DNA of 64,000 nt, from positions 2,720,001 through 2,784,000 of the forward strand of contig CAXXKJ010000002.1 in NCBI GenBank assembly GCA_963675295.2. The letters run 5' to 3'. The notes under the pieces are model-generated. The model was given only the letters and a program-made list of their open reading frames with translations, did no database searches and had not been told where the DNA came from. The stretch is from a bacterium. Lineage in GTDB: Bacteria > Electryoneota > Electryoneia > Electryoneales > Electryoneaceae. This document shows, one piece after another, positions 1-64,000 of this stretch. The translations under genes were made by a program, and so were the position numbers. Numbering within the stretch: the first letter of the stretch is position 1; each line of letters starts with the position of its first letter.

Positions 1-2
1 AG

Positions 3-182
3 TTTGAGAGCCTGCTGGTTCGGGAGGTGAGATACACCTTCAATCCGGTGTCCGGCGAGAGTTCCGACACGACCTACGTTTACTTTGTCCAGGACTACGG
101 CATCGTGAAATGGGATATTGCCGGGTTGCTCTACGAGTTGACCGATTATCTCCCTGGTGAGGGAGAAAACGGCGACGAGTGA
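3..182 (+). CDS. 3' end of a hypothetical protein, truncated by the window edge
   Basis: Frame 3 is open from the window start (FESLLVREVRYTF...VQDYGIVKWD...GENGDE) to TGA at 180-182; read manually. Confidence 0.55.
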   Translation, partial: FESLLVREVRYTFNPVSGESSDTTYVYFVQDYGIVKWDIAGLLYELTDYLPGEGENGDE

Positions 183-223
183 GAGTACGCTGGGTAGCCA
201 TTCATTTGACAGGTGTGTTTCCG

Positions 224-901
224 ATGGTCCGAACCTACACGTTGATCCTGATTCTTGCCTTGGTTGTGTGCGCAATCCCGGCGCACGCCGCCCCCTTTTC
301 CATCGCCCGAGTCCATTATGATGGCGGCGGCGACTGGTACGGCGACCCGTCTTCGCTGGTCAACCTGCAGGAGTACGTGCAACGGACCCTGGGGATCGAT
401 GTCACGGACAAAGAAGTAACGGTTCGGCTCACGGATGACGACCTGTTCCGCCATCCCTACCTGTATATGACCGGGCACGGCAACGTCCGTTTCAGTAACG
501 AGGAAGCGTCACGGCTGCGTGAGTACCTCCTCGGCGGTGGATTCATGCACGTGGACGACAATTACGGCCTCGATGACTCGTTCCGCCGTGAGCTGAAGAA
601 AGTCTTTCCGGATCGTGACCTGGTTGAAGTCCCGTTTGATCATCCACTCTACAGCACCGTGTTCCCCTTCCCCAACGGTCTGCCGAAGATTCATGAGCAC
701 GACGGCGAGCCAGCGCAAGGCTTTGCGATCATCAACGATGGCCGGGTGGTGCTGTTCTACAGCTACCAGAGCGATCTTGGGGATGGTTGGGAAGACCTGG
801 ATGTCCACAACCTCACCCCGGAAAAACACGAAGCCGCGTTGAAGATGGGCGTGAATTTGATCGCGTACGCCTTAAGCGGCCAGCCGGAAGCGTTACCGTA
901 A
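224..901 (+). CDS. DUF4159-family exported protein
   Basis: Signal peptide ending AHA, then YDGGGDWY, YPYLYMTGHG-like, GGF.HVDDNYG, DLGDGWED and ALKMGVN motifs typical of DUF4159. Confidence 0.85.
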   Translation: MVRTYTLILILALVVCAIPAHAAPFSIARVHYDGGGDWYGDPSSLVNLQEYVQRTLGIDVTDKEVTVRLTDDDLFRHPYLYMTGHGNVRFSNEEASRLREYLLGGGFMHVDDNYGLDDSFRRELKKVFPDRDLVEVPFDHPLYSTVFPFPNGLPKIHEHDGEPAQGFAIINDGRVVLFYSYQSDLGDGWEDLDVHNLTPEKHEAALKMGVNLIAYALSGQPEALP

Positions 902-1004
902 GCTGCCTTCTACGACTCTCCCCTTTTCCCTGTTTCCCGTTGAACCCGCCCTGCTACCGGTCTAGCTTGCCGATTCGGCATGCCAAACACTACCGGGAGA
1001 AAGC

Positions 1005-1736
1005 ATGGATCTGACACGGAGCGAGATTGGTCTAGCGGTCAAGGACCTGGAAGCTGAAATCGCCTTCTTCGAAAAGCTGGGCTTCAAGGCCTGCGAGAAC
1101 CAGGCTGAGAATCCTGCCCCGCATCGGATCATGACCGACGGGCGTCTCATACTCGGTCTCTATCAGCTGGAGTTTCAATCTCCGTTGGCTGGCTACTATT
1201 GCGAGGATATCGTCTGGGAGGTTCAGCAGCTGCGCAAGGCCGGCCTCGAGGTGCAGGAATTCCCGGATTCCTCCGGCAGCCTGGAGGCGGCGGTGGCACA
1301 AAGTCCGTCTGGTGTGCCCCTGTTTCTACAGCCCGGGTGGGTGTTCAAACATCCAGAACGGGTTGAGCCGTTTTCCCGTGCCGGCGTCTTCGGTGAACTG
1401 GCGATCCCGGTGAAGGACTACGAGGCCGAGGCGGACTTCTGGATCAAGGCAGGATTCGAGTATCGTGGCGGGCCATACACTGAACCGGAACACTGGGGTA
1501 TCCTCGGCGATCCTTCGCTGTCGGTCGGTATTCATCAGACGGACAACTACGACCAACCCGCGCTGACCTTCTTCTCAATGCAGCAGAAGGACCTGCTCTA
1601 CGATCTCGCGGTTGATGGTGCCGAGTTTCAGTGGACCACGCTGGACAAGGACCGCAACATCGTCAACGGTGCGTTGTTGACCCCCAATGGCTTCCTTGTC
1701 TTCCTCTTCACTGGTGACCTCAGCGACTTCGAGTGA
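1005..1736 (+). CDS. Tandem VOC/glyoxalase-like domain protein
   Basis: Two similar halves (IGLAVKDLEAEIAFFEKLGF and LAIPVKDYEAEADFWIKAGF). Confidence 0.7.
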   Translation: MDLTRSEIGLAVKDLEAEIAFFEKLGFKACENQAENPAPHRIMTDGRLILGLYQLEFQSPLAGYYCEDIVWEVQQLRKAGLEVQEFPDSSGSLEAAVAQSPSGVPLFLQPGWVFKHPERVEPFSRAGVFGELAIPVKDYEAEADFWIKAGFEYRGGPYTEPEHWGILGDPSLSVGIHQTDNYDQPALTFFSMQQKDLLYDLAVDGAEFQWTTLDKDRNIVNGALLTPNGFLVFLFTGDLSDFE

Positions 1737-1745
1737 GTTGCAACG

Positions 1746-1777
1746 AAAAAGCGGACGCTGATCGACTCAGCGTCCGC
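1746..1777 (-). terminator. Intrinsic terminator between convergent genes
   Basis: GCGGACGCTGA-5 nt-TCAGCGTCCGC stem with a T-tract on the minus strand. Confidence 0.7.
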
Positions 1778-1802
1778 CGTACAGCGAAACCCACGATCAG
1801 GT

Positions 1803-2285
1803 TCAGGCTTCGATCTTCAAACCAGTCGGCGAGAAGAAATACTCCGGGTTCGGGCACACATGATCCGGTTCGCCTTCTTCATGTTCTTCGTGTTCAGCGG
1901 TTGCGTATGGGTCACGCAGCTGCAGCTTGCCCTGGATGGTGACGTTGTGGTCAACGCAGTCTTCCGGGAAGATGAACGACTTGTCCGCAGTCTGAATGAT
2001 CAGGCCTTCGCTGTCCGGACCACGATCCAACGAAATCCAGCAGCCGGAGCCACCGCAACGGCCAATCACCTTGCCGCTGATCACCACGGTCTTGTCGAGA
2101 TAGTCATCCGGGGCCGCCATCATGTCGTCAATGGAGGTCACATCAGCAATGGTGATTTCCTGGCCGACGACCTTTGCGTCGGTCGCATGAGTGTCTTCCG
2201 TCATCTCGGCGCTCTTTTCGCCCGTCGAACAGGCCACCAACGCCAGAACCATGATTCCCAAAACAATCGTCTTCAGCAACTTCAT
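1803..2285 (-). CDS. DUF4920-like OB-fold lipoprotein
   Basis: Lipobox LVAC, G.VIGRC...GCWI motif, F.FP and a His/Glu-rich segment before HVCPN. Confidence 0.7.
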   Translation of the reverse strand: MKLLKTIVLGIMVLALVACSTGEKSAEMTEDTHATDAKVVGQEITIADVTSIDDMMAAPDDYLDKTVVISGKVIGRCGGSGCWISLDRGPDSEGLIIQTADKSFIFPEDCVDHNVTIQGKLQLRDPYATAEHEEHEEGEPDHVCPNPEYFFSPTGLKIEA

Positions 2286-2338
2286 GCCACTCTCTCCGTA
2301 ACGTCGTCGTTTTCTGGACCCAATGTCCGCCCTCTGAT

Positions 2339-2866
2339 TCACCACACGTTGGGCATGCCGGGGCTCGTATCCTTCAAAGTCTGCTCCAACCTGCGGTTGA
2401 GCAGGGTAACATGACTCATCTCTTCCTTGATGATGCTGTCGACCTTTTTCTGGCCGAGGTCTTCCGGCATCAGGATCTTGATTCCGGAATAAAAGGCGAT
2501 GGTGTCTTTCTCGAGCAGGATCGCGGTGCGCAGAATGTCCGCCAGCGGTTCCTCGCCCTTGAGGTGCCGTGAAGGATCACCCTCAACGCCAAACACCTTG
2601 CCATGCATCATCGCCTGGATGTACTGACCCGCTTCCCCCTGCGGATCATAAATGCCTTCTCCGAACTCTTTTGCGGCGATCCGTTCACGCATGCGAATGA
2701 ACACGCGCTCGTGATCATCTTCCATCGCCGCCAGTTCGAGCAGCATCTCGGTGGCGATATTCGCTTCGAAATTCTTTGCGGCGGTGCGGTAGTACCGTGC
2801 ACCGTTACGTTCCATCTGTTCCGCCATTTCGAAGACTTCATCGATGTTGTAAATCTGGTCCGCCAT
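2339..2866 (-). CDS. Rubrerythrin/ferritin-like di-iron protein
   Basis: E..G..YY, EDDH, E..T..FY and EEMSH di-iron ligand pattern. Confidence 0.85.
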   Translation of the reverse strand: MADQIYNIDEVFEMAEQMERNGARYYRTAAKNFEANIATEMLLELAAMEDDHERVFIRMRERIAAKEFGEGIYDPQGEAGQYIQAMMHGKVFGVEGDPSRHLKGEEPLADILRTAILLEKDTIAFYSGIKILMPEDLGQKKVDSIIKEEMSHVTLLNRRLEQTLKDTSPGMPNVW

Positions 2867-3098
2867 GAATCGCTCCGCGCTGGGGGAAATATTGTGTGTT
2901 CGTTCCGCGAAATATAACGCTCGTTGTTATGCTTTTCACACAACCGGGCTCGGCAAGCCGGGTTTGGTCGTGCACAAGTAAAGATGGGGACATCTGAACG
3001 GATCAAACAACATCACTCGCAGGCATTGTTCAGGCTCAACATATGAACTTTCAACGAGTACGTTGCTTCAAACCGCTCAGTTGTCCCCGAGTCATGAA

Positions 3099-3623
3099 TT
3101 ACAGATTGTAGAAATGAAGATCAGCACCGGAGGCGGAACGGACCATGGTCACGATCTGCCCGGTGTGATAACTGAAATGCTCGACCACGTGAATGCATGC
3201 GTTCAATGGCGTCGTGTCAAACGACTGGATGACCACCGGCCGGAGCCAGTCCTCATCCGAACGTGGCTGCAGCATGACCTCGCACGCCTGGTTGACCGTC
3301 GCTTCCAGCGCGTTGTACAGCGTCCATTTGTCCGCACCGTCGTCCGCGGCGAATTCGGCGTCACGGTCGCGCCGGTCATCTTCCCCGCCGAGTCCATGGA
3401 TCATCCACTGGCGGATGTTTCCTTCCATGTGCAGCAGCAGGTTGCCGATACTGTTGACGCCGTCATTGGGACGCCGCCAGATGAGGTCATCGTCGGCGGT
3501 CGTCAGCGCTTCCCGAATCCATGGGAGGTAATACCCCTGGAGTTTGTTCACGAGCTCAGCAGGCAGCGCAGTCGCGACCCGTGTGTGACCGGTGACAGCT
3601 CGTTCGCCGGTGCGTGAGAGCAT
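3099..3623 (-). CDS. DinB/DUF1572 family protein
   Basis: NSIGNLLLH.EGN, RDRDAEF and HVVEHFSYHTGQI; start codon uncertain. Confidence 0.85.
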   Translation of the reverse strand: MLSRTGERAVTGHTRVATALPAELVNKLQGYYLPWIREALTTADDDLIWRRPNDGVNSIGNLLLHMEGNIRQWMIHGLGGEDDRRDRDAEFAADDGADKWTLYNALEATVNQACEVMLQPRSDEDWLRPVVIQSFDTTPLNACIHVVEHFSYHTGQIVTMVRSASGADLHFYNL

Positions 3624-3678
3624 GAACAGAATCTCCGTTGCGGAAACGCCCGCAGATGCGGGCGTGGGAAAAGTCTCG

Positions 3679-4683
3679 TCAGGCGGGTTGGACAACCAGC
3701 TGGTCGTCCGGCGTTTCGACATAGGCCCGCGCCGGCCCCTCGTACGCCTCTTCTTCCTGCAGCAGCGCTTCCTTCAACGAATGCAGCGCCACTTCAACCT
3801 GGGTCTCGTCCGGCTCACGGGTGGTAATACCCTGCAACCAGAATCCCGGTTTGACCAACGGCTGCCACAGCTTCTCTTCCGAATGCTTCTCGACCAGGCG
3901 CAGGACTTCATACGCCAGCCCCGCCACCAGTGGAATCGCGGGCAGGTGAATCAGCAGACGGGTGAAAATATTGCGGAAATCGCCGAGGTAGTAAATCCAG
4001 GCTGCATCAAACAGCGCGAACCCGATCATCGTCAGTACCGCCGCGAGCAGCAGGAAGCTTGTCCCGCAACGGGGGTGGAAACGGCTTTGGGCGCACGCAT
4101 TCGTCGTCTCCAGCGCGAGCAGCTTCTCCCACGCGAAGATCGACTTATGCTCAGCACCGTGGTACTGGAACACACGCTTGATGTCCGGCAGCAGCGAGAT
4201 ACCGTACATGTACAGCAGCAGCAGCGCGATGCGTAACGATCCGGCAACAGCGTGGAACAGGAACGGGTTCGACTCGACCGGCGTCGCCTCCGCAGCGGCG
4301 TACGGCACGAGCATGAACAGTCCAATCCCGAGCACAATCGAGAGGGTGAACGTAATCACCATCTCGAAAACCTGGCTCGCCTTGGACCGTTTCTTCTCCG
4401 AGTCGTCCGCGATCTCAGCGGACCACTTCAGAGCGTCCATGCCGATGCGTAACGCCTCCAGCAGACCCACCGCGCCCCGGATCACCGGCAAACCGAAGAT
4501 CTTGTTGCGCTTGGTGAGACTGATGAACGGAGCGCCGCGAGTGATGATCTCTCCCTCGGGATTGCGCACGGCGACCGCCACACGCCACGGGGAACGCATC
4601 ATCACGCCTTCAATCACGGCCTGTCCGCCCACCATCGGGCGCTTGCCGTTGCAAGTGGCTCCGTTTTGCTTCCCGGAGCTCAC
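3679..4683 (-). CDS. DUF1385 (YqhQ-like) membrane protein
   Basis: [27 protein letters not shown] and TTREP; usual neighbour of rpmE. Confidence 0.92.
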
Positions 4684-4892
4684 GCGCCCTGCTTCATGCC
4701 ATACTTGCGGTAGAACTTGTCAACACGGCCGGCGGTGTCGACCAGCTTCTGCTTGCCGGTAAAGAACGGGTGGCAGGCGGAGCAGATTTCAACCTTGATC
4801 TCGTCCGGCTGGGTGCTGCGGGTATGCCACTCATCGCCACAGGCGCAGGACACCTTGACGTAATGATACTTCGGGTGAATGCCGTCTTTCAT
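4680..4892 (-). CDS. rpmE: 50S ribosomal protein L31, zinc-binding type
   Basis: [26 protein letters not shown] and GRVDKF. Confidence 0.97.
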
Positions 4893-5081
4893 GGTACTAT
4901 CCTGAAACATGTTGTGAATACGAGAAACGAAAGGTACTAGGTCTTCCCGTACGAAACAAGCGATGGTACAGGTTCGGGAGACTCGACGCAAGGCGTCCGC
5001 CTCGCGTTCCTCTTGACCACTCGCACAAGCTGATCAGAGTTTCCACTCACCTGTAAGATACAATCAACCCGTGGAGGTTTC

Positions 5082-5384
5082 ATGGCCCTGCTAGCCATCA
5101 GTGTAGCACCCGGCGGAACCGGCGGCACCAGCGTCAGCGAGTATGTTGCCAGGGCGATCCAGGTCGCACGTGAGGACGGACGCGTCAACGTTGAGCTCGG
5201 CCCGATGTTCAGCACGCTGGAAGGATCGTTCGAGGATGTCTGGGATGTCGCCCGCAAGATGCACCAGTCGCTGGTCGATCAGGGCGCGCCACGGATCGCA
5301 ACCGTGATCAAGATCGACGACCGGCGCGACAAGGAATCGACGATGAAGAGTAAGGTGGCTGCGGTAAACTCCAAACTGGGTTGA
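5082..5384 (+). CDS. MTH1187/thiamine-binding family protein
   Basis: SVSEYVA, LGPMFSTLEG and IKIDDRRDK..TM..KV. Confidence 0.88.
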   Translation: MALLAISVAPGGTGGTSVSEYVARAIQVAREDGRVNVELGPMFSTLEGSFEDVWDVARKMHQSLVDQGAPRIATVIKIDDRRDKESTMKSKVAAVNSKLG

Positions 5385-5440
5385 ACTAGAAGTCGTCCGC
5401 TGTGAACTTGTTGGCGACCAGCACTTCTACTGAACAAAAC

Positions 5441-5468
5441 GGGGACACTTAACGGAGTAAGTGTCCCC
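5441..5468. repeat. REP-like hairpin, family GGGGACACTT
   Basis: GGGGACACTTA-ACGGAG-TAAGTGTCCCC; same core recurs at 30110-30137 and 30151-30191. Confidence 0.7.
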
Positions 5469-5480
5469 TCTATTTCCAGC

Positions 5481-5540
5481 ACTTCTGTGCTTTCGACACA
5501 GTACTTCTGTACTCTCGACTTCGTACTTCTGTACGTACTT
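5481..5540. repeat. Degenerate short tandem repeats (GTACTT-based)
   Basis: cagtacttctgtactctcgacttcgtacttctgtacgtactt; related to the array at 12423-12562. Confidence 0.55.
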
Positions 5541-5545
5541 CCAGC

Positions 5546-7012
5546 CTACAGCAACACCGTCACCGAGCGTGTCGCAACCGCCAGCAGAGCGTCCGGGAAG
5601 AATCCGATCAGCAGCACCAGGATGACGCAGAAGATCACAATCGGCACCATCTCGCCGCTGAGGTTGAAGCCGGGAGTTTCACTCGCTTCGTCACGTTCCT
5701 TGAGGAACATGAACACGATCAGCCGCAGGTAGTAATACACGCTCACCGCGCTGTTCAGCACACCGATCACCGCCAGCCCGACGAATCCGCTCTTCACCGC
5801 CGCGCTGAAGATATAATACTTGCCGAAGAAGCCCGCTGTCGGCGGGATACCGGCCAATGCCAGCATGAACACCAGCATCGCCAACGCAAGCGCGGGTTTT
5901 CGGAAGACAAGCCCGCGATAGTCCTCAAACGCGTACCCCTTCTCGTCGTTCTCGTTCCGGTTGACCGCAATCGCGACGAGGAACGCGCCGATGTTCATCA
6001 GGGCGTAAATCATCAGGTAGAACAGGATCGCAGCGGCACCCATCTGTTCGAACGTCAGCAACGCGACGGCCAGGTAGCCAGCGTGTGTGATTGACGAGAA
6101 CGCCAGCATGCGCTTGACGCTGTCCTGCCGCAGGGCGAGCAGATTACCGAAGGTCATCGTGATCGCAGCGATGACCCACAGGATCGTTGTCCACGTCTCC
6201 GACATATCTCCGAATGCGACGTAGAAGACCCGCAGGAACGCGGCAAACGCTGCCGCTTTCGGTGCGGTAGACATGAACGCGGTGACCGTGGTCGGCGCGC
6301 CTTCGTAGGCATCCGGCGACCACCAATGGAACGGAACCAAAGCGGCCTTGAACGCAAACGCGACCAGGATCAGCCCGGCGGACGCCCACGCCAGCATCGG
6401 CACGTTGCCGGATACGCCGCTGAGGTAGACCATGATGTCGACGATGTTCGTCGAACCGACCACACCGAACATCAGCGCGATACCGTACACGAAGAAGCCG
6501 GTGGTGAACGATCCGAGCAGGAAGTACTTGATCGCGCCTTCGTTGGACGCATGCTTGTGGCGTGACATGCCGACCAGGGCGTAGAGGCAGACGGACATCG
6601 TCTCAATGCCGAGGAACACGATCAGCAGGTCCTGCGCCATCGCCATCAGCAGCATGCCGAACAGGCTGAATACCAACAGCAGGTAATATTCAGCGATTCG
6701 GATGTTGAGGCTGCCGAGGTAGGTTTCACTGACGGTGACGATCAGCAGCGTGATGAACGTAAGCACCAGCCGGAAAAACATGGTAAAGCCGTCAATCACG
6801 ACCATCCCGCCGAACGCGGGACCGGTGTTTTCCCGGTTGAAGAATGTCGAGGCCAGGACCACAATCAGCCCGATGATGACGGTCCATTGAACGCCACGTG
6901 TACTCTTGCCCTTCGGGAGCATGACATCAACCAGAATCGCGGTGAGCGCGACACCGATCAGGATCATCTCCGGCAGCAAGCGGCTGATTTGCATGGTGGC
7001 AACGTCGAACAT
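5546..7012 (-). CDS. nuoN: NADH-quinone oxidoreductase subunit N
   Basis: Polytopic; EGAIKYFLLG, FK..LVPFHWW.PDAYEGAP, KRMLAFSSITH and GIPPTAGF.GK. Confidence 0.96.
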   Translation of the reverse strand: MFDVATMQISRLLPEMILIGVALTAILVDVMLPKGKSTRGVQWTVIIGLIVVLASTFFNRENTGPAFGGMVVIDGFTMFFRLVLTFITLLIVTVSETYLGSLNIRIAEYYLLLVFSLFGMLLMAMAQDLLIVFLGIETMSVCLYALVGMSRHKHASNEGAIKYFLLGSFTTGFFVYGIALMFGVVGSTNIVDIMVYLSGVSGNVPMLAWASAGLILVAFAFKAALVPFHWWSPDAYEGAPTTVTAFMSTAPKAAAFAAFLRVFYVAFGDMSETWTTILWVIAAITMTFGNLLALRQDSVKRMLAFSSITHAGYLAVALLTFEQMGAAAILFYLMIYALMNIGAFLVAIAVNRNENDEKGYAFEDYRGLVFRKPALALAMLVFMLALAGIPPTAGFFGKYYIFSAAVKSGFVGLAVIGVLNSAVSVYYYLRLIVFMFLKERDEASETPGFNLSGEMVPIVIFCVILVLLIGFFPDALLAVATRSVTVLL

Positions 7013-7030
7013 GTCAGGCTCCTCCCGTCC

Positions 7031-8509
7031 TTAGCGGATGGTCTGTTCCAGGAAATGCTGGATCGAGACGGTGAACTTGGACAGGAATGTGTGTGGGTAA
7101 ACACCAATCCAGACGATAAAGATCAAGAGCGGAATCAGAGACGCCCATTCGCGCACGGTCAGGTCGGTCAGCGACTCGTTTTCCTTGTGCGTCATCGGAC
7201 CGTAGAACACACGGCGAATCATCCACAAAAGATAGATGGCGGCAAGAATGACCCCCGTGGCGGCAATGATTGCCCACACCGGGTGAGATTTGAACGCGCC
7301 AACCAGGATCAGGAATTCACCGATGAAACCGTTCAGGCCCGGCATGCCGATACTCGACAGGGCGACCGCGGTGAACACCACAGCGTACCACGGCATTACT
7401 TTCGCGATGCCGCCGTAATCAGCGATCATGCGTGTGTGGCGGCGGTCATAGACGACGCCGACCAGGAGGAACAACGCGCCCGTGGACAGACCGTGGTTGA
7501 CCATCTGGATCAATGCGCCGCTTACCGCCTGTGCATTCAACGCGAACAGGCCGAGCATCACGAAACCAAGGTGGCTGACGGACGAATACGCCACCAGCTT
7601 CTTCATGTCCTTCTGGGCGATACTGACCATCGCGCCGTAGACGATACCAATCACCGCCAGCGCGATCATCACCGGCTTGAAGTGGTCCACCCCATCGGGG
7701 AACATCGGCATCGCGAAGCGGATGTAGCCGTAGGTTCCCATCTTCAGCAGCACGCCGGCCAGAATAACGGATCCGGCGGTTGGCGCCTGGACGTGTGCAT
7801 CCGGCAACCACGTGTGGAACGGGAACATCGGTACCTTGATCGCAAACGCCAGTGCGAAGGCGGCGAACAACCACAGCTGTGCGTGTACGTCAAAGTGCGC
7901 GTACTGTACCAGCTGGGTGTAGTCGAAGGTGTGCCCAACGCCCGGAACGGTCGTGTTGAAATAGATCCACAGAATGGCGACCAGCATCAACAGCGAGCCA
8001 ACCATCGTGTAGATGAAGAACTTGACGGCCGCGTAGATGCGCTCCACCCCGCCCCAGATCCCGATCAGGAAGTACATCGGGATCAGCATTACTTCCCAGA
8101 AGATGTAGAAGAGGAACAAGTCAAGGGCGAGAAATGCGCCCAGCATGCCTGTCTGCAACAACAGGATGCTGATAAAATAGCCCTTGAGGTGTTTCTTGAT
8201 GGCGCCACTCCCCAGGATCACGATCGGCCCGAGGAAGGTCGTCAACAGCACCAGCAACAAGCTGATGCCGTCGAGGCCGAGGTGGTAATTGATCCCGATG
8301 GAAGGAATCCACGGCACCTTTTCGACGAATTGAAACGCCGCGCTGCTCGCATCAAACGCCCAGAACAAGGGCAGACTGACGATAAACCCGATCAGCATCA
8401 CCACGAACGAGAACCCACGGATCAACGCGGATTTGGATGCTGGTACGAGAATCAGCAGCAGCGCCCCGAGCAACGGGATGAATACGATGCTGGTTAACCA
8501 CAAGGACAT
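7031..8509 (-). CDS. nuoM: NADH-quinone oxidoreductase subunit M
   Basis: FYIFWEVMLIPMY, KVPMFPFHTWLPDAHVQAP and KKLVAYSSVSH. Confidence 0.97.
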   Translation of the reverse strand: MSLWLTSIVFIPLLGALLLILVPASKSALIRGFSFVVMLIGFIVSLPLFWAFDASSAAFQFVEKVPWIPSIGINYHLGLDGISLLLVLLTTFLGPIVILGSGAIKKHLKGYFISILLLQTGMLGAFLALDLFLFYIFWEVMLIPMYFLIGIWGGVERIYAAVKFFIYTMVGSLLMLVAILWIYFNTTVPGVGHTFDYTQLVQYAHFDVHAQLWLFAAFALAFAIKVPMFPFHTWLPDAHVQAPTAGSVILAGVLLKMGTYGYIRFAMPMFPDGVDHFKPVMIALAVIGIVYGAMVSIAQKDMKKLVAYSSVSHLGFVMLGLFALNAQAVSGALIQMVNHGLSTGALFLLVGVVYDRRHTRMIADYGGIAKVMPWYAVVFTAVALSSIGMPGLNGFIGEFLILVGAFKSHPVWAIIAATGVILAAIYLLWMIRRVFYGPMTHKENESLTDLTVREWASLIPLLIFIVWIGVYPHTFLSKFTVSIQHFLEQTIR

Positions 8510-8669
8510 TGCGGTCTCCCTCAAAGGCTATGGGCCATGGGCACTCGGCTCCGCCGCCTGCCACACAACCGGTCTCCCTGCCCCCAAACGTCCGGGGGTT
8601 GTGTCAATGCCTCAATTGCCCGCATCAAGCGCAGGCAAGGTCACTGTCTTACGACTCTTCTATTACCTC

Positions 8670-8695
8670 TTACCACGGACTTAAGTCCGTGGTAA
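8670..8695. repeat. 26-bp perfect palindrome (REP-like), copy 1
   Basis: TTACCACGGACTTAAGTCCGTGGTAA in the nuoL-nuoM spacer. Confidence 0.9.
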
Positions 8696-8712
8696 AGGCG
8701 CAAGGGTGATCG

Positions 8713-10776
8713 CTACCTCACGTAGATGGCGAGCAGAATTGCCACCACGCCGATCACCAACAACACGGCGTAGTTACCGACGATACCGGTCTGCAGGGTA
8801 CGCAGCACGCTGCCGCCCCACCGGACCGTCCTCGCGCTACCGTGCACCATACCGCCGTCCACGACCTTCTCGTCCACGCCCTTCCAGAAGAACTTGCACG
8901 TCTTGATCAGCGGCTGAATCACGCCAGCATTGTAAATCTCGTCGACGTAGTACTTCTTCCACAGCACTTTGCCAAAACCGGCCTGCGCGCTGTCGGGCTG
9001 GGCTTCACGGCCCTGCTTGATGTAAAACGTCCATGCCAGCCCGATCCCGAACAGGGCGGTGAGCACGGCAATCGTGATCAGCACCCACTCAGTGCCCATC
9101 GACAGATGTTCCGGGTGGTAGTGCACCGCTTCGAAGGACGGTGCAAACACCGGCTCGAGCCAGTGGTGCATCTTGTTCAGGTTCTCGCCCAGCACAGGCG
9201 GCAAGCCGACCCAGCCACCAATCACGGCAAGGATCGCCAGAATCATCAGCGGCACGGTCATCACCGCCGGGCTCTCATGCAACGCTTCCTCGCTGCCTTC
9301 CGGCCCCTTGTACTTGCCGTAGAACGTCAGATATACCAGCCGGAACATGTAGAATGCGGTCAGCCCCGCAGCGACGAGGCCCAGCAGGTACGGCAGGATC
9401 GTCAGGCCGCCTTCGCCCTTGAAGAACATGAACGCGTATGCGAGGATCTCGTCCTTGCTGAAGAAGCCGGAGAAGCCTGGAATACCGGCAATCGCCAGCG
9501 TCGCCAACAGGAATGTCCAGAAGGTCACCGGGATCTTCTTGCGCAAGCCACCCATATTGCGCATGTCCTGCGGGTCGGTGTGATGATCATGGACATGGTG
9601 CAGCGCGCCATGCATCGAATGAATCACCGCGCCGGAACCGAGGAACAACAGGGCCTTAAAGAATGCGTGCGTCATCAGGTGGAACACACCCGCGCCAAAT
9701 GCGAACACGCCGCATGCCATCACCATGTAGCCGAGCTGGCTGACGGTGGAATAGGCGAGCACTTTCTTGATGTCGAACTGGCGCAACCCGATGGTCGCGG
9801 CGAACAACGCGGTGAAGCCACCGATCAGGGCGACCACCCACGCGGCGTTCGGAGCGAGCACGTAGAACATGGACGACCGCGCGATCATGTACACGCCGGC
9901 GGTGACCATCGTCGCGGCGTGAATCAGCGCGGATACTGGTGTCGGACCGGCCATCGCGTCCGGCAACCACACGTACAGCGGGAACTGCGCCGATTTACCA
10001 GCGGCACCGAGTAGCAGCATCAGGCCAATGCCGACCACGACGGCATTGTTCAGATCATGGGCGTAATGGCTTGCCGCGGCCGGGAAGACTTCATTGAAGG
10101 TCAGTGTGCCGAGGTGCGAGAACATCAGGAACATCGCGATCAGCACGCCGAAGTCGCCGATACGGTTGACGACGAAGGCCTTCATACCCGCCTCGGCCTT
10201 CTGCATATCCTCCCACCAGAATCCGATCAGTAGGTAGGACGCCAGGCCGACGCCTTCCCAGCCGATGAACATGATCGGATAATTGTTGCCAAGCACGAGG
10301 ATCAACATGAAGAAGACGAACAGGTTCAGGTAGGTGAAGAACACCCGGAACCGCGGATCGTCGTGCATGTAGCCGATGGAATAGATATGGATCAACGCGC
10401 TGATGCCGGTGACGACGAGAATCATCAACACGGACAGCGGATCGATCAGGAACGCGAAGTCCAGGTGCAATCCGCCGATATTCAGCCAGTTGAAGAAGGT
10501 GACGTTGATCGAACGATGGTGCGGGTCGAGCTTCAGCAGCTGCATGAACAGCGAAACGGCCACGCCGAAACTGCCGATGATCATCAGGCTGCCGAACCAG
10601 CCGGTCAGTTTCTCCGGCCAGTTTCGGTTGATCAACCCGTTCACGATCATCCCGATCAACGGAAACAGGAGCAGCCAGATGGCGTAGTGCAGGTCGGGCG
10701 CGTGCGCCGCCGCGGCGGCAACAGTGTCTGCCGCGTGATGCACCTGCTCAGCTGCGTGTTCCATGCTGTGGTCCAC
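8713..10776 (-). CDS. nuoL: NADH-quinone oxidoreductase subunit L
   Basis: GWEGVGLASY, KAFVVNRIGD, GKSAQFPL.VWLPDAMAGPTPVSALIHAATMV; GTG start with upstream GGGGAGG. Confidence 0.97.
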   Translation of the reverse strand: MDHSMEHAAEQVHHAADTVAAAAAHAPDLHYAIWLLLFPLIGMIVNGLINRNWPEKLTGWFGSLMIIGSFGVAVSLFMQLLKLDPHHRSINVTFFNWLNIGGLHLDFAFLIDPLSVLMILVVTGISALIHIYSIGYMHDDPRFRVFFTYLNLFVFFMLILVLGNNYPIMFIGWEGVGLASYLLIGFWWEDMQKAEAGMKAFVVNRIGDFGVLIAMFLMFSHLGTLTFNEVFPAAASHYAHDLNNAVVVGIGLMLLLGAAGKSAQFPLYVWLPDAMAGPTPVSALIHAATMVTAGVYMIARSSMFYVLAPNAAWVVALIGGFTALFAATIGLRQFDIKKVLAYSTVSQLGYMVMACGVFAFGAGVFHLMTHAFFKALLFLGSGAVIHSMHGALHHVHDHHTDPQDMRNMGGLRKKIPVTFWTFLLATLAIAGIPGFSGFFSKDEILAYAFMFFKGEGGLTILPYLLGLVAAGLTAFYMFRLVYLTFYGKYKGPEGSEEALHESPAVMTVPLMILAILAVIGGWVGLPPVLGENLNKMHHWLEPVFAPSFEAVHYHPEHLSMGTEWVLITIAVLTALFGIGLAWTFYIKQGREAQPDSAQAGFGKVLWKKYYVDEIYNAGVIQPLIKTCKFFWKGVDEKVVDGGMVHGSARTVRWGGSVLRTLQTGIVGNYAVLLVIGVVAILLAIYVR

Positions 10777-10826
10777 CTAAACCTCCCCGAGGGGACACGT
10801 GTTGTCGAATACTATGATCTAGCCGC

Positions 10827-10931
10827 TTACCACGGACTTAAGTCCGTGGTAATGCTTCAAGTACGCTTCAAGTACGCTTGTCGCTTACGTATGTCGCTTT
10901 TCTTCTTACCACGGACTTAAGTCCGTGGTTA
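10827..10931. repeat. Two more copies of the 26-bp palindrome around a short tandem duplication
   Basis: Copies at 10827-10852 (exact) and 10906-10931 (one terminal mismatch); GCTTCAAGTAC x2 in between. Confidence 0.9.
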
Positions 10932-10971
10932 CTGCGAGGTGCGGGATGCGGTCTTTCCACAAACCTCACAC

Positions 10972-11289
10972 CTAGTTCTTGAGCAGATTCAGTTTCCGGA
11001 TATCAAGCGACTCGGTGTTCCGGAAAATGGTCACCACAATCGCCAGCCCGATGCCGACTTCCGCTGCGGCAACGGTCAGCGTGAAGAACGTGAAAATCAT
11101 CCCGCCCGCGTTCTCCAGATAATGGCTGAACGCGATCAGGGTCATGTTCGCCGAATTCAGCATCATTTCGACGGACATGAAGATGATCAGGATGTTTCGC
11201 CGTGTGAGCACGCCCATTACTCCGATGGCGAACAGGATCGCGGCGAGAATCAGGTAGTGGTTGAGTCCGACAGTCAGGTCCATGATCAC
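10972..11289 (-). CDS. nuoK: NADH-quinone oxidoreductase subunit K
   Basis: RRNILIIFMSVEMMLN and VAAAEVGIGLA. Confidence 0.97.
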   Translation of the reverse strand: MIMDLTVGLNHYLILAAILFAIGVMGVLTRRNILIIFMSVEMMLNSANMTLIAFSHYLENAGGMIFTFFTLTVAAAEVGIGLAIVVTIFRNTESLDIRKLNLLKN

Positions 11290-11804
11290 ACCCGCTCCCT
11301 TTTCGCCAGCGCCACCGCGCCGATCACCGCTGCCAGAAGTAGAATGCCCGCGATTTCAAACGGGAAGACATAGTTATTGAACAATTCCTGGCCGAGACTT
11401 TTCGCATCGCCGAGCGCATACGCTGCGTCTCCCGGCGGGAAGGTGGGCACTCCCGGTCCCGGCTTGCCCGCGAGAAAGGCGAGCAGCACGATGCCGAAGC
11501 CGATCGCGACGATGAAGCCGAGAGTCTGGAAGAAGGATGTCCCGCCCTCCAGCGCCTCCGGGTCGCGCAGGTTCAGCATCATCACCACGAACAGGAACAG
11601 TACCATGATCGCGCCGGCATACACCAGCACCTGAATCGCGGCGAGGAAGGTTGCACCAAGCATCACATAGAACCCCGCAAAGCAAAAGAACATCAGCACG
11701 AGGAACAGGATGCTGTGAACCGGGTTTTTCCGTGTCACCACCATGATGCCGCTGAACAGGCTGATCAGGGCAAGGATGGCGAAGACGACTGTTTGTGCAT
11801 CCAT
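11286..11804 (-). CDS. nuoJ: NADH-quinone oxidoreductase subunit J
   Basis: KNPVHS, QVLVYAGAIMVLFLFVVMMLN and PFEIAGILLL. Confidence 0.96.
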   Translation of the reverse strand: MDAQTVVFAILALISLFSGIMVVTRKNPVHSILFLVLMFFCFAGFYVMLGATFLAAIQVLVYAGAIMVLFLFVVMMLNLRDPEALEGGTSFFQTLGFIVAIGFGIVLLAFLAGKPGPGVPTFPPGDAAYALGDAKSLGQELFNNYVFPFEIAGILLLAAVIGAVALAKRERV

Positions 11805-11815
11805 AATCGATCCAT

Positions 11816-11893
11816 GTAGCCCGTGGAAATGCTCCCACGGGGACATTTTATCTACCGTCCGGATCAGCCGCGTCTGCAAGCAGACACGGCCAC
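11816..11893. repeat. REPIN-like pair of inverted GTAG/GTGG-headed hairpins
   Basis: GTAG-CCCGTGG..CCACGGG at 11816-11841; on the minus strand GTGG-CCGTGTCTGC-TT-GCAGACGCGG at 11867-11893. Confidence 0.5.
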
Positions 11894-11899
11894 GATTGT

Positions 11900-12412
11900 T
11901 TAGTCCTTGTAGAAGATCGGGCCGCCGATTTTCTCGGTCAGCATCTCCTTGGTGTAAATCAGCTTATCGCGGCTATCTTCGGTGAACTCGTAGAACGGAG
12001 TCATGAAGATCGCCGCTTCCGGGCACGCCTCTTCGCACATGCCGCAGAAGATGCAGCGCAGCATGTCGATTTCGTAGGTCACAGAATACCGTTCGGTGGT
12101 ATGCAGGTGACGGCGTTCCGGCGGAACCTCACCCGCCTGGATCGTGATCGCATCCGCCGGGCAGGCCAGTTCGCACATCTGGCAGCCGACACAGCGTTCA
12201 CGGCCGAACTCGTCGCGTTTGAGCACATGCCGTCCACGCCAGCGGTGGCTGACTTCGACCTTTTCTTCCGGATACTGGACGGTTACCGGCTTGGCGAAGA
12301 AGTGTGACAGGGTCACCCCCATCCCCTTCGCGATCGCCGGGAAGTACAGCCGTTCAGCAAGGGTCAGGTTGTACTTGCGGAACGGATCGTTTTGCAGTGG
12401 CACTTTCGCCAT
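11900..12412 (-). CDS. nuoI: NADH-quinone oxidoreductase subunit I
   Basis: TVQYPEE, CVGCQMCELACP and CIFCGMCEEACP. Confidence 0.97.
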   Translation of the reverse strand: MAKVPLQNDPFRKYNLTLAERLYFPAIAKGMGVTLSHFFAKPVTVQYPEEKVEVSHRWRGRHVLKRDEFGRERCVGCQMCELACPADAITIQAGEVPPERRHLHTTERYSVTYEIDMLRCIFCGMCEEACPEAAIFMTPFYEFTEDSRDKLIYTKEMLTEKIGGPIFYKD

Positions 12413-12422
12413 CAGCGACCTC

Positions 12423-12562
12423 AAGTACGAAGTACAGAGTACCAGGTACAAAGTACAGAGTACGAAGTACGAAGCATCTTGTACGTTATTGATCTATCAC
12501 GTTACCGTCTGAAACGGCATCTTTTATCGTTGTACTTCTTTACGACTTACGACTTAGTACTT
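12423..12562. repeat. Inverted heptamer tandem arrays
   Basis: Seven units like aagtacg/aagtaca/gagtacg from 12423, and degenerate reverse-orientation units (tgtactt, acttacg, gtactt) from ~12531. Confidence 0.75.
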
Positions 12563-12573
12563 CCTTCGGACTC

Positions 12574-13626
12574 TCAGTCCATCCCAGCGCCGCCGGTCCA
12601 CAGCAGGATCAGCGCCATCACGAAGATGTTCAGCAGTCCGAGCGGAATCAGGCGTTTCCAGCCGAGGTTCATCAGCTGGTCATAGCGGAAGCGCGGCAGC
12701 GTCCAGCGCACCCACATGAAGACGAACATGAAGAACAGCGTTTTCGCCCAGAACACACCGAAGGTCAGCAGCCCCCACAGGATGCCCGGTTCTGCCGGAG
12801 TGGCCACAAACGGGATCGACCAACCGCCGAAATAGAGCGTCGCGATCAAACCGGACGCCAGCGTCATGTGGACATATTCCCCGAACATGAAGAGGCCGAA
12901 TTTCATCGCAGAATACTCGGTGTGGTACCCGGCGACGATTTCGTTTTCCGCTTCCGGCAGGTCGAACGGCACCCGTGACGCTTCCGCGAAGGTTGCCACG
13001 AGGAAAATGATGAAGCCGATCGGGTGCGTGAACACGCTCCAGTTCCAGATCGGTCCCGTCTGGTTCAGCACGATGTCACGCAGCGAGAACGATCCGTGAT
13101 CGAGGATCAGCGCGACAATCGCCAGCCCCATCGCGATTTCGTAGGAAATCATCTGGCTGGATGAACGCAGGCCGCCCATCAGCGAGTACTTGTTGTTCGA
13201 GGCCCAGCCACCTGTGATGATCCCGTAGACGCCCAGCGAACCGATTGCGAGGACGTACAGGATGCCGATGTTGATGTCGGCCAGTTGCAACAGTACTTCG
13301 CGTCCACCGATGATCATACGGTCGCCGAACGGAATGACCGCCATCAGGAAGCCGGCTGCCATGAAGGTGAACGTCGGCGCGATGATGAACAGTACCTTGT
13401 TCGCGCGATCCGGGTTAAACTCTTCCTTCATGAAGAATTTGACACCGTCCGCAACAACCTGCAGCAATCCCCAGGGGCCTGCTCGATTCGGTCCGTGCCG
13501 GTCCTGGAAGAACCCGGCGATCTTGCGTTCGCCGAGCGTGGCGTAGGCTACGATGGTCAGCAGGACGATGAATACGAACACACCGACCGCCGATTTTTCG
13601 ATGATAAATGCGCCGATCTCGTTCAT
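12574..13626 (-). CDS. nuoH: NADH-quinone oxidoreductase subunit H
   Basis: ERKIAG..Q.R.GPNR, ADGVK...KEE, R.PFDLPEAE.E.VAGY.TEYS and LPRFRYDQLM. Confidence 0.97.
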   Translation of the reverse strand: MNEIGAFIIEKSAVGVFVFIVLLTIVAYATLGERKIAGFFQDRHGPNRAGPWGLLQVVADGVKFFMKEEFNPDRANKVLFIIAPTFTFMAAGFLMAVIPFGDRMIIGGREVLLQLADINIGILYVLAIGSLGVYGIITGGWASNNKYSLMGGLRSSSQMISYEIAMGLAIVALILDHGSFSLRDIVLNQTGPIWNWSVFTHPIGFIIFLVATFAEASRVPFDLPEAENEIVAGYHTEYSAMKFGLFMFGEYVHMTLASGLIATLYFGGWSIPFVATPAEPGILWGLLTFGVFWAKTLFFMFVFMWVRWTLPRFRYDQLMNLGWKRLIPLGLLNIFVMALILLWTGGAGMD

Positions 13627-13630
13627 CGAC

Positions 13631-14671
13631 TTACTCCGCTTTGGCGGTTTCGTCGCCGCTGTCGGGTGAATCTTCCGTGACGGCTTCCGTCTCCGGTTCC
13701 GTTTCGGCTTCCGGGGCGGCTGCTTCGCCGTCGCCATTCATGCCGAGTTCTTTGCGCGCGGCGTCTTCCAGCTCTTTCGCCGTGCGCGGACCGCCCTTGA
13801 CGGGAGTCGTGATATCGACTTCCTCCTCGATGATCCAGTCATCGAGGTTGTAGTGCTCAAAGCGGGCTTCGTCGCAGATCATCGCCTTCATCACGCGGTA
13901 CTCATCCATCCGCGCGGTGACACGGTAGATCTTGCCACGGTACAGGCCCAGCATCGCCTCGGACCCGTTCTTGCACTTCACCGGATCCTTCATCGCCGAT
14001 TCCTTCAGGCGTGCCGGAACGTGTTCCAGGTCCCAGACACGGGCGCTGAAGCGCATTTTCTTGTCGGTCAACGCACCCACCGGGCAGACGTCGATCACAT
14101 TGCCCGCCCAACCGCTCGGAATCGCCGCTTCGATGTACGAGCCGACTTCGGCGTGATCGCCACGATTCAGCACGCCGATGTGCGCGACGCCCATATAGTC
14201 TTCCGACAGACGGATGCACCGGCGGCAATGGATGCAGCGGTTCATCTCTTTCGCGATCTTCTCGCCATAGTCTGTCTTCGGGAAGGTGCGGCGCGGGTAG
14301 CGTGTGCGCCCGACGGGGAACCCGTACTTGTAGCCGTAGTCCTGCAAATCGCATTCACCGGCCTGATCGCAAATCGGGCAATCCAGCGGATGGTGCAGCA
14401 GCAGGAACTCCATCACGCCACGGCGGGCCTTGAACACGCGCTCGTTGTTCGTGTTCACGACCATGCCGTCCCGGATCGGAGTCTGGCAGCCGATCTGCAG
14501 CTTGCCGATGCCTTCGACTTCGACGAGGCAGATGCGGCAGTTACCCTGCGGCGGGAACCACGGGTAGTAACAGTATGTCGGGATGTTGACACCGGCCTTG
14601 CGGGCAGCCCACAGGATGGTCACGCCATCCGGGACTTCCACCTGCTTGCCGTCTATGGTCACGTTGGGCAT
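13631..14671 (-). CDS. nuoG: Short NADH-quinone oxidoreductase subunit G (Fe-S domains only)
   Basis: CRICLVEVE, HPLDCPICDQAGECDLQ, CIHCRRC and DVCPVGAL; only ~346 aa and ends in an acidic tail. Confidence 0.92.
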   Translation of the reverse strand: MPNVTIDGKQVEVPDGVTILWAARKAGVNIPTYCYYPWFPPQGNCRICLVEVEGIGKLQIGCQTPIRDGMVVNTNNERVFKARRGVMEFLLLHHPLDCPICDQAGECDLQDYGYKYGFPVGRTRYPRRTFPKTDYGEKIAKEMNRCIHCRRCIRLSEDYMGVAHIGVLNRGDHAEVGSYIEAAIPSGWAGNVIDVCPVGALTDKKMRFSARVWDLEHVPARLKESAMKDPVKCKNGSEAMLGLYRGKIYRVTARMDEYRVMKAMICDEARFEHYNLDDWIIEEEVDITTPVKGGPRTAKELEDAARKELGMNGDGEAAAPEAETEPETEAVTEDSPDSGDETAKAE

Positions 14672-14728
14672 ATTTGCCTTGCTCCCTGTGACTCTTTCAG
14701 CGGAATCATCCGCCACGAATTGACTGGA

Positions 14729-16183
<1,455 letters not shown>

Positions 16184-16195
16184 GTTGATCTCGAT

Positions 16196-16262
16196 GTAGC
16201 CCGGAATCAGGGATTCCGAGGTTCTCGATATGACTACTCCCGGACCAACCAGCCCGGGCTGC
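16196..16262. repeat. REPIN-like pair of GTAG/GCAG-headed hairpins
   Basis: GTAG-CC-CGGAATC-AGG-GATTCCG from 16196 and an inverted GCAGCCCGG...CCGGG ending at 16262. Confidence 0.5.
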
Positions 16263-16265
16263 GTC

Positions 16266-16763
16266 TTAGGACTTGCCGTTACCGGCCGACTTCTTGAAGC
16301 CTTCGATCAGCTCGTCAAGCTTCTCGGTGTCCAGGTCTTCGTAGTAGTCGTCGTTCACCTGCATCATCGGGCCGCCGCCGCACGCACCAAGACATTCCAC
16401 GCGATGCAGGCAGAACAGGCCGTCTTCGGTGACCTGATCTTCCTGGATGTTGTGCTTGTCCTTCAGGTGCTGAATCAGGCTTTCGGCGCCACGCAGGTTG
16501 CAGGCGATGTTGTGGCAGAACTGGATATGGTATTTCCCGACCGGTTTCTGCGGGAAATAGGTATAGAATGTGAGCGCCTCGTAGACACGGATGTTCGGCA
16601 CACCGAGCAGTTCCGCGACATGATCGCACGCATCCCGGCTGACCCAACCGGTCTCAGCCATCACGATGTGCAGGGCGGGTAGAATGCCTGACATCGGGTG
16701 CGGGTAACGTGTCGCAATGTCTTTTACCCGTTCCTGGCTTTCGGTAGAAAGCTGATAAGCCAT
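16266..16763 (-). CDS. nuoE: NADH-quinone oxidoreductase subunit E
   Basis: CHNIAC...CLGAC [2Fe-2S] motif, TFYT.F and GKYHIQ. Confidence 0.96.
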   Translation of the reverse strand: MAYQLSTESQERVKDIATRYPHPMSGILPALHIVMAETGWVSRDACDHVAELLGVPNIRVYEALTFYTYFPQKPVGKYHIQFCHNIACNLRGAESLIQHLKDKHNIQEDQVTEDGLFCLHRVECLGACGGGPMMQVNDDYYEDLDTEKLDELIEGFKKSAGNGKS

Positions 16764-16789
16764 ATGGCTAGGCTCCTTGACTCCTAAAC

Positions 16790-17047
16790 TCAATCATCGC
16801 TCACAAAGGCAACTATCATCACTCCGATCATCCCAAAAGCCCAAATAATAAAATACATGACCGGAAATACTTTCTCGACTATCCAAAATACTAGCGGAAA
16901 TACGACCAATCCGGGCGTTAGAACGAATGCCAATATAGACCCAACCCACCCTAACCATCGCGTCATAAAAACAACCCACAATAAAAACAATATTAATCCG
17001 CAGCCATATCTAAGGATGTTCCCGAAGAACTTCAGCGAAGCTCTCAT
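16790..17047 (-). CDS. AT-rich small membrane protein inserted between nuoD and nuoE
   Basis: 85-aa hydrophobic ORF with about three TM segments, AAGGAG RBS; sampled lines ~38-45% GC, well below the nuo genes. Confidence 0.7.
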   Translation of the reverse strand: MRASLKFFGNILRYGCGLILFLLWVVFMTRWLGWVGSILAFVLTPGLVVFPLVFWIVEKVFPVMYFIIWAFGMIGVMIVAFVSDD

Positions 17048-17104
17048 GATTACTCCTTCACCTTAAAACATTGGCTGGATACCGCGTCTCAATTATTAAT
17101 CCGG

Positions 17105-18322
17105 TTATCTCTCCAGTTCGCCAGCGATCACGTTGATACTGGACATCGTCATGATCGCATCCGCGATCAGTCCGCCCTCGAGCAGTTCTTCAATCGACTG
17201 GTAGAAGTACAGGCAGGGGGACCGGAAATGCAGGCGGTACGGGTTCGGACCGCCGTCACTGACAGCGTAGAAGCCGAGTTCGCCGTTCGGCGATTCGACA
17301 GCGTGGTATACTTCACCCACCGGCGGATTGATGCCGTGCATGATGATCTTGAAGTGATAGATCATCGCTTCCATGTTGGAATAGACATCCTTCTTTTCCG
17401 GCAGGTAGATCTCGGGCACATCGGCGTGATACGGACCGTCGGGCAGGTTGTTCACCGCCTGTTCGATGATCTTGATGCTCTCCACCATCTCGTCCATGCA
17501 GACCATGTACCGGTCGTACACGTCGCCGGTGGTTCCCGTGATCACCTTAAAGTCGAAATCTTCGTAGCTGCTGTACGGTTCGTTTTTACGCAAATCGTAG
17601 TCAACGCCGGTCGCACGCAGGTTCGGGCCCGAATAACCATATTCCAGCGCACGTTCCTGTGAGATCGGGCTGACGTCGCGGGTACGTTCGATGAAGATGC
17701 GGTTACGAGTCAGCAGCGTGTGGAATTCCTTGATCACCTTCGGCAGCGGCTTCAGCCACTCACGGATGTCGTTGGCGAATTCCGGGTACAACGGCTTGTC
17801 CAACCCGCCGACACGGCCAAACGTGGTCGTCAGGCGAGCGCCGGTCATCCGTTCGATGATCTTGTACGCCCGTTCGCGCTGTTCCATGAAATACAGGAAG
17901 CCGGTGTACGCGCCGGCATCAACGCCAAGAATTCCGGTACGGATCAAGTGGTCGATGATACGATTCAGCTCGAGCATGATCACGCGAACGTACTGCACCA
18001 GCTTCGGAACTTCGATGCCGAGCAGTTTTTCCGCGGTCATCGTCCAGCCGATGTTGTTTGCCATCGACGAGACGTAGTTCATGCGGTCGGTGATCGTGAT
18101 CACCTGGTTGTAACTGTAATGTTCGCTGAGTTTCTCGAAGCTGCGGTGGCAGTAGCCGATGTGCGCTTCGCACTTGACGATGCGTTCACCGTCCAGCTTG
18201 ACGCGGTTTTCGAGAATACCGTGTGTTGCCGGGTGGGACGGCCCCAGGTTGAGGTCGTACAGCTCTTTTTCGTCGGGCTGCATGTGCTCAGCGATGGCGC
18301 GATCGATAACCTGTTTAAGCAT
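17105..18322 (-). CDS. nuoD: NADH-quinone oxidoreductase subunit D
   Basis: LNLGPSHPATHG, GY.HR.FEK, DRMNY, ESPNGELG and C-terminal GELER. Confidence 0.96.
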   Translation of the reverse strand: MLKQVIDRAIAEHMQPDEKELYDLNLGPSHPATHGILENRVKLDGERIVKCEAHIGYCHRSFEKLSEHYSYNQVITITDRMNYVSSMANNIGWTMTAEKLLGIEVPKLVQYVRVIMLELNRIIDHLIRTGILGVDAGAYTGFLYFMEQRERAYKIIERMTGARLTTTFGRVGGLDKPLYPEFANDIREWLKPLPKVIKEFHTLLTRNRIFIERTRDVSPISQERALEYGYSGPNLRATGVDYDLRKNEPYSSYEDFDFKVITGTTGDVYDRYMVCMDEMVESIKIIEQAVNNLPDGPYHADVPEIYLPEKKDVYSNMEAMIYHFKIIMHGINPPVGEVYHAVESPNGELGFYAVSDGGPNPYRLHFRSPCLYFYQSIEELLEGGLIADAIMTMSSINVIAGELER

Positions 18323-18950
18323 TACCGTTCTCCTTCCCGCGCAACGGCTCGCGCCTGATTTCCCACGGTGTCCGCGGCAGCATCTGGTCCGCCGGTTTCG
18401 GTTTCGTCTGCGGGGACGTAACCGCTTCACGCCGCTTGTTGCTGACGACGGTTCCGCGCGGGAACGTGCCGCGATGCTGTCCCTTCACCGGGAAATCCTT
18501 GCGCAGCGGATGGCCGACGAAATCGTCCGGGCTGAGCAGGCGCGTCATCCGTGGATGACCGGTGAAGTTGATGCCGTAGAAGTCCCAGATCTCGCGTTCC
18601 GTCCACGAGGCACCGGCGTATACGTCGGTCAAGGTCGGGATTGACGGTTCGTCGCCCGCGAGACGGGACTTATAGCGGAACTTGAGGTTGTGCTTGTGCG
18701 AACGCAGGTGGACGACGACCTCGAAGCGATAGTCTTCATGCTGCCTGAGGTAATCCACCGCGGTAATGTCGATGAAATGGTTGAACTGCCAGAACTCATC
18801 GTTGTACGCCCACTCCGCGACCTTGTGGTGCAGGTCAGCCGGAATGGTCAACACCACCATGCCGTAGTTCATCTCGAGCGAGATGGCCTTGTCGCCGGTG
18901 AGAGCCGCGAGATCCTCAATGAGCTTGGCGTTCAGCTCGTCACGTGTCAT
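18315..18950 (-). CDS. nuoC: NADH-quinone oxidoreductase subunit C
   Basis: [28 protein letters not shown] and GHPLRKDFP. Confidence 0.96.
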
Positions 18951-19432
18951 CGCCGGTCGCCCTCCGTGATCCGTTCCTGCTGGATCTTCTCCTGCAGCTT
19001 GGTGTAGGCGAGCATCAACGTTTCGGGACGGGGCGGGCAGCCGGGGACGTACACATCCACCGGGAACAGCGTGTCGATACCCTGCACGACGCTGTAGGTG
19101 TCGAACATGCCGCCGCTGCTCGCGCAGGCGCCCATGCTGATGACGTATTTCGGCTCAGTCATCTGGTCGTAGATGCGCTTCAGCACCGGCGCCATCTTGA
19201 TACTGATGGTACCGATTACGATCATCAGGTCGGCCTGACGTGGGCTGAAGCTGGGACGCTCCCACCCGAACCGGCCCTGGTCGTAGCGTGATGCCATCGT
19301 CGCCATGTACTCAATGCCGCAGCACGCGGTGGCGTACGGCATCGGCCATGCGCTGTATTTACGTGACCAGCCGACGAACTCCGACAGTTTGGTCGTGATC
19401 GCCTCACCACCAGGCCATTGCGTCACTCCCAT
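18947..19432 (-). CDS. nuoB: NADH-quinone oxidoreductase subunit B
   Basis: [22 protein letters not shown] and [13 protein letters not shown]. Confidence 0.97.
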
Positions 19433-19782
19433 TCGAGCGCTCCTTTCTTCCACTCGTACAACAGTCCCGCGGTCAGGATCACGAGGAAGATCGTCATCGC
19501 AATAAATCCGCCCATGCCCAGTTCCTTGAAGTTGACCGCCCACGGGTACATGAAGACGACTTCAAGGTCAAACATGACGAACAGCACGGCGACGAGGTAA
19601 AACTTGACGGAGAAGCGCTGACGGCTGTCACCGACATAGTCCACGCCGCATTCGTACGTGTCCTGCTTGATCGGGGAATACTTCTTCGGGCCAAGGATGT
19701 GGGTGACGGCGAGTGCGAAATACGCAAAGCCGCCGATAATCGCGAACGTAATCAGTACCGGAATAAAATCCAGGGGCGTCAT
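19423..19782 (-). CDS. nuoA: NADH-quinone oxidoreductase subunit A
   Basis: [18 protein letters not shown] and [10 protein letters not shown]. Confidence 0.97.
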
Positions 19783-19832
19783 CCGACCTCACTTCCACGC
19801 GGGTTCGCGCCAGACTTGGTTTGACATCAGGA

Positions 19833-19852
19833 TTTGTGCCGTTTGTCACGAA
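19833..19852 (-). promoter_or_regulatory. Candidate Rex/CRP-like operator upstream of nuoA
   Basis: Minus strand TTCGTGA-CAAACG-GCACAAA fits YGTGA-N6-TCACR with one mismatch, ~50 bp before the nuoA ATG. Confidence 0.4.
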
Positions 19853-20150
19853 GCCAAAGGTTCGTATACACTAACTCAAGCATCCACAAGGAGATGCCAA
19901 GACACGGGCGACAATATAGAGGCGCAACAACTCCCGGTCAACGCCCTATCTCGACGGGGTTTTGCACTCTTTTCACAAGAAAAGTTTGTACCAAAGTCGA
20001 ATTGGTTCAAGCCGAACCCGGAGACAAACCAGTGGGTTAGGTTCGGTGAATTCTCCGATGAATTGTTCAGCTCCGGTTCAGAGTAAGGGGAGACGAAAAG
20101 GGACGATCTCAACAAGAAATCGTCCCTCGTATCGCAGTCGTACTCTCGAG

Positions 20151-21176
20151 TTACCCGACTTTGCGGATTCCAGTAATCTCTACCGGTGAAATCGCCTTCG
20201 TCGGACACACCGGCTCGCACAGCCCGCAGCTGATGCACAGCTCGGGGTCGATCACGTACTTGCCACCGTCGGTTTCGGTGATGCACTTCTTCACCGGGCA
20301 CACCTTCGCGCATTCGCCGGACCCGTTGCAGCGTGTCGGGTCGATGTGCCAGATCGGCCTATTCCCCGCCTTCTTGTCCACCAGCGAGTTGGTTGGGCAG
20401 ACATTCACCGCTGGCAGCGGCGTGTCCTTGATCGAATAGTCGAACACCGGCAAATTGCCCGTGTCGTCCATCTCGATCTGGCCGGACGGCGTCGTCTTCT
20501 TGTTCGCGCAACGACCGCAGCCGATGCAGCCGACTTCGCACACCGCGCTGACCGCCTTGGTCTTGTTCGGGTTCTTGCACGCGATGAACACCTCCGCGCT
20601 GCGCGGAATCAGGTCCATGATATCGCGCGGGCACGCTTCGACACACTTGCCGCAGCCGGTGCAGTTTTCGTCCAGGACCTTCGGCAGGCCGTCCGCGCCC
20701 ATCACCAGCGCATCAAACGGACACGCGGCAACGCAGTCGCCCGAGCCGAGGCAACCCCAGTCGCAGGCCTTGTGGCCGTGGCCGACCCGGTCTTCCGCCG
20801 TACAGGTCTGGTAGCCCTGGTACTCGAAACGGTCCGGACACTTGTCCGGTGAGCCCTGGCAACGCACGATCGCGACCTTCGCCTCCGCCGTCTCGACCGT
20901 CGCGCCCATGATCTCGGCGATTTTGGCCTGCACGTCCGAGCTGGCGACCGGGCAGGCTGTCGCTTCCAGCTTGCCGTCAACCACGGCGACCGCCATCTGA
21001 CGGCAGCCGGCGAGACCGCACGCGCCGCAGTTCGCGCCGGGCAGCTCCTCGTCGACCTCCTCGATGCGTGGGTCGACCTTGACGAAGAAGACGCGTGACG
21101 CGTACGCCAAACCACCACCGAGCAGCAGGCCGAGCCCGCCGACCGATGCGATAGCGCCTATGAGAGATGGATCCAT
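20151..21176 (-). CDS. rnfB: Rnf electron transport complex subunit B
   Basis: N-terminal TM, LPGANCGACG.AGC and several CxxCxxC/CP ferredoxin motifs. Confidence 0.95.
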   Translation of the reverse strand: MDPSLIGAIASVGGLGLLLGGGLAYASRVFFVKVDPRIEEVDEELPGANCGACGLAGCRQMAVAVVDGKLEATACPVASSDVQAKIAEIMGATVETAEAKVAIVRCQGSPDKCPDRFEYQGYQTCTAEDRVGHGHKACDWGCLGSGDCVAACPFDALVMGADGLPKVLDENCTGCGKCVEACPRDIMDLIPRSAEVFIACKNPNKTKAVSAVCEVGCIGCGRCANKKTTPSGQIEMDDTGNLPVFDYSIKDTPLPAVNVCPTNSLVDKKAGNRPIWHIDPTRCNGSGECAKVCPVKKCITETDGGKYVIDPELCISCGLCEPVCPTKAISPVEITGIRKVG

Positions 21177-21328
21177 GTTCTAAACCCAGTTATGAGCTAT
21201 GAACTTTGCTCTAAACAACTTTTGACAAAGATTAAAACATCTATGTCTAGCAATATTATATTCTATAATATGATATTTTATCTTATAAATTTAAAATACT
21301 TATATTTACTAATATAGTTGCGATAATA

Positions 21329-21862
21329 TTAATCCTTCATAATATACTTTTCAACGACAAATGATGCTGCATCTCCTATCATCGTATAAGGTAAAAAAGA
21401 ATATTTATCATATATATAATCTATAATATTATGATATTCCACTAACATATCTGACATTACATTTTTGTTCGGACCTAAAAGGGCCAATGCAAGCAAAAAT
21501 ACTATTTTTAGACAATTTATATATTCTTCATCCATATTAAAATCATCAGTATCGCATAATATAATCTCAAAATCTATATAAAACCCTTTTACATTGTTTA
21601 CTAATAATTTTGATGTCATAATAAGAGCTGTTGGTTCATTATTTTCCAATATTACAGGAGTATTTTCAATATCATGAGCGATAATGTTAGATATACTATT
21701 AGTATATTCCCTATCATTTTTAGTAAATATAACATAATCATATAAATAAATCGCGTGTAATATTTCTCTAAAAGTGTCCTTGTTTAATGTCGTGTAATTC
21801 TTATCCTTATGTTTTATAATTTCGATTATCGATAGCTCTTTTGTGTCTTCTTTACCATTCAT
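21329..21862 (-). CDS. Very AT-rich hypothetical protein inserted between rnfA and rnfB
   Basis: 177-aa open frame in a stretch where sampled 60-mers are 15-23% GC; AAGGA upstream; no recognisable motif. Confidence 0.6.
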   Translation of the reverse strand: MNGKEDTKELSIIEIIKHKDKNYTTLNKDTFREILHAIYLYDYVIFTKNDREYTNSISNIIAHDIENTPVILENNEPTALIMTSKLLVNNVKGFYIDFEIILCDTDDFNMDEEYINCLKIVFLLALALLGPNKNVMSDMLVEYHNIIDYIYDKYSFLPYTMIGDAASFVVEKYIMKD

Positions 21863-22088
21863 TATCTTAGTCCTTTTCTTAACTCTACGTTTCAAAATCA
21901 TTTTACAGGTAGACCGATTTGGAATCACTATCCAAGTCGGTTTTCCACTACAAGCTCTTAACCTCCGGCGCTTCGTCGTACGAGATACCCTGTTTTCGTG
22001 GCAAATCGGGAACGCATTCTCCGATACGCCTTCGGCGTCTTTGACTTCAGTCGCATCCGTTGCGTCTTTTGATATCTGTTACAGGTGT

Positions 22089-22694
22089 TCACCCCACACT
22101 CAACCCACTGAACCCGAGGAACGCGATCGCCATCATGCCAGCCATGATGAAGGCGATCGGTACGCCTTGCAGCGGCTTGGGCACGTTGGCCAGGTCGAGA
22201 CGTTCACGGATACCGGCCATCAGCACCAGTGCGAGGGTGAAGCCGATACCGGCGGCGATACCGTTGACGACGGCTTCGAGCAGGTTGTAGCCTTCGTCAA
22301 TGTTGAGCACCGCGACGCCGAGCACCGCGCAGTTGGTGGTGATCAATGGCAGGAAGATACCGAGCGCCTGGTACAGTGCGGGCGCGGTCTTCTGGATCAC
22401 CATTTCGACGAACTGTACCAGCGACGCGATCACGAGAATGAACGAGATCGTGCGCAGGAAGGTGAGGTCGACACCCCACAGGTTGGTCGCCGGATCGAGC
22501 AGGTAGACGTAGACGATCCACGACACGAGGCTGGCGATGGTCATCACGAAGATCACCGCCATGCCCATCCCGATGGCGCTGGACAGGCTTTTCGATACGC
22601 CGATGTACGGGCAGATGCCGAGGAAGCGCATCAGCACGAAGTTGTTGATCAGGATCGACCCGACCGCGATGACAAACAGGTTGCCCCAATCCAT
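22089..22694 (-). CDS. rnfA: Rnf complex subunit A
   Basis: NNFVL.RFLGICP and LPLITTNCAVLG. Confidence 0.96.
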   Translation of the reverse strand: MDWGNLFVIAVGSILINNFVLMRFLGICPYIGVSKSLSSAIGMGMAVIFVMTIASLVSWIVYVYLLDPATNLWGVDLTFLRTISFILVIASLVQFVEMVIQKTAPALYQALGIFLPLITTNCAVLGVAVLNIDEGYNLLEAVVNGIAAGIGFTLALVLMAGIRERLDLANVPKPLQGVPIAFIMAGMMAIAFLGFSGLSVG

Positions 22695-23362
22695 CAGTCA
22701 ATCCCTCCGGCTTGCACCGGCTTTTCGGTGACGAATCCTGCGCGTTTCACGACTTCGTCCTTCATCTTCTTCGCCTTGACCTCGTCCCGCCAGTTGAACA
22801 GCGCGAGCAGCAGGCCCATGGTGATGAATGCGCCCGGCGCGAGCATCATCAGCAGCACGGGTTCAAACCCACCCGGCGCGACCGGAATGCCGAACCAGGT
22901 GCCGTTGCCGAGGATCTCGCGGACGGTGGCGATCATCGTCAGGGCGAGGGTGAAGCCGACGCCCATCCCCCACGCGTCAATGATCGACGGCAGCACGGTC
23001 TGCTTGCTGGCGAAACCTTCCGCGCGGCCGAGGATGATGCAGTTCACCACGATCAGCGGCACGAAGATGCCGAGTGCGCGGAACAATGCCGGCGCGTACG
23101 CCGCCATCACCATTTCGACGATGGTGACGAAGGTCGCGATGATCACGATGTACACCGGGATGCGGATCTTCGCCGGGACGCCCTTGCGGACGAGACTGAC
23201 GATCAGGTTTGACATCGTCAGCACGAAGATCACGGACACGCCCATGCCGATGGCGTTGAACACCGACGAGCTCACCGCCAGCGCGGGACACAGGCCCAAC
23301 GCCAGCCGGAGCACCGGATTCTCCGCAATCAGCCCTTTTGAGAATTCCTTGCCGAGGTTCAT
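22694..23362 (-). CDS. rnfE: Rnf complex subunit E
   Basis: LGLCPALAV, PLIVVNC.ILGRAE.FA and APGAF. Confidence 0.96.
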   Translation of the reverse strand: MNLGKEFSKGLIAENPVLRLALGLCPALAVSSSVFNAIGMGVSVIFVLTMSNLIVSLVRKGVPAKIRIPVYIVIIATFVTIVEMVMAAYAPALFRALGIFVPLIVVNCIILGRAEGFASKQTVLPSIIDAWGMGVGFTLALTMIATVREILGNGTWFGIPVAPGGFEPVLLMMLAPGAFITMGLLLALFNWRDEVKAKKMKDEVVKRAGFVTEKPVQAGGID

Positions 23363-23365
23363 GGT

Positions 23366-24064
23366 CTATTCCGCTTCTTCGTCTGAGTACTCGTCGACTT
23401 CCGACTCTTCGTCGTGGTACTCACGGTTCATGTCCACCGAATCGTCGAACTCTTCGCCGTTGCTGTCTTCCAACGACATGTCGTCACCGGCTGTCATACT
23501 GTCGCTGTCTGCCAAACGTTGCTGGATCTCAGCGGCGAGGTCGCGAACCGAGTTGGACAGCGCGCGGGAGGAAATTGTTGCGCCGGTGATGGCGTCAATG
23601 TCCCCACGATCCTGCACCACGGCCAGCGCGGACGCCAGCTTGCCCTTGAACTGACGCAGGAACCACGGATCGCTTTCGCCGGACTTGATCTCCTGCACCT
23701 TGGTGCCGAGGCCCGGTGTTTCCTGCTGGAACGTGACCTTCAGGCCGCTGACCTTAAAATCCTTGTCAAAGCCGGAGACGGTTTCAATCGTGCTCGAATA
23801 GCCCTTGCCGAGGGCGACGCCAGCGTACCCGATCAGGTTACCGTTCTCGTCGAACGCCTTCCAGTAGGTGAAGCTGTCCGCGCCGGAAACTTCCTCGAAA
23901 CGGATCGAATCGGCGAGCTCGGATACGACTTCCATGCGCGCCTGTTCCTGCTCGATGCGTTTGTTCTCGGCGATGATCGGGGCGGTGCTGGTGTTGAGCA
24001 ATGCCAACCCACCGGCCGCGACCGAGGCGATGAACATCAGGATGATGGCGAGTCGCAGAATCAT
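23366..24064 (-). CDS. rnfG: Rnf complex subunit G with acidic C-terminal tail
   Basis: N-terminal TM, ETPGLG and FMN-attachment motif DAITGATISS. Confidence 0.94.
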   Translation of the reverse strand: MILRLAIILMFIASVAAGGLALLNTSTAPIIAENKRIEQEQARMEVVSELADSIRFEEVSGADSFTYWKAFDENGNLIGYAGVALGKGYSSTIETVSGFDKDFKVSGLKVTFQQETPGLGTKVQEIKSGESDPWFLRQFKGKLASALAVVQDRGDIDAITGATISSRALSNSVRDLAAEIQQRLADSDSMTAGDDMSLEDSNGEEFDDSVDMNREYHDEESEVDEYSDEEAE

Positions 24065-24068
24065 GGTC

Positions 24069-25928
24069 TTACCCCCTCGCCTCTGCTGTGGCGACTTTGA
24101 CATGGCCAAAGCGCCGTGGTTTCGTGTACCGGTCGATCAGCGGCGTCGTCAGGTTCATCAGCAGGATTGCGTAGCTGACACCCTCCGGGTAGCCGCCGAT
24201 GAGACGGATCATCAGGGTGATTAACCCGCATCCGATGCCGAAGATGAGCCGTCCTTTCTTCGTAATCGGCGTGGTCACCATGTCGGTGGCCATGTAGACG
24301 GCACCGAGGATCAGACCACCGGCGAAGATGTGGAACAGCATGTCGCCGGAGAAGAAGCCGTCCGCGCCGCCGAACAACCAGCCTCCGATACCGACGGTGG
24401 CGATGAACGCGAACGGGGTGCGCCAGTCGATATAGCCCTTGTACAGCAGGTAAACGCCACCGATCAACAGCAGGATGGCCGAGGTTTCACCGATACAGCC
24501 GCCGGTGACGCCGATGACCATGTCAAGAATCTTGTCACCGGTCGAGTGCAGCACTTCCATTGCACGTGTGACTACGTCGTTCGGCAACCCTTCCGGATTC
24601 ACTACGGTCGAAATGGCGCTCTTGCGGACTTCCAGCGGTGTGGCGTAGGAGATGCCGTCCACCTTGATCGCGGCCGGATTGACAGCCCAAGTGAAGAAGT
24701 TGTAGCCCTGCATCTTCCACCAGAAGGCGGGCAGCCAGTCCTTGGTCATGTGTAACGGCCAGGAGGCGAGCAGGAACGCACGACCGATCAATGCAGGGTT
24801 CATCGGATTCCAACCCAATCCGCCGAACGGCATCTTGGCGATTGCAATCGCGAAGAACGCGCCGATGACCGGGATCCACCACGGTACACCCGGCGGCAAG
24901 TTGAAGGAAACCAGCAGGCCGGTGAGGAACGCGGAACCGTCCGCAACGGTGCTCTTCATCTTGAACACCTTTTGCAGGCCCCACTCCGTCAACATGGCGG
25001 CAGATGCACCCAACGCGACCAACACCAGCGCCCGGAAACCGAACACCCAGGTCGCGCCGATGGTCGCCGGGACAAGTGTTGCGGTCACGGTCCACATGAT
25101 CCGCCGCACGCTCTCCTTGTCGTGAATGTGCGGGGAACTGCTGAGGATGAATTTACGGGACGGGACCGCTGCTGTGTCCTTCTCTTTCTTGGCGGGTTTG
25201 TCGTCCTTGGCAGCCTTGGCGGGCCGCTCTTTTCGTTCCGGACGTTCCTTCATCGCTGGCTTTTCGTCACCACCCTCGGCAGCCGCGGCTTTCGCAGCTT
25301 TGCGTTCCGCGCGACGCTTCTCTTTTTCTTCGTCCGTCTCGGCGGGTTTATCGCCACTACCGGATTCAGACGCGGCAGCAGCCTTGGCTGCTTCACGGGC
25401 AGCTTTACGTTCCGCTTTACGGCGTTCCTTGTCGTCGTCGGATTCGTCGGGCTTGTCATCCCCACCGGCTTCAGCGGCGGCAGCAGCCTTGGCCGCTTCG
25501 CGGGCAGCCTTGCGTTCCGCCTTGCGACGCGCTTTCTCGTCGTCTTCGTCCGATGTCGCATCGGTGTCTGCGGCAGGCTTGGCTTCTTCAGCCGTGTCCG
25601 CACCAGCTTCAGCAGCGGCTGCGGCTTTTGCAGCTTCACGTGCGGCCTTGCGCTCCGCCTTACGACGGGCCTTTTCCGCTTCCTCATCGGATGGAGCATC
25701 GTCGGCTGCGGCTGCGGCTACAGGTTCAGGTGCGGGATCGTCACCCTCTCCCTCTGCGGCTTCGGCAGCCGCTTTGGCCTTTGCGGCCTCACGTGCTGCT
25801 TTACGTTCCGCTTTCCGGCGTGCCTTCTCGTCGTCGGCATCTCCGCCCGATACTTCCGGCGCATCGCTTTCCGGACGTTCGTCCGGAGCGTCGTTCTGCT
25901 TTTCGTCGTCTGGCGCGAAAGGACTCAT
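24069..25928 (-). CDS. rnfD: Rnf complex subunit D with long N-terminal repeat extension
   Basis: Core starts near SSSPHI; FGGLG.N.MNPA, SYATPL (FMN Thr), GCIGETS, MATD..T.P and YPEG. Confidence 0.94.
   Translation of the reverse strand: MSPFAPDDEKQNDAPDERPESDAPEVSGGDADDEKARRKAERKAAREAAKAKAAAEAAEGEGDDPAPEPVAAAAADDAPSDEEAEKARRKAERKAAREAAKAAAAAEAGADTAEEAKPAADTDATSDEDDEKARRKAERKAAREAAKAAAAAEAGGDDKPDESDDDKERRKAERKAAREAAKAAAASESGSGDKPAETDEEKEKRRAERKAAKAAAAEGGDEKPAMKERPERKERPAKAAKDDKPAKKEKDTAAVPSRKFILSSSPHIHDKESVRRIMWTVTATLVPATIGATWVFGFRALVLVALGASAAMLTEWGLQKVFKMKSTVADGSAFLTGLLVSFNLPPGVPWWIPVIGAFFAIAIAKMPFGGLGWNPMNPALIGRAFLLASWPLHMTKDWLPAFWWKMQGYNFFTWAVNPAAIKVDGISYATPLEVRKSAISTVVNPEGLPNDVVTRAMEVLHSTGDKILDMVIGVTGGCIGETSAILLLIGGVYLLYKGYIDWRTPFAFIATVGIGGWLFGGADGFFSGDMLFHIFAGGLILGAVYMATDMVTTPITKKGRLIFGIGCGLITLMIRLIGGYPEGVSYAILLMNLTTPLIDRYTKPRRFGHVKVATAEARG
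25280..25835 (-). repeat. Coding repeats within rnfD (EKARRKAERKAAREAAKAAAAAE-like, ~5 copies)
   Basis: Four near-identical copies and one shortened copy visible in protein and DNA; boundaries approximate. Confidence 0.9.
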
Positions 25929-25931
25929 CGC

Positions 25932-27275
25932 TTACGCCGCCTTCTCTTTTTTCGTCGTGGCTTTCCGTTTCTCGGCCATCACGGCGGCCTTGCCGAAACG
26001 GATATGCTGGACCAGGTTGCGGTGCGCGGGACAGATGTAGGTGCAGGAACCGCACTCGATGCATTCGAGCACGCCCAATCCTTCCGCGTCTTCCAACCGT
26101 TCCAGTTCACTCAAACGGGCGATGTTCGTCGGAAGCAGGAACACAGGGCAAACCGACACGCAACGGCCGCAGCCGATGCACGGTTCCTCGTCCCCGATGG
26201 TCGCCTGTTCCTTGTTGAGCACGAGCACGCCTGACGTTCCCTTGATCACCGGGACTTCGTCCGTCCACAGCGCGTTGCCCATCATCGGGCCGCCCATGAT
26301 CAGCTTGGCGGCGTCGTCGGTGTAGCCACCGGCGGCTTCGATCAGGTGGGTCAACGGCGTGCCGATTTTCGCGAGCACGTTCGTCGGCTGCTTGACGCCG
26401 GAACCGGTAATGGTGACATACCGTTCGATCAACGGTTTCTGCCAGCGTACAGCTTCGTAAATCGCGACACAGGACCCGACGTTCTGCACGACGCAGCCAA
26501 CATCCATCGGCAACGCCGGCGGCGGCGGAACCTCACGGCCGGTCAGCGCGCTGATCAGCTGCTTTTCCGCGCCCTGCGGATACTTGACCGGCAGCATCTC
26601 GACCTGAATCGAGGAATCCAGCGACGCGGCCGCTTTCTTCAGACTTTCGAAGGCATCCGGCTTGTTGTCCTCGACCGCCAAGAACAGCTTTTTCGCGTTG
26701 ACCGTGTTTCGGACCAGCATTGCGCCGCGCACGATATCTTCCGCCCGTTCCAGCATCAGACGATGGTCGCTGGTCAGGTACGGTTCGCACTCGGCACCGT
26801 TGATGATCACGGTGTCGATCGGCTTGGCGTCCGGTGGGGACAGCTTGACATGCGTCGGGAACGCCGCGCCGCCCATCCCGGCGATACCGGCGTTCTTCAC
26901 GCGTTCACGAATCACTTCCGGAGTTGCGTCGGCCCAGTTCGGATCTTCCTCGCCCTTGCCGTCACCGCCGTCATCCTTCGTCTCGATCACGACGGTCATC
27001 ATTTCCTTGCCGACCGGATTCGCGTACGGGATAACATCCTTGACGACGCCACTGACAGGGGCGTGCGCTGGAATCGACACAAAGCCGCCGGGCTGCGTCA
27101 ACGGCTGGCCAACGGTGACCTCGTCCTTTTTCTTCACCACGGGCACGCCGGGCGCGCCGATATGCTGCTGAATCGGAACGTAGATCAGCTCGGGAACGGG
27201 TAGCGGGGTTGTCGCGACACCGGATGTGAGTTTGAACTCAGGAGGGTGGGTGCCGCCGCGGAAAGTTTTCTTCAC
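25932..27275 (-). CDS. rnfC: Rnf complex subunit C
   Basis: QHIGAP, GMGGAAFPT.VK, NGAECEPYLTSD, YPQGAEKQLI and two CxxCxxCxxxCP motifs. Confidence 0.96.
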   Translation of the reverse strand: MKKTFRGGTHPPEFKLTSGVATTPLPVPELIYVPIQQHIGAPGVPVVKKKDEVTVGQPLTQPGGFVSIPAHAPVSGVVKDVIPYANPVGKEMMTVVIETKDDGGDGKGEEDPNWADATPEVIRERVKNAGIAGMGGAAFPTHVKLSPPDAKPIDTVIINGAECEPYLTSDHRLMLERAEDIVRGAMLVRNTVNAKKLFLAVEDNKPDAFESLKKAAASLDSSIQVEMLPVKYPQGAEKQLISALTGREVPPPPALPMDVGCVVQNVGSCVAIYEAVRWQKPLIERYVTITGSGVKQPTNVLAKIGTPLTHLIEAAGGYTDDAAKLIMGGPMMGNALWTDEVPVIKGTSGVLVLNKEQATIGDEEPCIGCGRCVSVCPVFLLPTNIARLSELERLEDAEGLGVLECIECGSCTYICPAHRNLVQHIRFGKAAVMAEKRKATTKKEKAA

Positions 27276-27718
27276 GATAGCTTCCGAACCTCCTCGGTAA
27301 ATTCGCCAGCGTCTTCGAACCGGCGGTACACGGATGCGTAACGGATGTAGGCGACTTCGTCGATCTTTTTCAGCTCGTCCATCACAATCAGGCCGATGTC
27401 GCGGCTGTTGACATCCTTGGTGGCCTGAGAATGGAGAATGGATTCGACGCGGTCGGTAATCTGGTCGAGCTGCGCCATGGTCATCGGGCGCTTGATGCTG
27501 GCCAGACGGATACCATTGAGCAACTTGTTGCGGTCGTATTCCTCGAGGCTGCCGTCACGTTTGATGACTTGCAACCCCAACCGCTCGACGGCTTCACGGG
27601 TCGTGAACCGGCGTCCGCACTCATCGCAGTGCCGACGTCTCCGGATCGACTTCTCGTCCTTTGATGGACGGCTGTCGATCACCTTGTTGTTGAGACTGCC
27701 ACAAAATGGACAGCGCAT
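27272..27718 (-). CDS. nrdR: Transcriptional repressor NrdR
   Basis: MRCPFC, DSR, RRRRHC..C..RFTT.E, ATP-cone and VAYIRYASVYRRF. Confidence 0.97.
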   Translation of the reverse strand: MRCPFCGSLNNKVIDSRPSKDEKSIRRRRHCDECGRRFTTREAVERLGLQVIKRDGSLEEYDRNKLLNGIRLASIKRPMTMAQLDQITDRVESILHSQATKDVNSRDIGLIVMDELKKIDEVAYIRYASVYRRFEDAGEFTEEVRKLS

Positions 27719-27773
27719 AGTACCCGCGTAGCGTTGCGAGTCCTCTTTCCCCCGTGGACTCGGCGTGTTCTTC

Positions 27774-27792
27774 ATGCGACAAGTGTCACAAA
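27774..27792 (-). promoter_or_regulatory. Candidate Rex/CRP-like operator upstream of nrdR-rnf, site 1
   Basis: Minus strand TTTGTGA-CACTTG-TCGCAT. Confidence 0.4.
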
Positions 27793-27930
27793 CCAACTCA
27801 GCCGTTATGCAGTTACAGCGATAACCGGCTTATTCACGTTCGCTAACAATCCGCCGCAAGTAAAACCAGAACTGTTGTTGCAGCGATACAGCCTTACTTA
27901 TGAACGCTAACAGGGTTGAAAAAGCGGACC

Positions 27931-27948
27931 TCGTGACACCGTTCACGT
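27931..27948 (+). promoter_or_regulatory. Candidate Rex/CRP-like operator upstream of nrdR-rnf, site 2
   Basis: TCGTGA-CACCGT-TCACGT. Confidence 0.4.
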
Positions 27949-27956
27949 AAAGCTAC

Positions 27957-27991
27957 AAAAGAAGCTCGCCCACATCTATTGTTGGGCGAGC
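27957..27991 (-). terminator. Intrinsic terminator after glyA
   Basis: GCTCGCCCA/TGGGCGAGC stem followed by TTCTTTT on the minus strand. Confidence 0.7.
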
Positions 27992-28009
27992 CTTACAGAT
28001 AGCTGCTTC

Positions 28010-29338
28010 TTACCACGCAAAATGCGGGAAGCCGGACGCCATCTCCTTGACTTCCTCACGCACCGCGCGGTGCATCTCCTTGTCCTCGACATCGGACAGC
28101 ACGCGATCGATCCAGGCGGCGATTTTCTTCATCTCGTCCGAGCCCATGCCGCGTGTCGTCAACGCCGGCGTTCCGATACGGATGCCGGAGGTGACGAACG
28201 GGCTCTTCTGGTCGCCCGGCACCATGTTCTTGTTCGTGGTGATACCGGATCGGACCAATGCCAACTCGGACGCCTTGCCGGTCAGATCCTTCGGCGACAG
28301 ATCGATCAGCATCAGGTGGTTGTCGGTGCCGTCGGAAACCAGCTTGAAGCCAAGCCGCATCAGTTCGTCGGCGAGCGTTTTCGCGTTGTCGACGACCTGC
28401 TTCATGTACGTCTTGAATTCCGGCTTCAGCGCTTCCTTGAACGCGACCGCCTTGCCCGCGATGACGTGCATCAATGGTCCACCCTGCAGGCCCGGGAAGG
28501 TGACGGAATCGATCGCTTCCGGAACCGTCTTCGGCTTCGGCGGCATGCCCTCGAGGAAGATCTCGCCCTCTTCGAAACTGGAGAGGACCAACCCGCCACG
28601 CGGACCGCGCAGGGTCTTGTGCGTGGTGGAGGTGACGGCGTGCGCGAACGGCAGTGGATCCGGGTGCAGGCCCGCTGCGACCAATCCGGCGAAGTGCGCC
28701 ATGTCGGCCAGCAGATACGCTCCGACCTCATCCGCGATCTCACGGAACTTCTCGAAGTCCCAGAATCGTGGGTAGGCAGACGCGCCGGTGACGATCAGCT
28801 TCGGCTTGACCTCACGTGCCAGCTTGGCGATGGAGTCCATGTCGAGCCGTCCGGTGTCCATGTTCAGCTCGTACGGGTGGACGTCGTAGAAGCGGCCGGA
28901 TACGTTGACCGGGCTGCCGTGCGTCAGATGGCCACCGTGGTTCAGATGCAGTCCCATGATGGGGATTTTCTTTCCCCCATCCGCGAACGGATGCACCAAC
29001 GCGAAGTACACCGCCTGATTCGCCTGGGAGCCGCTGTGCGGCTGAACGTTCGCCCATTTGGCGCCGAACAGCTCGCAGGCACGGTCACGCGCCAGGTCTT
29101 CCGCCACATCGACGAACTTGCAGCCGCCGTAGTACCGCTTCTTCGGGTAGCCTTCGGCGTACTTGTTCGTCATCACCGAACCCACCGCCTGCTGCACGGC
29201 CGGGCTGACGATATTCTCGCTGGCGATCAGTTCCAGGGTATTGGTCTGACGGTCGGTTTCGAGCTGAATCGCTTCCGCGATTTCGGGATCGAAATCCCTG
29301 ACGGCGTCGATGGAAGGAATGGCGTGCTTGTCGGCCAT
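28010..29338 (-). CDS. glyA: Serine hydroxymethyltransferase
   Basis: [28 protein letters not shown] and [12 protein letters not shown]. Confidence 0.98.
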
Positions 29339-29438
29339 GGCTGTGCCTCTGCGCTAATCATTTCACGAATTGGCACAAAATATACGGCATCGCGCGAGCA
29401 AAAACGAGGTCGCCCTCTCAGGGGTGAAACAACGGACT

Positions 29439-29637
29439 TGAGATCTGAGATGTGAGATGTGAGATGTGAGATGTGAGATGTGAGAAGCTAGATCCGAAGA
29501 ACAAATAGACTCTCGTTGATCATCAAGAGTCTTACTTGCAATACGTGTATCACGTCTCGACACAAGTGGTCGTTGATGCTTTCGTCATAGAGCGTGACTT
29601 TGTGTTTGTCTCATATCTCATGTCTCATATCTCACAT
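29439..29637. repeat. Inverted heptamer tandem arrays (TGAGATG)n ... (TRTCTCA)n
   Basis: tgagatc + 5x tgagatg + tgaga at 29439-29485; tgtctca-tatctca-tgtctca-tatctca from 29607. Confidence 0.9.
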
Positions 29638-29642
29638 CCATA

Positions 29643-30089
29643 TTAACAATCCTTTGCCTTGATCAGGCCGACACGCTGTTCATGGCGTCCGGTGCCGGGC
29701 TCAGTGGTCAGCCAGCCGTGGACTGCGGCCCATGCAGTATCTGGGTGGGTCGTGCGTCCGCCGAGTGCGAGCATGTTGGCGTGGTTGTGTTCGGCGGCCA
29801 GCCTGCCCTCTTCCTCGCTGTTCACCTTGGCGCAGTAGACACCGTGCACCTTGTTCGCGGCGATGGACATGCCGATACCGGTCCCGCAGACCAGAATTCC
29901 GTGCGAGAATTCGCCGGATGCGACTTTCTTGGCCGCCTCGAACGCGTAGTCCGGGTAATTGACGCTGTCGGTGGTATGCGTGCCGAGGTCGGTGACATCG
30001 TACCCGGCGTCGCGGAGGCGTGAAACGAGTTCGTTTTTCAGGTCGATGCCGCCGTGATCCGAGGCGATGACGAGTTTATCGCTAGCCAT
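29643..30089 (-). CDS. rpiB: Ribose-5-phosphate isomerase B
   Basis: ASDHGG, CGTGIGMSIAANKV.G, HNHANML.LG and GRH..RV. Confidence 0.96.
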   Translation of the reverse strand: MASDKLVIASDHGGIDLKNELVSRLRDAGYDVTDLGTHTTDSVNYPDYAFEAAKKVASGEFSHGILVCGTGIGMSIAANKVHGVYCAKVNSEEEGRLAAEHNHANMLALGGRTTHPDTAWAAVHGWLTTEPGTGRHEQRVGLIKAKDC

Positions 30090-30109
30090 GAGGTATCTCG
30101 CGTCTAAGA

Positions 30110-30191
30110 GGGGACACTTTGTCCTCAAAGTGTCCCTGAGTGTTTTATGTTGCTACCGGGGACACTTTCGGAGAAAGTGTCCCCGGTAGCA
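30110..30191. repeat. Two GGGGACACTT-family hairpins
   Basis: GGGACACTTTG-TCCT-CAAAGTGTCCC, then a 19-bp stem TGCTACCGGGGACACTTTC-GGA-GAAAGTGTCCCCGGTAGCA. Confidence 0.8.
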
Positions 30192-30231
30192 TATCTTTGC
30201 CCGTTTCGCTGTCTGAATTTCAGCGTCAATG

Positions 30232-30262
30232 ATAAACGGGCTGCCAGCATGCGGCAGCCCGT
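30232..30262 (-). terminator. Probable terminator after the TPR gene
   Basis: ACGGGCTGCC-7 nt-GGCAGCCCGT followed by a short T-rich run on the minus strand. Confidence 0.55.
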
Positions 30263-30292
30263 GATACGATCAGATCATGCGAAACCCTGCTG

Positions 30293-31606
30293 CTAGCCGG
30301 CGAACTGGCTGAGGTAAGTTTCGATGTACTTGGTCTCGGACCAGGACGCGTTGATCCAGCTATAGCAGCCCTTCGACGGCATCTTCTTCGTCTGGTTCAG
30401 GAACCAGTCAGCCTTCTGCGGGGCGAACTGCTTCATGTATTCAACGCGGCTGACGGCTTTGCCCTTGATGTTGTAATCATCGCTCGCCGCTGCCTTTTCG
30501 AACAGGCCCAGGGCGATGGTGTACACGAGCTTATCGTCGTACTCAAGGCCACCGGCGGAGCATTCGTCGCCGGCCGATTCGTAGGTCAGACCGAGGATGT
30601 AGTCAGCTTCGCCGACACTGCCGCCGGCGTTCTTCGCCTTGTTGACCCAGGTGCGGGCGGAACTGAAGCGACCCAGCAGACGCTGGTTGTCGGCGATTCG
30701 CAGCATCGCGTCGCCATTGCCCGGATCCTTCGCGAGCAGGGCTTCATAGGTCGCGATCGACTGGTCGAGCTGGTTGAGGTTATCGTACGCCTTCGCCTTG
30801 GCGCGGTACACCTCGATCCTGGTCGCATCACGCATCAGGATTTCGTCCGCCTGCTCGATCACCTTCTGGTTCTGGCTCTGGTCCTGGTAGGCACGCAGCA
30901 GATCCATCCGCTTCTGCATGTCGTCCGGGTTCGACACGATTTCTTCTTCAAGACGGGTGATGTATTCCGCCGGGTCACGGTGCATGCGAACCAGCGCGGT
31001 TAGAGAATTTTTTGCGCCAGTGTCATCCGGGGCGATACTCAACAGGGATTCGTACGCGGAGATGGCAGCTTCGGGATCCTGGAGCGCTTCGTGCAGCTCG
31101 GCCTTCTTGCGCAGATACTCGATGCGGTCAGTATCAGAGATGTCGCCTTCGAGCGCCTTGTCATAGTGCAGCAGAGCGGTCTCGTATTCACCCTTCGCCT
31201 TGAGGATGAAGCCGTAGGTGGCGTTCAGGAAGGGGTCGGCCGGGTGCTTGTCGAGACCCTGCTCGAGCACGATCTGGGCGCTGTCCGGCTGGCCAAGTTC
31301 CATGTAGATCTGGTAGAGACGGTCCCAGTCGTTGTACTGGTCCTTGACATCAAGGTCGATCACCGTCCACAGGTAGTCCTTCGCATCTTCCCACTGCTGT
31401 GCCTTGAGCTTGTCGTACGCGAACATGCGCGCCTTCTTCAGCTCAAATTCGTTTGCCTTGGCAATGGAATCCTGGCGTGCCGCGAGTTCTTCCGGCGTGG
31501 GTTCACGCACGACTTCAGTCGCCGCGCAGCCCATCAGCAGCATCGTCCCTGCAATCAGCAGCAGCATCAGCGCTGTCACCAAGGTTCGCATCTTCATCGT
31601 TGCCAT
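30293..31606 (-). CDS. Tetratricopeptide-repeat lipoprotein
   Basis: Lipobox-like LMGC and repeated helical TPR-like units ending in P (DKHP, SIAP, SNP, KDP). Confidence 0.8.
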   Translation of the reverse strand: MATMKMRTLVTALMLLLIAGTMLLMGCAATEVVREPTPEELAARQDSIAKANEFELKKARMFAYDKLKAQQWEDAKDYLWTVIDLDVKDQYNDWDRLYQIYMELGQPDSAQIVLEQGLDKHPADPFLNATYGFILKAKGEYETALLHYDKALEGDISDTDRIEYLRKKAELHEALQDPEAAISAYESLLSIAPDDTGAKNSLTALVRMHRDPAEYITRLEEEIVSNPDDMQKRMDLLRAYQDQSQNQKVIEQADEILMRDATRIEVYRAKAKAYDNLNQLDQSIATYEALLAKDPGNGDAMLRIADNQRLLGRFSSARTWVNKAKNAGGSVGEADYILGLTYESAGDECSAGGLEYDDKLVYTIALGLFEKAAASDDYNIKGKAVSRVEYMKQFAPQKADWFLNQTKKMPSKGCYSWINASWSETKYIETYLSQFAG

Positions 31607-31640
31607 CTCCCCATCCGTATCGTTCTGCTACACGTGTTGT

Positions 31641-32861
31641 TTATCTTTGCCGCCGAACAAACCAGCGTTCGGTCGAGCTGATCCCGATCTGAATCCCGTA
31701 GATCCGTTCTTTTGCGAGGTTGTCGTTGACCGTACCGCGCATGTCGTAGGTCAACGCAAATTCGAAGACGCCCCGGCCATATGCAATCGGCATGCCGAGA
31801 CCGACAGCGGCGCCGTAGGTATACAACGGATTTCCGCCAGCTTTAACATAATGCTGCTGATAGCGTAATCCAGCCCGGAAGGTCGCCTCTTCATACCACG
31901 GAACCAATGGCTCTCTGAGCGGGATGCGTTCAAACCCGAGTCCGACGTTGATGCTGTTGTCGTACTCGAATTCGCTCGCGATGGAATGTTCGCTGTCTTT
32001 CCACGCGGTATAGTTAACGCTCGCCAGGGTGCGCAGCCGGCCGTAGTCGATATAACCACCCAATCCCAGCGACAAGGGCATCTCGAACTGTTCATTCGCA
32101 AAGCCTACCGAATCACCCGCCTGGATGGTAAGGCTGGATTTCACATCCAGCATCGCCGGAGGCCGAACTGTCAACGAAACCGCGGAATTCGGACTCGGAT
32201 GCACGGTAGCGCCCAGATTGACGCCGACACCATTGATCTCGTGCAGGATGTACCGGCCGGACCGGGAGAACGATCCCTGCTGGAAGTCAATTGTGACCAG
32301 TTCTTCCAGTTGCCCGAAGTAGTAATCCAGCGATAAGCCGAAGTCGACCTTCTGCAACACCTGGAACGCCAGCACAGCGCCCGCGCGTGACATGCCACCG
32401 TTACCCTGTACACGGCGCAACAGATCATAAGTCTCAACGGTATCGACCGGCTGTTCGATGTCGTAAGTATCGCTGGCGTGGATCAGGTAATCATGATCAG
32501 TCATGGCCTGATAGTAAAACCCGAGGCCGAACGATTTATAGAATGGCAATTGGATGGCGGCGTTCGGGAAGACGTAGTTGTCAGCGATGTCTTTGCCGGT
32601 GTAGTCGGACGCGTACACCTTGTTCGCGGCGAAGCTGACGGTGTATTTCGTCACGCCGTAGGATCGCCAGGTGGCGGGGTTGTCAATCGCGAAGTAAACG
32701 GAATCGCTGAACGCCATGTCCGAGCCGCCGAGGCCGACACTGCGGGAATTGCCATTCTGCTGCCAAAGCCCAACGCCAAGCGGACCGAACACGGACTCCG
32801 CCATCACCGGGACAGCGGCGAACAAAATCATCAGGGTGATGCTGAGCAGGCGTTTCATCAT
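31641..32861 (-). CDS. Outer-membrane beta-barrel protein (FadL/PorV-like)
   Basis: Signal peptide, G.G...R.VGLGG...DNPA N-terminus, alternating beta strands and C-terminal ERWF. Confidence 0.7.
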   Translation of the reverse strand: MMKRLLSITLMILFAAVPVMAESVFGPLGVGLWQQNGNSRSVGLGGSDMAFSDSVYFAIDNPATWRSYGVTKYTVSFAANKVYASDYTGKDIADNYVFPNAAIQLPFYKSFGLGFYYQAMTDHDYLIHASDTYDIEQPVDTVETYDLLRRVQGNGGMSRAGAVLAFQVLQKVDFGLSLDYYFGQLEELVTIDFQQGSFSRSGRYILHEINGVGVNLGATVHPSPNSAVSLTVRPPAMLDVKSSLTIQAGDSVGFANEQFEMPLSLGLGGYIDYGRLRTLASVNYTAWKDSEHSIASEFEYDNSINVGLGFERIPLREPLVPWYEEATFRAGLRYQQHYVKAGGNPLYTYGAAVGLGMPIAYGRGVFEFALTYDMRGTVNDNLAKERIYGIQIGISSTERWFVRRQR

Positions 32862-34066
32862 GGCTTCTGGAACTCGGTGTACACTACGTGGAAATAGGGC
32901 CGGTAGTCCGGATTAACCGCATCCGTACCGGCGAAGAACGCCCGGCGTGACAAGGTAAGCCCGGTCACCACCGCGCGAATGTCAACGCCGAAGTTGGTTT
33001 CCGGTAACGCGGCCCATTGGCGCGCAATCGGGGTCACGTTGATCCGCACCTGGCCCGTGGAGTCCGGAACGAAATACGCAAGTTCGGACATCGACCCGAC
33101 GATGATGGTGTCCGGATCGGCAGACCACTCCTCCGTGATGTCGTACCACGTCATTGACGAAGAATTGCCGATCTGGCGATCCCAATCACTGTCATGCGTG
33201 ATCACGAGGTCCACACGGTTGATGCTGTGCTGGGTCGGGTCAATCGTCGTGAAATCACCCTGGAACAGCATGTCGCGTGCGTATCCCTGAGAATAGACAA
33301 CATGGTCCGGATCAGCCGGTAATGAGCTGTCGTCGGTGTACCAGGTCGTATACAGGGGATTGACGTACAGCGTCGTGTCTTCCAGCGTGTCTTCGTTAAC
33401 GACAAACGTGCCTGATGCGGACAATCTCGGCAGATAGTCAGCGTCCGAGGCGCTGGAATAGGTCACGAACCGTTTGATGAACGTGGCTTGCTCCAACGGA
33501 CGGATGTACAACAACAGCGTGTCGAGGGTCAACGTATCCAGTGTCATGGTGAACTCGTTCACCTCGAAGGTGTCGAGGTCATCGTCAACCGTTCCCAGCA
33601 ACACAGTGTCTACCGGAGTTTTCTCGATCGTCTGCGCGTACTCGTAATCATGGGTGTACGGGACAAACGTCTCAGCGAACTGGAGCAGTTCCGCCTGCCA
33701 TTCGTCGTCCGGATCAATATTGTCTGGATCAACATATCCGTTGCTCCACAAGTGGAGTCGTGCGGAATCGAGTTCAAGGACTTCGCCAAGGTTCGCGAAG
33801 TTGGTGAACCACAGGATGATGTCCGAGTGATAACCATCCTCTTCGCCCAGATGCAGCTGCGTTGAGCTGTATTTGACGCGGTCACCACGATCGTAGGTGG
33901 AGACGAGATCGGCGGGGATCGTCACCTCTTTGATCTCGCCGTCTTCGTCACCTCCGACCAGGTTCTTCCCCACTCCCTTGTCAAATTCAGCGCAGGACCA
34001 CATGGCCAACGCCATCAGGAGGACGAAAAGCACACTGAGCCGGGATCGGTTTGCTGGTTGGGTCAT
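32858..34066 (-). CDS. Lipoprotein, possibly DUF4270-like
   Basis: Lipobox MWSC, acidic beta-rich body ending RPYFHVVYT; overlaps the barrel gene start. Confidence 0.6.
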   Translation of the reverse strand: MTQPANRSRLSVLFVLLMALAMWSCAEFDKGVGKNLVGGDEDGEIKEVTIPADLVSTYDRGDRVKYSSTQLHLGEEDGYHSDIILWFTNFANLGEVLELDSARLHLWSNGYVDPDNIDPDDEWQAELLQFAETFVPYTHDYEYAQTIEKTPVDTVLLGTVDDDLDTFEVNEFTMTLDTLTLDTLLLYIRPLEQATFIKRFVTYSSASDADYLPRLSASGTFVVNEDTLEDTTLYVNPLYTTWYTDDSSLPADPDHVVYSQGYARDMLFQGDFTTIDPTQHSINRVDLVITHDSDWDRQIGNSSSMTWYDITEEWSADPDTIIVGSMSELAYFVPDSTGQVRINVTPIARQWAALPETNFGVDIRAVVTGLTLSRRAFFAGTDAVNPDYRPYFHVVYTEFQKP

Positions 34067-34282
34067 AATTTTGATGAGAAACCCTGCTTTGCCGGATTGT
34101 ACGGCTTTCGGCGGATACGTTTTGCCCGCTGCCTGTAAGATCGGGCCAATTTAGGTCAGGCGTACGAGTGACGCAAGAAAGCTGTTCATTTCGCTCGCAC
34201 ACTGGTAGTCGAAACTCACCTGCCCGAAGGTTATACACGGCAATGCGTGAACAGTGCCCAACCCTGTCTCTCCGCTCTCACG

Positions 34283-34314
34283 AAAAACCCCCGCACAAAA
34301 ATTGTGCGAGGGTT
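34283..34314 (-). terminator. Intrinsic terminator
   Basis: Minus strand AACCCTCGCACAA-TTT-TTGTGCGGGGG-TTTTT. Confidence 0.7.
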
Positions 34315-34337
34315 GAAGTTGAATGCGTTTGTGCGAG

Positions 34338-37300
34338 TTAGCGCAGCAGAACCACCTTGCGGCTTTCCTGCAGCGGACCAGCCGAGAAACGCAGGAAGTA
34401 GATGCCGCTGGCCATGTTGTTGCCATCAATCATCAGCTGATGGTGGCCGGCAGTCATCATGCCGTTGTGCAACGTCGCGACCCTCTGGCCGAGCACGTTG
34501 TACAGCACCGCCTGCACCTCGGTCGCTTCCAGCGTCGAGAACTGCACGGTAGCCGTTGGGTTGAACGGGTTCGGATATACACCATTGAATTCCCAGGCCA
34601 ACGGACGCAGTTCCGCGCCTTCGCCGACCACATATGTGGTCATGTCCTGATCCACCGTCAACGTAACCGGCAGCCAGGTCGTCGGAATCAAGGTGTTGTT
34701 GTCGAAACGCAACCACGTGGAATACATGCCTTCCGGCAGATCCAGCGACGCGAGGCTGACTTCGACAGTAAAGTCGCCGCCAGCCGGCGTAGTTTCGCCT
34801 TCCGTATTCAGGCTCATCCACGCGTTGTTCGGCGAGATCTCGTAGACTTCGACGACGTCGTCCATGGACGAAGCGTTACGCAGCTGGATGAACGTGAAGT
34901 AGAACGGATTCCACAGGTACGTGATTTCCGAGTCAGTCAATCCGGCAATCATGCCACGCGGGATGTTGTAGACAAACATGGTATCACCGGTCGCGGTGTC
35001 CATCTTCATCACGGTCACGTCGACGTAGTACGTCTCCTGCAATGTGAACCACAAGTTGTACCCATCCGGGTCGTCCTTGTGGTAGCTGAGCGAGCGGATT
35101 GTCATCTCCGGATCGTACGTACCGACGAAGGTACCGGAACGGTTCATCGCGTAAAGCGGACCGTCCGTCTGTCCCATCCAGAAGACGTCGTTTTCGTTGT
35201 CGTAAGTCAACATGTTGACGAGGTTCAGCGTAGCCGGAATGTCAATCGTATCGATCAACGAAATGTCGTGCGTCGTTGCGTTGTATTCGATCTGGTGCAG
35301 CATGCCGTCATCGACGCCATAGATGTAGTCGCCGTCGGACGTCAGGCAAAGGAAACCGTTGGTGGACGGATTCGTGACCGGCTGCGCATAGCTCTGCACG
35401 AGGTTGCCGTTCAGGTTGACGCGATACAATCCGTTCGGGTTCTGGTTGTTGTTGCCGCCGGAAACCCAGTAGAATCCCTTGTGCAGGGTGATACCGTAGT
35501 TGCGGTGCTCGGGACCGGTCAGCTGGAACTCATCGAGCAGATCCCAGGCAGCATCCGGTTCCGGGTTCGGACCGGTGTTGTCCATCTCCACCGTCCAGGT
35601 CAACTCACCATCACCCGTGTTGCTGACGACGACGTTTGCCGTGGTCGTCTGTCCCGGCGGGAGGGTTTCGTTGATCTCCGACACGGAGAGTTCGAATCCT
35701 GGCGCGGTGACCGAGAAGTCCTGCACCGTGATCAGGCCTTCCTGAACTACGATTTCAGTCGTCTGCGGGTTAATGCCCTGCATCTCCACGACCAGATCAT
35801 GCGTACCGATGACCACGTCGTAGATCTCGTAGTGTCCCTGATCGTCGGTGTAGCCGAAGTAGGCGTTGTCGGCGGTGCGAACAAGGGCGCCTTCCACCGG
35901 ACCACCACCCGTCGCGAACGTCACATCACCGGTAACGGTACCCGTGATCAACGCCGCCTGGGTCGTGATCAGAATCGCACGGCCATCGCAGATCGTTGCG
36001 TTCGGCGGGGTGCTGTTGCCATCCCAGTACGCGATCTGGAGACCGTCGGTCTGGTTATGATTCTCAACACCAACCGTCGCATAGGCGTTGTCGAAGCTTT
36101 CACCGGTGGTGTGGGTCACGTCCTCATACTGGAAGAGGATGTTGTTGTCGCCGGTAATCGTGATGTGCTCACCAACCTGATCGTACACGATCATCTGGAA
36201 GGTGTTCCATGCCGACGGGTTGCTCCACACGTATACATCCGCAACCGAATACCACTCAATGATATAGCGGCCGTTCGGCTCATCGTAGTAATGGTAGACA
36301 CCACTGTACTGGCCATCGACCATCCGGTCATCCCAGTACGGGGCAATCATGTAGTTCGGACCACCCGGGCTCGGAATCGGCCAGTTACGCGGGGTGCGCA
36401 TGTCAGCCTGGTTGCCCATCGAGACGAAACCGTTACAGGTAATCGTCATCTGGTCGAAATCAACGCCGTAGAACTTCATGGTGAACGGCAGATCGACGAC
36501 GACCGCGTCGTCATCTTCTTCACCATTATCGTTGATCGCGAGCGCAGTACCGTCGTAATCGTTACCACCGACGTTCGGATTGATCTCGACCCAGTCATAT
36601 TCCGGGGCGATGTCGTAATCCGTGTCGCGGTTATCAAATGCGATGTAGCCGTAGCCATCCGGACCAACCGGATCGGTCGAAGTCGCTGTACCGAGCTTAA
36701 CCTTAACGTTGACCGTGTCGCGGAAACCTTCCGCATTGCCGATCACCAGCAGCGCGTCAGCCGGATAACCCTTGAACGATTCCGGGTGCGCGGTGATTGT
36801 GTGCGTGGTGGTGCCTGTCTGACCAACCGGGATAGCCGGGAACGCAACCTGGCCGCTGTTGACAGTCAGGTACGGATCATCACTGACCAATTGGCAGAAC
36901 CCATTGCCGCCGTTGGTGAGCCCGATGTTCGCCACCGACAAGTCTAGATCGACAGTGCTACCCGGGACAATCGTACCACCAGGAACCTGGTTTACGTAGG
37001 TGTATTCCGGAGCGTGAATCTTGAACGTAAACACGTCCGTCTGCAGCACGTTCGGCGGCCCACCGCCCTGCGGCATCACACCAAGGCCAATCTCACCATC
37101 AACAATCCAACCACTCTGCGCATCGTCCGCGATCTGCATCAACGCGAGGCTGGTCGCCGACTGAATCTGGCCGGGGCCGATGTTTCCAACGCGTGCGATA
37201 CCACCGGTCTGTTCCACCATCGGGTCATCCGTGGTAAAAACAGCGCCGATCCGCGGTGCGGTGAACGGATACAGGTTATGCAGCGTCAGGTAGAGACCTA

Positions 37301-39347
37301 CGATTTCGCCCGGTTCGGCGAGACCGTTGCCGTTACCTTGCGAGCCGGCCTGCCCGTTATCGATGACCTGAACGTCGCGCACAGCCATCAGCTGGGTGAC
37401 TTCCACCGGGACATCGGTGCGGTACGGGTGGTAGTTCTGCGCAGTAACCGTCAGCTTGGCCATGCCTTCCGCGAGAAATTCAGGATCGAGGACGATGCGG
37501 CCCATGTCGTCGGTTTCACCAAACGCGACCGTATCATCTTCGGTATCGTTCTTGTAAAGGCAGACCCATGCGTCCGGTACCGGCTGACCGTTTCCATCTC
37601 GCACTTCAATTTCGAATCCGTGGCGACCGTAGTTGATCGCGGTCGGATGATTGACTTCGAGATCCTGCGGGATATCGGTCCACAGCCAAACGGTTGGGTC
37701 ACCCATCAGGTTCGTCCACTCCGCGAAGTTCGCCACCTGCGATGGAGCGTGTTCGTTGTAAGCGTTGAACAGGTTCACTTTCGACCAGAAAATGGTTCCA
37801 CCCATTTCCGGGTTACGCAGCACCAGATTCGAGAAAATAGCGCCGCCTGAAAGCGAATTGTTGTATCGGGTATGTGTACCTGACGTTGCTGTCGAAATCG
37901 CGCCGATACCGCCGGTCGGTTCGTTGACCGAACCGGCACGCATCCATGCTTCGTTCTTACCAGTACCTGTGGTCCAGTTACCGGTACCGCAGGTCACGTG
38001 GATGACCATGCAAGTCTTGAAGTAGTTGGTGAGCGCGTAAATTTCACTCGGATCAAGTCCCGTGCCGAGATAACCGCGATAGTTATAGAACGAAACACCG
38101 GCATTAATCGCCTGGATACATGCGTTGTTTACACCACCCTGGGTGTACCATGCAGTGTCAACTTGCGTGTAGCCGATGTCGAGCATCGCGTGGCGCGCGT
38201 AGCGGCCGAGGTAGATCGTGGAGACGCCAGAGCTTGCGGAACCCGCGGCAACCATGCCGCGCTTGTACCAGCCGGTTTCATCCATGTACGGATCACGTTC
38301 ATAGAACATGACCTTGTTCTTGTAAGCGATCAGGTCGGTTTGGGATTCGACACTGATTCGACCAATACCGGCCTCCGGAAGTTCGTCGTTGCCTTCGAGC
38401 TTCACATAGTACTGGTCACCATAGCCTGATCCCGCAGGTGTTGAGTAGATACCGCCGTTGTCGCCAACGACGACAACCCAGTCAAACTTTTCGTCCGAAC
38501 TATCCCAGCGGGACTGGAGCTCAGCTTTGATCGAGTTGCTGGACCAACTGGTGTTGGCGTCGGTGATGAACTCGAGTTTGTAGCCCTTCTGGCGCTTCCA
38601 CTCGATCCATTCAGCGAGCTGGGTCTTGGCCGTTTCCTTGACAACAACCTGCACCGATCCGCGATAGACCTCGAAATCATCCAGCTCGTTGGAATCCCAA
38701 TCGAGGAACTGTTCGTAAAACTCGATGTACGTCTTGCTCAGCTTCGTCGGGTACGAATCAAGCTCGTTGATACCTTCGCCGCCGTACTGGATGTCGACTT
38801 GGATATCGCTGTAGACGCGAACTTCGTTGAGGTACGGGTTCACCTGCACCGGGTAGGTCACAAGACTGGAAACACGGAACTGGCGAGCAATCGCCGGATC
38901 TGTGACCTCGGCCAGTGTCCCCGGATACCACGCATCAATCGACGGATCCAGCTCGCCAAACACCGGTTCTTCGCCGTCCAGATCCACCAGGGTGGCGTAT
39001 TCGAGTCCGGTGAACGTTTCATAGGTCGCATCAAGCACGACCGCTTGCGCGCCACCGGTCATCGGCATGCGAAACATGCGGCTCAGCATTGGAACCGGAG
39101 GTGCTCCTTCCACCTGCAGCATGCCGCCGCCGGGGATCTCCAACACCTGGCCCCAACCATCACCGACTGGAACATCAGCGATTTCGGGAGCAGCAATTTC
39201 CAGCGACACGCTCATGCCGTCCGCGCGTTTCTGGATGTCAGCTGCGTGCATCAAGTCTGCCTGCATCTCCGTCACGTTTGCTGCTGCAAATGCCGTCGTG
39301 GCAAGCAGGCTGGCAAGTAGTATCCCTAACAATCCCTTCCAGCTCAT
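34338..39347 (-). CDS. Gingipain-like (peptidase C25) multidomain secreted protein with T9SS-type C-terminal domain
   Basis: Signal peptide, C25 propeptide-like region, WKRQKG, IGRIS, NYRG, VTCGTG, NLMGDP, carboxypeptidase-regulatory-like domain and YPNPFN...GIYF..KVVLLR tail. Confidence 0.85.
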   Translation of the reverse strand: MSWKGLLGILLASLLATTAFAAANVTEMQADLMHAADIQKRADGMSVSLEIAAPEIADVPVGDGWGQVLEIPGGGMLQVEGAPPVPMLSRMFRMPMTGGAQAVVLDATYETFTGLEYATLVDLDGEEPVFGELDPSIDAWYPGTLAEVTDPAIARQFRVSSLVTYPVQVNPYLNEVRVYSDIQVDIQYGGEGINELDSYPTKLSKTYIEFYEQFLDWDSNELDDFEVYRGSVQVVVKETAKTQLAEWIEWKRQKGYKLEFITDANTSWSSNSIKAELQSRWDSSDEKFDWVVVVGDNGGIYSTPAGSGYGDQYYVKLEGNDELPEAGIGRISVESQTDLIAYKNKVMFYERDPYMDETGWYKRGMVAAGSASSGVSTIYLGRYARHAMLDIGYTQVDTAWYTQGGVNNACIQAINAGVSFYNYRGYLGTGLDPSEIYALTNYFKTCMVIHVTCGTGNWTTGTGKNEAWMRAGSVNEPTGGIGAISTATSGTHTRYNNSLSGGAIFSNLVLRNPEMGGTIFWSKVNLFNAYNEHAPSQVANFAEWTNLMGDPTVWLWTDIPQDLEVNHPTAINYGRHGFEIEVRDGNGQPVPDAWVCLYKNDTEDDTVAFGETDDMGRIVLDPEFLAEGMAKLTVTAQNYHPYRTDVPVEVTQLMAVRDVQVIDNGQAGSQGNGNGLAEPGEIVGLYLTLHNLYPFTAPRIGAVFTTDDPMVEQTGGIARVGNIGPGQIQSATSLALMQIADDAQSGWIVDGEIGLGVMPQGGGPPNVLQTDVFTFKIHAPEYTYVNQVPGGTIVPGSTVDLDLSVANIGLTNGGNGFCQLVSDDPYLTVNSGQVAFPAIPVGQTGTTTHTITAHPESFKGYPADALLVIGNAEGFRDTVNVKVKLGTATSTDPVGPDGYGYIAFDNRDTDYDIAPEYDWVEINPNVGGNDYDGTALAINDNGEEDDDAVVVDLPFTMKFYGVDFDQMTITCNGFVSMGNQADMRTPRNWPIPSPGGPNYMIAPYWDDRMVDGQYSGVYHYYDEPNGRYIIEWYSVADVYVWSNPSAWNTFQMIVYDQVGEHITITGDNNILFQYEDVTHTTGESFDNAYATVGVENHNQTDGLQIAYWDGNSTPPNATICDGRAILITTQAALITGTVTGDVTFATGGGPVEGALVRTADNAYFGYTDDQGHYEIYDVVIGTHDLVVEMQGINPQTTEIVVQEGLITVQDFSVTAPGFELSVSEINETLPPGQTTTANVVVSNTGDGELTWTVEMDNTGPNPEPDAAWDLLDEFQLTGPEHRNYGITLHKGFYWVSGGNNNQNPNGLYRVNLNGNLVQSYAQPVTNPSTNGFLCLTSDGDYIYGVDDGMLHQIEYNATTHDISLIDTIDIPATLNLVNMLTYDNENDVFWMGQTDGPLYAMNRSGTFVGTYDPEMTIRSLSYHKDDPDGYNLWFTLQETYYVDVTVMKMDTATGDTMFVYNIPRGMIAGLTDSEITYLWNPFYFTFIQLRNASSMDDVVEVYEISPNNAWMSLNTEGETTPAGGDFTVEVSLASLDLPEGMYSTWLRFDNNTLIPTTWLPVTLTVDQDMTTYVVGEGAELRPLAWEFNGVYPNPFNPTATVQFSTLEATEVQAVLYNVLGQRVATLHNGMMTAGHHQLMIDGNNMASGIYFLRFSAGPLQESRKVVLLR

Positions 39348-39603
39348 CGGCAATCCTCCAGATGAAAAAAGCACCAGTATCGCTTACCACTGTAAACCGT
39401 GCGTCGACTCAATTCCAGGACGGCGATCGGTGCAGTCTAACGCGGGGATATTCCCCATTGAAAACTCTTAACTTCGCGAGCAGGACCCATGCGCGCAAAG
39501 CGGTTTCACTGAATCGAACACATTATAGAGTCATGCAAACAGTGTTGCAACGAGAAATCTGGATTTTGAAATAAAGAACCCGACGCCTCGCTCCCTGCTC
39601 CCG

Positions 39604-40125
39604 TCACCATTTTTTCAGATCCAGAACGGCCTGATATACCTGATCATAACACTCCCACAAATCCTGACTGATAACGCGTGTTTGTCCGACCACCGGCATG
39701 AAATTGGTGTCTCCATTCCAGCGCGGAACGATGTGCTGGTGCAGGTGTGTCTCCAGTCCCGCTCCGGAGATGCGCCCCAGATTCCACCCGAGGTTAAATC
39801 CATGAGGATTGATTGTCTGTTGCAACGCACTCAACGCGACCTGAGTCAGCAACCCGATCTCGGCCCAATCCTCTGCTTCCAACTGCTGCATATCGGCGAG
39901 GTGACGTTTCGGTGCCACCATCAGGTGGCCGTTGGTGTAGGGAAACCGGTTCATCAACAGCAGGGTCCGCTCACCGCGGTACAGCAGCAAGTGCTCTCGA
40001 TCCTGTTCGACAGGGGCATTGACCATGTCACAGATGAAGCAGTCGTGCACGCCTTGTGAGCTCTCTTTAATCCACGGTAGCCGCCAAGGTGCCCAGAGAC
40101 GTTTCAGTGCGCTCTCATCGTTCAT
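39604..40125 (-). CDS. HIT-family nucleotide hydrolase/Ap4A phosphorylase-like protein
   Basis: LWAPWR, C.IC, N.FPY.NGHLMV.P.RH and HLHQHIVPRW.GD.NF. Confidence 0.9.
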   Translation of the reverse strand: MNDESALKRLWAPWRLPWIKESSQGVHDCFICDMVNAPVEQDREHLLLYRGERTLLLMNRFPYTNGHLMVAPKRHLADMQQLEAEDWAEIGLLTQVALSALQQTINPHGFNLGWNLGRISGAGLETHLHQHIVPRWNGDTNFMPVVGQTRVISQDLWECYDQVYQAVLDLKKW

Positions 40126-40152
40126 TGAAAAACCGTTGTCCTGTGGCCAGAC

Positions 40153-40183
40153 AAGAAGAAGCCGGACTTGCGCCCGGCTTCTT
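40153..40183 (-). terminator. Terminator-like hairpin after the EF-G paralogue
   Basis: AAGAAGCCGG-8 nt-CCGGCTTCTT. Confidence 0.55.
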
Positions 40184-40195
40184 GAATGCTTCGAT

Positions 40196-42277
40196 TTACG
40201 AGTGTTCCGCAGCCTTGCGTTCCTCGTACTCCTCAGCCAGCGCCTGCTGGATGTCGTGCGGCACTTCCTCGTAATGCGAGAACTTGCGGCGGAAGATACC
40301 ACGACCGGAGGTCAACGAACGCAGCGTGTTGGCGTACTTGTAAAGCTCCGCCAGCGGGACCGTGGCGCGAATGATCTGCCACTTCCCTTCCACGTCCATG
40401 CTGGCGACCTTGCCGCGACGGGACGAAATATCGCCCATCACGTCGCCCATGTTATCCTGCGGACACTTGATCTCGATTTCGTAGATCGGTTCGAGAATCG
40501 CAGTCTTGGTCTTCTTCACCGCTTCACGAAACCCGATCGAACCCGCCATCTTGAAGGAGAATTCGTCCGAGTCAACTGCGTGGAACTTGCCGTCGATGCA
40601 ATGCACTTTGACGTCCACAACCGGATAACCCGCGATCACGCCCTTCGTCAGTGTTTCCTGGATGCCTTTGTCCACCGCCGGGATGAACTGGCGCGGAATC
40701 GCACCGCCGACGATTTCGTCAAGGAATTCGTACCCGTCGCCACGCTGTGCCGGCTCAACCCTGAGCACGCAGAGCCCGAACTGGCCACGGCCACCGGACT
40801 GCTTCTTGTGCTTGCCTTCCGCTTCGCCGGAAGACTTGATCGTCTCACGATACGGAATCCGCGGCTTGATCATTTCGGCTTCGACGCCGAAACGGTCCTT
40901 CAGGCGATCAAGGACTACGGTTAAATGTGCGTCGCCCTGGCCGTTGATGATCAATTGGGACAGTTCGGTGTCGTGCACGATGTTGAAGGTCGGGTCGGCC
41001 TTCTGGAGGATCGTCAGACCGCTGGCGATTTTATCCTCATCGCCCGAGCCCTTGGTGATGACAGCCGCGCGGATAATCGGTTCCGGGAACTTCGGACCTT
41101 CCAGCTTCACCGGGTTGGACTTGGTCGCCAACGTTTCGCCGGTCGAGGTGTCGTGCAGCTTTACCGCGATGCCGATGTCGCCGGTAGAAACATGGTCGAC
41201 GCCGTTGCGCTGCTTGCCCATCGCCCAGTACATCTGATTTGGCTTTTCAACGTGTTCCTGGTCGACGTTGTACAGCTCTTCACCGCTGCGAACCGTACCG
41301 GAATACACACGGAAGTAGCTCATCTCGCCAACGTGCGCCTCAGACGTGGTCTTGAAAACCAGCGCGACCGTCGGACCATTCGGATCGCATGCGATTTCAG
41401 TTTGATCGCCGCTCTTGGTGTTTGTCGCCTTCTGAGCCGGCATGACATCCGGGGACGGAGCGTACTCGGCGAGGAAATCTACCAGCGTCGAGACACCGGC
41501 TTCGGTGTAAGCCGCACCAGCGAGAACCGGGAACAGAGCGTTGTCGCGGATACCCTTGCTGAGGCCCTTGACAATTTCTTCCTGGGTTAGTTCGCCGGCG
41601 TCGAAGAACTTTTCCATCAACTCGTCGTCAGCTTCGGCAGCACGTTCGATCAACGTCTCGCGCAGCCCTTCCGCCTTCGCCTGCAGGTCGCCGCTGAGCT
41701 CTTCCGACGTGACTTTGCCGCCGTCAAATGTCAGCACCTTCATCGTCAACAGGTTGACAATCTTGTTGAAGCCCGGACCTTCGTTAACCGGAATGGTCAC
41801 CGCGACGGCGTTGCCAAACGTGGAGTCCAGTTCTTCCAGGATCGCGTCGAACTTGGTGTTTTCTTTGTCCAGCTGATTGACGAAGATGACCCGCGGGACG
41901 TTGTCCTGATTACAGAACTCCCACACCTGTTCGGTTACCACCTCAACACCTGAGGTGCCATGCACCACGACCAGCGCGGTGTCGGAGACACGCAGGGCAC
42001 CGTTGACTTCACCGATGAAGTCACTGAAGCCGGGGGTGTCCATCAGGTTGAACTTGTGGCCTTTGTGCTCAGCGGTCAGCAACGTGGCGCTGACGGAACC
42101 TTGACGTTCGATCTCTTCCTTCAGGAAGTCGCTGGCGGACGTTCCTTCATCCACACGGCCCAGTCGTTCGATCGCCTTCATCTGGTGCAACATCGATTCC
42201 GCCAGCGTGGATTTGCCGCTGGCGCCGTGTCCAATCAAGCTGATGTTGCGAATTGCGTTGGCCGGATAGTCCTTCAC
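40196..42277 (-). CDS. fusA2: Elongation factor G paralogue (EF-G2-like)
   Basis: GHGASGKS, DTPG, NQLD, KKQSGGRGQFG and LEP; effector loop reads ERQGSV instead of RGITI and the gene is outside the str operon. Confidence 0.9.
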   Translation of the reverse strand: MKDYPANAIRNISLIGHGASGKSTLAESMLHQMKAIERLGRVDEGTSASDFLKEEIERQGSVSATLLTAEHKGHKFNLMDTPGFSDFIGEVNGALRVSDTALVVVHGTSGVEVVTEQVWEFCNQDNVPRVIFVNQLDKENTKFDAILEELDSTFGNAVAVTIPVNEGPGFNKIVNLLTMKVLTFDGGKVTSEELSGDLQAKAEGLRETLIERAAEADDELMEKFFDAGELTQEEIVKGLSKGIRDNALFPVLAGAAYTEAGVSTLVDFLAEYAPSPDVMPAQKATNTKSGDQTEIACDPNGPTVALVFKTTSEAHVGEMSYFRVYSGTVRSGEELYNVDQEHVEKPNQMYWAMGKQRNGVDHVSTGDIGIAVKLHDTSTGETLATKSNPVKLEGPKFPEPIIRAAVITKGSGDEDKIASGLTILQKADPTFNIVHDTELSQLIINGQGDAHLTVVLDRLKDRFGVEAEMIKPRIPYRETIKSSGEAEGKHKKQSGGRGQFGLCVLRVEPAQRGDGYEFLDEIVGGAIPRQFIPAVDKGIQETLTKGVIAGYPVVDVKVHCIDGKFHAVDSDEFSFKMAGSIGFREAVKKTKTAILEPIYEIEIKCPQDNMGDVMGDISSRRGKVASMDVEGKWQIIRATVPLAELYKYANTLRSLTSGRGIFRRKFSHYEEVPHDIQQALAEEYEERKAAEHS

Positions 42278-42455
42278 CGCCCTACCTCCTCACCCGATCT
42301 TCGGGGGATTTATGTTCTCTGTTTTGTTTTTGTGTAAGACTGAGGAAGATAAACGAGAGCTCCCGAGTCGTCAAGGAGGCGAGCCACTCGCTCCTCGGGG
42401 AAAACGGAATTGGTGCGGTGGAACTGGGGGAACGTAAAATTATGGAATACGACCG

Positions 42456-42776
42456 CTATCTAAAACGTTCCATAATGAGTTCTTGCACATTTCTACGACC
42501 ATCTGTAACCATGAAAAGAATCACTCGATCATCTTCAACTCGATAAATAACACGATAGTTCGTCCAGAATAATTCCCGGTAGGTATGAGTGGACAAGCCG
42601 ACGGTCTCCTTCACCACTGATCCACGTTCTGGATACCGGGTTAGTGTCGATACACTGGACATGATTTCATCCCAGACATGAATCGCGGCTTCCACACCGT
42701 CATGCTGAGCGATGTAGCTCACAAGTTCTTCCAAATCCTGATCTGCATCATCTGTGACAACAATGCGATAGTTCAT
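42456..42776 (-). CDS. RelE/ParE family toxin
   Basis: A..DLEE...YIA, P.RG, YRELF..NYRVIYRV and DGRR; overlaps the antitoxin stop. Confidence 0.9.
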   Translation of the reverse strand: MNYRIVVTDDADQDLEELVSYIAQHDGVEAAIHVWDEIMSSVSTLTRYPERGSVVKETVGLSTHTYRELFWTNYRVIYRVEDDRVILFMVTDGRRNVQELIMERFR

Positions 42777-43051
42777 TGTTGACCCGTAATTTTGTCACGA
42801 ATTCTCTCCATTGCCTCATCAAATGGCTTGACTTTTCCGGCTTCCACTTGTTCTTCACCTCTGTGCAGCAGCTGCATCAACGCCAGCCGCTCCTGGAGCT
42901 GCTCAAATTCCTTCACCGACTGAACAACCACCTTGGCCTCGCCGTTCTGGGTGATGATGTACGGTTCGCCGCCCTCGTTCAGCTTGCGAATCATCTCGGA
43001 CGCATGCGCCTTGAGGTAGCTGATCGGTTTGATCTGGGTCGAGTATTTCAT
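42773..43051 (-). CDS. Phd/YefM family antitoxin
   Basis: IKPISYLK..ASE and P.IITQNGEAK.VVQ. Confidence 0.92.
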   Translation of the reverse strand: MKYSTQIKPISYLKAHASEMIRKLNEGGEPYIITQNGEAKVVVQSVKEFEQLQERLALMQLLHRGEEQVEAGKVKPFDEAMERIRDKITGQQ

Positions 43052-43101
43052 GATGTACTCCGGATTGCTATCGCTGTGCCTGCTGACCTGAAAAATAACT
43101 C

Positions 43102-43155
43102 GTATTCAGATCCGATACAAGACCTGTATTCCGGTCCGATAATAAACCTGAATAC
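43102..43155. promoter_or_regulatory. Candidate toxin-antitoxin operator repeats
   Basis: GTATTCAG...CTGAATAC inverted repeat and direct repeats gtattcagatccgata/gtattccggtccgata just upstream of the antitoxin. Confidence 0.4.
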
Positions 43156-43174
43156 AGTTCTGTTTTCGAGTCCA

Positions 43175-44986
43175 CTACCGAATCAACGTCAATCGCACAT
43201 AACGTGCGGTGCCATCTTCCACACTCAGAACCGCAGCATACTGGCCGGAGGCGATCCCGTCGAACGTTAGCGGCATCTGGTGTATGCCTGCGGTATAGGT
43301 CGTTTGTGGCACGGTCGCGACCCTCTGCCCCATCATGTTGTAGACGGCGACAGACACCGTTTCCGGCCGTTGGAGAGTAAACCGCAGCTGCGTTGTCCCG
43401 TTGAACGGGTTCGGATACGCCGCCGCCAGCTCGAATCCAGCCGGCTGCACCGAAACGATTTCCCTGACCGCTGTCGGGAACGGTTCGAACGTGACCTCCA
43501 GATGCCCGCCCTGCCCGGCCAGCAGCCAGACGGAATCGTCATCATAGTTCGACTCCGGCACCGGGTCGCCATTCAGCAGGATTGAGGTGATGCGGATGGA
43601 TCCGTGCTGGGCGGCGATGGGACGCATGCGGAACAGGTGATCCTCGTTCTGCGCATCATGGTGGAAGTGCAACGTCACCGCCTGTTGGTGGACGAACAGG
43701 TTCGTGTAGAGGTAGGTGTAATAGCCGGTTTCGATGCTGTGGTAGCCGGCCTTGCCGTCACCGCCCTTGACCTCGTTCCACGCCAGCGCGCCGTACCTCG
43801 TGCGGTCGGCATACACCTCACCGTACTCCCGGTCGACGAAATGCGTCATGAAGAAATCCATCGACTCGTCCGCCATGGTCAATGGATCCGGGCCGTCCAA
43901 TAGCCCGTTCAGTTCCAGTCCGGCCATGACAGCCTGTTCCATCTGCCACCACGCCTTGGTCGTGTCCGGATTGCCCCACAGCAGCATCTCACCGGTGAGC
44001 CGGTTATAATCCTTGTACGGGCCACCGTAGACGTGGTCATAGCCGTAGTCCCAGACGTCGTAGAACAGGGTGGCCGCATCATCGAGCAGACTGTAGTCGC
44101 CGGTGACACGGGCGACACGACCGAGGCACCACGCGCTTTTCAGCACATGCCCCATGATCGTCATGGTCTCACTTCCCCGGACAAACCAGTTGCTGGTGTA
44201 TTCCTCCGCGAAGCCGATCGCTTGATCCTGCATCGAGGCGACGAGGTGATCCTGAATCTGCGCGGCCAGTTGTTCCAGGCGGTCGGTGTAGGCGGGTTCC
44301 AGCGTCTGCAGTTGCAGCAGCAGAACGTGAGTCGTGATCGCGTCCACGGTCGCGTTAAAACTCTTCCCATTGGGGAAATCGCCGTCGTAGTTGACGTTAT
44401 CGTAATAGCCTTCCAGCCCCTCGCGGTCATCCCACATGTGTTCGTCCAGCCACGCATAGCCCTCGATCAGCCGTTGCCACATCGTCGTGTCGCCGGTCGC
44501 CTGGACGTACGACGCCAGCCCGAGCAACGCATAATGCTGGTAGAACGCGGTCTTGTCAGCGAACGGATTGATCGGATCGCCGTTGTTGTCGAGGTCATTG
44601 TAGTAGCCGCCGTAATTGCTGTCCCACGCATGCTCGACCATCCAGTCGAGTGCATCCCGGGCGGCGTTCAGGTACGTCATTTCTCCGGTCATCTGGTAAG
44701 CGCGGACAAGACCGTAGGCGTTCCGCGACTGCGTGATCATGTCCTTACTGGTTCCAGTGGGCACGCCTTCCCGCGACACATCGGTGTAGAAGCCGCCGAG
44801 GTCGTCGTCCCACGATGGCAGCCAGAACTGTGCGCAGGAATCGACATAGCCGATGGTCAGCTCCGGCTGTTGCAGGTACACACAGTTGAACTGGGCGAAC
44901 GACGTCACCGCCAGCAGGACGCCGGCGACAATCAGAACGGATTTCTGCAGCACGGGGAACACTCCGGGATTCGGGAACGGGGACAT
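43175..44986 (-). CDS. Secreted AGE/cellobiose-2-epimerase-superfamily protein with T9SS-type tail
   Basis: Signal peptide ending SFA-Q, WD...GGFY, QSR..Y, GH, WWQ.EQ, K.GYH and YPNPFN tail; GGAG RBS. Confidence 0.8.
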   Translation of the reverse strand: MSPFPNPGVFPVLQKSVLIVAGVLLAVTSFAQFNCVYLQQPELTIGYVDSCAQFWLPSWDDDLGGFYTDVSREGVPTGTSKDMITQSRNAYGLVRAYQMTGEMTYLNAARDALDWMVEHAWDSNYGGYYNDLDNNGDPINPFADKTAFYQHYALLGLASYVQATGDTTMWQRLIEGYAWLDEHMWDDREGLEGYYDNVNYDGDFPNGKSFNATVDAITTHVLLLQLQTLEPAYTDRLEQLAAQIQDHLVASMQDQAIGFAEEYTSNWFVRGSETMTIMGHVLKSAWCLGRVARVTGDYSLLDDAATLFYDVWDYGYDHVYGGPYKDYNRLTGEMLLWGNPDTTKAWWQMEQAVMAGLELNGLLDGPDPLTMADESMDFFMTHFVDREYGEVYADRTRYGALAWNEVKGGDGKAGYHSIETGYYTYLYTNLFVHQQAVTLHFHHDAQNEDHLFRMRPIAAQHGSIRITSILLNGDPVPESNYDDDSVWLLAGQGGHLEVTFEPFPTAVREIVSVQPAGFELAAAYPNPFNGTTQLRFTLQRPETVSVAVYNMMGQRVATVPQTTYTAGIHQMPLTFDGIASGQYAAVLSVEDGTARYVRLTLIR

Positions 44987-45054
44987 CTCCCCAACATAAC
45001 AACAAAACCCGTGATCCAAATGGCTCACGGGCGTGATGGATCAAGTCGACAAAC

Positions 45055-47901
45055 TCAGGATGCTTCCTTCAGTCCCAACTCCCGCCGCAGGAACCGGCCG
45101 GTGTGGCTGCCTTCGACGTGCGCGACGTCTTCCGGCGAACCGGCCGTGATCAATGTGCCGCCCTTGTCGCCACCTTCCGGGCCAAGGTCGATGATCCAGT
45201 CGGCGGTCTTGATCACGTCGAGGTTGTGTTCGATCACGATCACTGTATTGCCCTTGTTGACCAGCGACTGCAGCACCTTCAGCAGCATGCGCACGTCCGC
45301 GAAATGCAACCCGGTGGTTGGTTCGTCAAGGATGTAGACCGTCCGGCCGGTGCTGACCTTGGACAGTTCTGTCGCTAGCTTCACACGTTGCGCCTCGCCA
45401 CCGGATAATGTCGTCGCCTGTTGCCCGAGGTGGATGTAGGTGAGGCCGACATCGTTCAGCACCTGCAGCTTGCGTTTCAGGCGTGGGACGGCATCAAAGA
45501 ACCCGAGCGCTTCTTCCACGGTCATGTCAAGCACGTCCGCGATGCTCTTGCCCTTGAACTTGACCTCGAGGGTTTCGCGATTGTAGCGCTGGCCATGGCA
45601 ATCGTCGCAGGTGACATACACATCCGGCAGAAAGTGCATCTCGATCTTGATGATGCCGTCACCCTGGCAGGTTTCGCAGCGTCCGCCCTTGACATTGAAC
45701 GAAAACCGTCCCGGCTTGTACCCACGAGCCTTCGCTTCCGGAAGTTGGCTGAAGATGTCACGGATGTGCGTGAACAGGCCAGTGTAGGTCGCCGGGTTGG
45801 AACGTGGCGTGCGCCCGATCGGCGACTGATCGATGTCGACGACCTTGTCGACGTACTTCAGTCCGTCAATCTCATCGTGCTCGAGCGGGACTTCACGCGA
45901 TCCATAAATGTGACGAGCTAACGACGGATATAGCGTCTCGTTCACCAGTGTCGACTTGCCCGATCCACTGACACCGGTGACCACGGTAAACACCCCGAGC
46001 GGGAAGGATACATCGATCCCCTTGAGGTTGTGTCCGCGTGCGTTCTTGATCGTGATCGCCCGCTTTTTCGGCGGACGGCGTTTCTCCGGAAGCTCGATGC
46101 GGTCAAGATCTGCGAGGAACTGCCCGGTGATGCTGTTGGGGGCTTTTGCGACGTCGTTCGGCGGCCCGGCGACGACCACCTCTCCCCCGTGACGTCCCGC
46201 GCCCGGGCCGAGGTCGACGAGCCAGTCGGCACGTTCCATCGTCTCACGGTCATGCTCGACCACGATCACCGTATTGCCGAGGTCGCGCAGGTTTTCCAAC
46301 GTGTTGATCAGGCGTTCATTGTCACGCTGATGCAGGCCGATGGACGGTTCATCGAGAATGTACAGGACGCCGACCAGCTGGCTGCCGATCTGTGTCGCGA
46401 GTCGAATGCGTTGCGCTTCGCCCCCGGACAACGTGCCCGCCGCGCGGTCGAGGTTAAGGTAGTCAAGGCCGACGTTGAGCAGGAACCCCAGCCGTGCGTT
46501 GACTTCCTTCAGGATCTGCGCGGCGATGGTGCTGTCCCGGTCGCTGAGCTTGAGCTGGTGAAAGAAATCCACGGCTTGATGTATCGACATCGCCGAGAGA
46601 TCGGCGATATTGGTATCGCCGACACGAACCGCAAGCGATTCCGGTTTCAGGCGTTGGCCGTTGCACGTGCGGCACGGCACATGCCCCATGAATCCTTCGA
46701 TCCATTCGCGGATGCCGGCGCTGTTGGTCTGGCGGTAGCGCCGCTCGAGGTTCGGAATCACCCCTTCCCACTTCGTCTTATATTTCCAGACCGACTCATC
46801 GTCGTCCTTCTTCCGCCACTCGTACATCAGTTCGTCGTCGGATCCGTAGAGCACGATGTTCTGGTGCTCCGGCTTCATCTTCTCCCAGGGGGTTCTGAGG
46901 CTGAAGCCGTAATGTTTGGCAGTCTGCTCGAGGCGGCGCATGTACCAGCTCTCGAACTGCGACCCGAACGCCTCCACCGCGCCTTGCTCAACGGATTTGG
47001 ACGTATTCGGTACGATCCGGCGCGGGTCGATCTTCATCGAAAAGCCAAGACCGTCACAGTCCGGACACGCGCCGAACGGACTGTTAAACGAGAAGCTGCG
47101 TGGCTCCGGCGGTTGGAAGTAAAGGTCACATTCGTGGCAGCCGTAATTCTCGCTGAACAGGCGTTCTTCTCCGTCCGCTGTGAGGATCGTGACCAGCCCC
47201 TCCGCCTTGTTGAGGGCGATTTCGAGGGAATCCGTGAGCCGGTTGCGGATGTCAGGTTTGATCACCAGGCGGTCAACGACGATATCGATGCTGTGCTTCG
47301 TCTTTTTGTTGAGCTCAGGCGGGCTATCGACGGGATAAATCTCGCCGTCGACACGCACACGCACGAACCCGTCCCGCTCGATATCCTTGAACAGTTTGCG
47401 ATACTCACCCTTACGGTCCCTTACCACCGGCGCGAGCACCTGCAACTTGGCTCCATCGCCCATCGCCATCACATTGTCCGCGATCTGCTGCACGGTCTGA
47501 CGTTCAATCACTTTGCCGCAGCTCGGGCAGTGCATGATCCCGATTCGAGCGTAGAGCAGGCGCAGGTAGTCGTAAATCTCGGTAACGGTCGCGACAGTCG
47601 AACGTGGGTTACGGCTCGTCGCCTTCTGCTCAATGGAAATCGCCGGACTGAGTCCCTCGATGAAGTCGACGTCCGGCTTCTCCATCAGGCCGAGGAACTG
47701 GCGTGCGTAGGCGGACAGGGATTCCACGTAGCGCCGCTGGCCTTCGGCGTACAGGGTGTCGAACGCGAGGCTCGACTTTCCGCTGCCGGACAGTCCTGTG
47801 ACCACGGTAAGCTGGTTTCGCGGGATGGTGACGGTGACGTTCTTCAGATTATGTTCACGTGCACCGACGATTTTTATCTGATCGGGCTCCTGGGGTGCCA
47901 C
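45055..47901 (-). CDS. uvrA: Excinuclease ABC subunit A
   Basis: [31 protein letters not shown] twice, GVSGSGKS and zinc fingers. Confidence 0.98.
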
Positions 47902-47985
47902 GGGCGGATCCTGCTGGTTAACGTACGGAAAGTGAACGAATGTACAGCCGCCGAGGAGAAAATGCCAGAGTTCATCCAGCGGGGA

Positions 47986-48204
47986 TTACACGGTTGAGCG
48001 ACGAGGCTGTTTCCGTGCCGAACGTTGTGCTTTCGGGGGAAACCGGTCATCGAGGAACTGCAGCAGGCGCTGCCATGCCTCTCGCTTGACCATCCGATTC
48101 CAGATCAGGTGGCTGTGCCGTTCGGCCTGGAACACACCGTACACCGCCGCCGCGACGGCGATCGGCCAGGTCCACCAGGGTTGTCTGCGTTTGCGGCGGA
48201 ACAT
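47986..48204 (-). CDS. Small basic hypothetical protein with one hydrophobic segment
   Basis: 72-aa ORF filling the intergenic gap, co-oriented with uvrA; no motif recognised. Confidence 0.4.
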   Translation of the reverse strand: MFRRKRRQPWWTWPIAVAAAVYGVFQAERHSHLIWNRMVKREAWQRLLQFLDDRFPPKAQRSARKQPRRSTV

Positions 48205-48450
48205 GACAGTCGATCCAGCCTCGTTTGTGTTTCTACTCCCGGGTCAGGAAGATAGCGGCTACGAATGGATAGTGGGAGCGGTTGACAGAAAGCTCGTCTC
48301 CCGGCGTACTGACTCCGCCCGAACCCGTCAGTATCTTCCCGGATTCGGGTGATGTTTGCTGGCAACGGCATGAGTGCTGCAGGCAATCGTTCTCCTGAAC
48401 TGTATCAGGCCCTCGGATTATAGCCCGGGATCACAGAAACCAGGTGCAAG

Positions 48451-49671
48451 ATGTCCAAGCAGAAAGCTTCCGCCGGCCGTCGCGGGCCGGATGTCCGTTC
48501 CGACATATTCATCGAGTTGACCCTGACCGATTCGGGTGGTGTAGTCCTCGACATCCAGAGCAAGGTCAAGACCCTGTACGGCGAGTCGATAGACACGTTG
48601 ATCCGTGACGGGCTGGCGCACTTCGGCCTGAAGAACGTGAACGTGATCATTGAAGACGCCGGCGCGTTGCCCTTCGTGCAGATGGCGCGTCTCGAAGCGG
48701 CTGTCCGTCGGTTGGAACTGGACAAGCCAGTCGAACCGTGGTTGCCGGATGCGTTCGATGCATCTCCGCAACCGTCATCCCGGCAACGCCCCCGCCGCAG
48801 CCGTCTTTATCTCCCCGGCAACGAGCCGAAGTTCATGATCAATGCCGCGATCCACAGGCCGGACGGCCTCATCCTCGACCTTGAGGACAGCGTCGCACCG
48901 GCGGAGAAAGACGCCGCGCGGATCATGGTCCGCAACGCTCTGATCCACCTCGATTTCATGGGCGCGGAGAAGATGGTGCGTGTCAACCAGGGTGAACGTG
49001 GCCTGACTGATCTCGAATTTGTCGTGCCATACGGTGTCGACCTGATCCTGCTGCCGAAGATGGAAACGGCGGAACAGGTGGCCGAATTTGACGCACGTAT
49101 CCGTGAGTTGCGAACCAGTGCCGGTGTGGATCACGACATCTGGCTGATGCCGATTGTCGAGTCGGCGAAAGGGGCGTGGAACGCCTTTCCCATCGCGGCC
49201 GCTGCGGAAACTGTCGTTGCATTGGCCATCGGCCTTGAAGACTATACCGCGGATATCGGCGTGCAGCGGACGAACGAGGGCAAGGAATCGATCTGGGCCA
49301 GGCATCAGCTGGTCAACGGCGCCCGAGCGGCCGGAGTCACCCCGATCGACACCGTCTTCTCCGACGTCAATGACATGGATGCGTTGCTGACGTCCGTGGT
49401 TGAAGCTAAGTCGCTCGGGTTCGAGGGCAAGGGGTGCATCCATCCACGCCAGATTCCGGTCGTGCATCAGGGCTTTGCGCCGACGGACGATGAAGTGAAG
49501 AAAGCGAAACGGATCGTGCTCGCCTTTGAGGAAGCTGATCGGCAGGGGTTGGGTGTCGTCAGCCTCGGGTCCAAGATGATCGACCCGCCGGTGGTGAAAC
49601 GTGCGCTGCGGACGGTTGACGCCGCGATTCAGGCCGGGTTGTTAACGACCGACTGGCGCGAAAAGGACTAA
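48451..49671 (+). CDS. Citrate lyase acyl-carrier (CitD-like) domain fused to a CitE/HpcH-family lyase
   Basis: N-terminus AG...RSD, S.V..LYG..I, D.GAL....ARLE.A; then RRSRLYLPGN, LDLEDSV, G.EDY.AD, G..GK.CIHP.QI and MID.PV. Confidence 0.85.
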   Translation: MSKQKASAGRRGPDVRSDIFIELTLTDSGGVVLDIQSKVKTLYGESIDTLIRDGLAHFGLKNVNVIIEDAGALPFVQMARLEAAVRRLELDKPVEPWLPDAFDASPQPSSRQRPRRSRLYLPGNEPKFMINAAIHRPDGLILDLEDSVAPAEKDAARIMVRNALIHLDFMGAEKMVRVNQGERGLTDLEFVVPYGVDLILLPKMETAEQVAEFDARIRELRTSAGVDHDIWLMPIVESAKGAWNAFPIAAAAETVVALAIGLEDYTADIGVQRTNEGKESIWARHQLVNGARAAGVTPIDTVFSDVNDMDALLTSVVEAKSLGFEGKGCIHPRQIPVVHQGFAPTDDEVKKAKRIVLAFEEADRQGLGVVSLGSKMIDPPVVKRALRTVDAAIQAGLLTTDWREKD

Positions 49672-49714
49672 AGCGTCTAACCTCCCGCATCAGATCCGAC
49701 AATAGGAGATCGCC

Positions 49715-50272
49715 ATGTTGACCCACCTCGCCTTCTGGTTCTCCATGGCGTTTCTCGTTTCGGAAGTGATCCTCTCGCGTGTGCGGCGATCCGGGACGAT
49801 GGTGCGTGACGGTGGCAGCCTGCGCGGCTTGCACTGGACCATCGGGATCAGCATCACGCTCGGCGTCACGCTGATGTTCACCGGGATTGGATGGTACCCG
49901 TTCGACCTGGTCTGGCGGTCGGCGTTGAGTATAGGTCTGCTGGTGGTTGGAGCGGTGATTCGTTGGACCGCGATCCGTCAGCTCGGCAAACGGTTCACCG
50001 TCGCGGTCGAAATCCAGTCGGATCACACGTTGATGCGGTCCGGGCTATACCGATTCATGCGCCACCCCTCCTACTCTGGCCTGATGCTACAATTCCTCGG
50101 ACTGACGGTGTATTTCAACAACTGGATCACACAACTATTGATTCTTATACCGATCACGATCTCGATGCTGTACCGGATCCGTGTCGAGGAACGAGCGTTG
50201 CTGGAACAGTTCGGGGATGACTACGCGAACTACATGAGGCAGACAGCCCGGTTGATCCCCGGGCTGTGGTAA
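49715..50272 (+). CDS. Isoprenylcysteine carboxyl methyltransferase family membrane protein
   Basis: LGK.FT, GLYR.MRHPSY.G and RI.VEE..L...FG..Y..Y. Confidence 0.88.
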   Translation: MLTHLAFWFSMAFLVSEVILSRVRRSGTMVRDGGSLRGLHWTIGISITLGVTLMFTGIGWYPFDLVWRSALSIGLLVVGAVIRWTAIRQLGKRFTVAVEIQSDHTLMRSGLYRFMRHPSYSGLMLQFLGLTVYFNNWITQLLILIPITISMLYRIRVEERALLEQFGDDYANYMRQTARLIPGLW

Positions 50273-50298
50273 CGGCTTCATTGTCTTGATGCACGCAC

Positions 50299-50499
50299 TC
50301 AGATCGGCAGCTTCGCCCGCACTTCGTGCCACTTGCGAGCAGTCCACCGCCGGACGGATGGAAACTCCGCGCCGATAATCCCGAGCCCGAGCAGGATGAC
50401 AAGTATCCCGGGACCGGGCAACGGCAGCAACAGAATCCCGAGCACGATAAAAATCGATCCGAGGGCGAGCACAAAGGTTTTACGCAACAGGTCAGCCAT
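50299..50499 (-). CDS. PGPGW-family small membrane protein
   Basis: LLPLPGPG..VI.LGL.I...EF. Confidence 0.8.
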   Translation of the reverse strand: MADLLRKTFVLALGSIFIVLGILLLPLPGPGILVILLGLGIIGAEFPSVRRWTARKWHEVRAKLPI

Positions 50500-50711
50500 G
50501 TGTGGGAGTTTGCTTTCGTCGGTGATCGCGGCTGGAAACGAAACGGCTGCCGAATGGTGTTAACTCGGTTTTACCCTGTTCATTTGACTGAAGAAACGCC
50601 TGCAGGGTTTCCGCTCCGGGTGTCTCCGCGAAAGGTTCCGGAGCCCGAGTTCCCCTCTTGCATTTCGGGGTGAGCTTGTTTCATACTTAGGGCCGCAGCA
50701 AAAACGAGTAT

Positions 50712-50784
50712 TCCCCAGTAGCTCAATTGGCAGAGCGGGTGACTGTTAATCACTAGGTTGGCGGTTCAAGTCCGTCCTGGGGAG
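50712..50784 (+). tRNA. tRNA-Asn(GTT), CCA not encoded
   Basis: Acceptor TCCCCAG/CTGGGGA, D-arm AGCTCAATTGGCAGAGC, anticodon arm GGTGA-CTGTTAA-TCACT and T-loop GGTTCAAGTCC. Confidence 0.96.
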
Positions 50785-50794
50785 CAAGAAAAAC

Positions 50795-50822
50795 AAAGGG
50801 TTAGGCGATTGTCTGACCCTTT
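50795..50822 (+). terminator. Terminator after tRNA-Asn
   Basis: AAAGGGTTAGGCGATTGTCTGACCCTTT. Confidence 0.75.
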
Positions 50823-50831
50823 CTCTTTGTG

Positions 50832-51011
50832 ATTTGGTGCATATGAGGTGCAGTAGATCATTGCGCGCCCCTTATACCATATTTCCTGCACCTGTTGACT
50901 TCACAAGGTGCTGACTCCCTCTTTCCCACTCTTCAGACGATTCACGAAAATCCAAAGTCTACACCTACGCAGTGCACCAAATTGCACCGAGACTGCACCT
51001 GATGTGCACCT
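50832..51011. repeat. Putative integrase arm-type sites, left end
   Basis: ATTTGGTGCATATGAGGTGCAGT at 50832-50854 and inverted TGCACC at 50973, 50983, 50994 and 51005 (10-11 bp phasing). Confidence 0.7.
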
Positions 51012-51157
51012 AACGACAGCTTGAGTAGTTTTATATGCCTGTATTTCCAAGTATATATATCAATATCTCCTGTGATTATTTATCCCCTGTTGACTTTTCC
51101 CGCCCCGTGTTGTAGCTTGACGTAGTGCTTAGACAGCGACATTTTCAGGGAGGCGTC

Positions 51158-52252
51158 ATGGCAACCATCGTGAAGCGGAAATCGAAACGGACAGGCAAGG
51201 TCACCTACCGAGTCCAGATTCGTATGAAGGGGTTCGACCGGCTTGAGGCCACTTTCGACCGGAGGACAGACGCTCGGGATTGGGCGCACCAGACCGAGGC
51301 AGACCTCAAGGCAGGCAAGCACATTGAACGTGCAGAAGCAAAGAAACACACGCTCAACGATGTTATCGAACGCTATGTGGAAAACGTGGCTCCGATGAAG
51401 AAAAGCGGGATGAAGCAGGCACGGCAGCTTGATTGGTGGAAGGAACGGTACGGTGAGCGCCTCCTGTCCGATATCACTCCCGCACTTATTACAGAAGCAC
51501 GGGATATACTGAAACGGGAAGGTGGCCGTGTGCAGGATGCGAAGGGCCGTCCGATTCCTGAAGATGGTGCGAGCAATGCAACCGTCAATAGATACCTCGC
51601 GGCGCTATCGCATGTGTTCACGGTTGCTTCGAAGGAATGGCAATGGGTACGAGATAATCCCGTGTTGAAGGTCTCCCGGCTGAAGGAACCGCGTGGAAGA
51701 GTACGTTATCTGGAGAACGGCGAACAGGAACGATTGCTGGAAGCCTGCAAAGCATCCAAGAATCCCGACCTCTACCCTGCCGTGATCCTTGCGCTTTCCA
51801 CTGGCGCACGGCGGATGGAGATTTGGGGCGTGCGTTGGGATCAGGTTGATTTCCCGCGTGAATTGATCGTGCTGCACGAGACGAAGAACCAGGAACGGCG
51901 TGTGCTGCCGATCAAAGGCCGTGCGCTGGAAATCCTGCGTGAACGGTCGCGTGTTCGTTCGCTTGAATCGGATCTGATCTTCCCGAGCCGGAAAGACCCG
52001 AAGAAACCGATGGATCTCCGCGCTCCGTGGGAAGAAGCGTTGAAACAGGCAGGAATTGAAAACTTCCGCTGGCATGACTTGCGTCATACGGCGGCTTCGT
52101 TCCTCGCCATGAACGGTGCGACACCGGGAGAAATTGCCGAGGTGCTCGGTCACAAGACGTTGCAGATGGTCAAGCGATACAGTCACCTGTCCGAGGCGCA
52201 CACGGCAACGGTTGTTGAGAGCATGAACAAGCGATTTCTGGAGGGAGCGTGA
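51158..52252 (+). CDS. Tyrosine recombinase/integrase
   Basis: TGARRME, TKN, HDLRH, LGH and RYSH catalytic residues; N-terminal arm-binding-like YRVQIR region; GGAGG RBS. Confidence 0.95.
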   Translation: MATIVKRKSKRTGKVTYRVQIRMKGFDRLEATFDRRTDARDWAHQTEADLKAGKHIERAEAKKHTLNDVIERYVENVAPMKKSGMKQARQLDWWKERYGERLLSDITPALITEARDILKREGGRVQDAKGRPIPEDGASNATVNRYLAALSHVFTVASKEWQWVRDNPVLKVSRLKEPRGRVRYLENGEQERLLEACKASKNPDLYPAVILALSTGARRMEIWGVRWDQVDFPRELIVLHETKNQERRVLPIKGRALEILRERSRVRSLESDLIFPSRKDPKKPMDLRAPWEEALKQAGIENFRWHDLRHTAASFLAMNGATPGEIAEVLGHKTLQMVKRYSHLSEAHTATVVESMNKRFLEGA

Positions 52253-52833
52253 AAATCGTGTATCGTGATCGACCCGATCAAAGGTTTGAAATCCGCGTTG
52301 CAATAGACTGCGCAGAGCTGGGAGATACAAGGGCTGCTGAATATCTTCTCGCGGTTGCGAGCGACTATCTGAGTGAGGGAGCCGTAATGCCGCTGCAGCT
52401 TCAACGTTATTTGAGCACAATTTGCAGGAATATTGCTAACTTGTATTTCCATGAACAATTGGGGCAAAACATACAACCAGCCAAGTACAGAGAGGCCCTA
52501 GGTCTTAAGCGTAGGACAAAAACAAAGCGGTCGGAGTTAAATCGTCGAGATCTACTTCTTACAAGAATGGTCTGGGAGAAAATAGAGAAGACTGGACTTA
52601 ACCTAGCGCAATGCTGGTCTGACGTAGCTGAACAATATGGTCTTAGTGAGGCAACAGTTGAGAAAGCATGGCAAAAACACCAGATTGAAGCTGAACAAGA
52701 TTTTGTGAAACTACGAGCATGGAGCACAGCACGAAATTCGGATGAACGACAACGTGCTGCAACAGATCTAGGATTGAATCATCCGCCCGCAACCTCGGTC
52801 AACTGGCCTTTTGTGCTAGACGACGAGACGTAA
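52249..52833 (+). CDS. Hypothetical protein with C-terminal HTH-like segment
   Basis: GTGA overlap with integrase stop; WSDVAEQYGLSEATVEKAW. Confidence 0.6.
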   Translation: MKIVYRDRPDQRFEIRVAIDCAELGDTRAAEYLLAVASDYLSEGAVMPLQLQRYLSTICRNIANLYFHEQLGQNIQPAKYREALGLKRRTKTKRSELNRRDLLLTRMVWEKIEKTGLNLAQCWSDVAEQYGLSEATVEKAWQKHQIEAEQDFVKLRAWSTARNSDERQRAATDLGLNHPPATSVNWPFVLDDET

Positions 52834-52933
52834 GGTTCCCACCAACCAATATTGCGCTTTTCGTGGGCCACCATTTCCCTTCTTACCCCTGATTTTGTGA
52901 TGCAGGACTGTACAACAAAATTGGGGTTTCCTC

Positions 52934-53143
52934 ATGAACGCCACATCAGTAAAGAAGTATTACACTGTCGCAGAAGCGGTCGAAGCTAACCTTTGGCCTA
53001 ACCAGGGCGGGTTGCGCTGGCTGATTTTCAGAGCACACGAAAACGGCCTCAAGCGTGCGCTTCGCCGGGTTGGTCGCCGCGTCTTGATTGACGCAGACGA
53101 GTTTATCCGCTGGATGGATGAACACGCAGAGGAGGCTGCGTGA
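52934..53143 (+). CDS. Excisionase/AlpA-like small DNA-binding protein
   Basis: 69 aa, YYTVAEA...LRWLIF...RVGRRVLID...FIRW. Confidence 0.75.
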   Translation: MNATSVKKYYTVAEAVEANLWPNQGGLRWLIFRAHENGLKRALRRVGRRVLIDADEFIRWMDEHAEEAA

Positions 53144-53499
53144 AGCAAATCCTCCCTAAAAGGTACGCGGCTCAAGTAGCGGCGTGGATAGAAAAACTAC
53201 AGGATCGGATCTTCGTCTTTCAAGAAGAAGAGATACCGGCTAAGCTCTGGAATCTCGCAGATAAAGCCCAGCAGCTTCTGAGTGGTGCTGACAGACTATT
53301 CCCTCTGTGCTTCAGCGATACCCAGCCTACGCACCTTCAACTACGTGATCCTGTAACGGGTGACTTGAATTGCAGGATTCGTGCGGTTAAACAAGATCGA
53401 AGCGGAACCGTCAGACTGGTGGTGGAATCACAGTCACGACCGGGGCAGCCGTTCCTGATAACCTTCCGCCAGTCCGGAGGACGGACGTATGTCAGTTGA
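53140..53499 (+). CDS. Hypothetical protein
   Basis: Overlaps both neighbours; GGAGG RBS. Confidence 0.55.
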   Translation: MKQILPKRYAAQVAAWIEKLQDRIFVFQEEEIPAKLWNLADKAQQLLSGADRLFPLCFSDTQPTHLQLRDPVTGDLNCRIRAVKQDRSGTVRLVVESQSRPGQPFLITFRQSGGRTYVS

Positions 53500-55504
53500 T
53501 CCGGCTGCAAGTGCAATCCTGAACGGATTGCCACAGGTGCCAGACCTTGACCAAATCCGGCGCGCGCATGGAATCTACAATGCCCTCGGCTACCGTACAT
53601 GCGAATTTGACCGTGGTACGAAAGCACCTCGTGAGCCCGGCTGGCCAACACGCACGGTCACAGAACCCAGGCTGCTGAACCTCGGGATCATACTTGGCGA
53701 GGCTAGCGGTTGGCTCACAGATGTTGACCTTGATACACCTGAAGCGATAGCAGCCGCACCCTGGATTCTACCAGCTACGAAGATGAAGAGCAGGCGTCAC
53801 GCTGCTCCGGTAAGTCACTTCTGGTATCGTTGCCAAGGTCTCCCACCAGACAAGACGCGTGTAGAGTACAACGATCCAAAACCTCCGAACGGCGGTCGCG
53901 CTTGTCTTGTCGAACTTCGCTGGGGCGGTAGAGGGGGCATACAAACCGCTGTACCTCCGTCTATCCTTCCCCGCTCTGACGGGTCCGGCGATGATCGGGT
54001 TGAGTGGGAGGACAAAAAGGCACTGACACCAGCAGAGGTCGATCCTGCAACCCTTCAACAGGCGGTGAGGAAGGTTGCCGCAGTCGCACTCCTTGCGCGA
54101 CGATGGGTGAGCGGAAAGCGTCATGCAATGGTCCTGCCTTGGGCTGGAACGCTCGCAAGAGGGGGGATCGGTGAAGATGCGGCTGTCCTATTGACGAAGG
54201 CGCTTTGTGCTGCTGCTGGCGATCCAGAAGTAGATGACCGCATTCAAGCCGTTGCCGATACCTATCAGAAACACGAGGCTGGGATCTCCAATTTTTCCGG
54301 CATACCCACCCTGAAATCCCACCTTGGCTCGAAGGAAACGGCACTGCTCTGCGAGTGGCTGGGAATCGAAACGGGGAGTGCACGTCTACCCCAACCGGAT
54401 CTATCCGTAGCTGAACGATATGTGCAGGTGAAAGACGATCTTTCTATTGAAGTCCTTGAAAACGCTCGCTTGGCAGAAGAAGACATTCAACTGCCCACAA
54501 TGCAGGATGTAATCAACAGGTGCGGGAAGATAACGTGGCTGTGGCAAGATTATCTGGCAAATGGTGCGATTACGCTTATCGTTGCGGATAAAGGCGTAGG
54601 CAAATCCTGGGTTGCACAAAGCATTGTAGCATGTGTAGTGCATGGGCTACCGTGGCCCAACTCAGCGTTCAACGAAGATTTAGACGGCGGATATGTGTTG
54701 TGGGTCGAAGCCGAGGGCCGAAAAGTACTGAACGCTAATCGGTTGAAGGGAATGAACGTTAATCTTGATCGGGTAGTAATGCCGGAAATCGATAGCGCGG
54801 GGATTGACTTGACCAAACCCCAGCATTGGTTGAAATTTGTCGGTGCGGCGCAAAGACCGGAGATCAAACTGATCGTGATTGACTCGCTATCCGGTGCTCA
54901 CGAAGGAGATGAAAACAAAACCCAGGACCAGCAACGTGTGATGAAGCGGCTCGCCAATTTCGCGGAATTTCTTCAGAAACCGATCATCGTGACGCACCAT
55001 CTACGAAAGAAGGCTCCAGGCCAGCAACGAAAAAATGTTGAGATAGACGATGTTCGGGGATCAGGCTCAATCACGCAGTACGCTCAGGTTATCGTTGGGA
55101 TTACCCGCACCAGCGATGAAAGCCCGGTGATGCACGTCAAGCAGATACGTAACAACCTCGTGGAACACCCGCGCGAACAACTCGAAGCACGTGTAGTGGA
55201 TGGAATTGTTGAATGGGATACCGTTGAATCATCCGATTCCGACACTTCCCATCAGTCACAAGCCTATAAGTTCTTCCTGTTCACACTCGAAGAAGCAGGA
55301 GACGGTGGAATCACCGCTAAGAAGCTGGTTGCGACCATGCAGCTGCAAGGACACAGTTACCAAGATTACCTGACAGCACGCGCCAAAGCGATTGTCGAAG
55401 ACCTTCTGGTAGAAGTTGATGAACGAGATATGCACGGCACGTTCCTCGGCAAGACACTGAAACTGGCGAAACCGATACCAGCTGGTGAAAACGATTCGTT
55501 CTAA
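53489..55504 (+). CDS. Prim-Pol primase fused to a RecA-like (AAA_25/RepA) helicase
   Basis: K.P...GW, NLGI..G..SGW..DVDLD, H.WY, PPS; Walker A-like ADKGVGKS, Walker B LIVIDS, HHLRK and RGSG.I. Confidence 0.85.
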   Translation: MSVDPAASAILNGLPQVPDLDQIRRAHGIYNALGYRTCEFDRGTKAPREPGWPTRTVTEPRLLNLGIILGEASGWLTDVDLDTPEAIAAAPWILPATKMKSRRHAAPVSHFWYRCQGLPPDKTRVEYNDPKPPNGGRACLVELRWGGRGGIQTAVPPSILPRSDGSGDDRVEWEDKKALTPAEVDPATLQQAVRKVAAVALLARRWVSGKRHAMVLPWAGTLARGGIGEDAAVLLTKALCAAAGDPEVDDRIQAVADTYQKHEAGISNFSGIPTLKSHLGSKETALLCEWLGIETGSARLPQPDLSVAERYVQVKDDLSIEVLENARLAEEDIQLPTMQDVINRCGKITWLWQDYLANGAITLIVADKGVGKSWVAQSIVACVVHGLPWPNSAFNEDLDGGYVLWVEAEGRKVLNANRLKGMNVNLDRVVMPEIDSAGIDLTKPQHWLKFVGAAQRPEIKLIVIDSLSGAHEGDENKTQDQQRVMKRLANFAEFLQKPIIVTHHLRKKAPGQQRKNVEIDDVRGSGSITQYAQVIVGITRTSDESPVMHVKQIRNNLVEHPREQLEARVVDGIVEWDTVESSDSDTSHQSQAYKFFLFTLEEAGDGGITAKKLVATMQLQGHSYQDYLTARAKAIVEDLLVEVDERDMHGTFLGKTLKLAKPIPAGENDSF

Positions 55505-55748
55505 TCCTAAAAATACCATGCAATATGCAATGCATCGGTCTCGTGAAAAGGGGGTTTTACACTACATGGTCGTTTTTATTGAACTTACGTCGAATGCGGT
55601 TTGCAACGCTTATGGCAAGGCACCATGGAATCGGGTGAGCCTTGCATACCGCGTAAGCTGTAAGTCGTTAAAAAACATCCATTGAGTCTAGGCCGCACCC
55701 CCAGTGCAACGCATTTTGCAATGCACACTGCAACGTATTTTTGGGATT
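55503..55748. promoter_or_regulatory. Putative replication origin bounded by a 32-bp imperfect inverted repeat
   Basis: 55503-55534 matches the reverse complement of 55717-55748 at 26/32 positions; repeated TGCAA units. Confidence 0.55.
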
Positions 55749-55772
55749 TTGATATCGAAAGGAGATCGAAGA

Positions 55773-56231
55773 ATGCCCACTGCTAAAAGAGCGACGCAAC
55801 AGCGAGGTAGACCGTTCAAACCCGGACAGAGCGGAAATCCGGCAGGCAGACCGCAAGGCTCGAAGCACAAAGCCACACTCGCGGCTGAGGCGCTGTTGGA
55901 TGGCGAGGCTGAGGCGTTGACACGGAAAGCTGTAGAAAAGGCGCTGGAAGGCGATACAACGGCGCTCAGGCTATGCTTGGAACGAATCGTGCCACCGCGC
56001 CGGGATCGGACCGTACCGTTCGATTTCCCCCAGGTAGAGACCGCTTCCGATACAGTCAAGGCAAAGACCGCGCTACTCCGGGTGGTTGCGGACGGTACCC
56101 TCTCCCCTGCCGAGGCGCAAGCGTTATCCGGACTGCTCGACGGATTCCTCAAGACCCTTGAAGTGGTCGAACTTGAAGAGCGGCTTGCTCGGGTTGAGGA
56201 GCGGATGGAACAGCAGAGGAACACACGTTGA
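55773..56231 (+). CDS. DUF5681-domain protein (terminase-small-subunit-like)
   Basis: PFKPGQSGNPAGRP.GS, A.EGD..AL..CLERI.P and a C-terminal coiled coil; AAGGAG RBS. Confidence 0.8.
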   Translation: MPTAKRATQQRGRPFKPGQSGNPAGRPQGSKHKATLAAEALLDGEAEALTRKAVEKALEGDTTALRLCLERIVPPRRDRTVPFDFPQVETASDTVKAKTALLRVVADGTLSPAEAQALSGLLDGFLKTLEVVELEERLARVEERMEQQRNTR

Positions 56232-56485
56232 ACCGCGCAATGTTGAATCGCCTCGAAGTGCTGGAGCGGCTGACGTTTGAACCTGACGGTTTCCAGGCAA
56301 TGCTTCGTTCGGAATATGATCGTCTGCTTTCAGAGCACGGTGACGAGGAGAGCGTCCGCAAGGTGCTCGGTGTCCGGCTGCTTGTCGTTGTGGATGAAGA
56401 CCCGCCCGGCGGAGACGAAATGGCCGTTTGGGCTGTTGAGTCGCTTTACTCGGCGCTGGAACGATCCGGATACGAGGGCAAATAA
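56228..56485 (+). CDS. Small hypothetical protein, paralogue A
   Basis: TTGA overlap with upstream stop; similar to the next two ORFs. Confidence 0.65.
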   Translation: MNRAMLNRLEVLERLTFEPDGFQAMLRSEYDRLLSEHGDEESVRKVLGVRLLVVVDEDPPGGDEMAVWAVESLYSALERSGYEGK

Positions 56486-56486
56486 C

Positions 56487-56942
56487 GTGAACCGTGCGAA
56501 GCTGCTTCATCGGCTGGATGTGCTTGAACGGTCACTCCCCCCTTCCCCGGTTTTGTTCATGTTGCCGGGAGAATGGCAGGAACATGTTCGGAAACATGGC
56601 GGAAGCGAATCCCGCGCAAAACGTGAACTTGGGACCGAGCCCGTGCTGGTGCCAGACGAGACCACTCGTGCGTATGCCGAGGAGATGTTCAACAATCCCG
56701 CTCCCAGTCTCCTTAGAACGACCGTGGCCGAGGTTTGGGACAAGATCTTTGAATGCAACGGCGGAACCCCTGCCATTTTAACCGATTTCCCGGTTGTCGT
56801 GTGCGCAGATTGGATGACGTATGACGCCCTCGCCGGGAAAAACCCGTTGATTACCCGGTTCGGGTGCGGCTTGACCGGAGAGGAACACCGTGATCTCGAA
56901 GATGAAGCGGCGGCTGAAGACGCTCGAAGATCGGCTGAATAG
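56487..56942 (+). CDS. Hypothetical protein, paralogue B
   Basis: GTG start 1 nt after the stop of paralogue A; begins NRAKLLHRLDVLER. Confidence 0.65.
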   Translation: MNRAKLLHRLDVLERSLPPSPVLFMLPGEWQEHVRKHGGSESRAKRELGTEPVLVPDETTRAYAEEMFNNPAPSLLRTTVAEVWDKIFECNGGTPAILTDFPVVVCADWMTYDALAGKNPLITRFGCGLTGEEHRDLEDEAAAEDARRSAE

Positions 56943-57111
56943 CGTCTCCGGGTTGACAGTGTTCCTCGCGTCAGAGTGGCACAAACTGCTCGAACAGCAC
57001 TGCGGAGATGAATACGCGGCTCGTAGGAGCACCGGTTCACACGTACTGATCGTCTCTAAATCGGCTGATCGAGAGGCGCTGCAAGCGTGCCTGGATGCTG
57101 TCTACAGATAA
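56890..57111 (+). CDS. Small hypothetical protein, paralogue C
   Basis: GAGGA RBS before GTG; RRLKTLE...FLASEW..LLEQH. Confidence 0.55.
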   Translation: MISKMKRRLKTLEDRLNSVSGLTVFLASEWHKLLEQHCGDEYAARRSTGSHVLIVSKSADREALQACLDAVYR

Positions 57112-57251
57112 AATCTGAAAACCATTGCGAACACCTCCAAGAGTCACCTGCCCAAGAATACCAATCAGCACATGCCTCTGTTTGTGAATTCTTGTACTCT
57201 CTGCACTAAGTTGAAAGCCAAACTCAGTCACCAGTACTGGAGATTGGTCCG

Positions 57252-59351
57252 ATGAAAATCAGCGTCTCTGTGATTCTAGTTTGCTTCACAGCACTCACAG
57301 CATCCGCACAGCCGGTTTGGGTTGACCGTGAGATACACTCCGGCCTTGACCAAGATTTGACCGCAAACATAGCTGATATTGATGGGGATGGAGACCTTGA
57401 CATTCTCTCTGCATCCTACAATTCCGATTACGTACAATGGTGGGATAATCTTGATGGTACTGGACTTAACTGGTCGTATCACCCTATTGGAAGTATAGAT
57501 GGTGCTCGTTCCTCGTACGCTGGCGATATTGATGGAGATGGTGATTTAGATGTTGTTGGTGCAGCATATTTTGATGATGATGTTATATGGTGGGAAAACG
57601 CAAATGGTAACGGGACAAACTGGATAGAACATACGGTAGATGACAATTTTAATGGCGTTAATGCAGTTTATATATCTGACATTGACGGTGATGGAGATAA
57701 TGATGTGATCGGTGGCTCTTGGTGGAATGGATTCAAGTGGTGGGAAAATATTGACGGTGATGGAAGGTTTTGGAATACATATACTGTTTCTGGAACAGAT
57801 TATGGTGTATCAGTTCACTGCGCTGACGTAGATAGTGATGGTGATATTGATGTATTAGGAGCATCAACAGACAACGAAAAACTATTTTGGTGTGAAAATG
57901 AGGATAGTAATGGCACATCATGGATCGAACATACTATGTCATTAAATTCGGGTGATGCAAGAGATGTAAATACGATAGATATTGACTCAGATGGCGATAT
58001 AGATATTATAGGTGCTATAGATCATAGTATTATGATTTGGGAAAATGACGGTACCAATAATATAAATGATTGGAATGAATATACTTCTGGAAACATAGGT
58101 GGTACAATGTCAGTATATGCCGTAGATGTTAATGAAGACGGTTGGATGGACATTCTATCTTCAATATGGTCGGGTACGCCGATATCTTGGTGGGAAAATG
58201 ATGGTACGAATGATATTTCTAACTGGTTAGAACACCTTGTAACAGAAGAAGGAGGAGAGTTTGGCAGTGTAAAAGAAGCATGTTCGGGAGATTTTGATTC
58301 TGATGGTGATTGGGACGTACTTGGAGCATCCTATGATTCAATCACGTGGTGGGAGCAACATTACCCGACAGAGATTTTAGCTCCAAATGGTGGTGAGGCT
58401 TGGAGAATCGGGACAACTCACGATATTGAATGGAGTACTACTGCGGACCAGACAATCACCCTTGATCTTCTTGATGGTGAAAATCTGGAACGTACATTGG
58501 CCGAGGATATTGAAAACTCTGGAATCCTTGAATGGACAATTCCGAACGATATTCAACCGGGTCAGAACTACTACATCCGGTGCACTATAGCTGATGGTTC
58601 CGAACAAGACGTTAGCGATGTAGCGTTTGCAATTACTGCTCTCCCCGGATTGACTCTTACTCCGCATTTACCCCCGATTATTATTCCGTCACAGGGTAAT
58701 GGTTTCTGGTACTGGGTTGAGATAAGTAATCACTCTCCATTTTCAGGAACCGGTCACTACTGGACTGAGGTCGTTTTACCGAATGGAAACACTTATGGCC
58801 CACTGTCAGTTACGCCCAAGACGCTAGAGCCGTGGCAGACGTTTGCCCCCGGCCTACCCTTCCCACAGTGGATACCAGCCTATGCACCGGCAGGTACATA
58901 CGATTTCGTGATGCACGTGGGTATCTACCCGAATTTGATCGTTGCAACAGATAGCTTCGAGTTTGAAAAGCTAGCAGGGACAAGCACGGTTTCCGTCCCT
59001 CAGTCTGCCTGGAACGTGGAGGACTGGCGCAACGAAGCATGGGAGACCACGGGTGCACAGGTAGCCACTCAGGAACCGCTCCCTAACGAGTTCAGCGTCT
59101 CCCCCGCGTATCCGAACCCCTTCAATGCCAGCATCTCGCTCACGGTGTTCCTGCCCGAACCGGCAGAACTGACTGTGACCGTCTACGACGTGCTCGGGCG
59201 CGAGGTGGCTATCCTTGCCAATGGACAACACTCTGCCGGGAAAAATCGGCTTACGTTTGAAGCATCCGGCTTGGCGAGCGGTCTGTATTTCGTCCGCGCG
59301 ACGGTTCCCGGCCACCTCGACCAGGTGCAGAAGGTGATGTTGGTTCGCTAG
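57252..59351 (+). CDS. Secreted 7-repeat FG-GAP/VCBS propeller with Ig-like domains and T9SS-type tail
   Basis: Signal peptide, seven DxDxDGD...WWEN-type repeats, APNGGE.W Ig-like domain, LPNG/PAGTY domain and YPNPFN tail. Confidence 0.88.
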   Translation: MKISVSVILVCFTALTASAQPVWVDREIHSGLDQDLTANIADIDGDGDLDILSASYNSDYVQWWDNLDGTGLNWSYHPIGSIDGARSSYAGDIDGDGDLDVVGAAYFDDDVIWWENANGNGTNWIEHTVDDNFNGVNAVYISDIDGDGDNDVIGGSWWNGFKWWENIDGDGRFWNTYTVSGTDYGVSVHCADVDSDGDIDVLGASTDNEKLFWCENEDSNGTSWIEHTMSLNSGDARDVNTIDIDSDGDIDIIGAIDHSIMIWENDGTNNINDWNEYTSGNIGGTMSVYAVDVNEDGWMDILSSIWSGTPISWWENDGTNDISNWLEHLVTEEGGEFGSVKEACSGDFDSDGDWDVLGASYDSITWWEQHYPTEILAPNGGEAWRIGTTHDIEWSTTADQTITLDLLDGENLERTLAEDIENSGILEWTIPNDIQPGQNYYIRCTIADGSEQDVSDVAFAITALPGLTLTPHLPPIIIPSQGNGFWYWVEISNHSPFSGTGHYWTEVVLPNGNTYGPLSVTPKTLEPWQTFAPGLPFPQWIPAYAPAGTYDFVMHVGIYPNLIVATDSFEFEKLAGTSTVSVPQSAWNVEDWRNEAWETTGAQVATQEPLPNEFSVSPAYPNPFNASISLTVFLPEPAELTVTVYDVLGREVAILANGQHSAGKNRLTFEASGLASGLYFVRATVPGHLDQVQKVMLVR

Positions 59352-59376
59352 CTAGACAAGCTACGGCAGATTTATC

Positions 59377-59409
59377 AAAGGGCGCTTCGGTCACATCGGG
59401 CGCCTTTTT
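59377..59409 (+). terminator. Probable terminator
   Basis: GGCGC...GCGCC stem followed by TTTTT. Confidence 0.5.
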
Positions 59410-59801
59410 CTGTAACTTCCTATACGAAGGCGTTCAAAGGGAAAGTTATGGAAAATCGTGTCCAACCCGCCCTATGTGCCCCACGAAAAATTTCCAGAAA
59501 ATATATCAGTGCGTTCGATCCCGAGGCTCCGTAGGTACCGGTTTACGGGGTATTTCCACGCAGGCCGTATCTCCACTACGGGGGCCGTTTCTGCGCAAGA
59601 CAGGTTTTCACGCACTTTTTTGTGTTGTCTCGCTGCAGCGCGCTGCGTGCAGCACCTTGAATCGGGGGATGTCAGCACACAACAAAACAAAAATGAGAAT
59701 CCGGATTGCTGGGATAGCAAGCCTGATACACAAACCGTATATTGATTTTCAGGGATCGATCTAAGCCACGCAGCTGGGATCAGTATCTGGGGGAGGGAAT
59801 C

Positions 59802-61637
59802 ATGAAAAAGCTTACCATCCTACTTTGTGCCATTCTGATGTGCACCACTGCATCCGCGCAAGAATGGACCGAACACGCGGTAGATTCTGAGTTTGAAGGT
59901 GCAAACTGCGTTTACGCGGCAGATGTGGATAATGATGGTGACATAGATGTGCTTGGCGCAGCAATTTTTGCAGATGACATTACTTGGTGGGAGAATCTGG
60001 ATGGTACAGGTCTGGTCTGGTTTGAACACATAGTGGATGGAGAATATGATGGTGTTCAAAGTGTTTACGCGGCAGATATGGACGGTGACGGCGATATCGA
60101 TGTTTTGGGCGCTGCATATTCTGTAGACGAGATCACTTGGTGGGAAAATTTAGATGGCAATGGATTGAGCTGGGCTGAACACGTGGTTGACGAGAATTTC
60201 AATGGATGCAGGAAAGCATATGCGGCTGATGTGGACGGCGACGGCGACATGGACGTACTCGGCGCAGCAAGTTCTTCCGATATGATCGCTTGGTGGGAGA
60301 ATCTCGATGGCACAGGCCTGAACTGGTCTGAACACATAGTTGATGAAATGTATAATTACGCGCATTGTGTTTTCACGGCGGATGTGAATGGAGATGGCAA
60401 CATGGATGTGCTTGGTGCTGCATGTATTGACGGCATTGTCTGGTGGGAGAATCTCGATGGTACAGGCCTGAACTGGTCTGAACACGTAGTAGATGAAATG
60501 TTTGATTGCGCGGTAAATGTTTACGCGGCAGATGTGGATAATGATGGTGACATAGATGTGCTAGGCGCAGCCCGAAATGTCAACGATACAGACGACATTG
60601 CCTGGTGGGAAAACGTAGATGGCGATGGGCTGAACTGGTCCGAACACTCGTTGGACGAGAATTACGACGGCGCTTGGGGTGTTCATGCAACGGATATGGA
60701 CGGCGATGGCGATGTGGACATACTAAGCTCTGCCCAACACGCCCAAGAGATCACCTATTGGGAGAATCTGGATGGTACAGGACTTACCTGGTTTGAACAC
60801 ACAGTGGATGACTCGTTTGATATGGCAAGGGGTGTTTTTGCTGAAGATGTAGATGGTGATGGCGACATCGATGTTCTGGGGGCAGCTCTATTTGCCGATG
60901 ATATCGCCTGGTGGGAACAGCTTGGATCTCCCGACCTGATCGACATCAGCCTGACCGCCCCGAATCCGCTAATCGTACCCCGGGGAGGGAGTTTTCAATA
61001 CGAAGCCCTGGTAACGAGCAACCTTCCTTCACCATACAATGTAGACTTCTGGACGTATGTCAGCTTGCCCAACGGTTCGCCTTATGGCCCGCTGCAACGG
61101 ATCAACAACGTTCCGATGACACCAACGACAATCATCGGACCGGTCAACCTGGGTCTTGCTATTCCCCAGACCGCCGTCCTGGGTGAGTACACCTTCCATA
61201 TGCAGGCTGGACGATTCCCGGCAACGGTGGTCGGGGAAGACGAGTTCCCCTTTGAAGTGGTCGCAGCTACCGGCACAAACGGCCTGCCATCCAGCGATTG
61301 GTCCGCATGGGGACTGGACCAGCTACACCAGACTAGTAGCGAAGAAACGGTTACTGATGTGGCTACTCCCACTACCTACTCGCTTGCCGGTGCGTATCCG
61401 AACCCGTTCAACGCGAGCACTACGCTGACCGTGAACCTGCCGGAGATAGCTGAATTGACCGTGGTCGTGTACAACACGCTTGGCCAGGAGGTGGTGCGAA
61501 TAGCGGACGGCACCATGTCGGCCGGGAAGCACGATTTCTCCTTCAACGCCAGCACGTTATCCAGCGGTGTCTATTTTGTCCAGGTACGGGTACCAGGCAA
61601 ACTGGACGAGTTACGAAAAGTCGTTTTGATGAAATAG
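59802..61637 (+). CDS. Secreted 7-repeat FG-GAP/VCBS propeller with T9SS-type tail
   Basis: MKK signal peptide, seven W.EH.VD...D.DGDGD.DVLGAA...WWEN repeats and YPNPFN tail. Confidence 0.9.
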   Translation: MKKLTILLCAILMCTTASAQEWTEHAVDSEFEGANCVYAADVDNDGDIDVLGAAIFADDITWWENLDGTGLVWFEHIVDGEYDGVQSVYAADMDGDGDIDVLGAAYSVDEITWWENLDGNGLSWAEHVVDENFNGCRKAYAADVDGDGDMDVLGAASSSDMIAWWENLDGTGLNWSEHIVDEMYNYAHCVFTADVNGDGNMDVLGAACIDGIVWWENLDGTGLNWSEHVVDEMFDCAVNVYAADVDNDGDIDVLGAARNVNDTDDIAWWENVDGDGLNWSEHSLDENYDGAWGVHATDMDGDGDVDILSSAQHAQEITYWENLDGTGLTWFEHTVDDSFDMARGVFAEDVDGDGDIDVLGAALFADDIAWWEQLGSPDLIDISLTAPNPLIVPRGGSFQYEALVTSNLPSPYNVDFWTYVSLPNGSPYGPLQRINNVPMTPTTIIGPVNLGLAIPQTAVLGEYTFHMQAGRFPATVVGEDEFPFEVVAATGTNGLPSSDWSAWGLDQLHQTSSEETVTDVATPTTYSLAGAYPNPFNASTTLTVNLPEIAELTVVVYNTLGQEVVRIADGTMSAGKHDFSFNASTLSSGVYFVQVRVPGKLDELRKVVLMK

Positions 61638-61671
61638 GCGGAAATTCTGCCAGTATCTGGGGGAGGGAATC

Positions 61672-63495
61672 GTGAAAAAGCTCGTCATTCTTTTCTTTGC
61701 CATCCTGATGTGCACCACTGCATCCGCACAAGAGTGGGTCGAACACGCCGTGGACGGCGATTCATTTGGTGCTTGTTCCGCATACGCCATGGATATTGAC
61801 GGCGATGGCGATATCGACGTGCTTGCTGCAGCGACGTTTGCCCATGAGATAACCTGGTCGGAGAACACAGATGGATTGGGCACAGTCTGGACCGAACACA
61901 CCGTGGACGGCAATTTTGGCTACACAGAGTCTGTTTACGCAACAGACATTGACGGTGACGGTGACATCGACGTAGTTGGTGCGGCGACTGAGGACCTAGT
62001 CACTTGGTGGGAAAATGTTGCTGGATCTGGCACGGTATGGACCGAACACACCGTGGACAACAATATTGATAACCCGCGTTCTGTTTACGCAACAGACATT
62101 GACGGTGACGGTGACACAGATGTGCTCGGTGCTGCATATTTTGGAGATGAAATCATTTGGTGGGAAAACGTTGACGGCGCGGGCAGTGCGTGGAACGAAC
62201 ACACTGTGGATGGTGCTTTTGAAGGTGCAATCTCGGTGTACGCAACAGATATGGACGGCGACGGCGACACCGATGTGCTTGGTGGGGGGTTTCATGCTGA
62301 CGAAATCACATGGTGGGAGAACACCAACGGTGTCGGCACAGTCTGGACAGAACATACCATAGACGGTGATTTCGAAGCGTTTTCCGTTTACGCAACAGAC
62401 ATTGACGGCGACGGCGATGTCGACGTTTTTGGTGGTGATACGGGTTTTTCTGTCCAGGGCCTCACGTGGTGGGAGAACGTTGATGGTGCCGGCACGGTGT
62501 GGACCGAATACCTATTGGACGGCGATTGCGTTGGCGTACGTTCCGTGTATGCGACAGATGTTGATGGCGACGGCGACACTGACTTGCTCGCAGCAGATCA
62601 GTGGGAGAACAACATCTCGTGGTGGGAAAACGAGAATGGCGATGGCAGCGAGTGGATCAGACACACTGTAATTGGAGATTTCGAGGGCCCTCAATCTGTT
62701 TACGCCACGGATATTGACGGTGACGGCGATATCGACGTACTTGGTGCGGCTAACCCAGGCTACGAAATAGCATGGTGGGAACAGGTGAATGCGGAACTCA
62801 CCCTTGTTCCTCATCAAACCACAGTTCCTTCCGGTGGTGGACACCTAATCTTCGATGTGACCTTATCTATCCCCGGAAATGTTCACATGCTTCATGCACA
62901 GTTTTGGACGGAGCTGACATTCCCGAATGGCGGCGAATGCTTGCTGCATATGCGTGCATTTGAAGTTGATCCGTTCATGAATTTATCGTTCTCAGATATC
63001 GCAACACAAAATGTGCCAGCTGCCGCTCCGCCTGGGATTTACACATACACCGCCAGTGCGGGTCGGAACGGTTTTCCTCGATTGATTGAAGTCACGGATT
63101 CCTTCGAGTTCGAGAAATTGGGCGATGCAACTGTATGCAGTAACTATGTGTTCAAGCCCGACGATTGGCAGTTCAACGGTCTGGACTTTGGATCGGAAGC
63201 GGGTGATGTTCAAGCGACCATTGTACCTGACGAGTTTATGGTGACAGCTCCCTACCCGAATCCCTTTAATTCGACCACCTGCATTAGTATCAGACTGCCG
63301 GAAACAACTAAGCTGGAGGTGACTGTATTTAGCGTGACCGGGCAGCGAGTCGTTAAACTGGCGAACGGCCGGTATCAGGCCGGATCGCACACGCTGACCT
63401 TCGACGCGTCCAACCTCGCGTCCGGCCTGTACTTCATCCGCGCCACCGTGCCTGGCCAGCTCGACCAAGTGCAGAAGGTGATACTGGTGCGCTGA
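61672..63495 (+). CDS. Secreted 7-repeat FG-GAP/VCBS propeller with T9SS-type tail
   Basis: Same architecture; GTG start in a leader nearly identical to that of the preceding gene. Confidence 0.9.
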   Translation: MKKLVILFFAILMCTTASAQEWVEHAVDGDSFGACSAYAMDIDGDGDIDVLAAATFAHEITWSENTDGLGTVWTEHTVDGNFGYTESVYATDIDGDGDIDVVGAATEDLVTWWENVAGSGTVWTEHTVDNNIDNPRSVYATDIDGDGDTDVLGAAYFGDEIIWWENVDGAGSAWNEHTVDGAFEGAISVYATDMDGDGDTDVLGGGFHADEITWWENTNGVGTVWTEHTIDGDFEAFSVYATDIDGDGDVDVFGGDTGFSVQGLTWWENVDGAGTVWTEYLLDGDCVGVRSVYATDVDGDGDTDLLAADQWENNISWWENENGDGSEWIRHTVIGDFEGPQSVYATDIDGDGDIDVLGAANPGYEIAWWEQVNAELTLVPHQTTVPSGGGHLIFDVTLSIPGNVHMLHAQFWTELTFPNGGECLLHMRAFEVDPFMNLSFSDIATQNVPAAAPPGIYTYTASAGRNGFPRLIEVTDSFEFEKLGDATVCSNYVFKPDDWQFNGLDFGSEAGDVQATIVPDEFMVTAPYPNPFNSTTCISIRLPETTKLEVTVFSVTGQRVVKLANGRYQAGSHTLTFDASNLASGLYFIRATVPGQLDQVQKVILVR

Positions 63496-63722
63496 AGCAG
63501 CCCGGTTCCACAGGGAGCTTCTAAGAGTCGAAAGCGGCCACAGGTCAAATACCTTGACCATGTGGCCGTTTGTCGCTCAGGGGCGCTCTATTGGCCTTTC
63601 TGGCGTGTAGAATCTCAAGCAGCGTACAGGAAAGCGATCAGGGATGTGGTTATGGTACGAGTTACACTATTTGATTTCGAATCCGGCAGAAGGCCCATCC
63701 CGCATGGCTTTCGCCGCTCTAA

Positions 63723-63745
63723 ATTTGGTGCAAATGAGGTGCAGT
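63723..63745. repeat. Putative integrase arm-type site, right end
   Basis: ATTTGGTGCAAATGAGGTGCAGT, 22/23 identical to 50832-50854. Confidence 0.8.
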
Positions 63746-63848
63746 GAGGACAACAAACTGCCATATTCAGCAAACAGCGCCAAGAGTTAACCTCTTAAAG
63801 AAACAATTGGTAACAATTGCAGCTTGTTGTGATATATGGTATTGCTAA

Positions 63849-63895
63849 GACTACGGATCAGGAGGTTTGGGGTTCGAATCCCTACAAGAGTACCA
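63849..63895 (+). pseudogene. 3' half of tRNA-Arg(ACG), att-type fragment
   Basis: GA-CTACGGA-TCAGG-AGGTT-TGGGG-TTCGAAT-CCCTA-CAAGAGT-A-CCA; no D-arm or 5' acceptor strand upstream. Confidence 0.8.
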
Positions 63896-63899
63896 TATG

Positions 63900-63929
63900 A
63901 AAGGGTCAGGCAGCTGCCTGACCCTTTTT
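63900..63929 (+). terminator. Terminator after the tRNA fragment
   Basis: Perfect palindrome AAAGGGTCAGGCAGCTGCCTGACCCTTT followed by further Ts. Confidence 0.75.
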
Positions 63930-64000
63930 CGTAGCGCAAGACGGACTAGATTCAGAAAACGAATCGAACTCGGAAAGAAACCAGATCAACCACTGGATCA

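Follow-up and report, generated by a model that had tools for sequence, protein, structure and literature searches.

A tRNA-targeting, very probably mobile island with satellite-like gene order and integrin-like propeller genes in a member of the Electryoneaceae

The window, a 64-kb stretch of DNA from a bacterium of the family Electryoneaceae, contains an island that starts at a tRNA-Asn(GTT) gene (50712-50785, + strand; ARAGORN; Rfam tRNA 67.4 bits), its integration target on the attL side. The att repeat was traced via alignment with the same-genus genome G001, and by exact-match scan it is a 50-nt perfect direct repeat. The left copy of the core (50741-50790) begins in the anticodon loop and extends 5 nt beyond the tRNA, and the right copy (attR) lies at G000:C2:2795962-2796011, 12 kb outside the window. 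These perfect tRNA-Asn 3'-half repeats enclose 25.2 kb of low-GC DNA. The original prediction had taken position 63895 as the right boundary of the island; what was found there is not a tRNA-Asn repeat but a 47-nt 3' fragment of tRNA-Arg(ACG) (63849-63895, + strand; first 38 nt exact, 2 mismatches in the last 9), which is an attR-type junction of another tRNA specificity. Since the 13.1-kb unit ending at this fragment has no matching att sites at its ends, it is the proximal (integrase-side) half of a 25.2-kb composite island, and because its right junction is a tRNA-Arg and not a tRNA-Asn fragment, it probably cannot excise alone at present. Directly past the 13.1-kb unit are an IS200-type transposase and a gene fragment. 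The backbone has a GC content of 0.539, the propeller genes of 0.504 and the distal 12 kb of 0.520, compared with 0.574 and 0.573 in the flanks and 0.578 in the whole genome.

The tRNA-Asn gene is followed by a terminator-like hairpin (50795-50825; repeat D15, 81%; inverted repeat I2), and a related hairpin at 63900-63930 is closer to this tRNA-Asn terminator than to the tRNA-Arg one. Seven GGTGCA motifs, two on the + and five on the - strand, are clustered between the tRNA and int (50836-51010; motif count; 23-nt repeat D18). Such sites number 22 in 20 kb (12.6 expected), with 7 of them within 175 nt, and we infer that the cluster comprises candidate arm-type Int/Xis binding sites, forming the P' arm. 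The P-arm-like region at 63536-63848, with GGTGCA motifs at 63727 and 63738, is 71% identical to the sequence directly before the true tRNA-Asn attR; GGTGCA clusters thus occur at both island ends. The propeller genes sit between the backbone and the P-arm/partial-tRNA junction, and hence within the island arms. The locus is very probably a mobile-type integrative island.

The genes listed in the original prediction (int, primase-helicase, DUF5681, three small paralogues and three propellers) were all recovered in place. The tyrosine integrase (51125-52252, + strand; probable start ATG 51158) matches Phage_integrase (E 4e-31), Int_N and phrog_1 (E 1e-66), and its paralogues in the genome adjoin tRNA-Arg (61%), tRNA-Lys (49%) and tRNA-Pro (truncated). 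Next to it, orf194 (52249-52833, + strand) occupies a variable accessory slot between int and a small HTH protein. It had been called an HTH gene; the gene is there, but it matches no family in Pfam, NCBIfam or PADLOC and has no paralogue in the host genome. The xis-like gene (52934-53143, + strand) is likewise present, and its 69-aa product is conserved behind int in 12 related islands, but the match to HTH_17 is sub-threshold (E 0.04, 14.6 bits; cutoff 27), so that the excisionase/AlpA-like assignment is weak. The adjoining orf119 (53140-53499, + strand) gave no matches in Pfam, PHROGs or NCBIfam.

The replicase (53489-55504, + strand; Pfam, PHROGs) consists of a PrimPol N-domain fused to an AAA_25/DnaB_C-type helicase (Prim-Pol 27 bits, AAA_25 98.5 bits, DnaB_C 34.5 bits; phrog_239 primase/helicase). 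At E <= 1e-10 it has four other relatives, all via the PrimPol domain alone. The primase-helicase therefore looks close to a singleton and, being without a close relative, gives no sign of a spread of this element, nor is the backbone a widespread family. The ori-like repeat noted earlier is real: the iteron-like region at 55505-55772, a candidate origin, holds five TGCAAYG repeats with 32-nt inverted repeats on either side, and 5 of the 27 matches in the 64-kb window fall within 55526-55735, all on the + strand.

The DUF5681 gene (55773-56231, + strand; PF18932, 58.8 bits, cutoff 27.5) encodes a putative small-terminase-like protein and stands behind the replicase in three islands, namely this one, the tRNA-Met island of the same genome and one in G009. 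Of 592 candidate stretches of IMG/VR, 412 were confirmed to hold a relative. In 50 viral loci there was a next downstream ORF of >=300 aa; 26 of these ORFs carried a large-terminase domain and 11 a portal domain, and 13 gave no match. The terminase or portal gene next in 37/50 phage contigs supports the view that DUF5681 acts like a small terminase (TerS), and with it a reading of the island as a satellite similar to PICI type B; four of the five PICI core functions would then be present. Several observations go against the TerS reading. Most of the viral matches are limited to the N-terminal ~60 residues, and the predicted structure (all-helical with a long C-terminal helix, pLDDT 87) found nothing in a Foldseek search against PDB (best E 0.69). 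Its BFVD matches were unnamed or DUF5681 proteins and one weak 'homeodomain phBC6A51-type' row. A DUF5681-type protein has been recorded in a virion proteome, which is atypical for TerS (in the part of PMC8954984 considered). The gene is followed on the same strand by three small paralogues of 85 aa (56228-56485), 151 aa (56487-56942; putative GTG start) and 69 aa (56902-57111), which share 29-33% identity and nine invariant columns (alignment A4); a homologue of the third sits behind the genome's second DUF5681 gene.

Capsid, tail, portal, lysis and conjugation families were absent from the 13 ORFs of >=60 aa in the window that were scanned with Pfam, PHROGs and NCBIfam, in keeping with the expected tRNA island, equipped with an integrase and a replication module but free of structural and conjugation genes. 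Large-terminase, capsid, portal, tail and lysis families were likewise without a match in these ORFs and in the 15 ORFs of >=90 aa of locus L007 (10 within the 25.2 kb). It is therefore barely credible that the locus is a decayed prophage stripped of its structural genes; the integrase, replicase and DUF5681 do have PHROG relatives, but neither ORF set contains such families, and the compact backbone is repeated in many islands with non-phage cargo.

The lack of its own capsid, tail and conjugation genes is also the reason to consider transfer of the PICI type B or VEIME kind. PICI type B, in the SatelliteFinder sense, are of ~13 kb as here and share the order of integrase, accessory gene, small regulator/excisionase, primase-replicase, TerS homologue and accessory genes after terS; in the account considered they also lack tail, holin and portal genes, as the island does (PMC10085698). 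In contrast to PICI, no capsid-morphogenesis gene was recognised in the island, its regulator is weakly assigned, its TerS is assigned by context and the element is known from genes alone. Its host belongs to an FCB-type lineage, whereas >99.9% of the PICI in that account were in Proteobacteria and Firmicutes (de Sousa et al. 2023, PMC10085698), and the island carries secreted propellers, not defence or virulence genes. VEIMEs of marine bacteria, whose described hosts include Flavobacteria, share the integrase, AlpA/excisionase, primase/helicase and TerS homologue and the lack of capsid genes (Eppley et al. 2022, PMC9618062). They are defined there as concatemers inside virus particles, whereas the island is known from its genes and is likened to them by description.

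A third comparison is with tycheposons, which as described share tRNA-specific tyrosine recombinases with paralogous integrases per tRNA in one genome, swappable replication modules, cargo-carrying and PICI-like forms in one family, tandem accretion, stray partial tRNAs inside islands and cargo suited to host ecology (Hackl et al., 10.1101/2020.12.28.424599). They differ in lineage, the likeness being one of architecture and not of integrase clade. Their described cargo is nutrient-uptake operons, whereas surface/secreted proteins are carried here, and a TerS-like gene and non-defence cargo are combined here but form two separate categories in that account. As PICI, VEIMEs and tycheposons have been described, this kind of element is already known and the suggestion of an undescribed system was too strong.

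The mechanism that we favour follows the module order, in which a tyrosine integrase, a variable accessory gene, a small Xis/AlpA-like protein and a primase-helicase with adjacent iteron origin would be followed by the small-terminase-like DUF5681 protein with its small partner proteins and then by the accessory (cargo) slot. Int, aided by the small HTH protein, would excise the island through the GGTGCA arm sites, the replicase would amplify the circle from the iterons, and the TerS-like protein would divert the large terminase and capsids of a helper phage to island DNA. Such helper-phage transfer is proposed tentatively, as a nearly balanced question. A search of the host for a helper gave no Terminase_6C or Phage_portal match, and its one weak Terminase_6N ORF lies amid non-phage genes. 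The circular form or raised coverage that was to be looked for was not seen: in public runs, which hold the locus as contigs only, the depth was 43 for the island and 36-45 for the flanks, and no excision or circle joint appeared, which counts against this reading.

A non-satellite integrative element, comparable to cargo-type tycheposons, would instead excise and replicate with its own integrase and primase-helicase and move by vesicles, transformation or flanking recombination, with DUF5681 and the small paralogues serving regulation or replication and not packaging. The tRNA-targeting recombinase, replication genes, cargo, tandem arrays and scattered partial tRNAs fit tycheposons, and the cargo-carrying ones were undetected in the phage fraction as reported there (10.1101/2020.12.28.424599). 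The absence of a capsid-morphogenesis gene and of a helper prophage here, and of a TerS fold in the structural searches, points the same way. We nevertheless regard this explanation as rather unlikely, for the 37/50 viral loci with DUF5681 before large terminase or portal are hard to explain without a packaging role, and a TerS homologue that stands alone, with no TerL, is described as a satellite hallmark (PMC10085698).

The accessory slot holds three propeller genes on the + strand. Propeller 1 (57252-59351; GC 0.465) has a signal peptide, 7 FG-GAP blades, a Kre9_KNH-like Ig domain, a stalk and a T9SS sorting tail, and its own terminator hairpin at 59379-59412. Propeller 2 (59802-61637) is of 611 aa from ATG 59802 and propeller 3 (61672-63495) of 607 aa. 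As predicted, all three have a signal-peptide-like N-terminus, ending ASAQ, seven FG-GAP repeats (exactly 7 DxDxDGxxD motifs each; FG-GAP_3 E 1e-36 to 1e-41) and YPNPFN tails, with Por_Secre_tail/TIGR04183 over cutoff. Propeller 3 is modelled as a 7-bladed propeller with a beta-sandwich and a sorting domain; its AlphaFold (AF2) model has 28 strands in 7 four-stranded blades (pLDDT >90), and its top Foldseek PDB matches were aldos-2-ulose dehydratase (E 1.8e-14), integrin alphaV (5.8e-14) and CRTAC1. Integrin alpha-type propellers share the seven FG-GAP blades, the DxDxDGxxD Ca-type loops and the beta-sandwich behind them, whereas the island propellers are without a beta-subunit partner and are encoded on a very probably mobile island. 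The arrangement of head, Ig-like stalk and C-terminal sorting domain, here of type A, is shared with known T9SS cargo. The proteins are predicted to be Sec- and T9SS-exported and Ca-binding, and may be surface binding proteins of adhesin or lectin type. Among the T9SS genes that were to be checked, PorU (708 bits) and SprA (830 bits) are present in the host, together with at least 150 scored T9SS-tailed ORFs (421 candidates). Rather than being a foreign addition plugged into the host, the propellers belong to a resident family of 66 copies.

This family bears on whether the propellers belong to the island. With 66 copies and dense T9SS genes, chance adjacency is not negligible, and the external homologues of propeller 1 (best <=49% identity) give no sign of recent transfer, which again counts against the main reading. 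The island could thus be a fixed, decaying remnant with a dead backbone, in which accretion and rearrangement, and not selection as cargo, brought ordinary chromosomal propeller copies together in a tRNA-linked plasticity zone. The mismatched att ends of the 13.1-kb unit, the transposase and gene fragment past it, the unchanged coverage and the paralogues and T9SS ORFs across the genome would agree with this, as would one G001 propeller that lies between tRNA-Asn and a contig end with no integrase between and another upstream of the orthologous integrase. Yet every backbone ORF is intact, and the two copies of the 50-nt att repeat around the 25.2-kb unit match perfectly. The median GC of island-borne propellers is 0.512 (n=8), against 0.571 for the others (n=58; Mann-Whitney p = 4e-5), and they are clustered on the 66-copy tree, where the island label requires 5 changes and shuffled labels need 7.7 on average (0/500 shuffles that low). 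A propeller lies <=10 kb from 4/9 integrase genes on the island side, compared with 11% of random sites (P = 0.011, post hoc). Independent islands at four tRNAs repeat the gene order, as does G005 from another genus: in the tRNA-Arg and tRNA-Ser islands the gene right behind the replication module encodes a propeller, and in the tRNA-Met island a propeller adjoins int. The nearest paralogue of propeller 1 (49%) is that of the tRNA-Arg island. Propeller 2 shares its last 726 nt, at 96.8% identity, with the 3' end of an LVIVD-propeller gene of the tRNA-Ser island; this 3' module is common to FG-GAP and LVIVD heads and indicates recent exchange between the two islands. Such a remnant is accordingly improbable. 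We consider it likely that the propellers are genuine island cargo, and island-borne propellers appear to exchange sequence by recombination among themselves. The three propellers are the only cargo, as had been stated, of the 13.1-kb unit, but not of the 25.2-kb unit bounded by tRNA-Asn. Taken as a whole, a tRNA-targeting, satellite-like integrative island with propeller cargo is the reading that we hold with moderate confidence, and in it the islands would be vehicles and recombination sites that diversify the host propeller family.

Integrase relatives (E <= 1e-40) were found in 12/79 genomes of the phylum and in 9/15 other genomes of the bacterial family, and a tRNA adjoined int in 13/17 loci fetched around them. 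Pfam annotation of 14 loci showed in most of them int, an ORF of 230-340 aa, the small HTH protein and a replicase whose type is interchangeable (PrimPol-DUF3987, D5_N-DUF5906, NrS-1-pol-like or AAA_25). Comparison of cargo at the equivalent position gave a divided result: sister islands carry propellers in this slot, but the cargo of the 14 related islands in other genomes is mostly defence (restriction, abortive-infection), with FG-GAP propellers in only 2. Judged by gene content, three predicted secreted, integrin-like proteins fill here the slot that is used for anti-phage defence genes in the relatives.

The island begins at a tRNA-Asn(GTT) gene (50712-50785), the sole tRNA found by ARAGORN and Rfam in the window, which spans G000:C2:2720001-2784000 of the host genome, and its backbone genes all have + orientation. 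A tyrosine integrase (51125-52252; Phage_integrase E 4e-31, above cutoff; Int_N; phrog_1 E 1e-66) is followed by orf194 (52249-52833; 194 aa), for which no family match was obtained, a 69-aa ORF, a 119-aa ORF and a replicase of 671 amino acids with the composition PrimPol plus AAA_25/DnaB_C, in which Prim-Pol, AAA_25 and DnaB_C each scored above cutoff. A 268-nt intergenic region containing a candidate iteron cluster separates the replicase from the DUF5681 gene (55773-56231), 3' of which lie three small ORFs. These are mutual paralogues (29-33% identity, nine invariant columns), and a fourth paralogue adjoins the only other DUF5681 gene of the host genome (G000). Five of the 27 matches to TGCAAYG in the window fall inside a 210-nt stretch of the replicase-DUF5681 intergenic region, in a single orientation and flanked by 32-nt inverted repeats, an arrangement of the iteron type beside the replicase gene. 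Every gene listed in the original prediction was thus recovered, but orf194 could not be confirmed as an "HTH gene", nor the 69-aa protein as "xis-like". The latter matched HTH_17 at E 0.04 (14.6 bits, cutoff 27), a sub-cutoff match seen in 4 of 13 family members, and no PDB sequence; it is kept in related islands.

Among the island ORFs scanned, no match was found to capsid, portal, tail, lysis, large-terminase, relaxase or defence families, in agreement with the earlier statement that capsid, tail and conjugation genes are absent, and PADLOC assigned no defence family to any of 14 proteins. The replicase retrieved only four other proteins at E <= 1e-10 in a protein homology search, all via the PrimPol domain; in a search of genome contigs none of 29 pattern matches was confirmed, and within the phylum partial matches were found in 7 of 79 genomes. 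The primase-helicase is thus without close relatives in the searched data.

The island had been predicted to end at 63895, giving a unit of 13.1 kb (50785-63895). This right end is not a matching att site. The 47 nt at 63849-63895 are a tRNA 3' fragment, and its identification as a tRNA-Asn repeat was ruled out, since the host tRNA-Arg(ACG) matches it over its own 3' part at 96% identity, with 38 nt exact; the 13.1-kb unit therefore has mismatched ends and lacks a direct att repeat. The roughly 310 nt immediately 5' of the tRNA-Arg fragment have a second copy, of 71% identity, 12 kb downstream, and this second copy terminates in a true tRNA-Asn 3' fragment. This true attR was located by alignment with the same-genus genome G001 and yields a perfect 50-nt direct repeat (window 50741-50790 and G000:C2:2795962-2796011) that bounds a unit of 25.2 kb. 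The GC profile agrees with, and hence supports, these limits: 0.574 in the upstream flank, 0.539 in the backbone, 0.504 in the three propeller genes, 0.520 in the distal 12 kb and 0.573 beyond attR, with 0.578 for the whole genome. From the repeat and the GC limits it follows that the composite island measures 25.2 kb and that the 13.1-kb unit is its integrase-proximal half. The stretch from the tRNA-Asn gene to the integrase contains a terminator-like hairpin and, within 175 nt, seven GGTGCA motifs; two further GGTGCA motifs are present at 63727 and 63738, where 23 nt of the left end are repeated.

The distal 12 kb contain an IS200-type transposase, a gene fragment, a fourth FG-GAP/T9SS propeller, a sigma-54 response regulator, a histidine kinase with an FG-GAP/UnbV_ASPIC sensor and a beta-helix T9SS protein. 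The composite shows a pattern that the available text of 10.1101/2020.12.28.424599 describes for tycheposons, with tandem accretion and stray partial tRNAs. At 63849-63930 the junction is chimeric, the tRNA-Arg(ACG) 3' fragment being followed by a hairpin that is like the tRNA-Asn terminator and unlike the tRNA-Arg one; inter-island recombination is one possible origin. The kinase, the NtrC-type regulator and the propeller of the distal half form a three-gene run on the - strand just past the window (L007:2577-9468, equal to G000:C2:2785577-2792468), and the propeller of the tRNA-Arg island is also directly followed by genes for a histidine kinase and a regulator of the sigma-54 type. The only match in the window to the sigma-54 promoter consensus (one mismatch) is at 14587, far from the propellers. 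The IS200/Y1-type transposase (L007:1510-1971, G000:C2:2784510-2784971) has a contig depth of about seven times that of its flanks (283 versus about 40), which indicates a multi-copy IS in the genome. On the right flank, the sulfatase past attR is matched in the three same-genus genomes (G001-G003) only by paralogues of at most 50% identity, so that the empty site could not be reconstructed in the genus; the G002 contig stops at the tRNA-Asn position.

The island belongs to a family inserted at various tRNA genes. Integrase paralogues were found by tblastn in the same genome beside tRNA-Arg(ACG) (61% identical), tRNA-Lys(TTT) (49%) and tRNA-Pro (truncated), with remoter ones beside tRNA-Ser, tRNA-Gln, tRNA-Met and tmRNA. 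The tRNA-Arg island consists of an integrase, a 275-aa ORF, a small HTH gene, a 96-aa ORF, an NrS-1-pol-like replicase, a 114-aa ORF and an FG-GAP + Kre9_KNH + T9SS propeller. In the tRNA-Ser island the integrase end is followed at some distance by a DUF5906 helicase, two small ORFs, a T9SS-tailed LVIVD propeller, two FG-GAP/T9SS propellers and an AAA_15 ATPase of OLD/Gabija-like type (L038, G000:C2:1460615-1476000). The tRNA-Lys island (L037, G000:C2:3326647-3340000) carries an integrase, a 239-aa ORF, an HTH gene, a DUF3987 primase-helicase, a type I restriction-modification system with a T5orf172 gene, and DUF4238. The tRNA-Met region has an integrase and a propeller, and at its opposite end an AAA_25 helicase, DUF5681 and a small paralogue. 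At E <= 1e-40 the integrase family is present in 12 genomes of the phylum (79 species genomes searched); for the bacterial family the figure is 9 of its 15 other genomes. A tRNA lies beside the integrase in 13 of 17 fetched loci. Cargo was surveyed with Pfam in 14 of these 17 loci (three short loci omitted; ORFs of at least 180 aa, integrase ORFs excluded). The same backbone was observed with interchangeable replicases, and the cargo was mainly defence: type I restriction-modification (2 of 14), GmrSD, AbiEii with Eco57I and SNF2/PLD, ResIII with TIR and a methylase, a BsuBI/PstI endonuclease, and KAP/NPHP3-type NTPases. In G005, a genome of another genus, an FG-GAP/T9SS propeller lies 3' of the replicase, and the G008 locus has a different T9SS-tailed protein. 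In the tRNA-Thr island of G012 (L128:11799-14909), the PrimPol and AAA_25 helicase genes are split by an rve-type IS transposase, which looks like an insertion dividing a PrimPol-helicase fusion of the type found in the window.

The three propellers of the window (57252-59351, 59802-61637 and 61672-63495, here propellers 1 to 3) each have a signal-peptide-like N-terminus, whose hydrophobic helix terminates in ASAQ, and exactly seven DxDxDGxxD motifs; FG-GAP_3 was matched at E 1e-36 to 1e-41, and TIGR04183, the T9SS sorting domain of type A, scored 40-45 bits (cutoff 23). PorU and SprA, two of the T9SS components that the original prediction had named as a check, are encoded in the genome, both above cutoff. 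By sorting domain, signal peptide and host machinery, the propellers are predicted to be type A cargo of the T9SS. An AlphaFold model of propeller 3 (11-row alignment, mean pLDDT 80) has 28 strands; residues 21-372 form seven four-stranded blades with pLDDT above 90, followed by a beta-sandwich (377-480), a poorly modelled linker and the sorting domain. The best PDB fold matches were aldos-2-ulose dehydratase (E 1.8e-14), integrin alphaV (5.8e-14) and CRTAC1. The seven motifs and the fold match place the proteins among FG-GAP/integrin-alpha-type seven-bladed propellers, and the model depicts an integrin-alpha-like propeller bearing Ca loops on an Ig-like stalk. We infer that the propellers are surface-exposed binding proteins, and the earlier suggestion of adhesins or lectins is reasonable.

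That the propellers are cargo of the island may be questioned on several grounds. The genome holds 66 full-length FG-GAP propeller paralogues, and in its 4.8 Mb at least 150 scored ORFs, among 421 candidates, carry a T9SS sorting domain; in G001, moreover, a propeller follows tRNA-Asn on a contig that ends before any integrase. In favour of cargo, the three propellers are positioned inside the island arm motifs, and the same slot is occupied by propellers in independent islands. A propeller lies within 10 kb on the island side of 4 of 9 integrases compared with 11% at random sites (P = 0.011, with the 10-kb threshold picked after the data had been seen). The median GC is 0.512 in the eight island-borne copies and 0.571 in the remaining 58 (Mann-Whitney p = 4e-5). 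In a FastTree phylogeny of the 66 copies, which carries a long-branch warning, the island label requires 5 changes, the shuffled mean being 7.7 and none of 500 shuffles being as low. Two clades were supported, one joining propeller 1 with the Arg-island and Met-island copies and the other joining propeller 2 with the distal and Ser-island copies; the tRNA-Arg-island propeller is the closest paralogue of propeller 1 (49%). A 726-nt 3' module is 96.8% identical between propeller 2 (60963-61688) and the LVIVD gene of the tRNA-Ser island (G000:C2:1469792-1470517), and this shared stalk and T9SS tail reflects a recent head swap between two tRNA islands. No sign of recent import from outside was seen, the best external homologues of propeller 1 being at most 49% identical. 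In IMG/VR, FG-GAP propellers were confirmed at no fewer than 7 loci among at least 585 candidate stretches, not obviously on satellites. We conclude that these propellers move together with their islands and diversify along with them. As a separate observation, the secreted repertoire of this genome is unusually large. In G001, the tRNA-Asn is followed by a hairpin, the GGTGCA arm motif, directly a propeller gene and the contig end (L024:3450-5653), and on a separate contig (L121:117-3406) a propeller lies immediately upstream of an 82%-identical integrase; propeller genes may lie between arm and integrase in G001, across a contig gap.

It was also considered that the propellers are an anti-phage payload, exported to the surface as a receptor mask or mimic, a decoy or a shield. 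This is unlikely, and it gains slightly from the fact that the equivalent slot of sister islands holds defence systems of the restriction-modification, TIR, AbiE or GmrSD kinds. If true, decoy propellers would give the host protection and tilt infection in favour of the helper phage, their diversification between islands would be an arms race with phage receptor-binding proteins, and they would be a secreted, surface-level class of defence on satellites of T9SS-bearing bacteria. Among the papers listed by a literature search, which was not exhaustive, none linked satellites to T9SS propellers.

With regard to the kind of element, five core components of PICIs are defined in the accessible part of PMC10085698. 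The island has the integrase and the primase-replicase, its candidate for the regulation module (an AlpA, MerR or Stl homologue) is the doubtful 69-aa protein, and the capsid-morphogenesis gene, confined to type A, is absent, with no match for any island ORF. The "forbidden" tail, holin and portal genes are absent among the ORFs scanned, and the accessory genes sit where that text places them; the layout is that of a type-B-like PICI. The island also resembles VEIMEs, which are reported in Flavobacteria among other hosts in the available text of PMC9618062. A tRNA-targeting tyrosine recombinase, partial-tRNA flanks and replication and cargo modules are all present as in tycheposons, a likeness of architecture alone.

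The small-terminase position was examined through DUF5681, a family with 9,538 cluster representatives at E <= 1e-3. In IMG/VR, a relative is encoded in 412 of 592 candidate stretches, the matches covering mainly the N-terminal 60 or so residues; 80 loci were retained, and 58, each with at least 1.8 kb downstream, were screened. An ORF of at least 300 aa starts within 1.5 kb downstream in 50 of the 58, and this next large ORF has a large-terminase domain in 26 of the 50, a portal domain in 11 and no Pfam match in 13. The DUF5681 gene thus occupies the small-terminase position in phage contigs. Its monomer model (pLDDT 87) has four helices, the last one of 40 residues. Family searches gave no TerS family match, no solved TerS was matched by the model (Foldseek against the PDB was uninformative and against BFVD nearly so), and tblastn of a phage collection returned a single unannotated record. 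It is therefore gene context that makes the island protein a probable TerS, and the same context is evidence for the widespread DUF5681 family being a packaging protein of the small-terminase type.

Transfer as a satellite of a helper phage is a serious possibility, at slightly less than an even chance, the alternative being an integrative element of the cargo type that moves in some other way. No resident helper prophage was recognised in the genome, in which neither Terminase_6C nor Phage_portal was found. One candidate, L139:9879-11393 (on G000:C2), was rejected; it is a lone, weak Terminase_6N ORF (25.8 bits) with no portal or phage family nearby, flanked by TonB-receptor and MacB-type permease genes. 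Circular forms and raised coverage, which the original prediction had named as a check, were not seen: contigs from four public runs of one study, which cannot show rare forms, contained no excision or circle joint and no amplification (island depth 43, flanks 36-45). No RNA run was listed among those containing the locus.

The island is real and carries real cargo. Its description as an undescribed system was somewhat over-interpreted, since satellite-like or tycheposon-like integrative elements are a known kind; what is new here is the lineage and the cargo class. Such islands have been described chiefly in Proteobacteria, Firmicutes and marine plankton, with defence, virulence or nutrient-uptake genes as their usual cargo. 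Here a little-studied, T9SS-bearing phylum holds a whole family of them at various tRNAs, and in one genome the islands have repeatedly been loaded with integrin-like surface propellers of a family with 66 members. The island-borne propellers form low-GC lineages of their own that exchange modules among themselves, which gives large T9SS surface-protein families a concrete way to diversify and spread, one that can be tested. Elsewhere in the genome, ARAGORN reported a tRNA at G000:C2:4439111-4439194 whose anticodon has four bases (tttc) and whose type it left undetermined, and a tRNA-Ile(aat) at C2:720395-720476.

Follow-up and report, generated by a model that had tools for sequence, protein, structure and literature searches.

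An intact tRNA-Asn(GTT) gene, a tyrosine integrase gene and a 3' fragment of a tRNA-Arg(ACG) gene stand in one orientation in the window, that is, in the whole 64,000-nt stretch of DNA analysed here (G000:C2:2720001-2784000, from the 4.81-Mb, two-contig genome G000). Positions without a prefix are those of the window, and the features are collected in Table 1. The tRNA-Asn gene is the sole full tRNA that ARAGORN and Rfam recognise in the window, in agreement with the first-pass annotation, which had placed an intact tRNA-Asn at the left end of an integrated island. Its 3' part, from 50741 onward, is repeated exactly at C2:2795962, beyond the window, and a search of the window itself at up to three mismatches returned one match only, the gene itself. 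The hairpin behind the gene belongs to an island-borne tRNA module; similar hairpins stand behind every fragment of this island family. It is followed by a P' arm with a proximal pair and a distal, inverted cluster of GGTGCA sites, and the integrase gene begins ~370 nt past the tRNA. The inverted four-site cluster is also present in G001 and G007. Across the 4.81-Mb genome, the direct pair GGTGCA-N5-GGTGCA is found in three related places only (C2:2770836, 2783727 and 2795840); the same scan also returned the inverted cluster beside the integrase gene (2770973-2771010) and two unrelated matches.

Table 1. Features of the tRNA-Asn array that lie within the window
Feature	Position	Strand	Evidence
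Intact tRNA-Asn(GTT), attL core of the array	50712-50785	+	ARAGORN; Rfam 67.4 bits; exact 50-nt repeat
Hairpin and T-run behind tRNA-Asn, terminator-like	50795-50825	+	81% alike to the hairpin behind the Arg fragment
P' arm, proximal arm-type site, two GGTGCA with 5-nt spacing, ATTTGGTGCATATGAGGTGCAGT	50832-50854	+	22/23 identical to 63723-63745
P' arm, distal cluster, four inverted GGTGCA (TGCACC) upstream of int	50973-51010	-	Repeat/motif scan
Tyrosine integrase of unit 1, likely start ATG 51158	51125-52252	+	Pfam, PHROG, translation
Primase-polymerase/AAA_25 helicase-like replication protein of unit 1	53489-55504	+	Pfam, PHROG
DUF5681 protein, unit 1 backbone	55704-56231	+	Pfam 8.3e-16
Three FG-GAP cargo proteins with type IX secretion C-terminal sorting domain	57252-59351, 59742-61637, 61672-63495	+	Pfam FG-GAP_3, Por_Secre_tail
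Right-end module of unit 1: 3' end of the last cargo gene and P arm	63251-63848	+	blastn
P arm, arm-type site, ATTTGGTGCAAATGAGGTGCAGT	63723-63745	+	Identical to the site before the true Asn attR
Non-cognate tRNA-Arg(ACG) 3' fragment, anticodon stem to ACCA, internal att relic	63849-63897	+	Sequence match
Hairpin and T-run behind the Arg fragment	about 63899-63930	+	81% alike to 50795-50825 over 31 nt

The stretch between the tRNA-Asn gene and the Arg fragment forms unit 1, which measures 13,063 bp, lies entirely inside the window and encodes the integrase, two small ORFs, the Prim-Pol/AAA_25 protein, the DUF5681 protein, one further ORF and three FG-GAP proteins. The integrase matches Phage_integrase (PF00589, 4.2e-31) and Int_N (PF24624, 5.1e-08) in Pfam and the integrase family PHROG 1 (1.3e-66), and the HDLRHT and LGH..RY motifs are intact in its translation. 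The replication protein carries AAA_25 (5.1e-28), DnaB_C and Prim-Pol domains, matches PHROG 239 (DNA primase/helicase, 6.3e-23) and is encoded by a single-copy gene in G000. The order of an integrase, small ORFs and then a Prim-Pol/AAA_25 protein resembles that of small integrative replicative elements and of P4-like or PICI-like phage satellites. No capsid, packaging or helper-interaction genes were identified in unit 1 with PHROGs and Pfam, where the PHROG matches of the backbone are confined to the integrase, the primase/helicase and families of unknown function and three of the six backbone ORFs are without a PHROG match, and the cargo consists of secreted FG-GAP proteins. Unit 1 likewise showed no genes for conjugation or a relaxase. 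The cargo genes (57252-63495) are built from ~153-nt repeats that are 60-88% alike. Similar FG-GAP genes of the type IX secretion (T9SS) kind also fill other units and sibling islands, so the island family seems to traffic one class of secreted proteins.

Unit 1 ends in a junction of the att type, in which a P arm is followed, after a spacer of ~105 nt, by a tRNA 3' half and a hairpin. The tRNA half is that of tRNA-Arg(ACG) and starts at the anticodon arm, as had been recognised before; it matches 45 of 47 bases of the single tRNA-Arg(ACG) gene of G000 (C2:3167004-3167080; BLAST E 1e-15). The first 38 nt are exact and are followed by two substitutions in the acceptor strand (CAAGAGT vs CAGGCGT). 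CAGGCGT is retained in the tRNA-Arg(ACG) of all seven relatives that were read, and the two changes in the fragment therefore look like decay of an unused tRNA copy of the lineage's own. The 23-bp arm-like repeat that the first-pass annotation had described at both ends was recounted at 22/23, and the homology of the two terminators, which it had counted at 23/28, holds for the hairpins over their whole 31 nt. Neither P' arm sites nor an integrase remnant were found behind the hairpin of the Arg fragment.

The cognate counterpart of the tRNA-Asn gene lies further to the right. An exact 50-nt copy of the Asn 3' half is present at C2:2795962-2796011, 11,962 bp past the window end. The repeat starts with GACT of the anticodon stem and includes 6 nt of the sequence behind the gene; the P arm before it has an arm site, TTTGGTGCAAATGAGGTGCAGTG, identical to that of the Arg junction. 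This copy and the gene are the only two Asn 3' halves in G000 at up to eight mismatches in 44 nt. The features that define a tRNA-borne island are thus found here as a tyrosine integrase next to a restored tRNA gene and a far-end repeat, which is the Asn copy at C2:2795962, outside the window. The right-end module of unit 1 is 70.2% alike over 637 nt (blastn) to the stretch before this true attR (C2:2795364-2795961). The Arg fragment is an internal, non-cognate junction within the Asn array and not, as had been assumed at first, the far end of the island.

Between the two junctions lies unit 2, of 12,064 bp, which encodes a hypothetical ORF, an IS200-type transposase, FG-GAP/T9SS proteins, a sigma-54 response regulator, a histidine kinase with FG-GAP repeats and a beta-helix T9SS protein. 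No credible remnant of an integrase or of the backbone was detected in unit 2 by tblastn at E values up to 10 (best E 0.008). A search for a syntenic donor of unit 2 in 21 genomes, including G000, gave only copies of the insertion sequence and domain-level matches to FG-GAP and sorting domains. The IS200-type element itself is ~553 bp long (C2:2784469-2785021; Y1 transposase, Pfam 4.1e-36), starts 469 nt past the window end and lies ~570 nt to the right of the Arg fragment. Seven more copies at 99-100% identity occur on both contigs, so the element looks recently active.

Behind the Asn fragment follows unit 3 (16,389 bp, C2:2796006-2812394), which is without an integrase and without an end fragment; it includes, in a partial annotation, a T9SS protein, a sulfatase and further genes. 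It abuts the native terminator of tRNA-Asn (C2:2812395-2812440); a further sorting-domain gene ends immediately before this terminator, and neither a P arm nor a fragment separates the two. The limits of the array are set by comparison with G001, a genome of the same genus, in which the left flank is syntenic through the tRNA-Asn gene, the hairpin and the first arm site (83-85%). The native terminator behind the Asn fragment of G001 matches C2:2812395-2812440, and the sequence behind that fragment maps to G000 only from C2:2812554. Since the native terminator and the right flank shared with G001 resume there, the accessory stretch runs from window position 50786 to C2:2812394. Both flanks of the tRNA-Asn site are thus common to the two genomes and the content between them differs; G001 represents a differently filled site, and no truly empty tRNA-Asn site was seen. 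In G001, a proximal P' arm site is found right behind tRNA-Asn and is followed by FG-GAP cargo (G001:C39:168449-168589), and a distal arm cluster with int is found behind a sorting-domain gene without an intervening tRNA fragment (G001:C71:1-3407). The G001 locus is a differently decayed array at the same tRNA gene.

Att-type junctions, each consisting of a P arm and a tRNA fragment, mark the locus at 63723-63929 and at C2:2795840-2796050. From the Asn attR past the window, the late return of synteny and the fact that the island at tRNA-Arg ends in Arg fragments (see below), it follows that the locus is a three-unit array of ~41.6 kb. A tandem array had been the third option of the first-pass annotation, and it is this option that is borne out, with three units between flanks that are bounded by the synteny with G001.

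Three further places in G000 hold an Arg 3' half besides the window: the gene, C2:about 3195718 and, as a shorter relic, C2:3209007. The tRNA-Arg(ACG) gene heads its own sibling island, the integrase of which is 61-63% identical to that of the window. This island is a multi-unit array as well (C2:3167004-3209034), with int at 3167421 and a P arm at 3174447. It had been suggested to look behind the intact tRNA-Arg(ACG) for a sibling island that ends in a tRNA-Asn fragment; the island is present, but it ends in Arg fragments and no Asn fragment was found at this locus. Instead, it holds a second mismatch. A 46-nt exact fragment of tRNA-Pro(GGG) (C2:3174580-3174625) lies 7.5 kb into the Arg array, with a GGGGCA P arm before it and a hairpin behind it, and marks the end of the first unit, the one with the integrase. 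Another ~21 kb on, at C2:about 3195718, comes the cognate Arg fragment, which is succeeded by a relic P' arm site. A decayed P arm with an Arg-like relic, the loop of which reads TCG, is found at C2:3208986-3209034.

The tRNA-Pro(GGG) gene in turn carries an island (G000:C2:3700103-3710031) with GGGGCA arm sites and a cognate Pro fragment at 3709946. Of the integrase gene of this island, only about the first 500 nt remain, fused to the terminal part of a gene with a sorting domain. The first unit of the Arg array and the Pro island are 92-98% identical in P'-int, beginning with the arm site, whereas the tRNA half and hairpin to the left of this site are only 56-72% alike. The last dozen bases of the P arm at the Pro fragment in the Arg array (CTGGATTGGACT) match those of the Pro island (CTGGATAGGACT) and are unlike those of the two Arg-type ends (ACAGAACT). 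A Pro-type P arm thus stands beside a Pro fragment, and the junction is therefore a native Pro-type right end within the Arg array and not a hybrid made in the loop. The anticodon stems of tRNA-Arg(ACG) and tRNA-Pro(GGG) have CCTGA/TCAGG exactly in common.

Genome-wide, 12 tRNA 3' fragments lie outside genes in G000, ten of them cognate and two non-cognate. Both non-cognate fragments close the integrase-bearing first unit of an array, and both arrays belong to the same integrase family. Further islands in G000 are indicated by cognate fragments of Arg(CCT), Gln(CTG), Lys(TTT), where the island measures 51 kb, Leu(TAG) and Lys(CTT), the last with two fragments and thus a tandem. Islands occupy nine or more of the tRNA genes in G000. 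ARAGORN also reports, at G000:C2:4439111-4439194, a tRNA that it leaves without an identity and whose anticodon has four bases (tttc); the 46 matches of the Rfam tRNA model do not include it.

The integrase family, defined as the homologues at E 1e-40 or better among 79 genomes of the phylum, comprises 22 loci in 12 genomes. A tRNA gene lies directly upstream and in the same orientation at 16 of the 22 loci, and nine kinds of tRNA are represented: Asn, Arg(ACG), Arg(CCT), Met, Pro(GGG), Ser(TGA), Thr(CGT), Lys(CTT) and Lys(TTT). The sites share one layout, in which a P arm with a pair of arm sites is followed by a ~105-nt spacer, the tRNA 3' half, a hairpin and a P' arm, the latter made up of a second pair of arm sites and the inverted cluster, and then by int. 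In every island with both ends readable, the identity between gene and fragment begins at GACT in the anticodon stem, and it extends to the left of GACT by 0-1 nt in the Asn, Arg and Pro islands. With this start of identity, the family falls in the class of anticodon-centred attP, as far as class A is set out in the available text of the Islander survey (PMC4383910).

The arm sites do not follow the tRNA. GGTGCA arms are combined with an Asn core in G000, G001, G003 and G007 and with Thr(CGT) and Arg(CCT) cores in G005, and in G000 the GGGGCA arms accompany an Arg(ACG) core at one island and a Pro(GGG) core at another. Arm type and tRNA core are thus decoupled in the integrase family. In none of the 16 family genomes was a sibling found that combines GGTGCA arms with an Arg(ACG) core, and exact-pattern searches of metagenome contigs, one with the P arm/Arg junction and one with the arm site, gave no match in either case. 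The arm-site pattern, with 16 specified bases, matched at least 117 stretches in the genome_contigs collection, almost all of them chance matches in unrelated phyla. In G005, a pair of arm sites of the GGTGCA type stands ~50 nt behind a tRNA-Arg(CCT) 3' fragment (G005:C53:63877-63985, L179). This is an internal junction that retains its P' arm, unlike the junctions in G000.

Cognate far-end fragments were found for the Asn, Arg and Pro islands of G000 and in G001, G003, G008 (two islands) and G012, and the four island regions that were checked in other genomes contain cognate fragments only. In the integrase tree, which left out two truncated copies among the 22 loci (the G000 Pro locus L163 and L159 of G001), the Asn clade is solid (100/98). 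The Arg(ACG) integrases do not group together, and the Arg(ACG) integrase of G012 is sister to the Thr(CGT) integrase of the same genome (99/97). Seven of the 17 inner branches of the tree are open, and its backbone thus gives no indication of the ancestral target.

The anatomy of the Asn locus, the cognate attR, the limits of the array, the modular att sites and the recurrence at tRNA-Arg are established by these observations. For the origin of the Arg junction, we lean, with little more than even confidence, to a three-unit Asn array into which the Arg end was brought by homologous recombination among sibling tyrosine-integrase islands; the joining by this route, its direction and its donor are what we infer. 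Members of the family would cross over in the anticodon loop, with an attP of the form P arm/tRNA 3' half and hairpin/P' arm-int, and the Arg fragment, between its P arm and its hairpin, would be the native right end of a sibling that targeted tRNA-Arg(ACG). In the circular form, siblings share two conserved modules on either side of the tRNA module, the end of the cargo gene with the P arm and the P' arm with int, and crossovers would fall in these shared modules, in P'-int on the left and in the cargo-gene end and P arm on the right. Such recombination, either between a resident island and a sibling circle or with incoming DNA from a sibling array, would carry the right end of the sibling, its tRNA fragment and what follows into an array at another tRNA. 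The Arg junction of the window would then be the same kind of event as the Pro junction of the Arg array, with a donor outside the genomes searched.

Recombination among siblings accounts for the native-looking junction at the Arg locus, the near-identical integrase ends, the intact head tRNAs and the lack of a reciprocal product. The first-pass annotation had likewise proposed that sibling islands with shared arms and different tRNA targets recombined, and this part of its proposal is the most likely; the chromosomal rearrangement or misassembly to which it had tied the event is not what the locus indicates. Against recombination, the present likeness between the right-end module of unit 1 and that of unit 2 is just 70%, which makes them a poor RecA substrate, and the longest exact stretch that they share is ~23 nt, the arm site. 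In addition, a Campbell-type insertion predicts a second P'-int behind the Arg hairpin. This is absent, so that a deletion, or a double crossover with the donor, must be added.

The window junction also differs from the Pro junction in one respect that bears on its origin. In the Asn array, the core-proximal P arm GCTAAGACT is identical at the Arg junction and at two Asn junctions, and an Asn-type arm that was joined to Arg sequence exactly at the loop is therefore an equally good reading of the Arg junction. Because the P arm of the Arg junction is indistinguishable from those that precede Asn, there is room for a rather improbable alternative, in which the integrase itself inserted an Arg(ACG)-core sibling or integrase-less cassette (the present unit 2) into a spare Asn fragment at the right end of unit 1. 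An anticodon-loop crossover of this kind would leave the order P1/Arg 3' half-hairpin-unit 2-P2/Asn 3' half. The switch from P arm to Arg falls exactly at GACT, where the anticodon loop region starts and where the family crosses over, and the P arm is 78% alike, up to its last base, to the P arm preceding the Asn fragment in G001. Both P arms bear the arm site that is cognate to the unit 1 integrase, the anticodon arms of tRNA-Asn and tRNA-Arg share TGACT...ATCA, and a single event would be enough and would break no essential tRNA. However, the two anticodon loops differ at four of seven positions (CTGTTAA vs CTACGGA), and mismatches in the overlap normally block strand exchange by tyrosine recombinases. 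The Arg array moreover shows the reverse of what off-target insertion would give, with a Pro-type P arm at the Pro fragment and an Arg-type one at the distal Arg fragment, and unit 2 has no P' arm or integrase behind the hairpin.

A crossover at the boundary between hairpin and P' arm, with the tRNA fragment as a mere passenger from a former target and a mismatch of ends as the normal state, is very unlikely. The high identity between the Arg and Pro siblings does start exactly at the P' arm site behind the hairpin, the sequence behind the hairpin is unrelated to P' in three of four internal junctions, and similar hairpins (AAGGG(G)T.A...) stand behind all fragments. Nevertheless, every array examined ends in a cognate fragment with identity from the anticodon stem, and the hairpin loops of the Asn attL and attR differ (GATTGT vs AAACG), so that the overlap cannot be in the hairpin.

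Public sequencing runs bear on the integrity of the Arg junction. In three runs of one sample, possibly the source sample, contigs end and restart within the 38 nt shared with the tRNA-Arg gene, as they do because the k-mer graph must break there, and no contig bridges this stretch in any of the four public runs, all of which are represented by contigs. Contig depth to the left and right of the junction is 38.3/39, 95.1/95.3 and 89.9/89.5 in the three runs; in the fourth, from another sample, the junction stretch is covered in pieces and at low depth. The alternative join would give the sole tRNA-Arg(ACG) gene a non-pairing acceptor strand and thereby destroy it, and with this and the equal depth a misassembly, which the first-pass annotation had considered, is unlikely. 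Likewise, since G000 has only two Asn 3' halves and the Arg island ends in Arg, no reciprocal exchange or rearrangement is indicated. That an Asn and an Arg island recombined in a way that moved chromosome arms, or that the assembler joined them across repeats, is least probable of all: the unbridged 38 nt and the repetitive cargo would allow it, but the same contig bears the cognate Asn attR 12 kb further downstream, the tRNA-Arg locus is whole and has cognate fragments of its own and no Asn fragment, both flanks of the array are syntenic with G001, and the depth and the acceptor strand speak against another join.

The Islander survey lists 2083 anticodon-centred islands and 125 tandem arrays among 3919 islands (Hudson, Lau and Williams 2015; PMC4383910). 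As far as its available text describes class A arrays, the Asn array resembles them in having an integrase beside the restored tRNA and a 3' fragment from the anticodon arm at the far end, and it shows the same order of units, with newer ones next to the gene and older ones pushed outward. Islander arrays are recognised, according to the same text, by fragments cognate to their own tDNA and by an integrase for each unit (PMC4383910). Unlike these, the Asn array has one internal non-cognate junction, which closes unit 1, no end fragment for unit 3, and an integrase in unit 1 only.

An integrase-bearing unit beside integrase-less units bounded by att sites is also reminiscent of the accretion of streptococcal ICEs with cis-mobilizable elements (CIMEs), a subject to which PMC13651849 is related. 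As in that accretion, the composite in the Asn array could excise via its outer sites. In ICE/CIME accretion, all att cores are the same. The inner core of the Asn array differs, and the inner unit cannot, therefore, leave alone. As the attL and the Asn fragment have 50 exact bases and cognate arm sites in common, their recombination could, on the evidence of these sites, release 25.3 kb in one piece, made up of units 1 and 2. With its different anticodon-loop overlap, the Arg junction cannot pair with attL and should be inert; it would thereby bind the units into a composite.

For mycobacteriophage Ms6, a change of the core showed experimentally that the attP core, and not the arms, decides which tRNA gene is used, according to the available text of PMC1762012. 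This rule fits the observation that one arm type serves several tRNAs in the family of G000, although the Ms6 work was engineered and concerned the T loop of tRNA-Ala genes, and the case of G000 rests on comparison, with the anticodon loop as the site. Arrays with non-cognate fragments inside them were not found described in the literature searched on tandem tRNA islands and site switching, including the available text of PMC4383910. Tandem tRNA arrays and anticodon-centred attP are known from that text; what differs is an internal junction with the fragment of another tRNA, present twice in one genome.

These junctions matter in practice, as island finders rely on a tRNA gene and its cognate fragment, and a non-cognate internal fragment can mislead people and software on the ends of an island and can also suggest misassembly where there is none. 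G000 shows the pattern twice and has sibling integrase ends that are 92-98% identical beside different tRNA genes, which makes it a compact natural case of target switching by tRNA-specific integrases, and also of the fusion of islands into larger composites that move secreted-protein cargo. Being made up of FG-GAP proteins for type IX secretion in an environmental bacterium, this cargo is without relevance to health or safety. More speculatively, and at a low probability, the non-cognate junctions might be footprints of target switching, in which the tRNA 3' half and hairpin would form an exchangeable cassette between conserved P and P' arms, arrays at different tRNA genes would trade whole units and a mismatched inner core would lock adjacent units into a larger mobile composite. 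Part of this trading may be performed by the integrase itself, between tRNAs with similar anticodon stems. If the cassette reading is true, a single integrase and arm type would colonise several tRNA genes in one genome.
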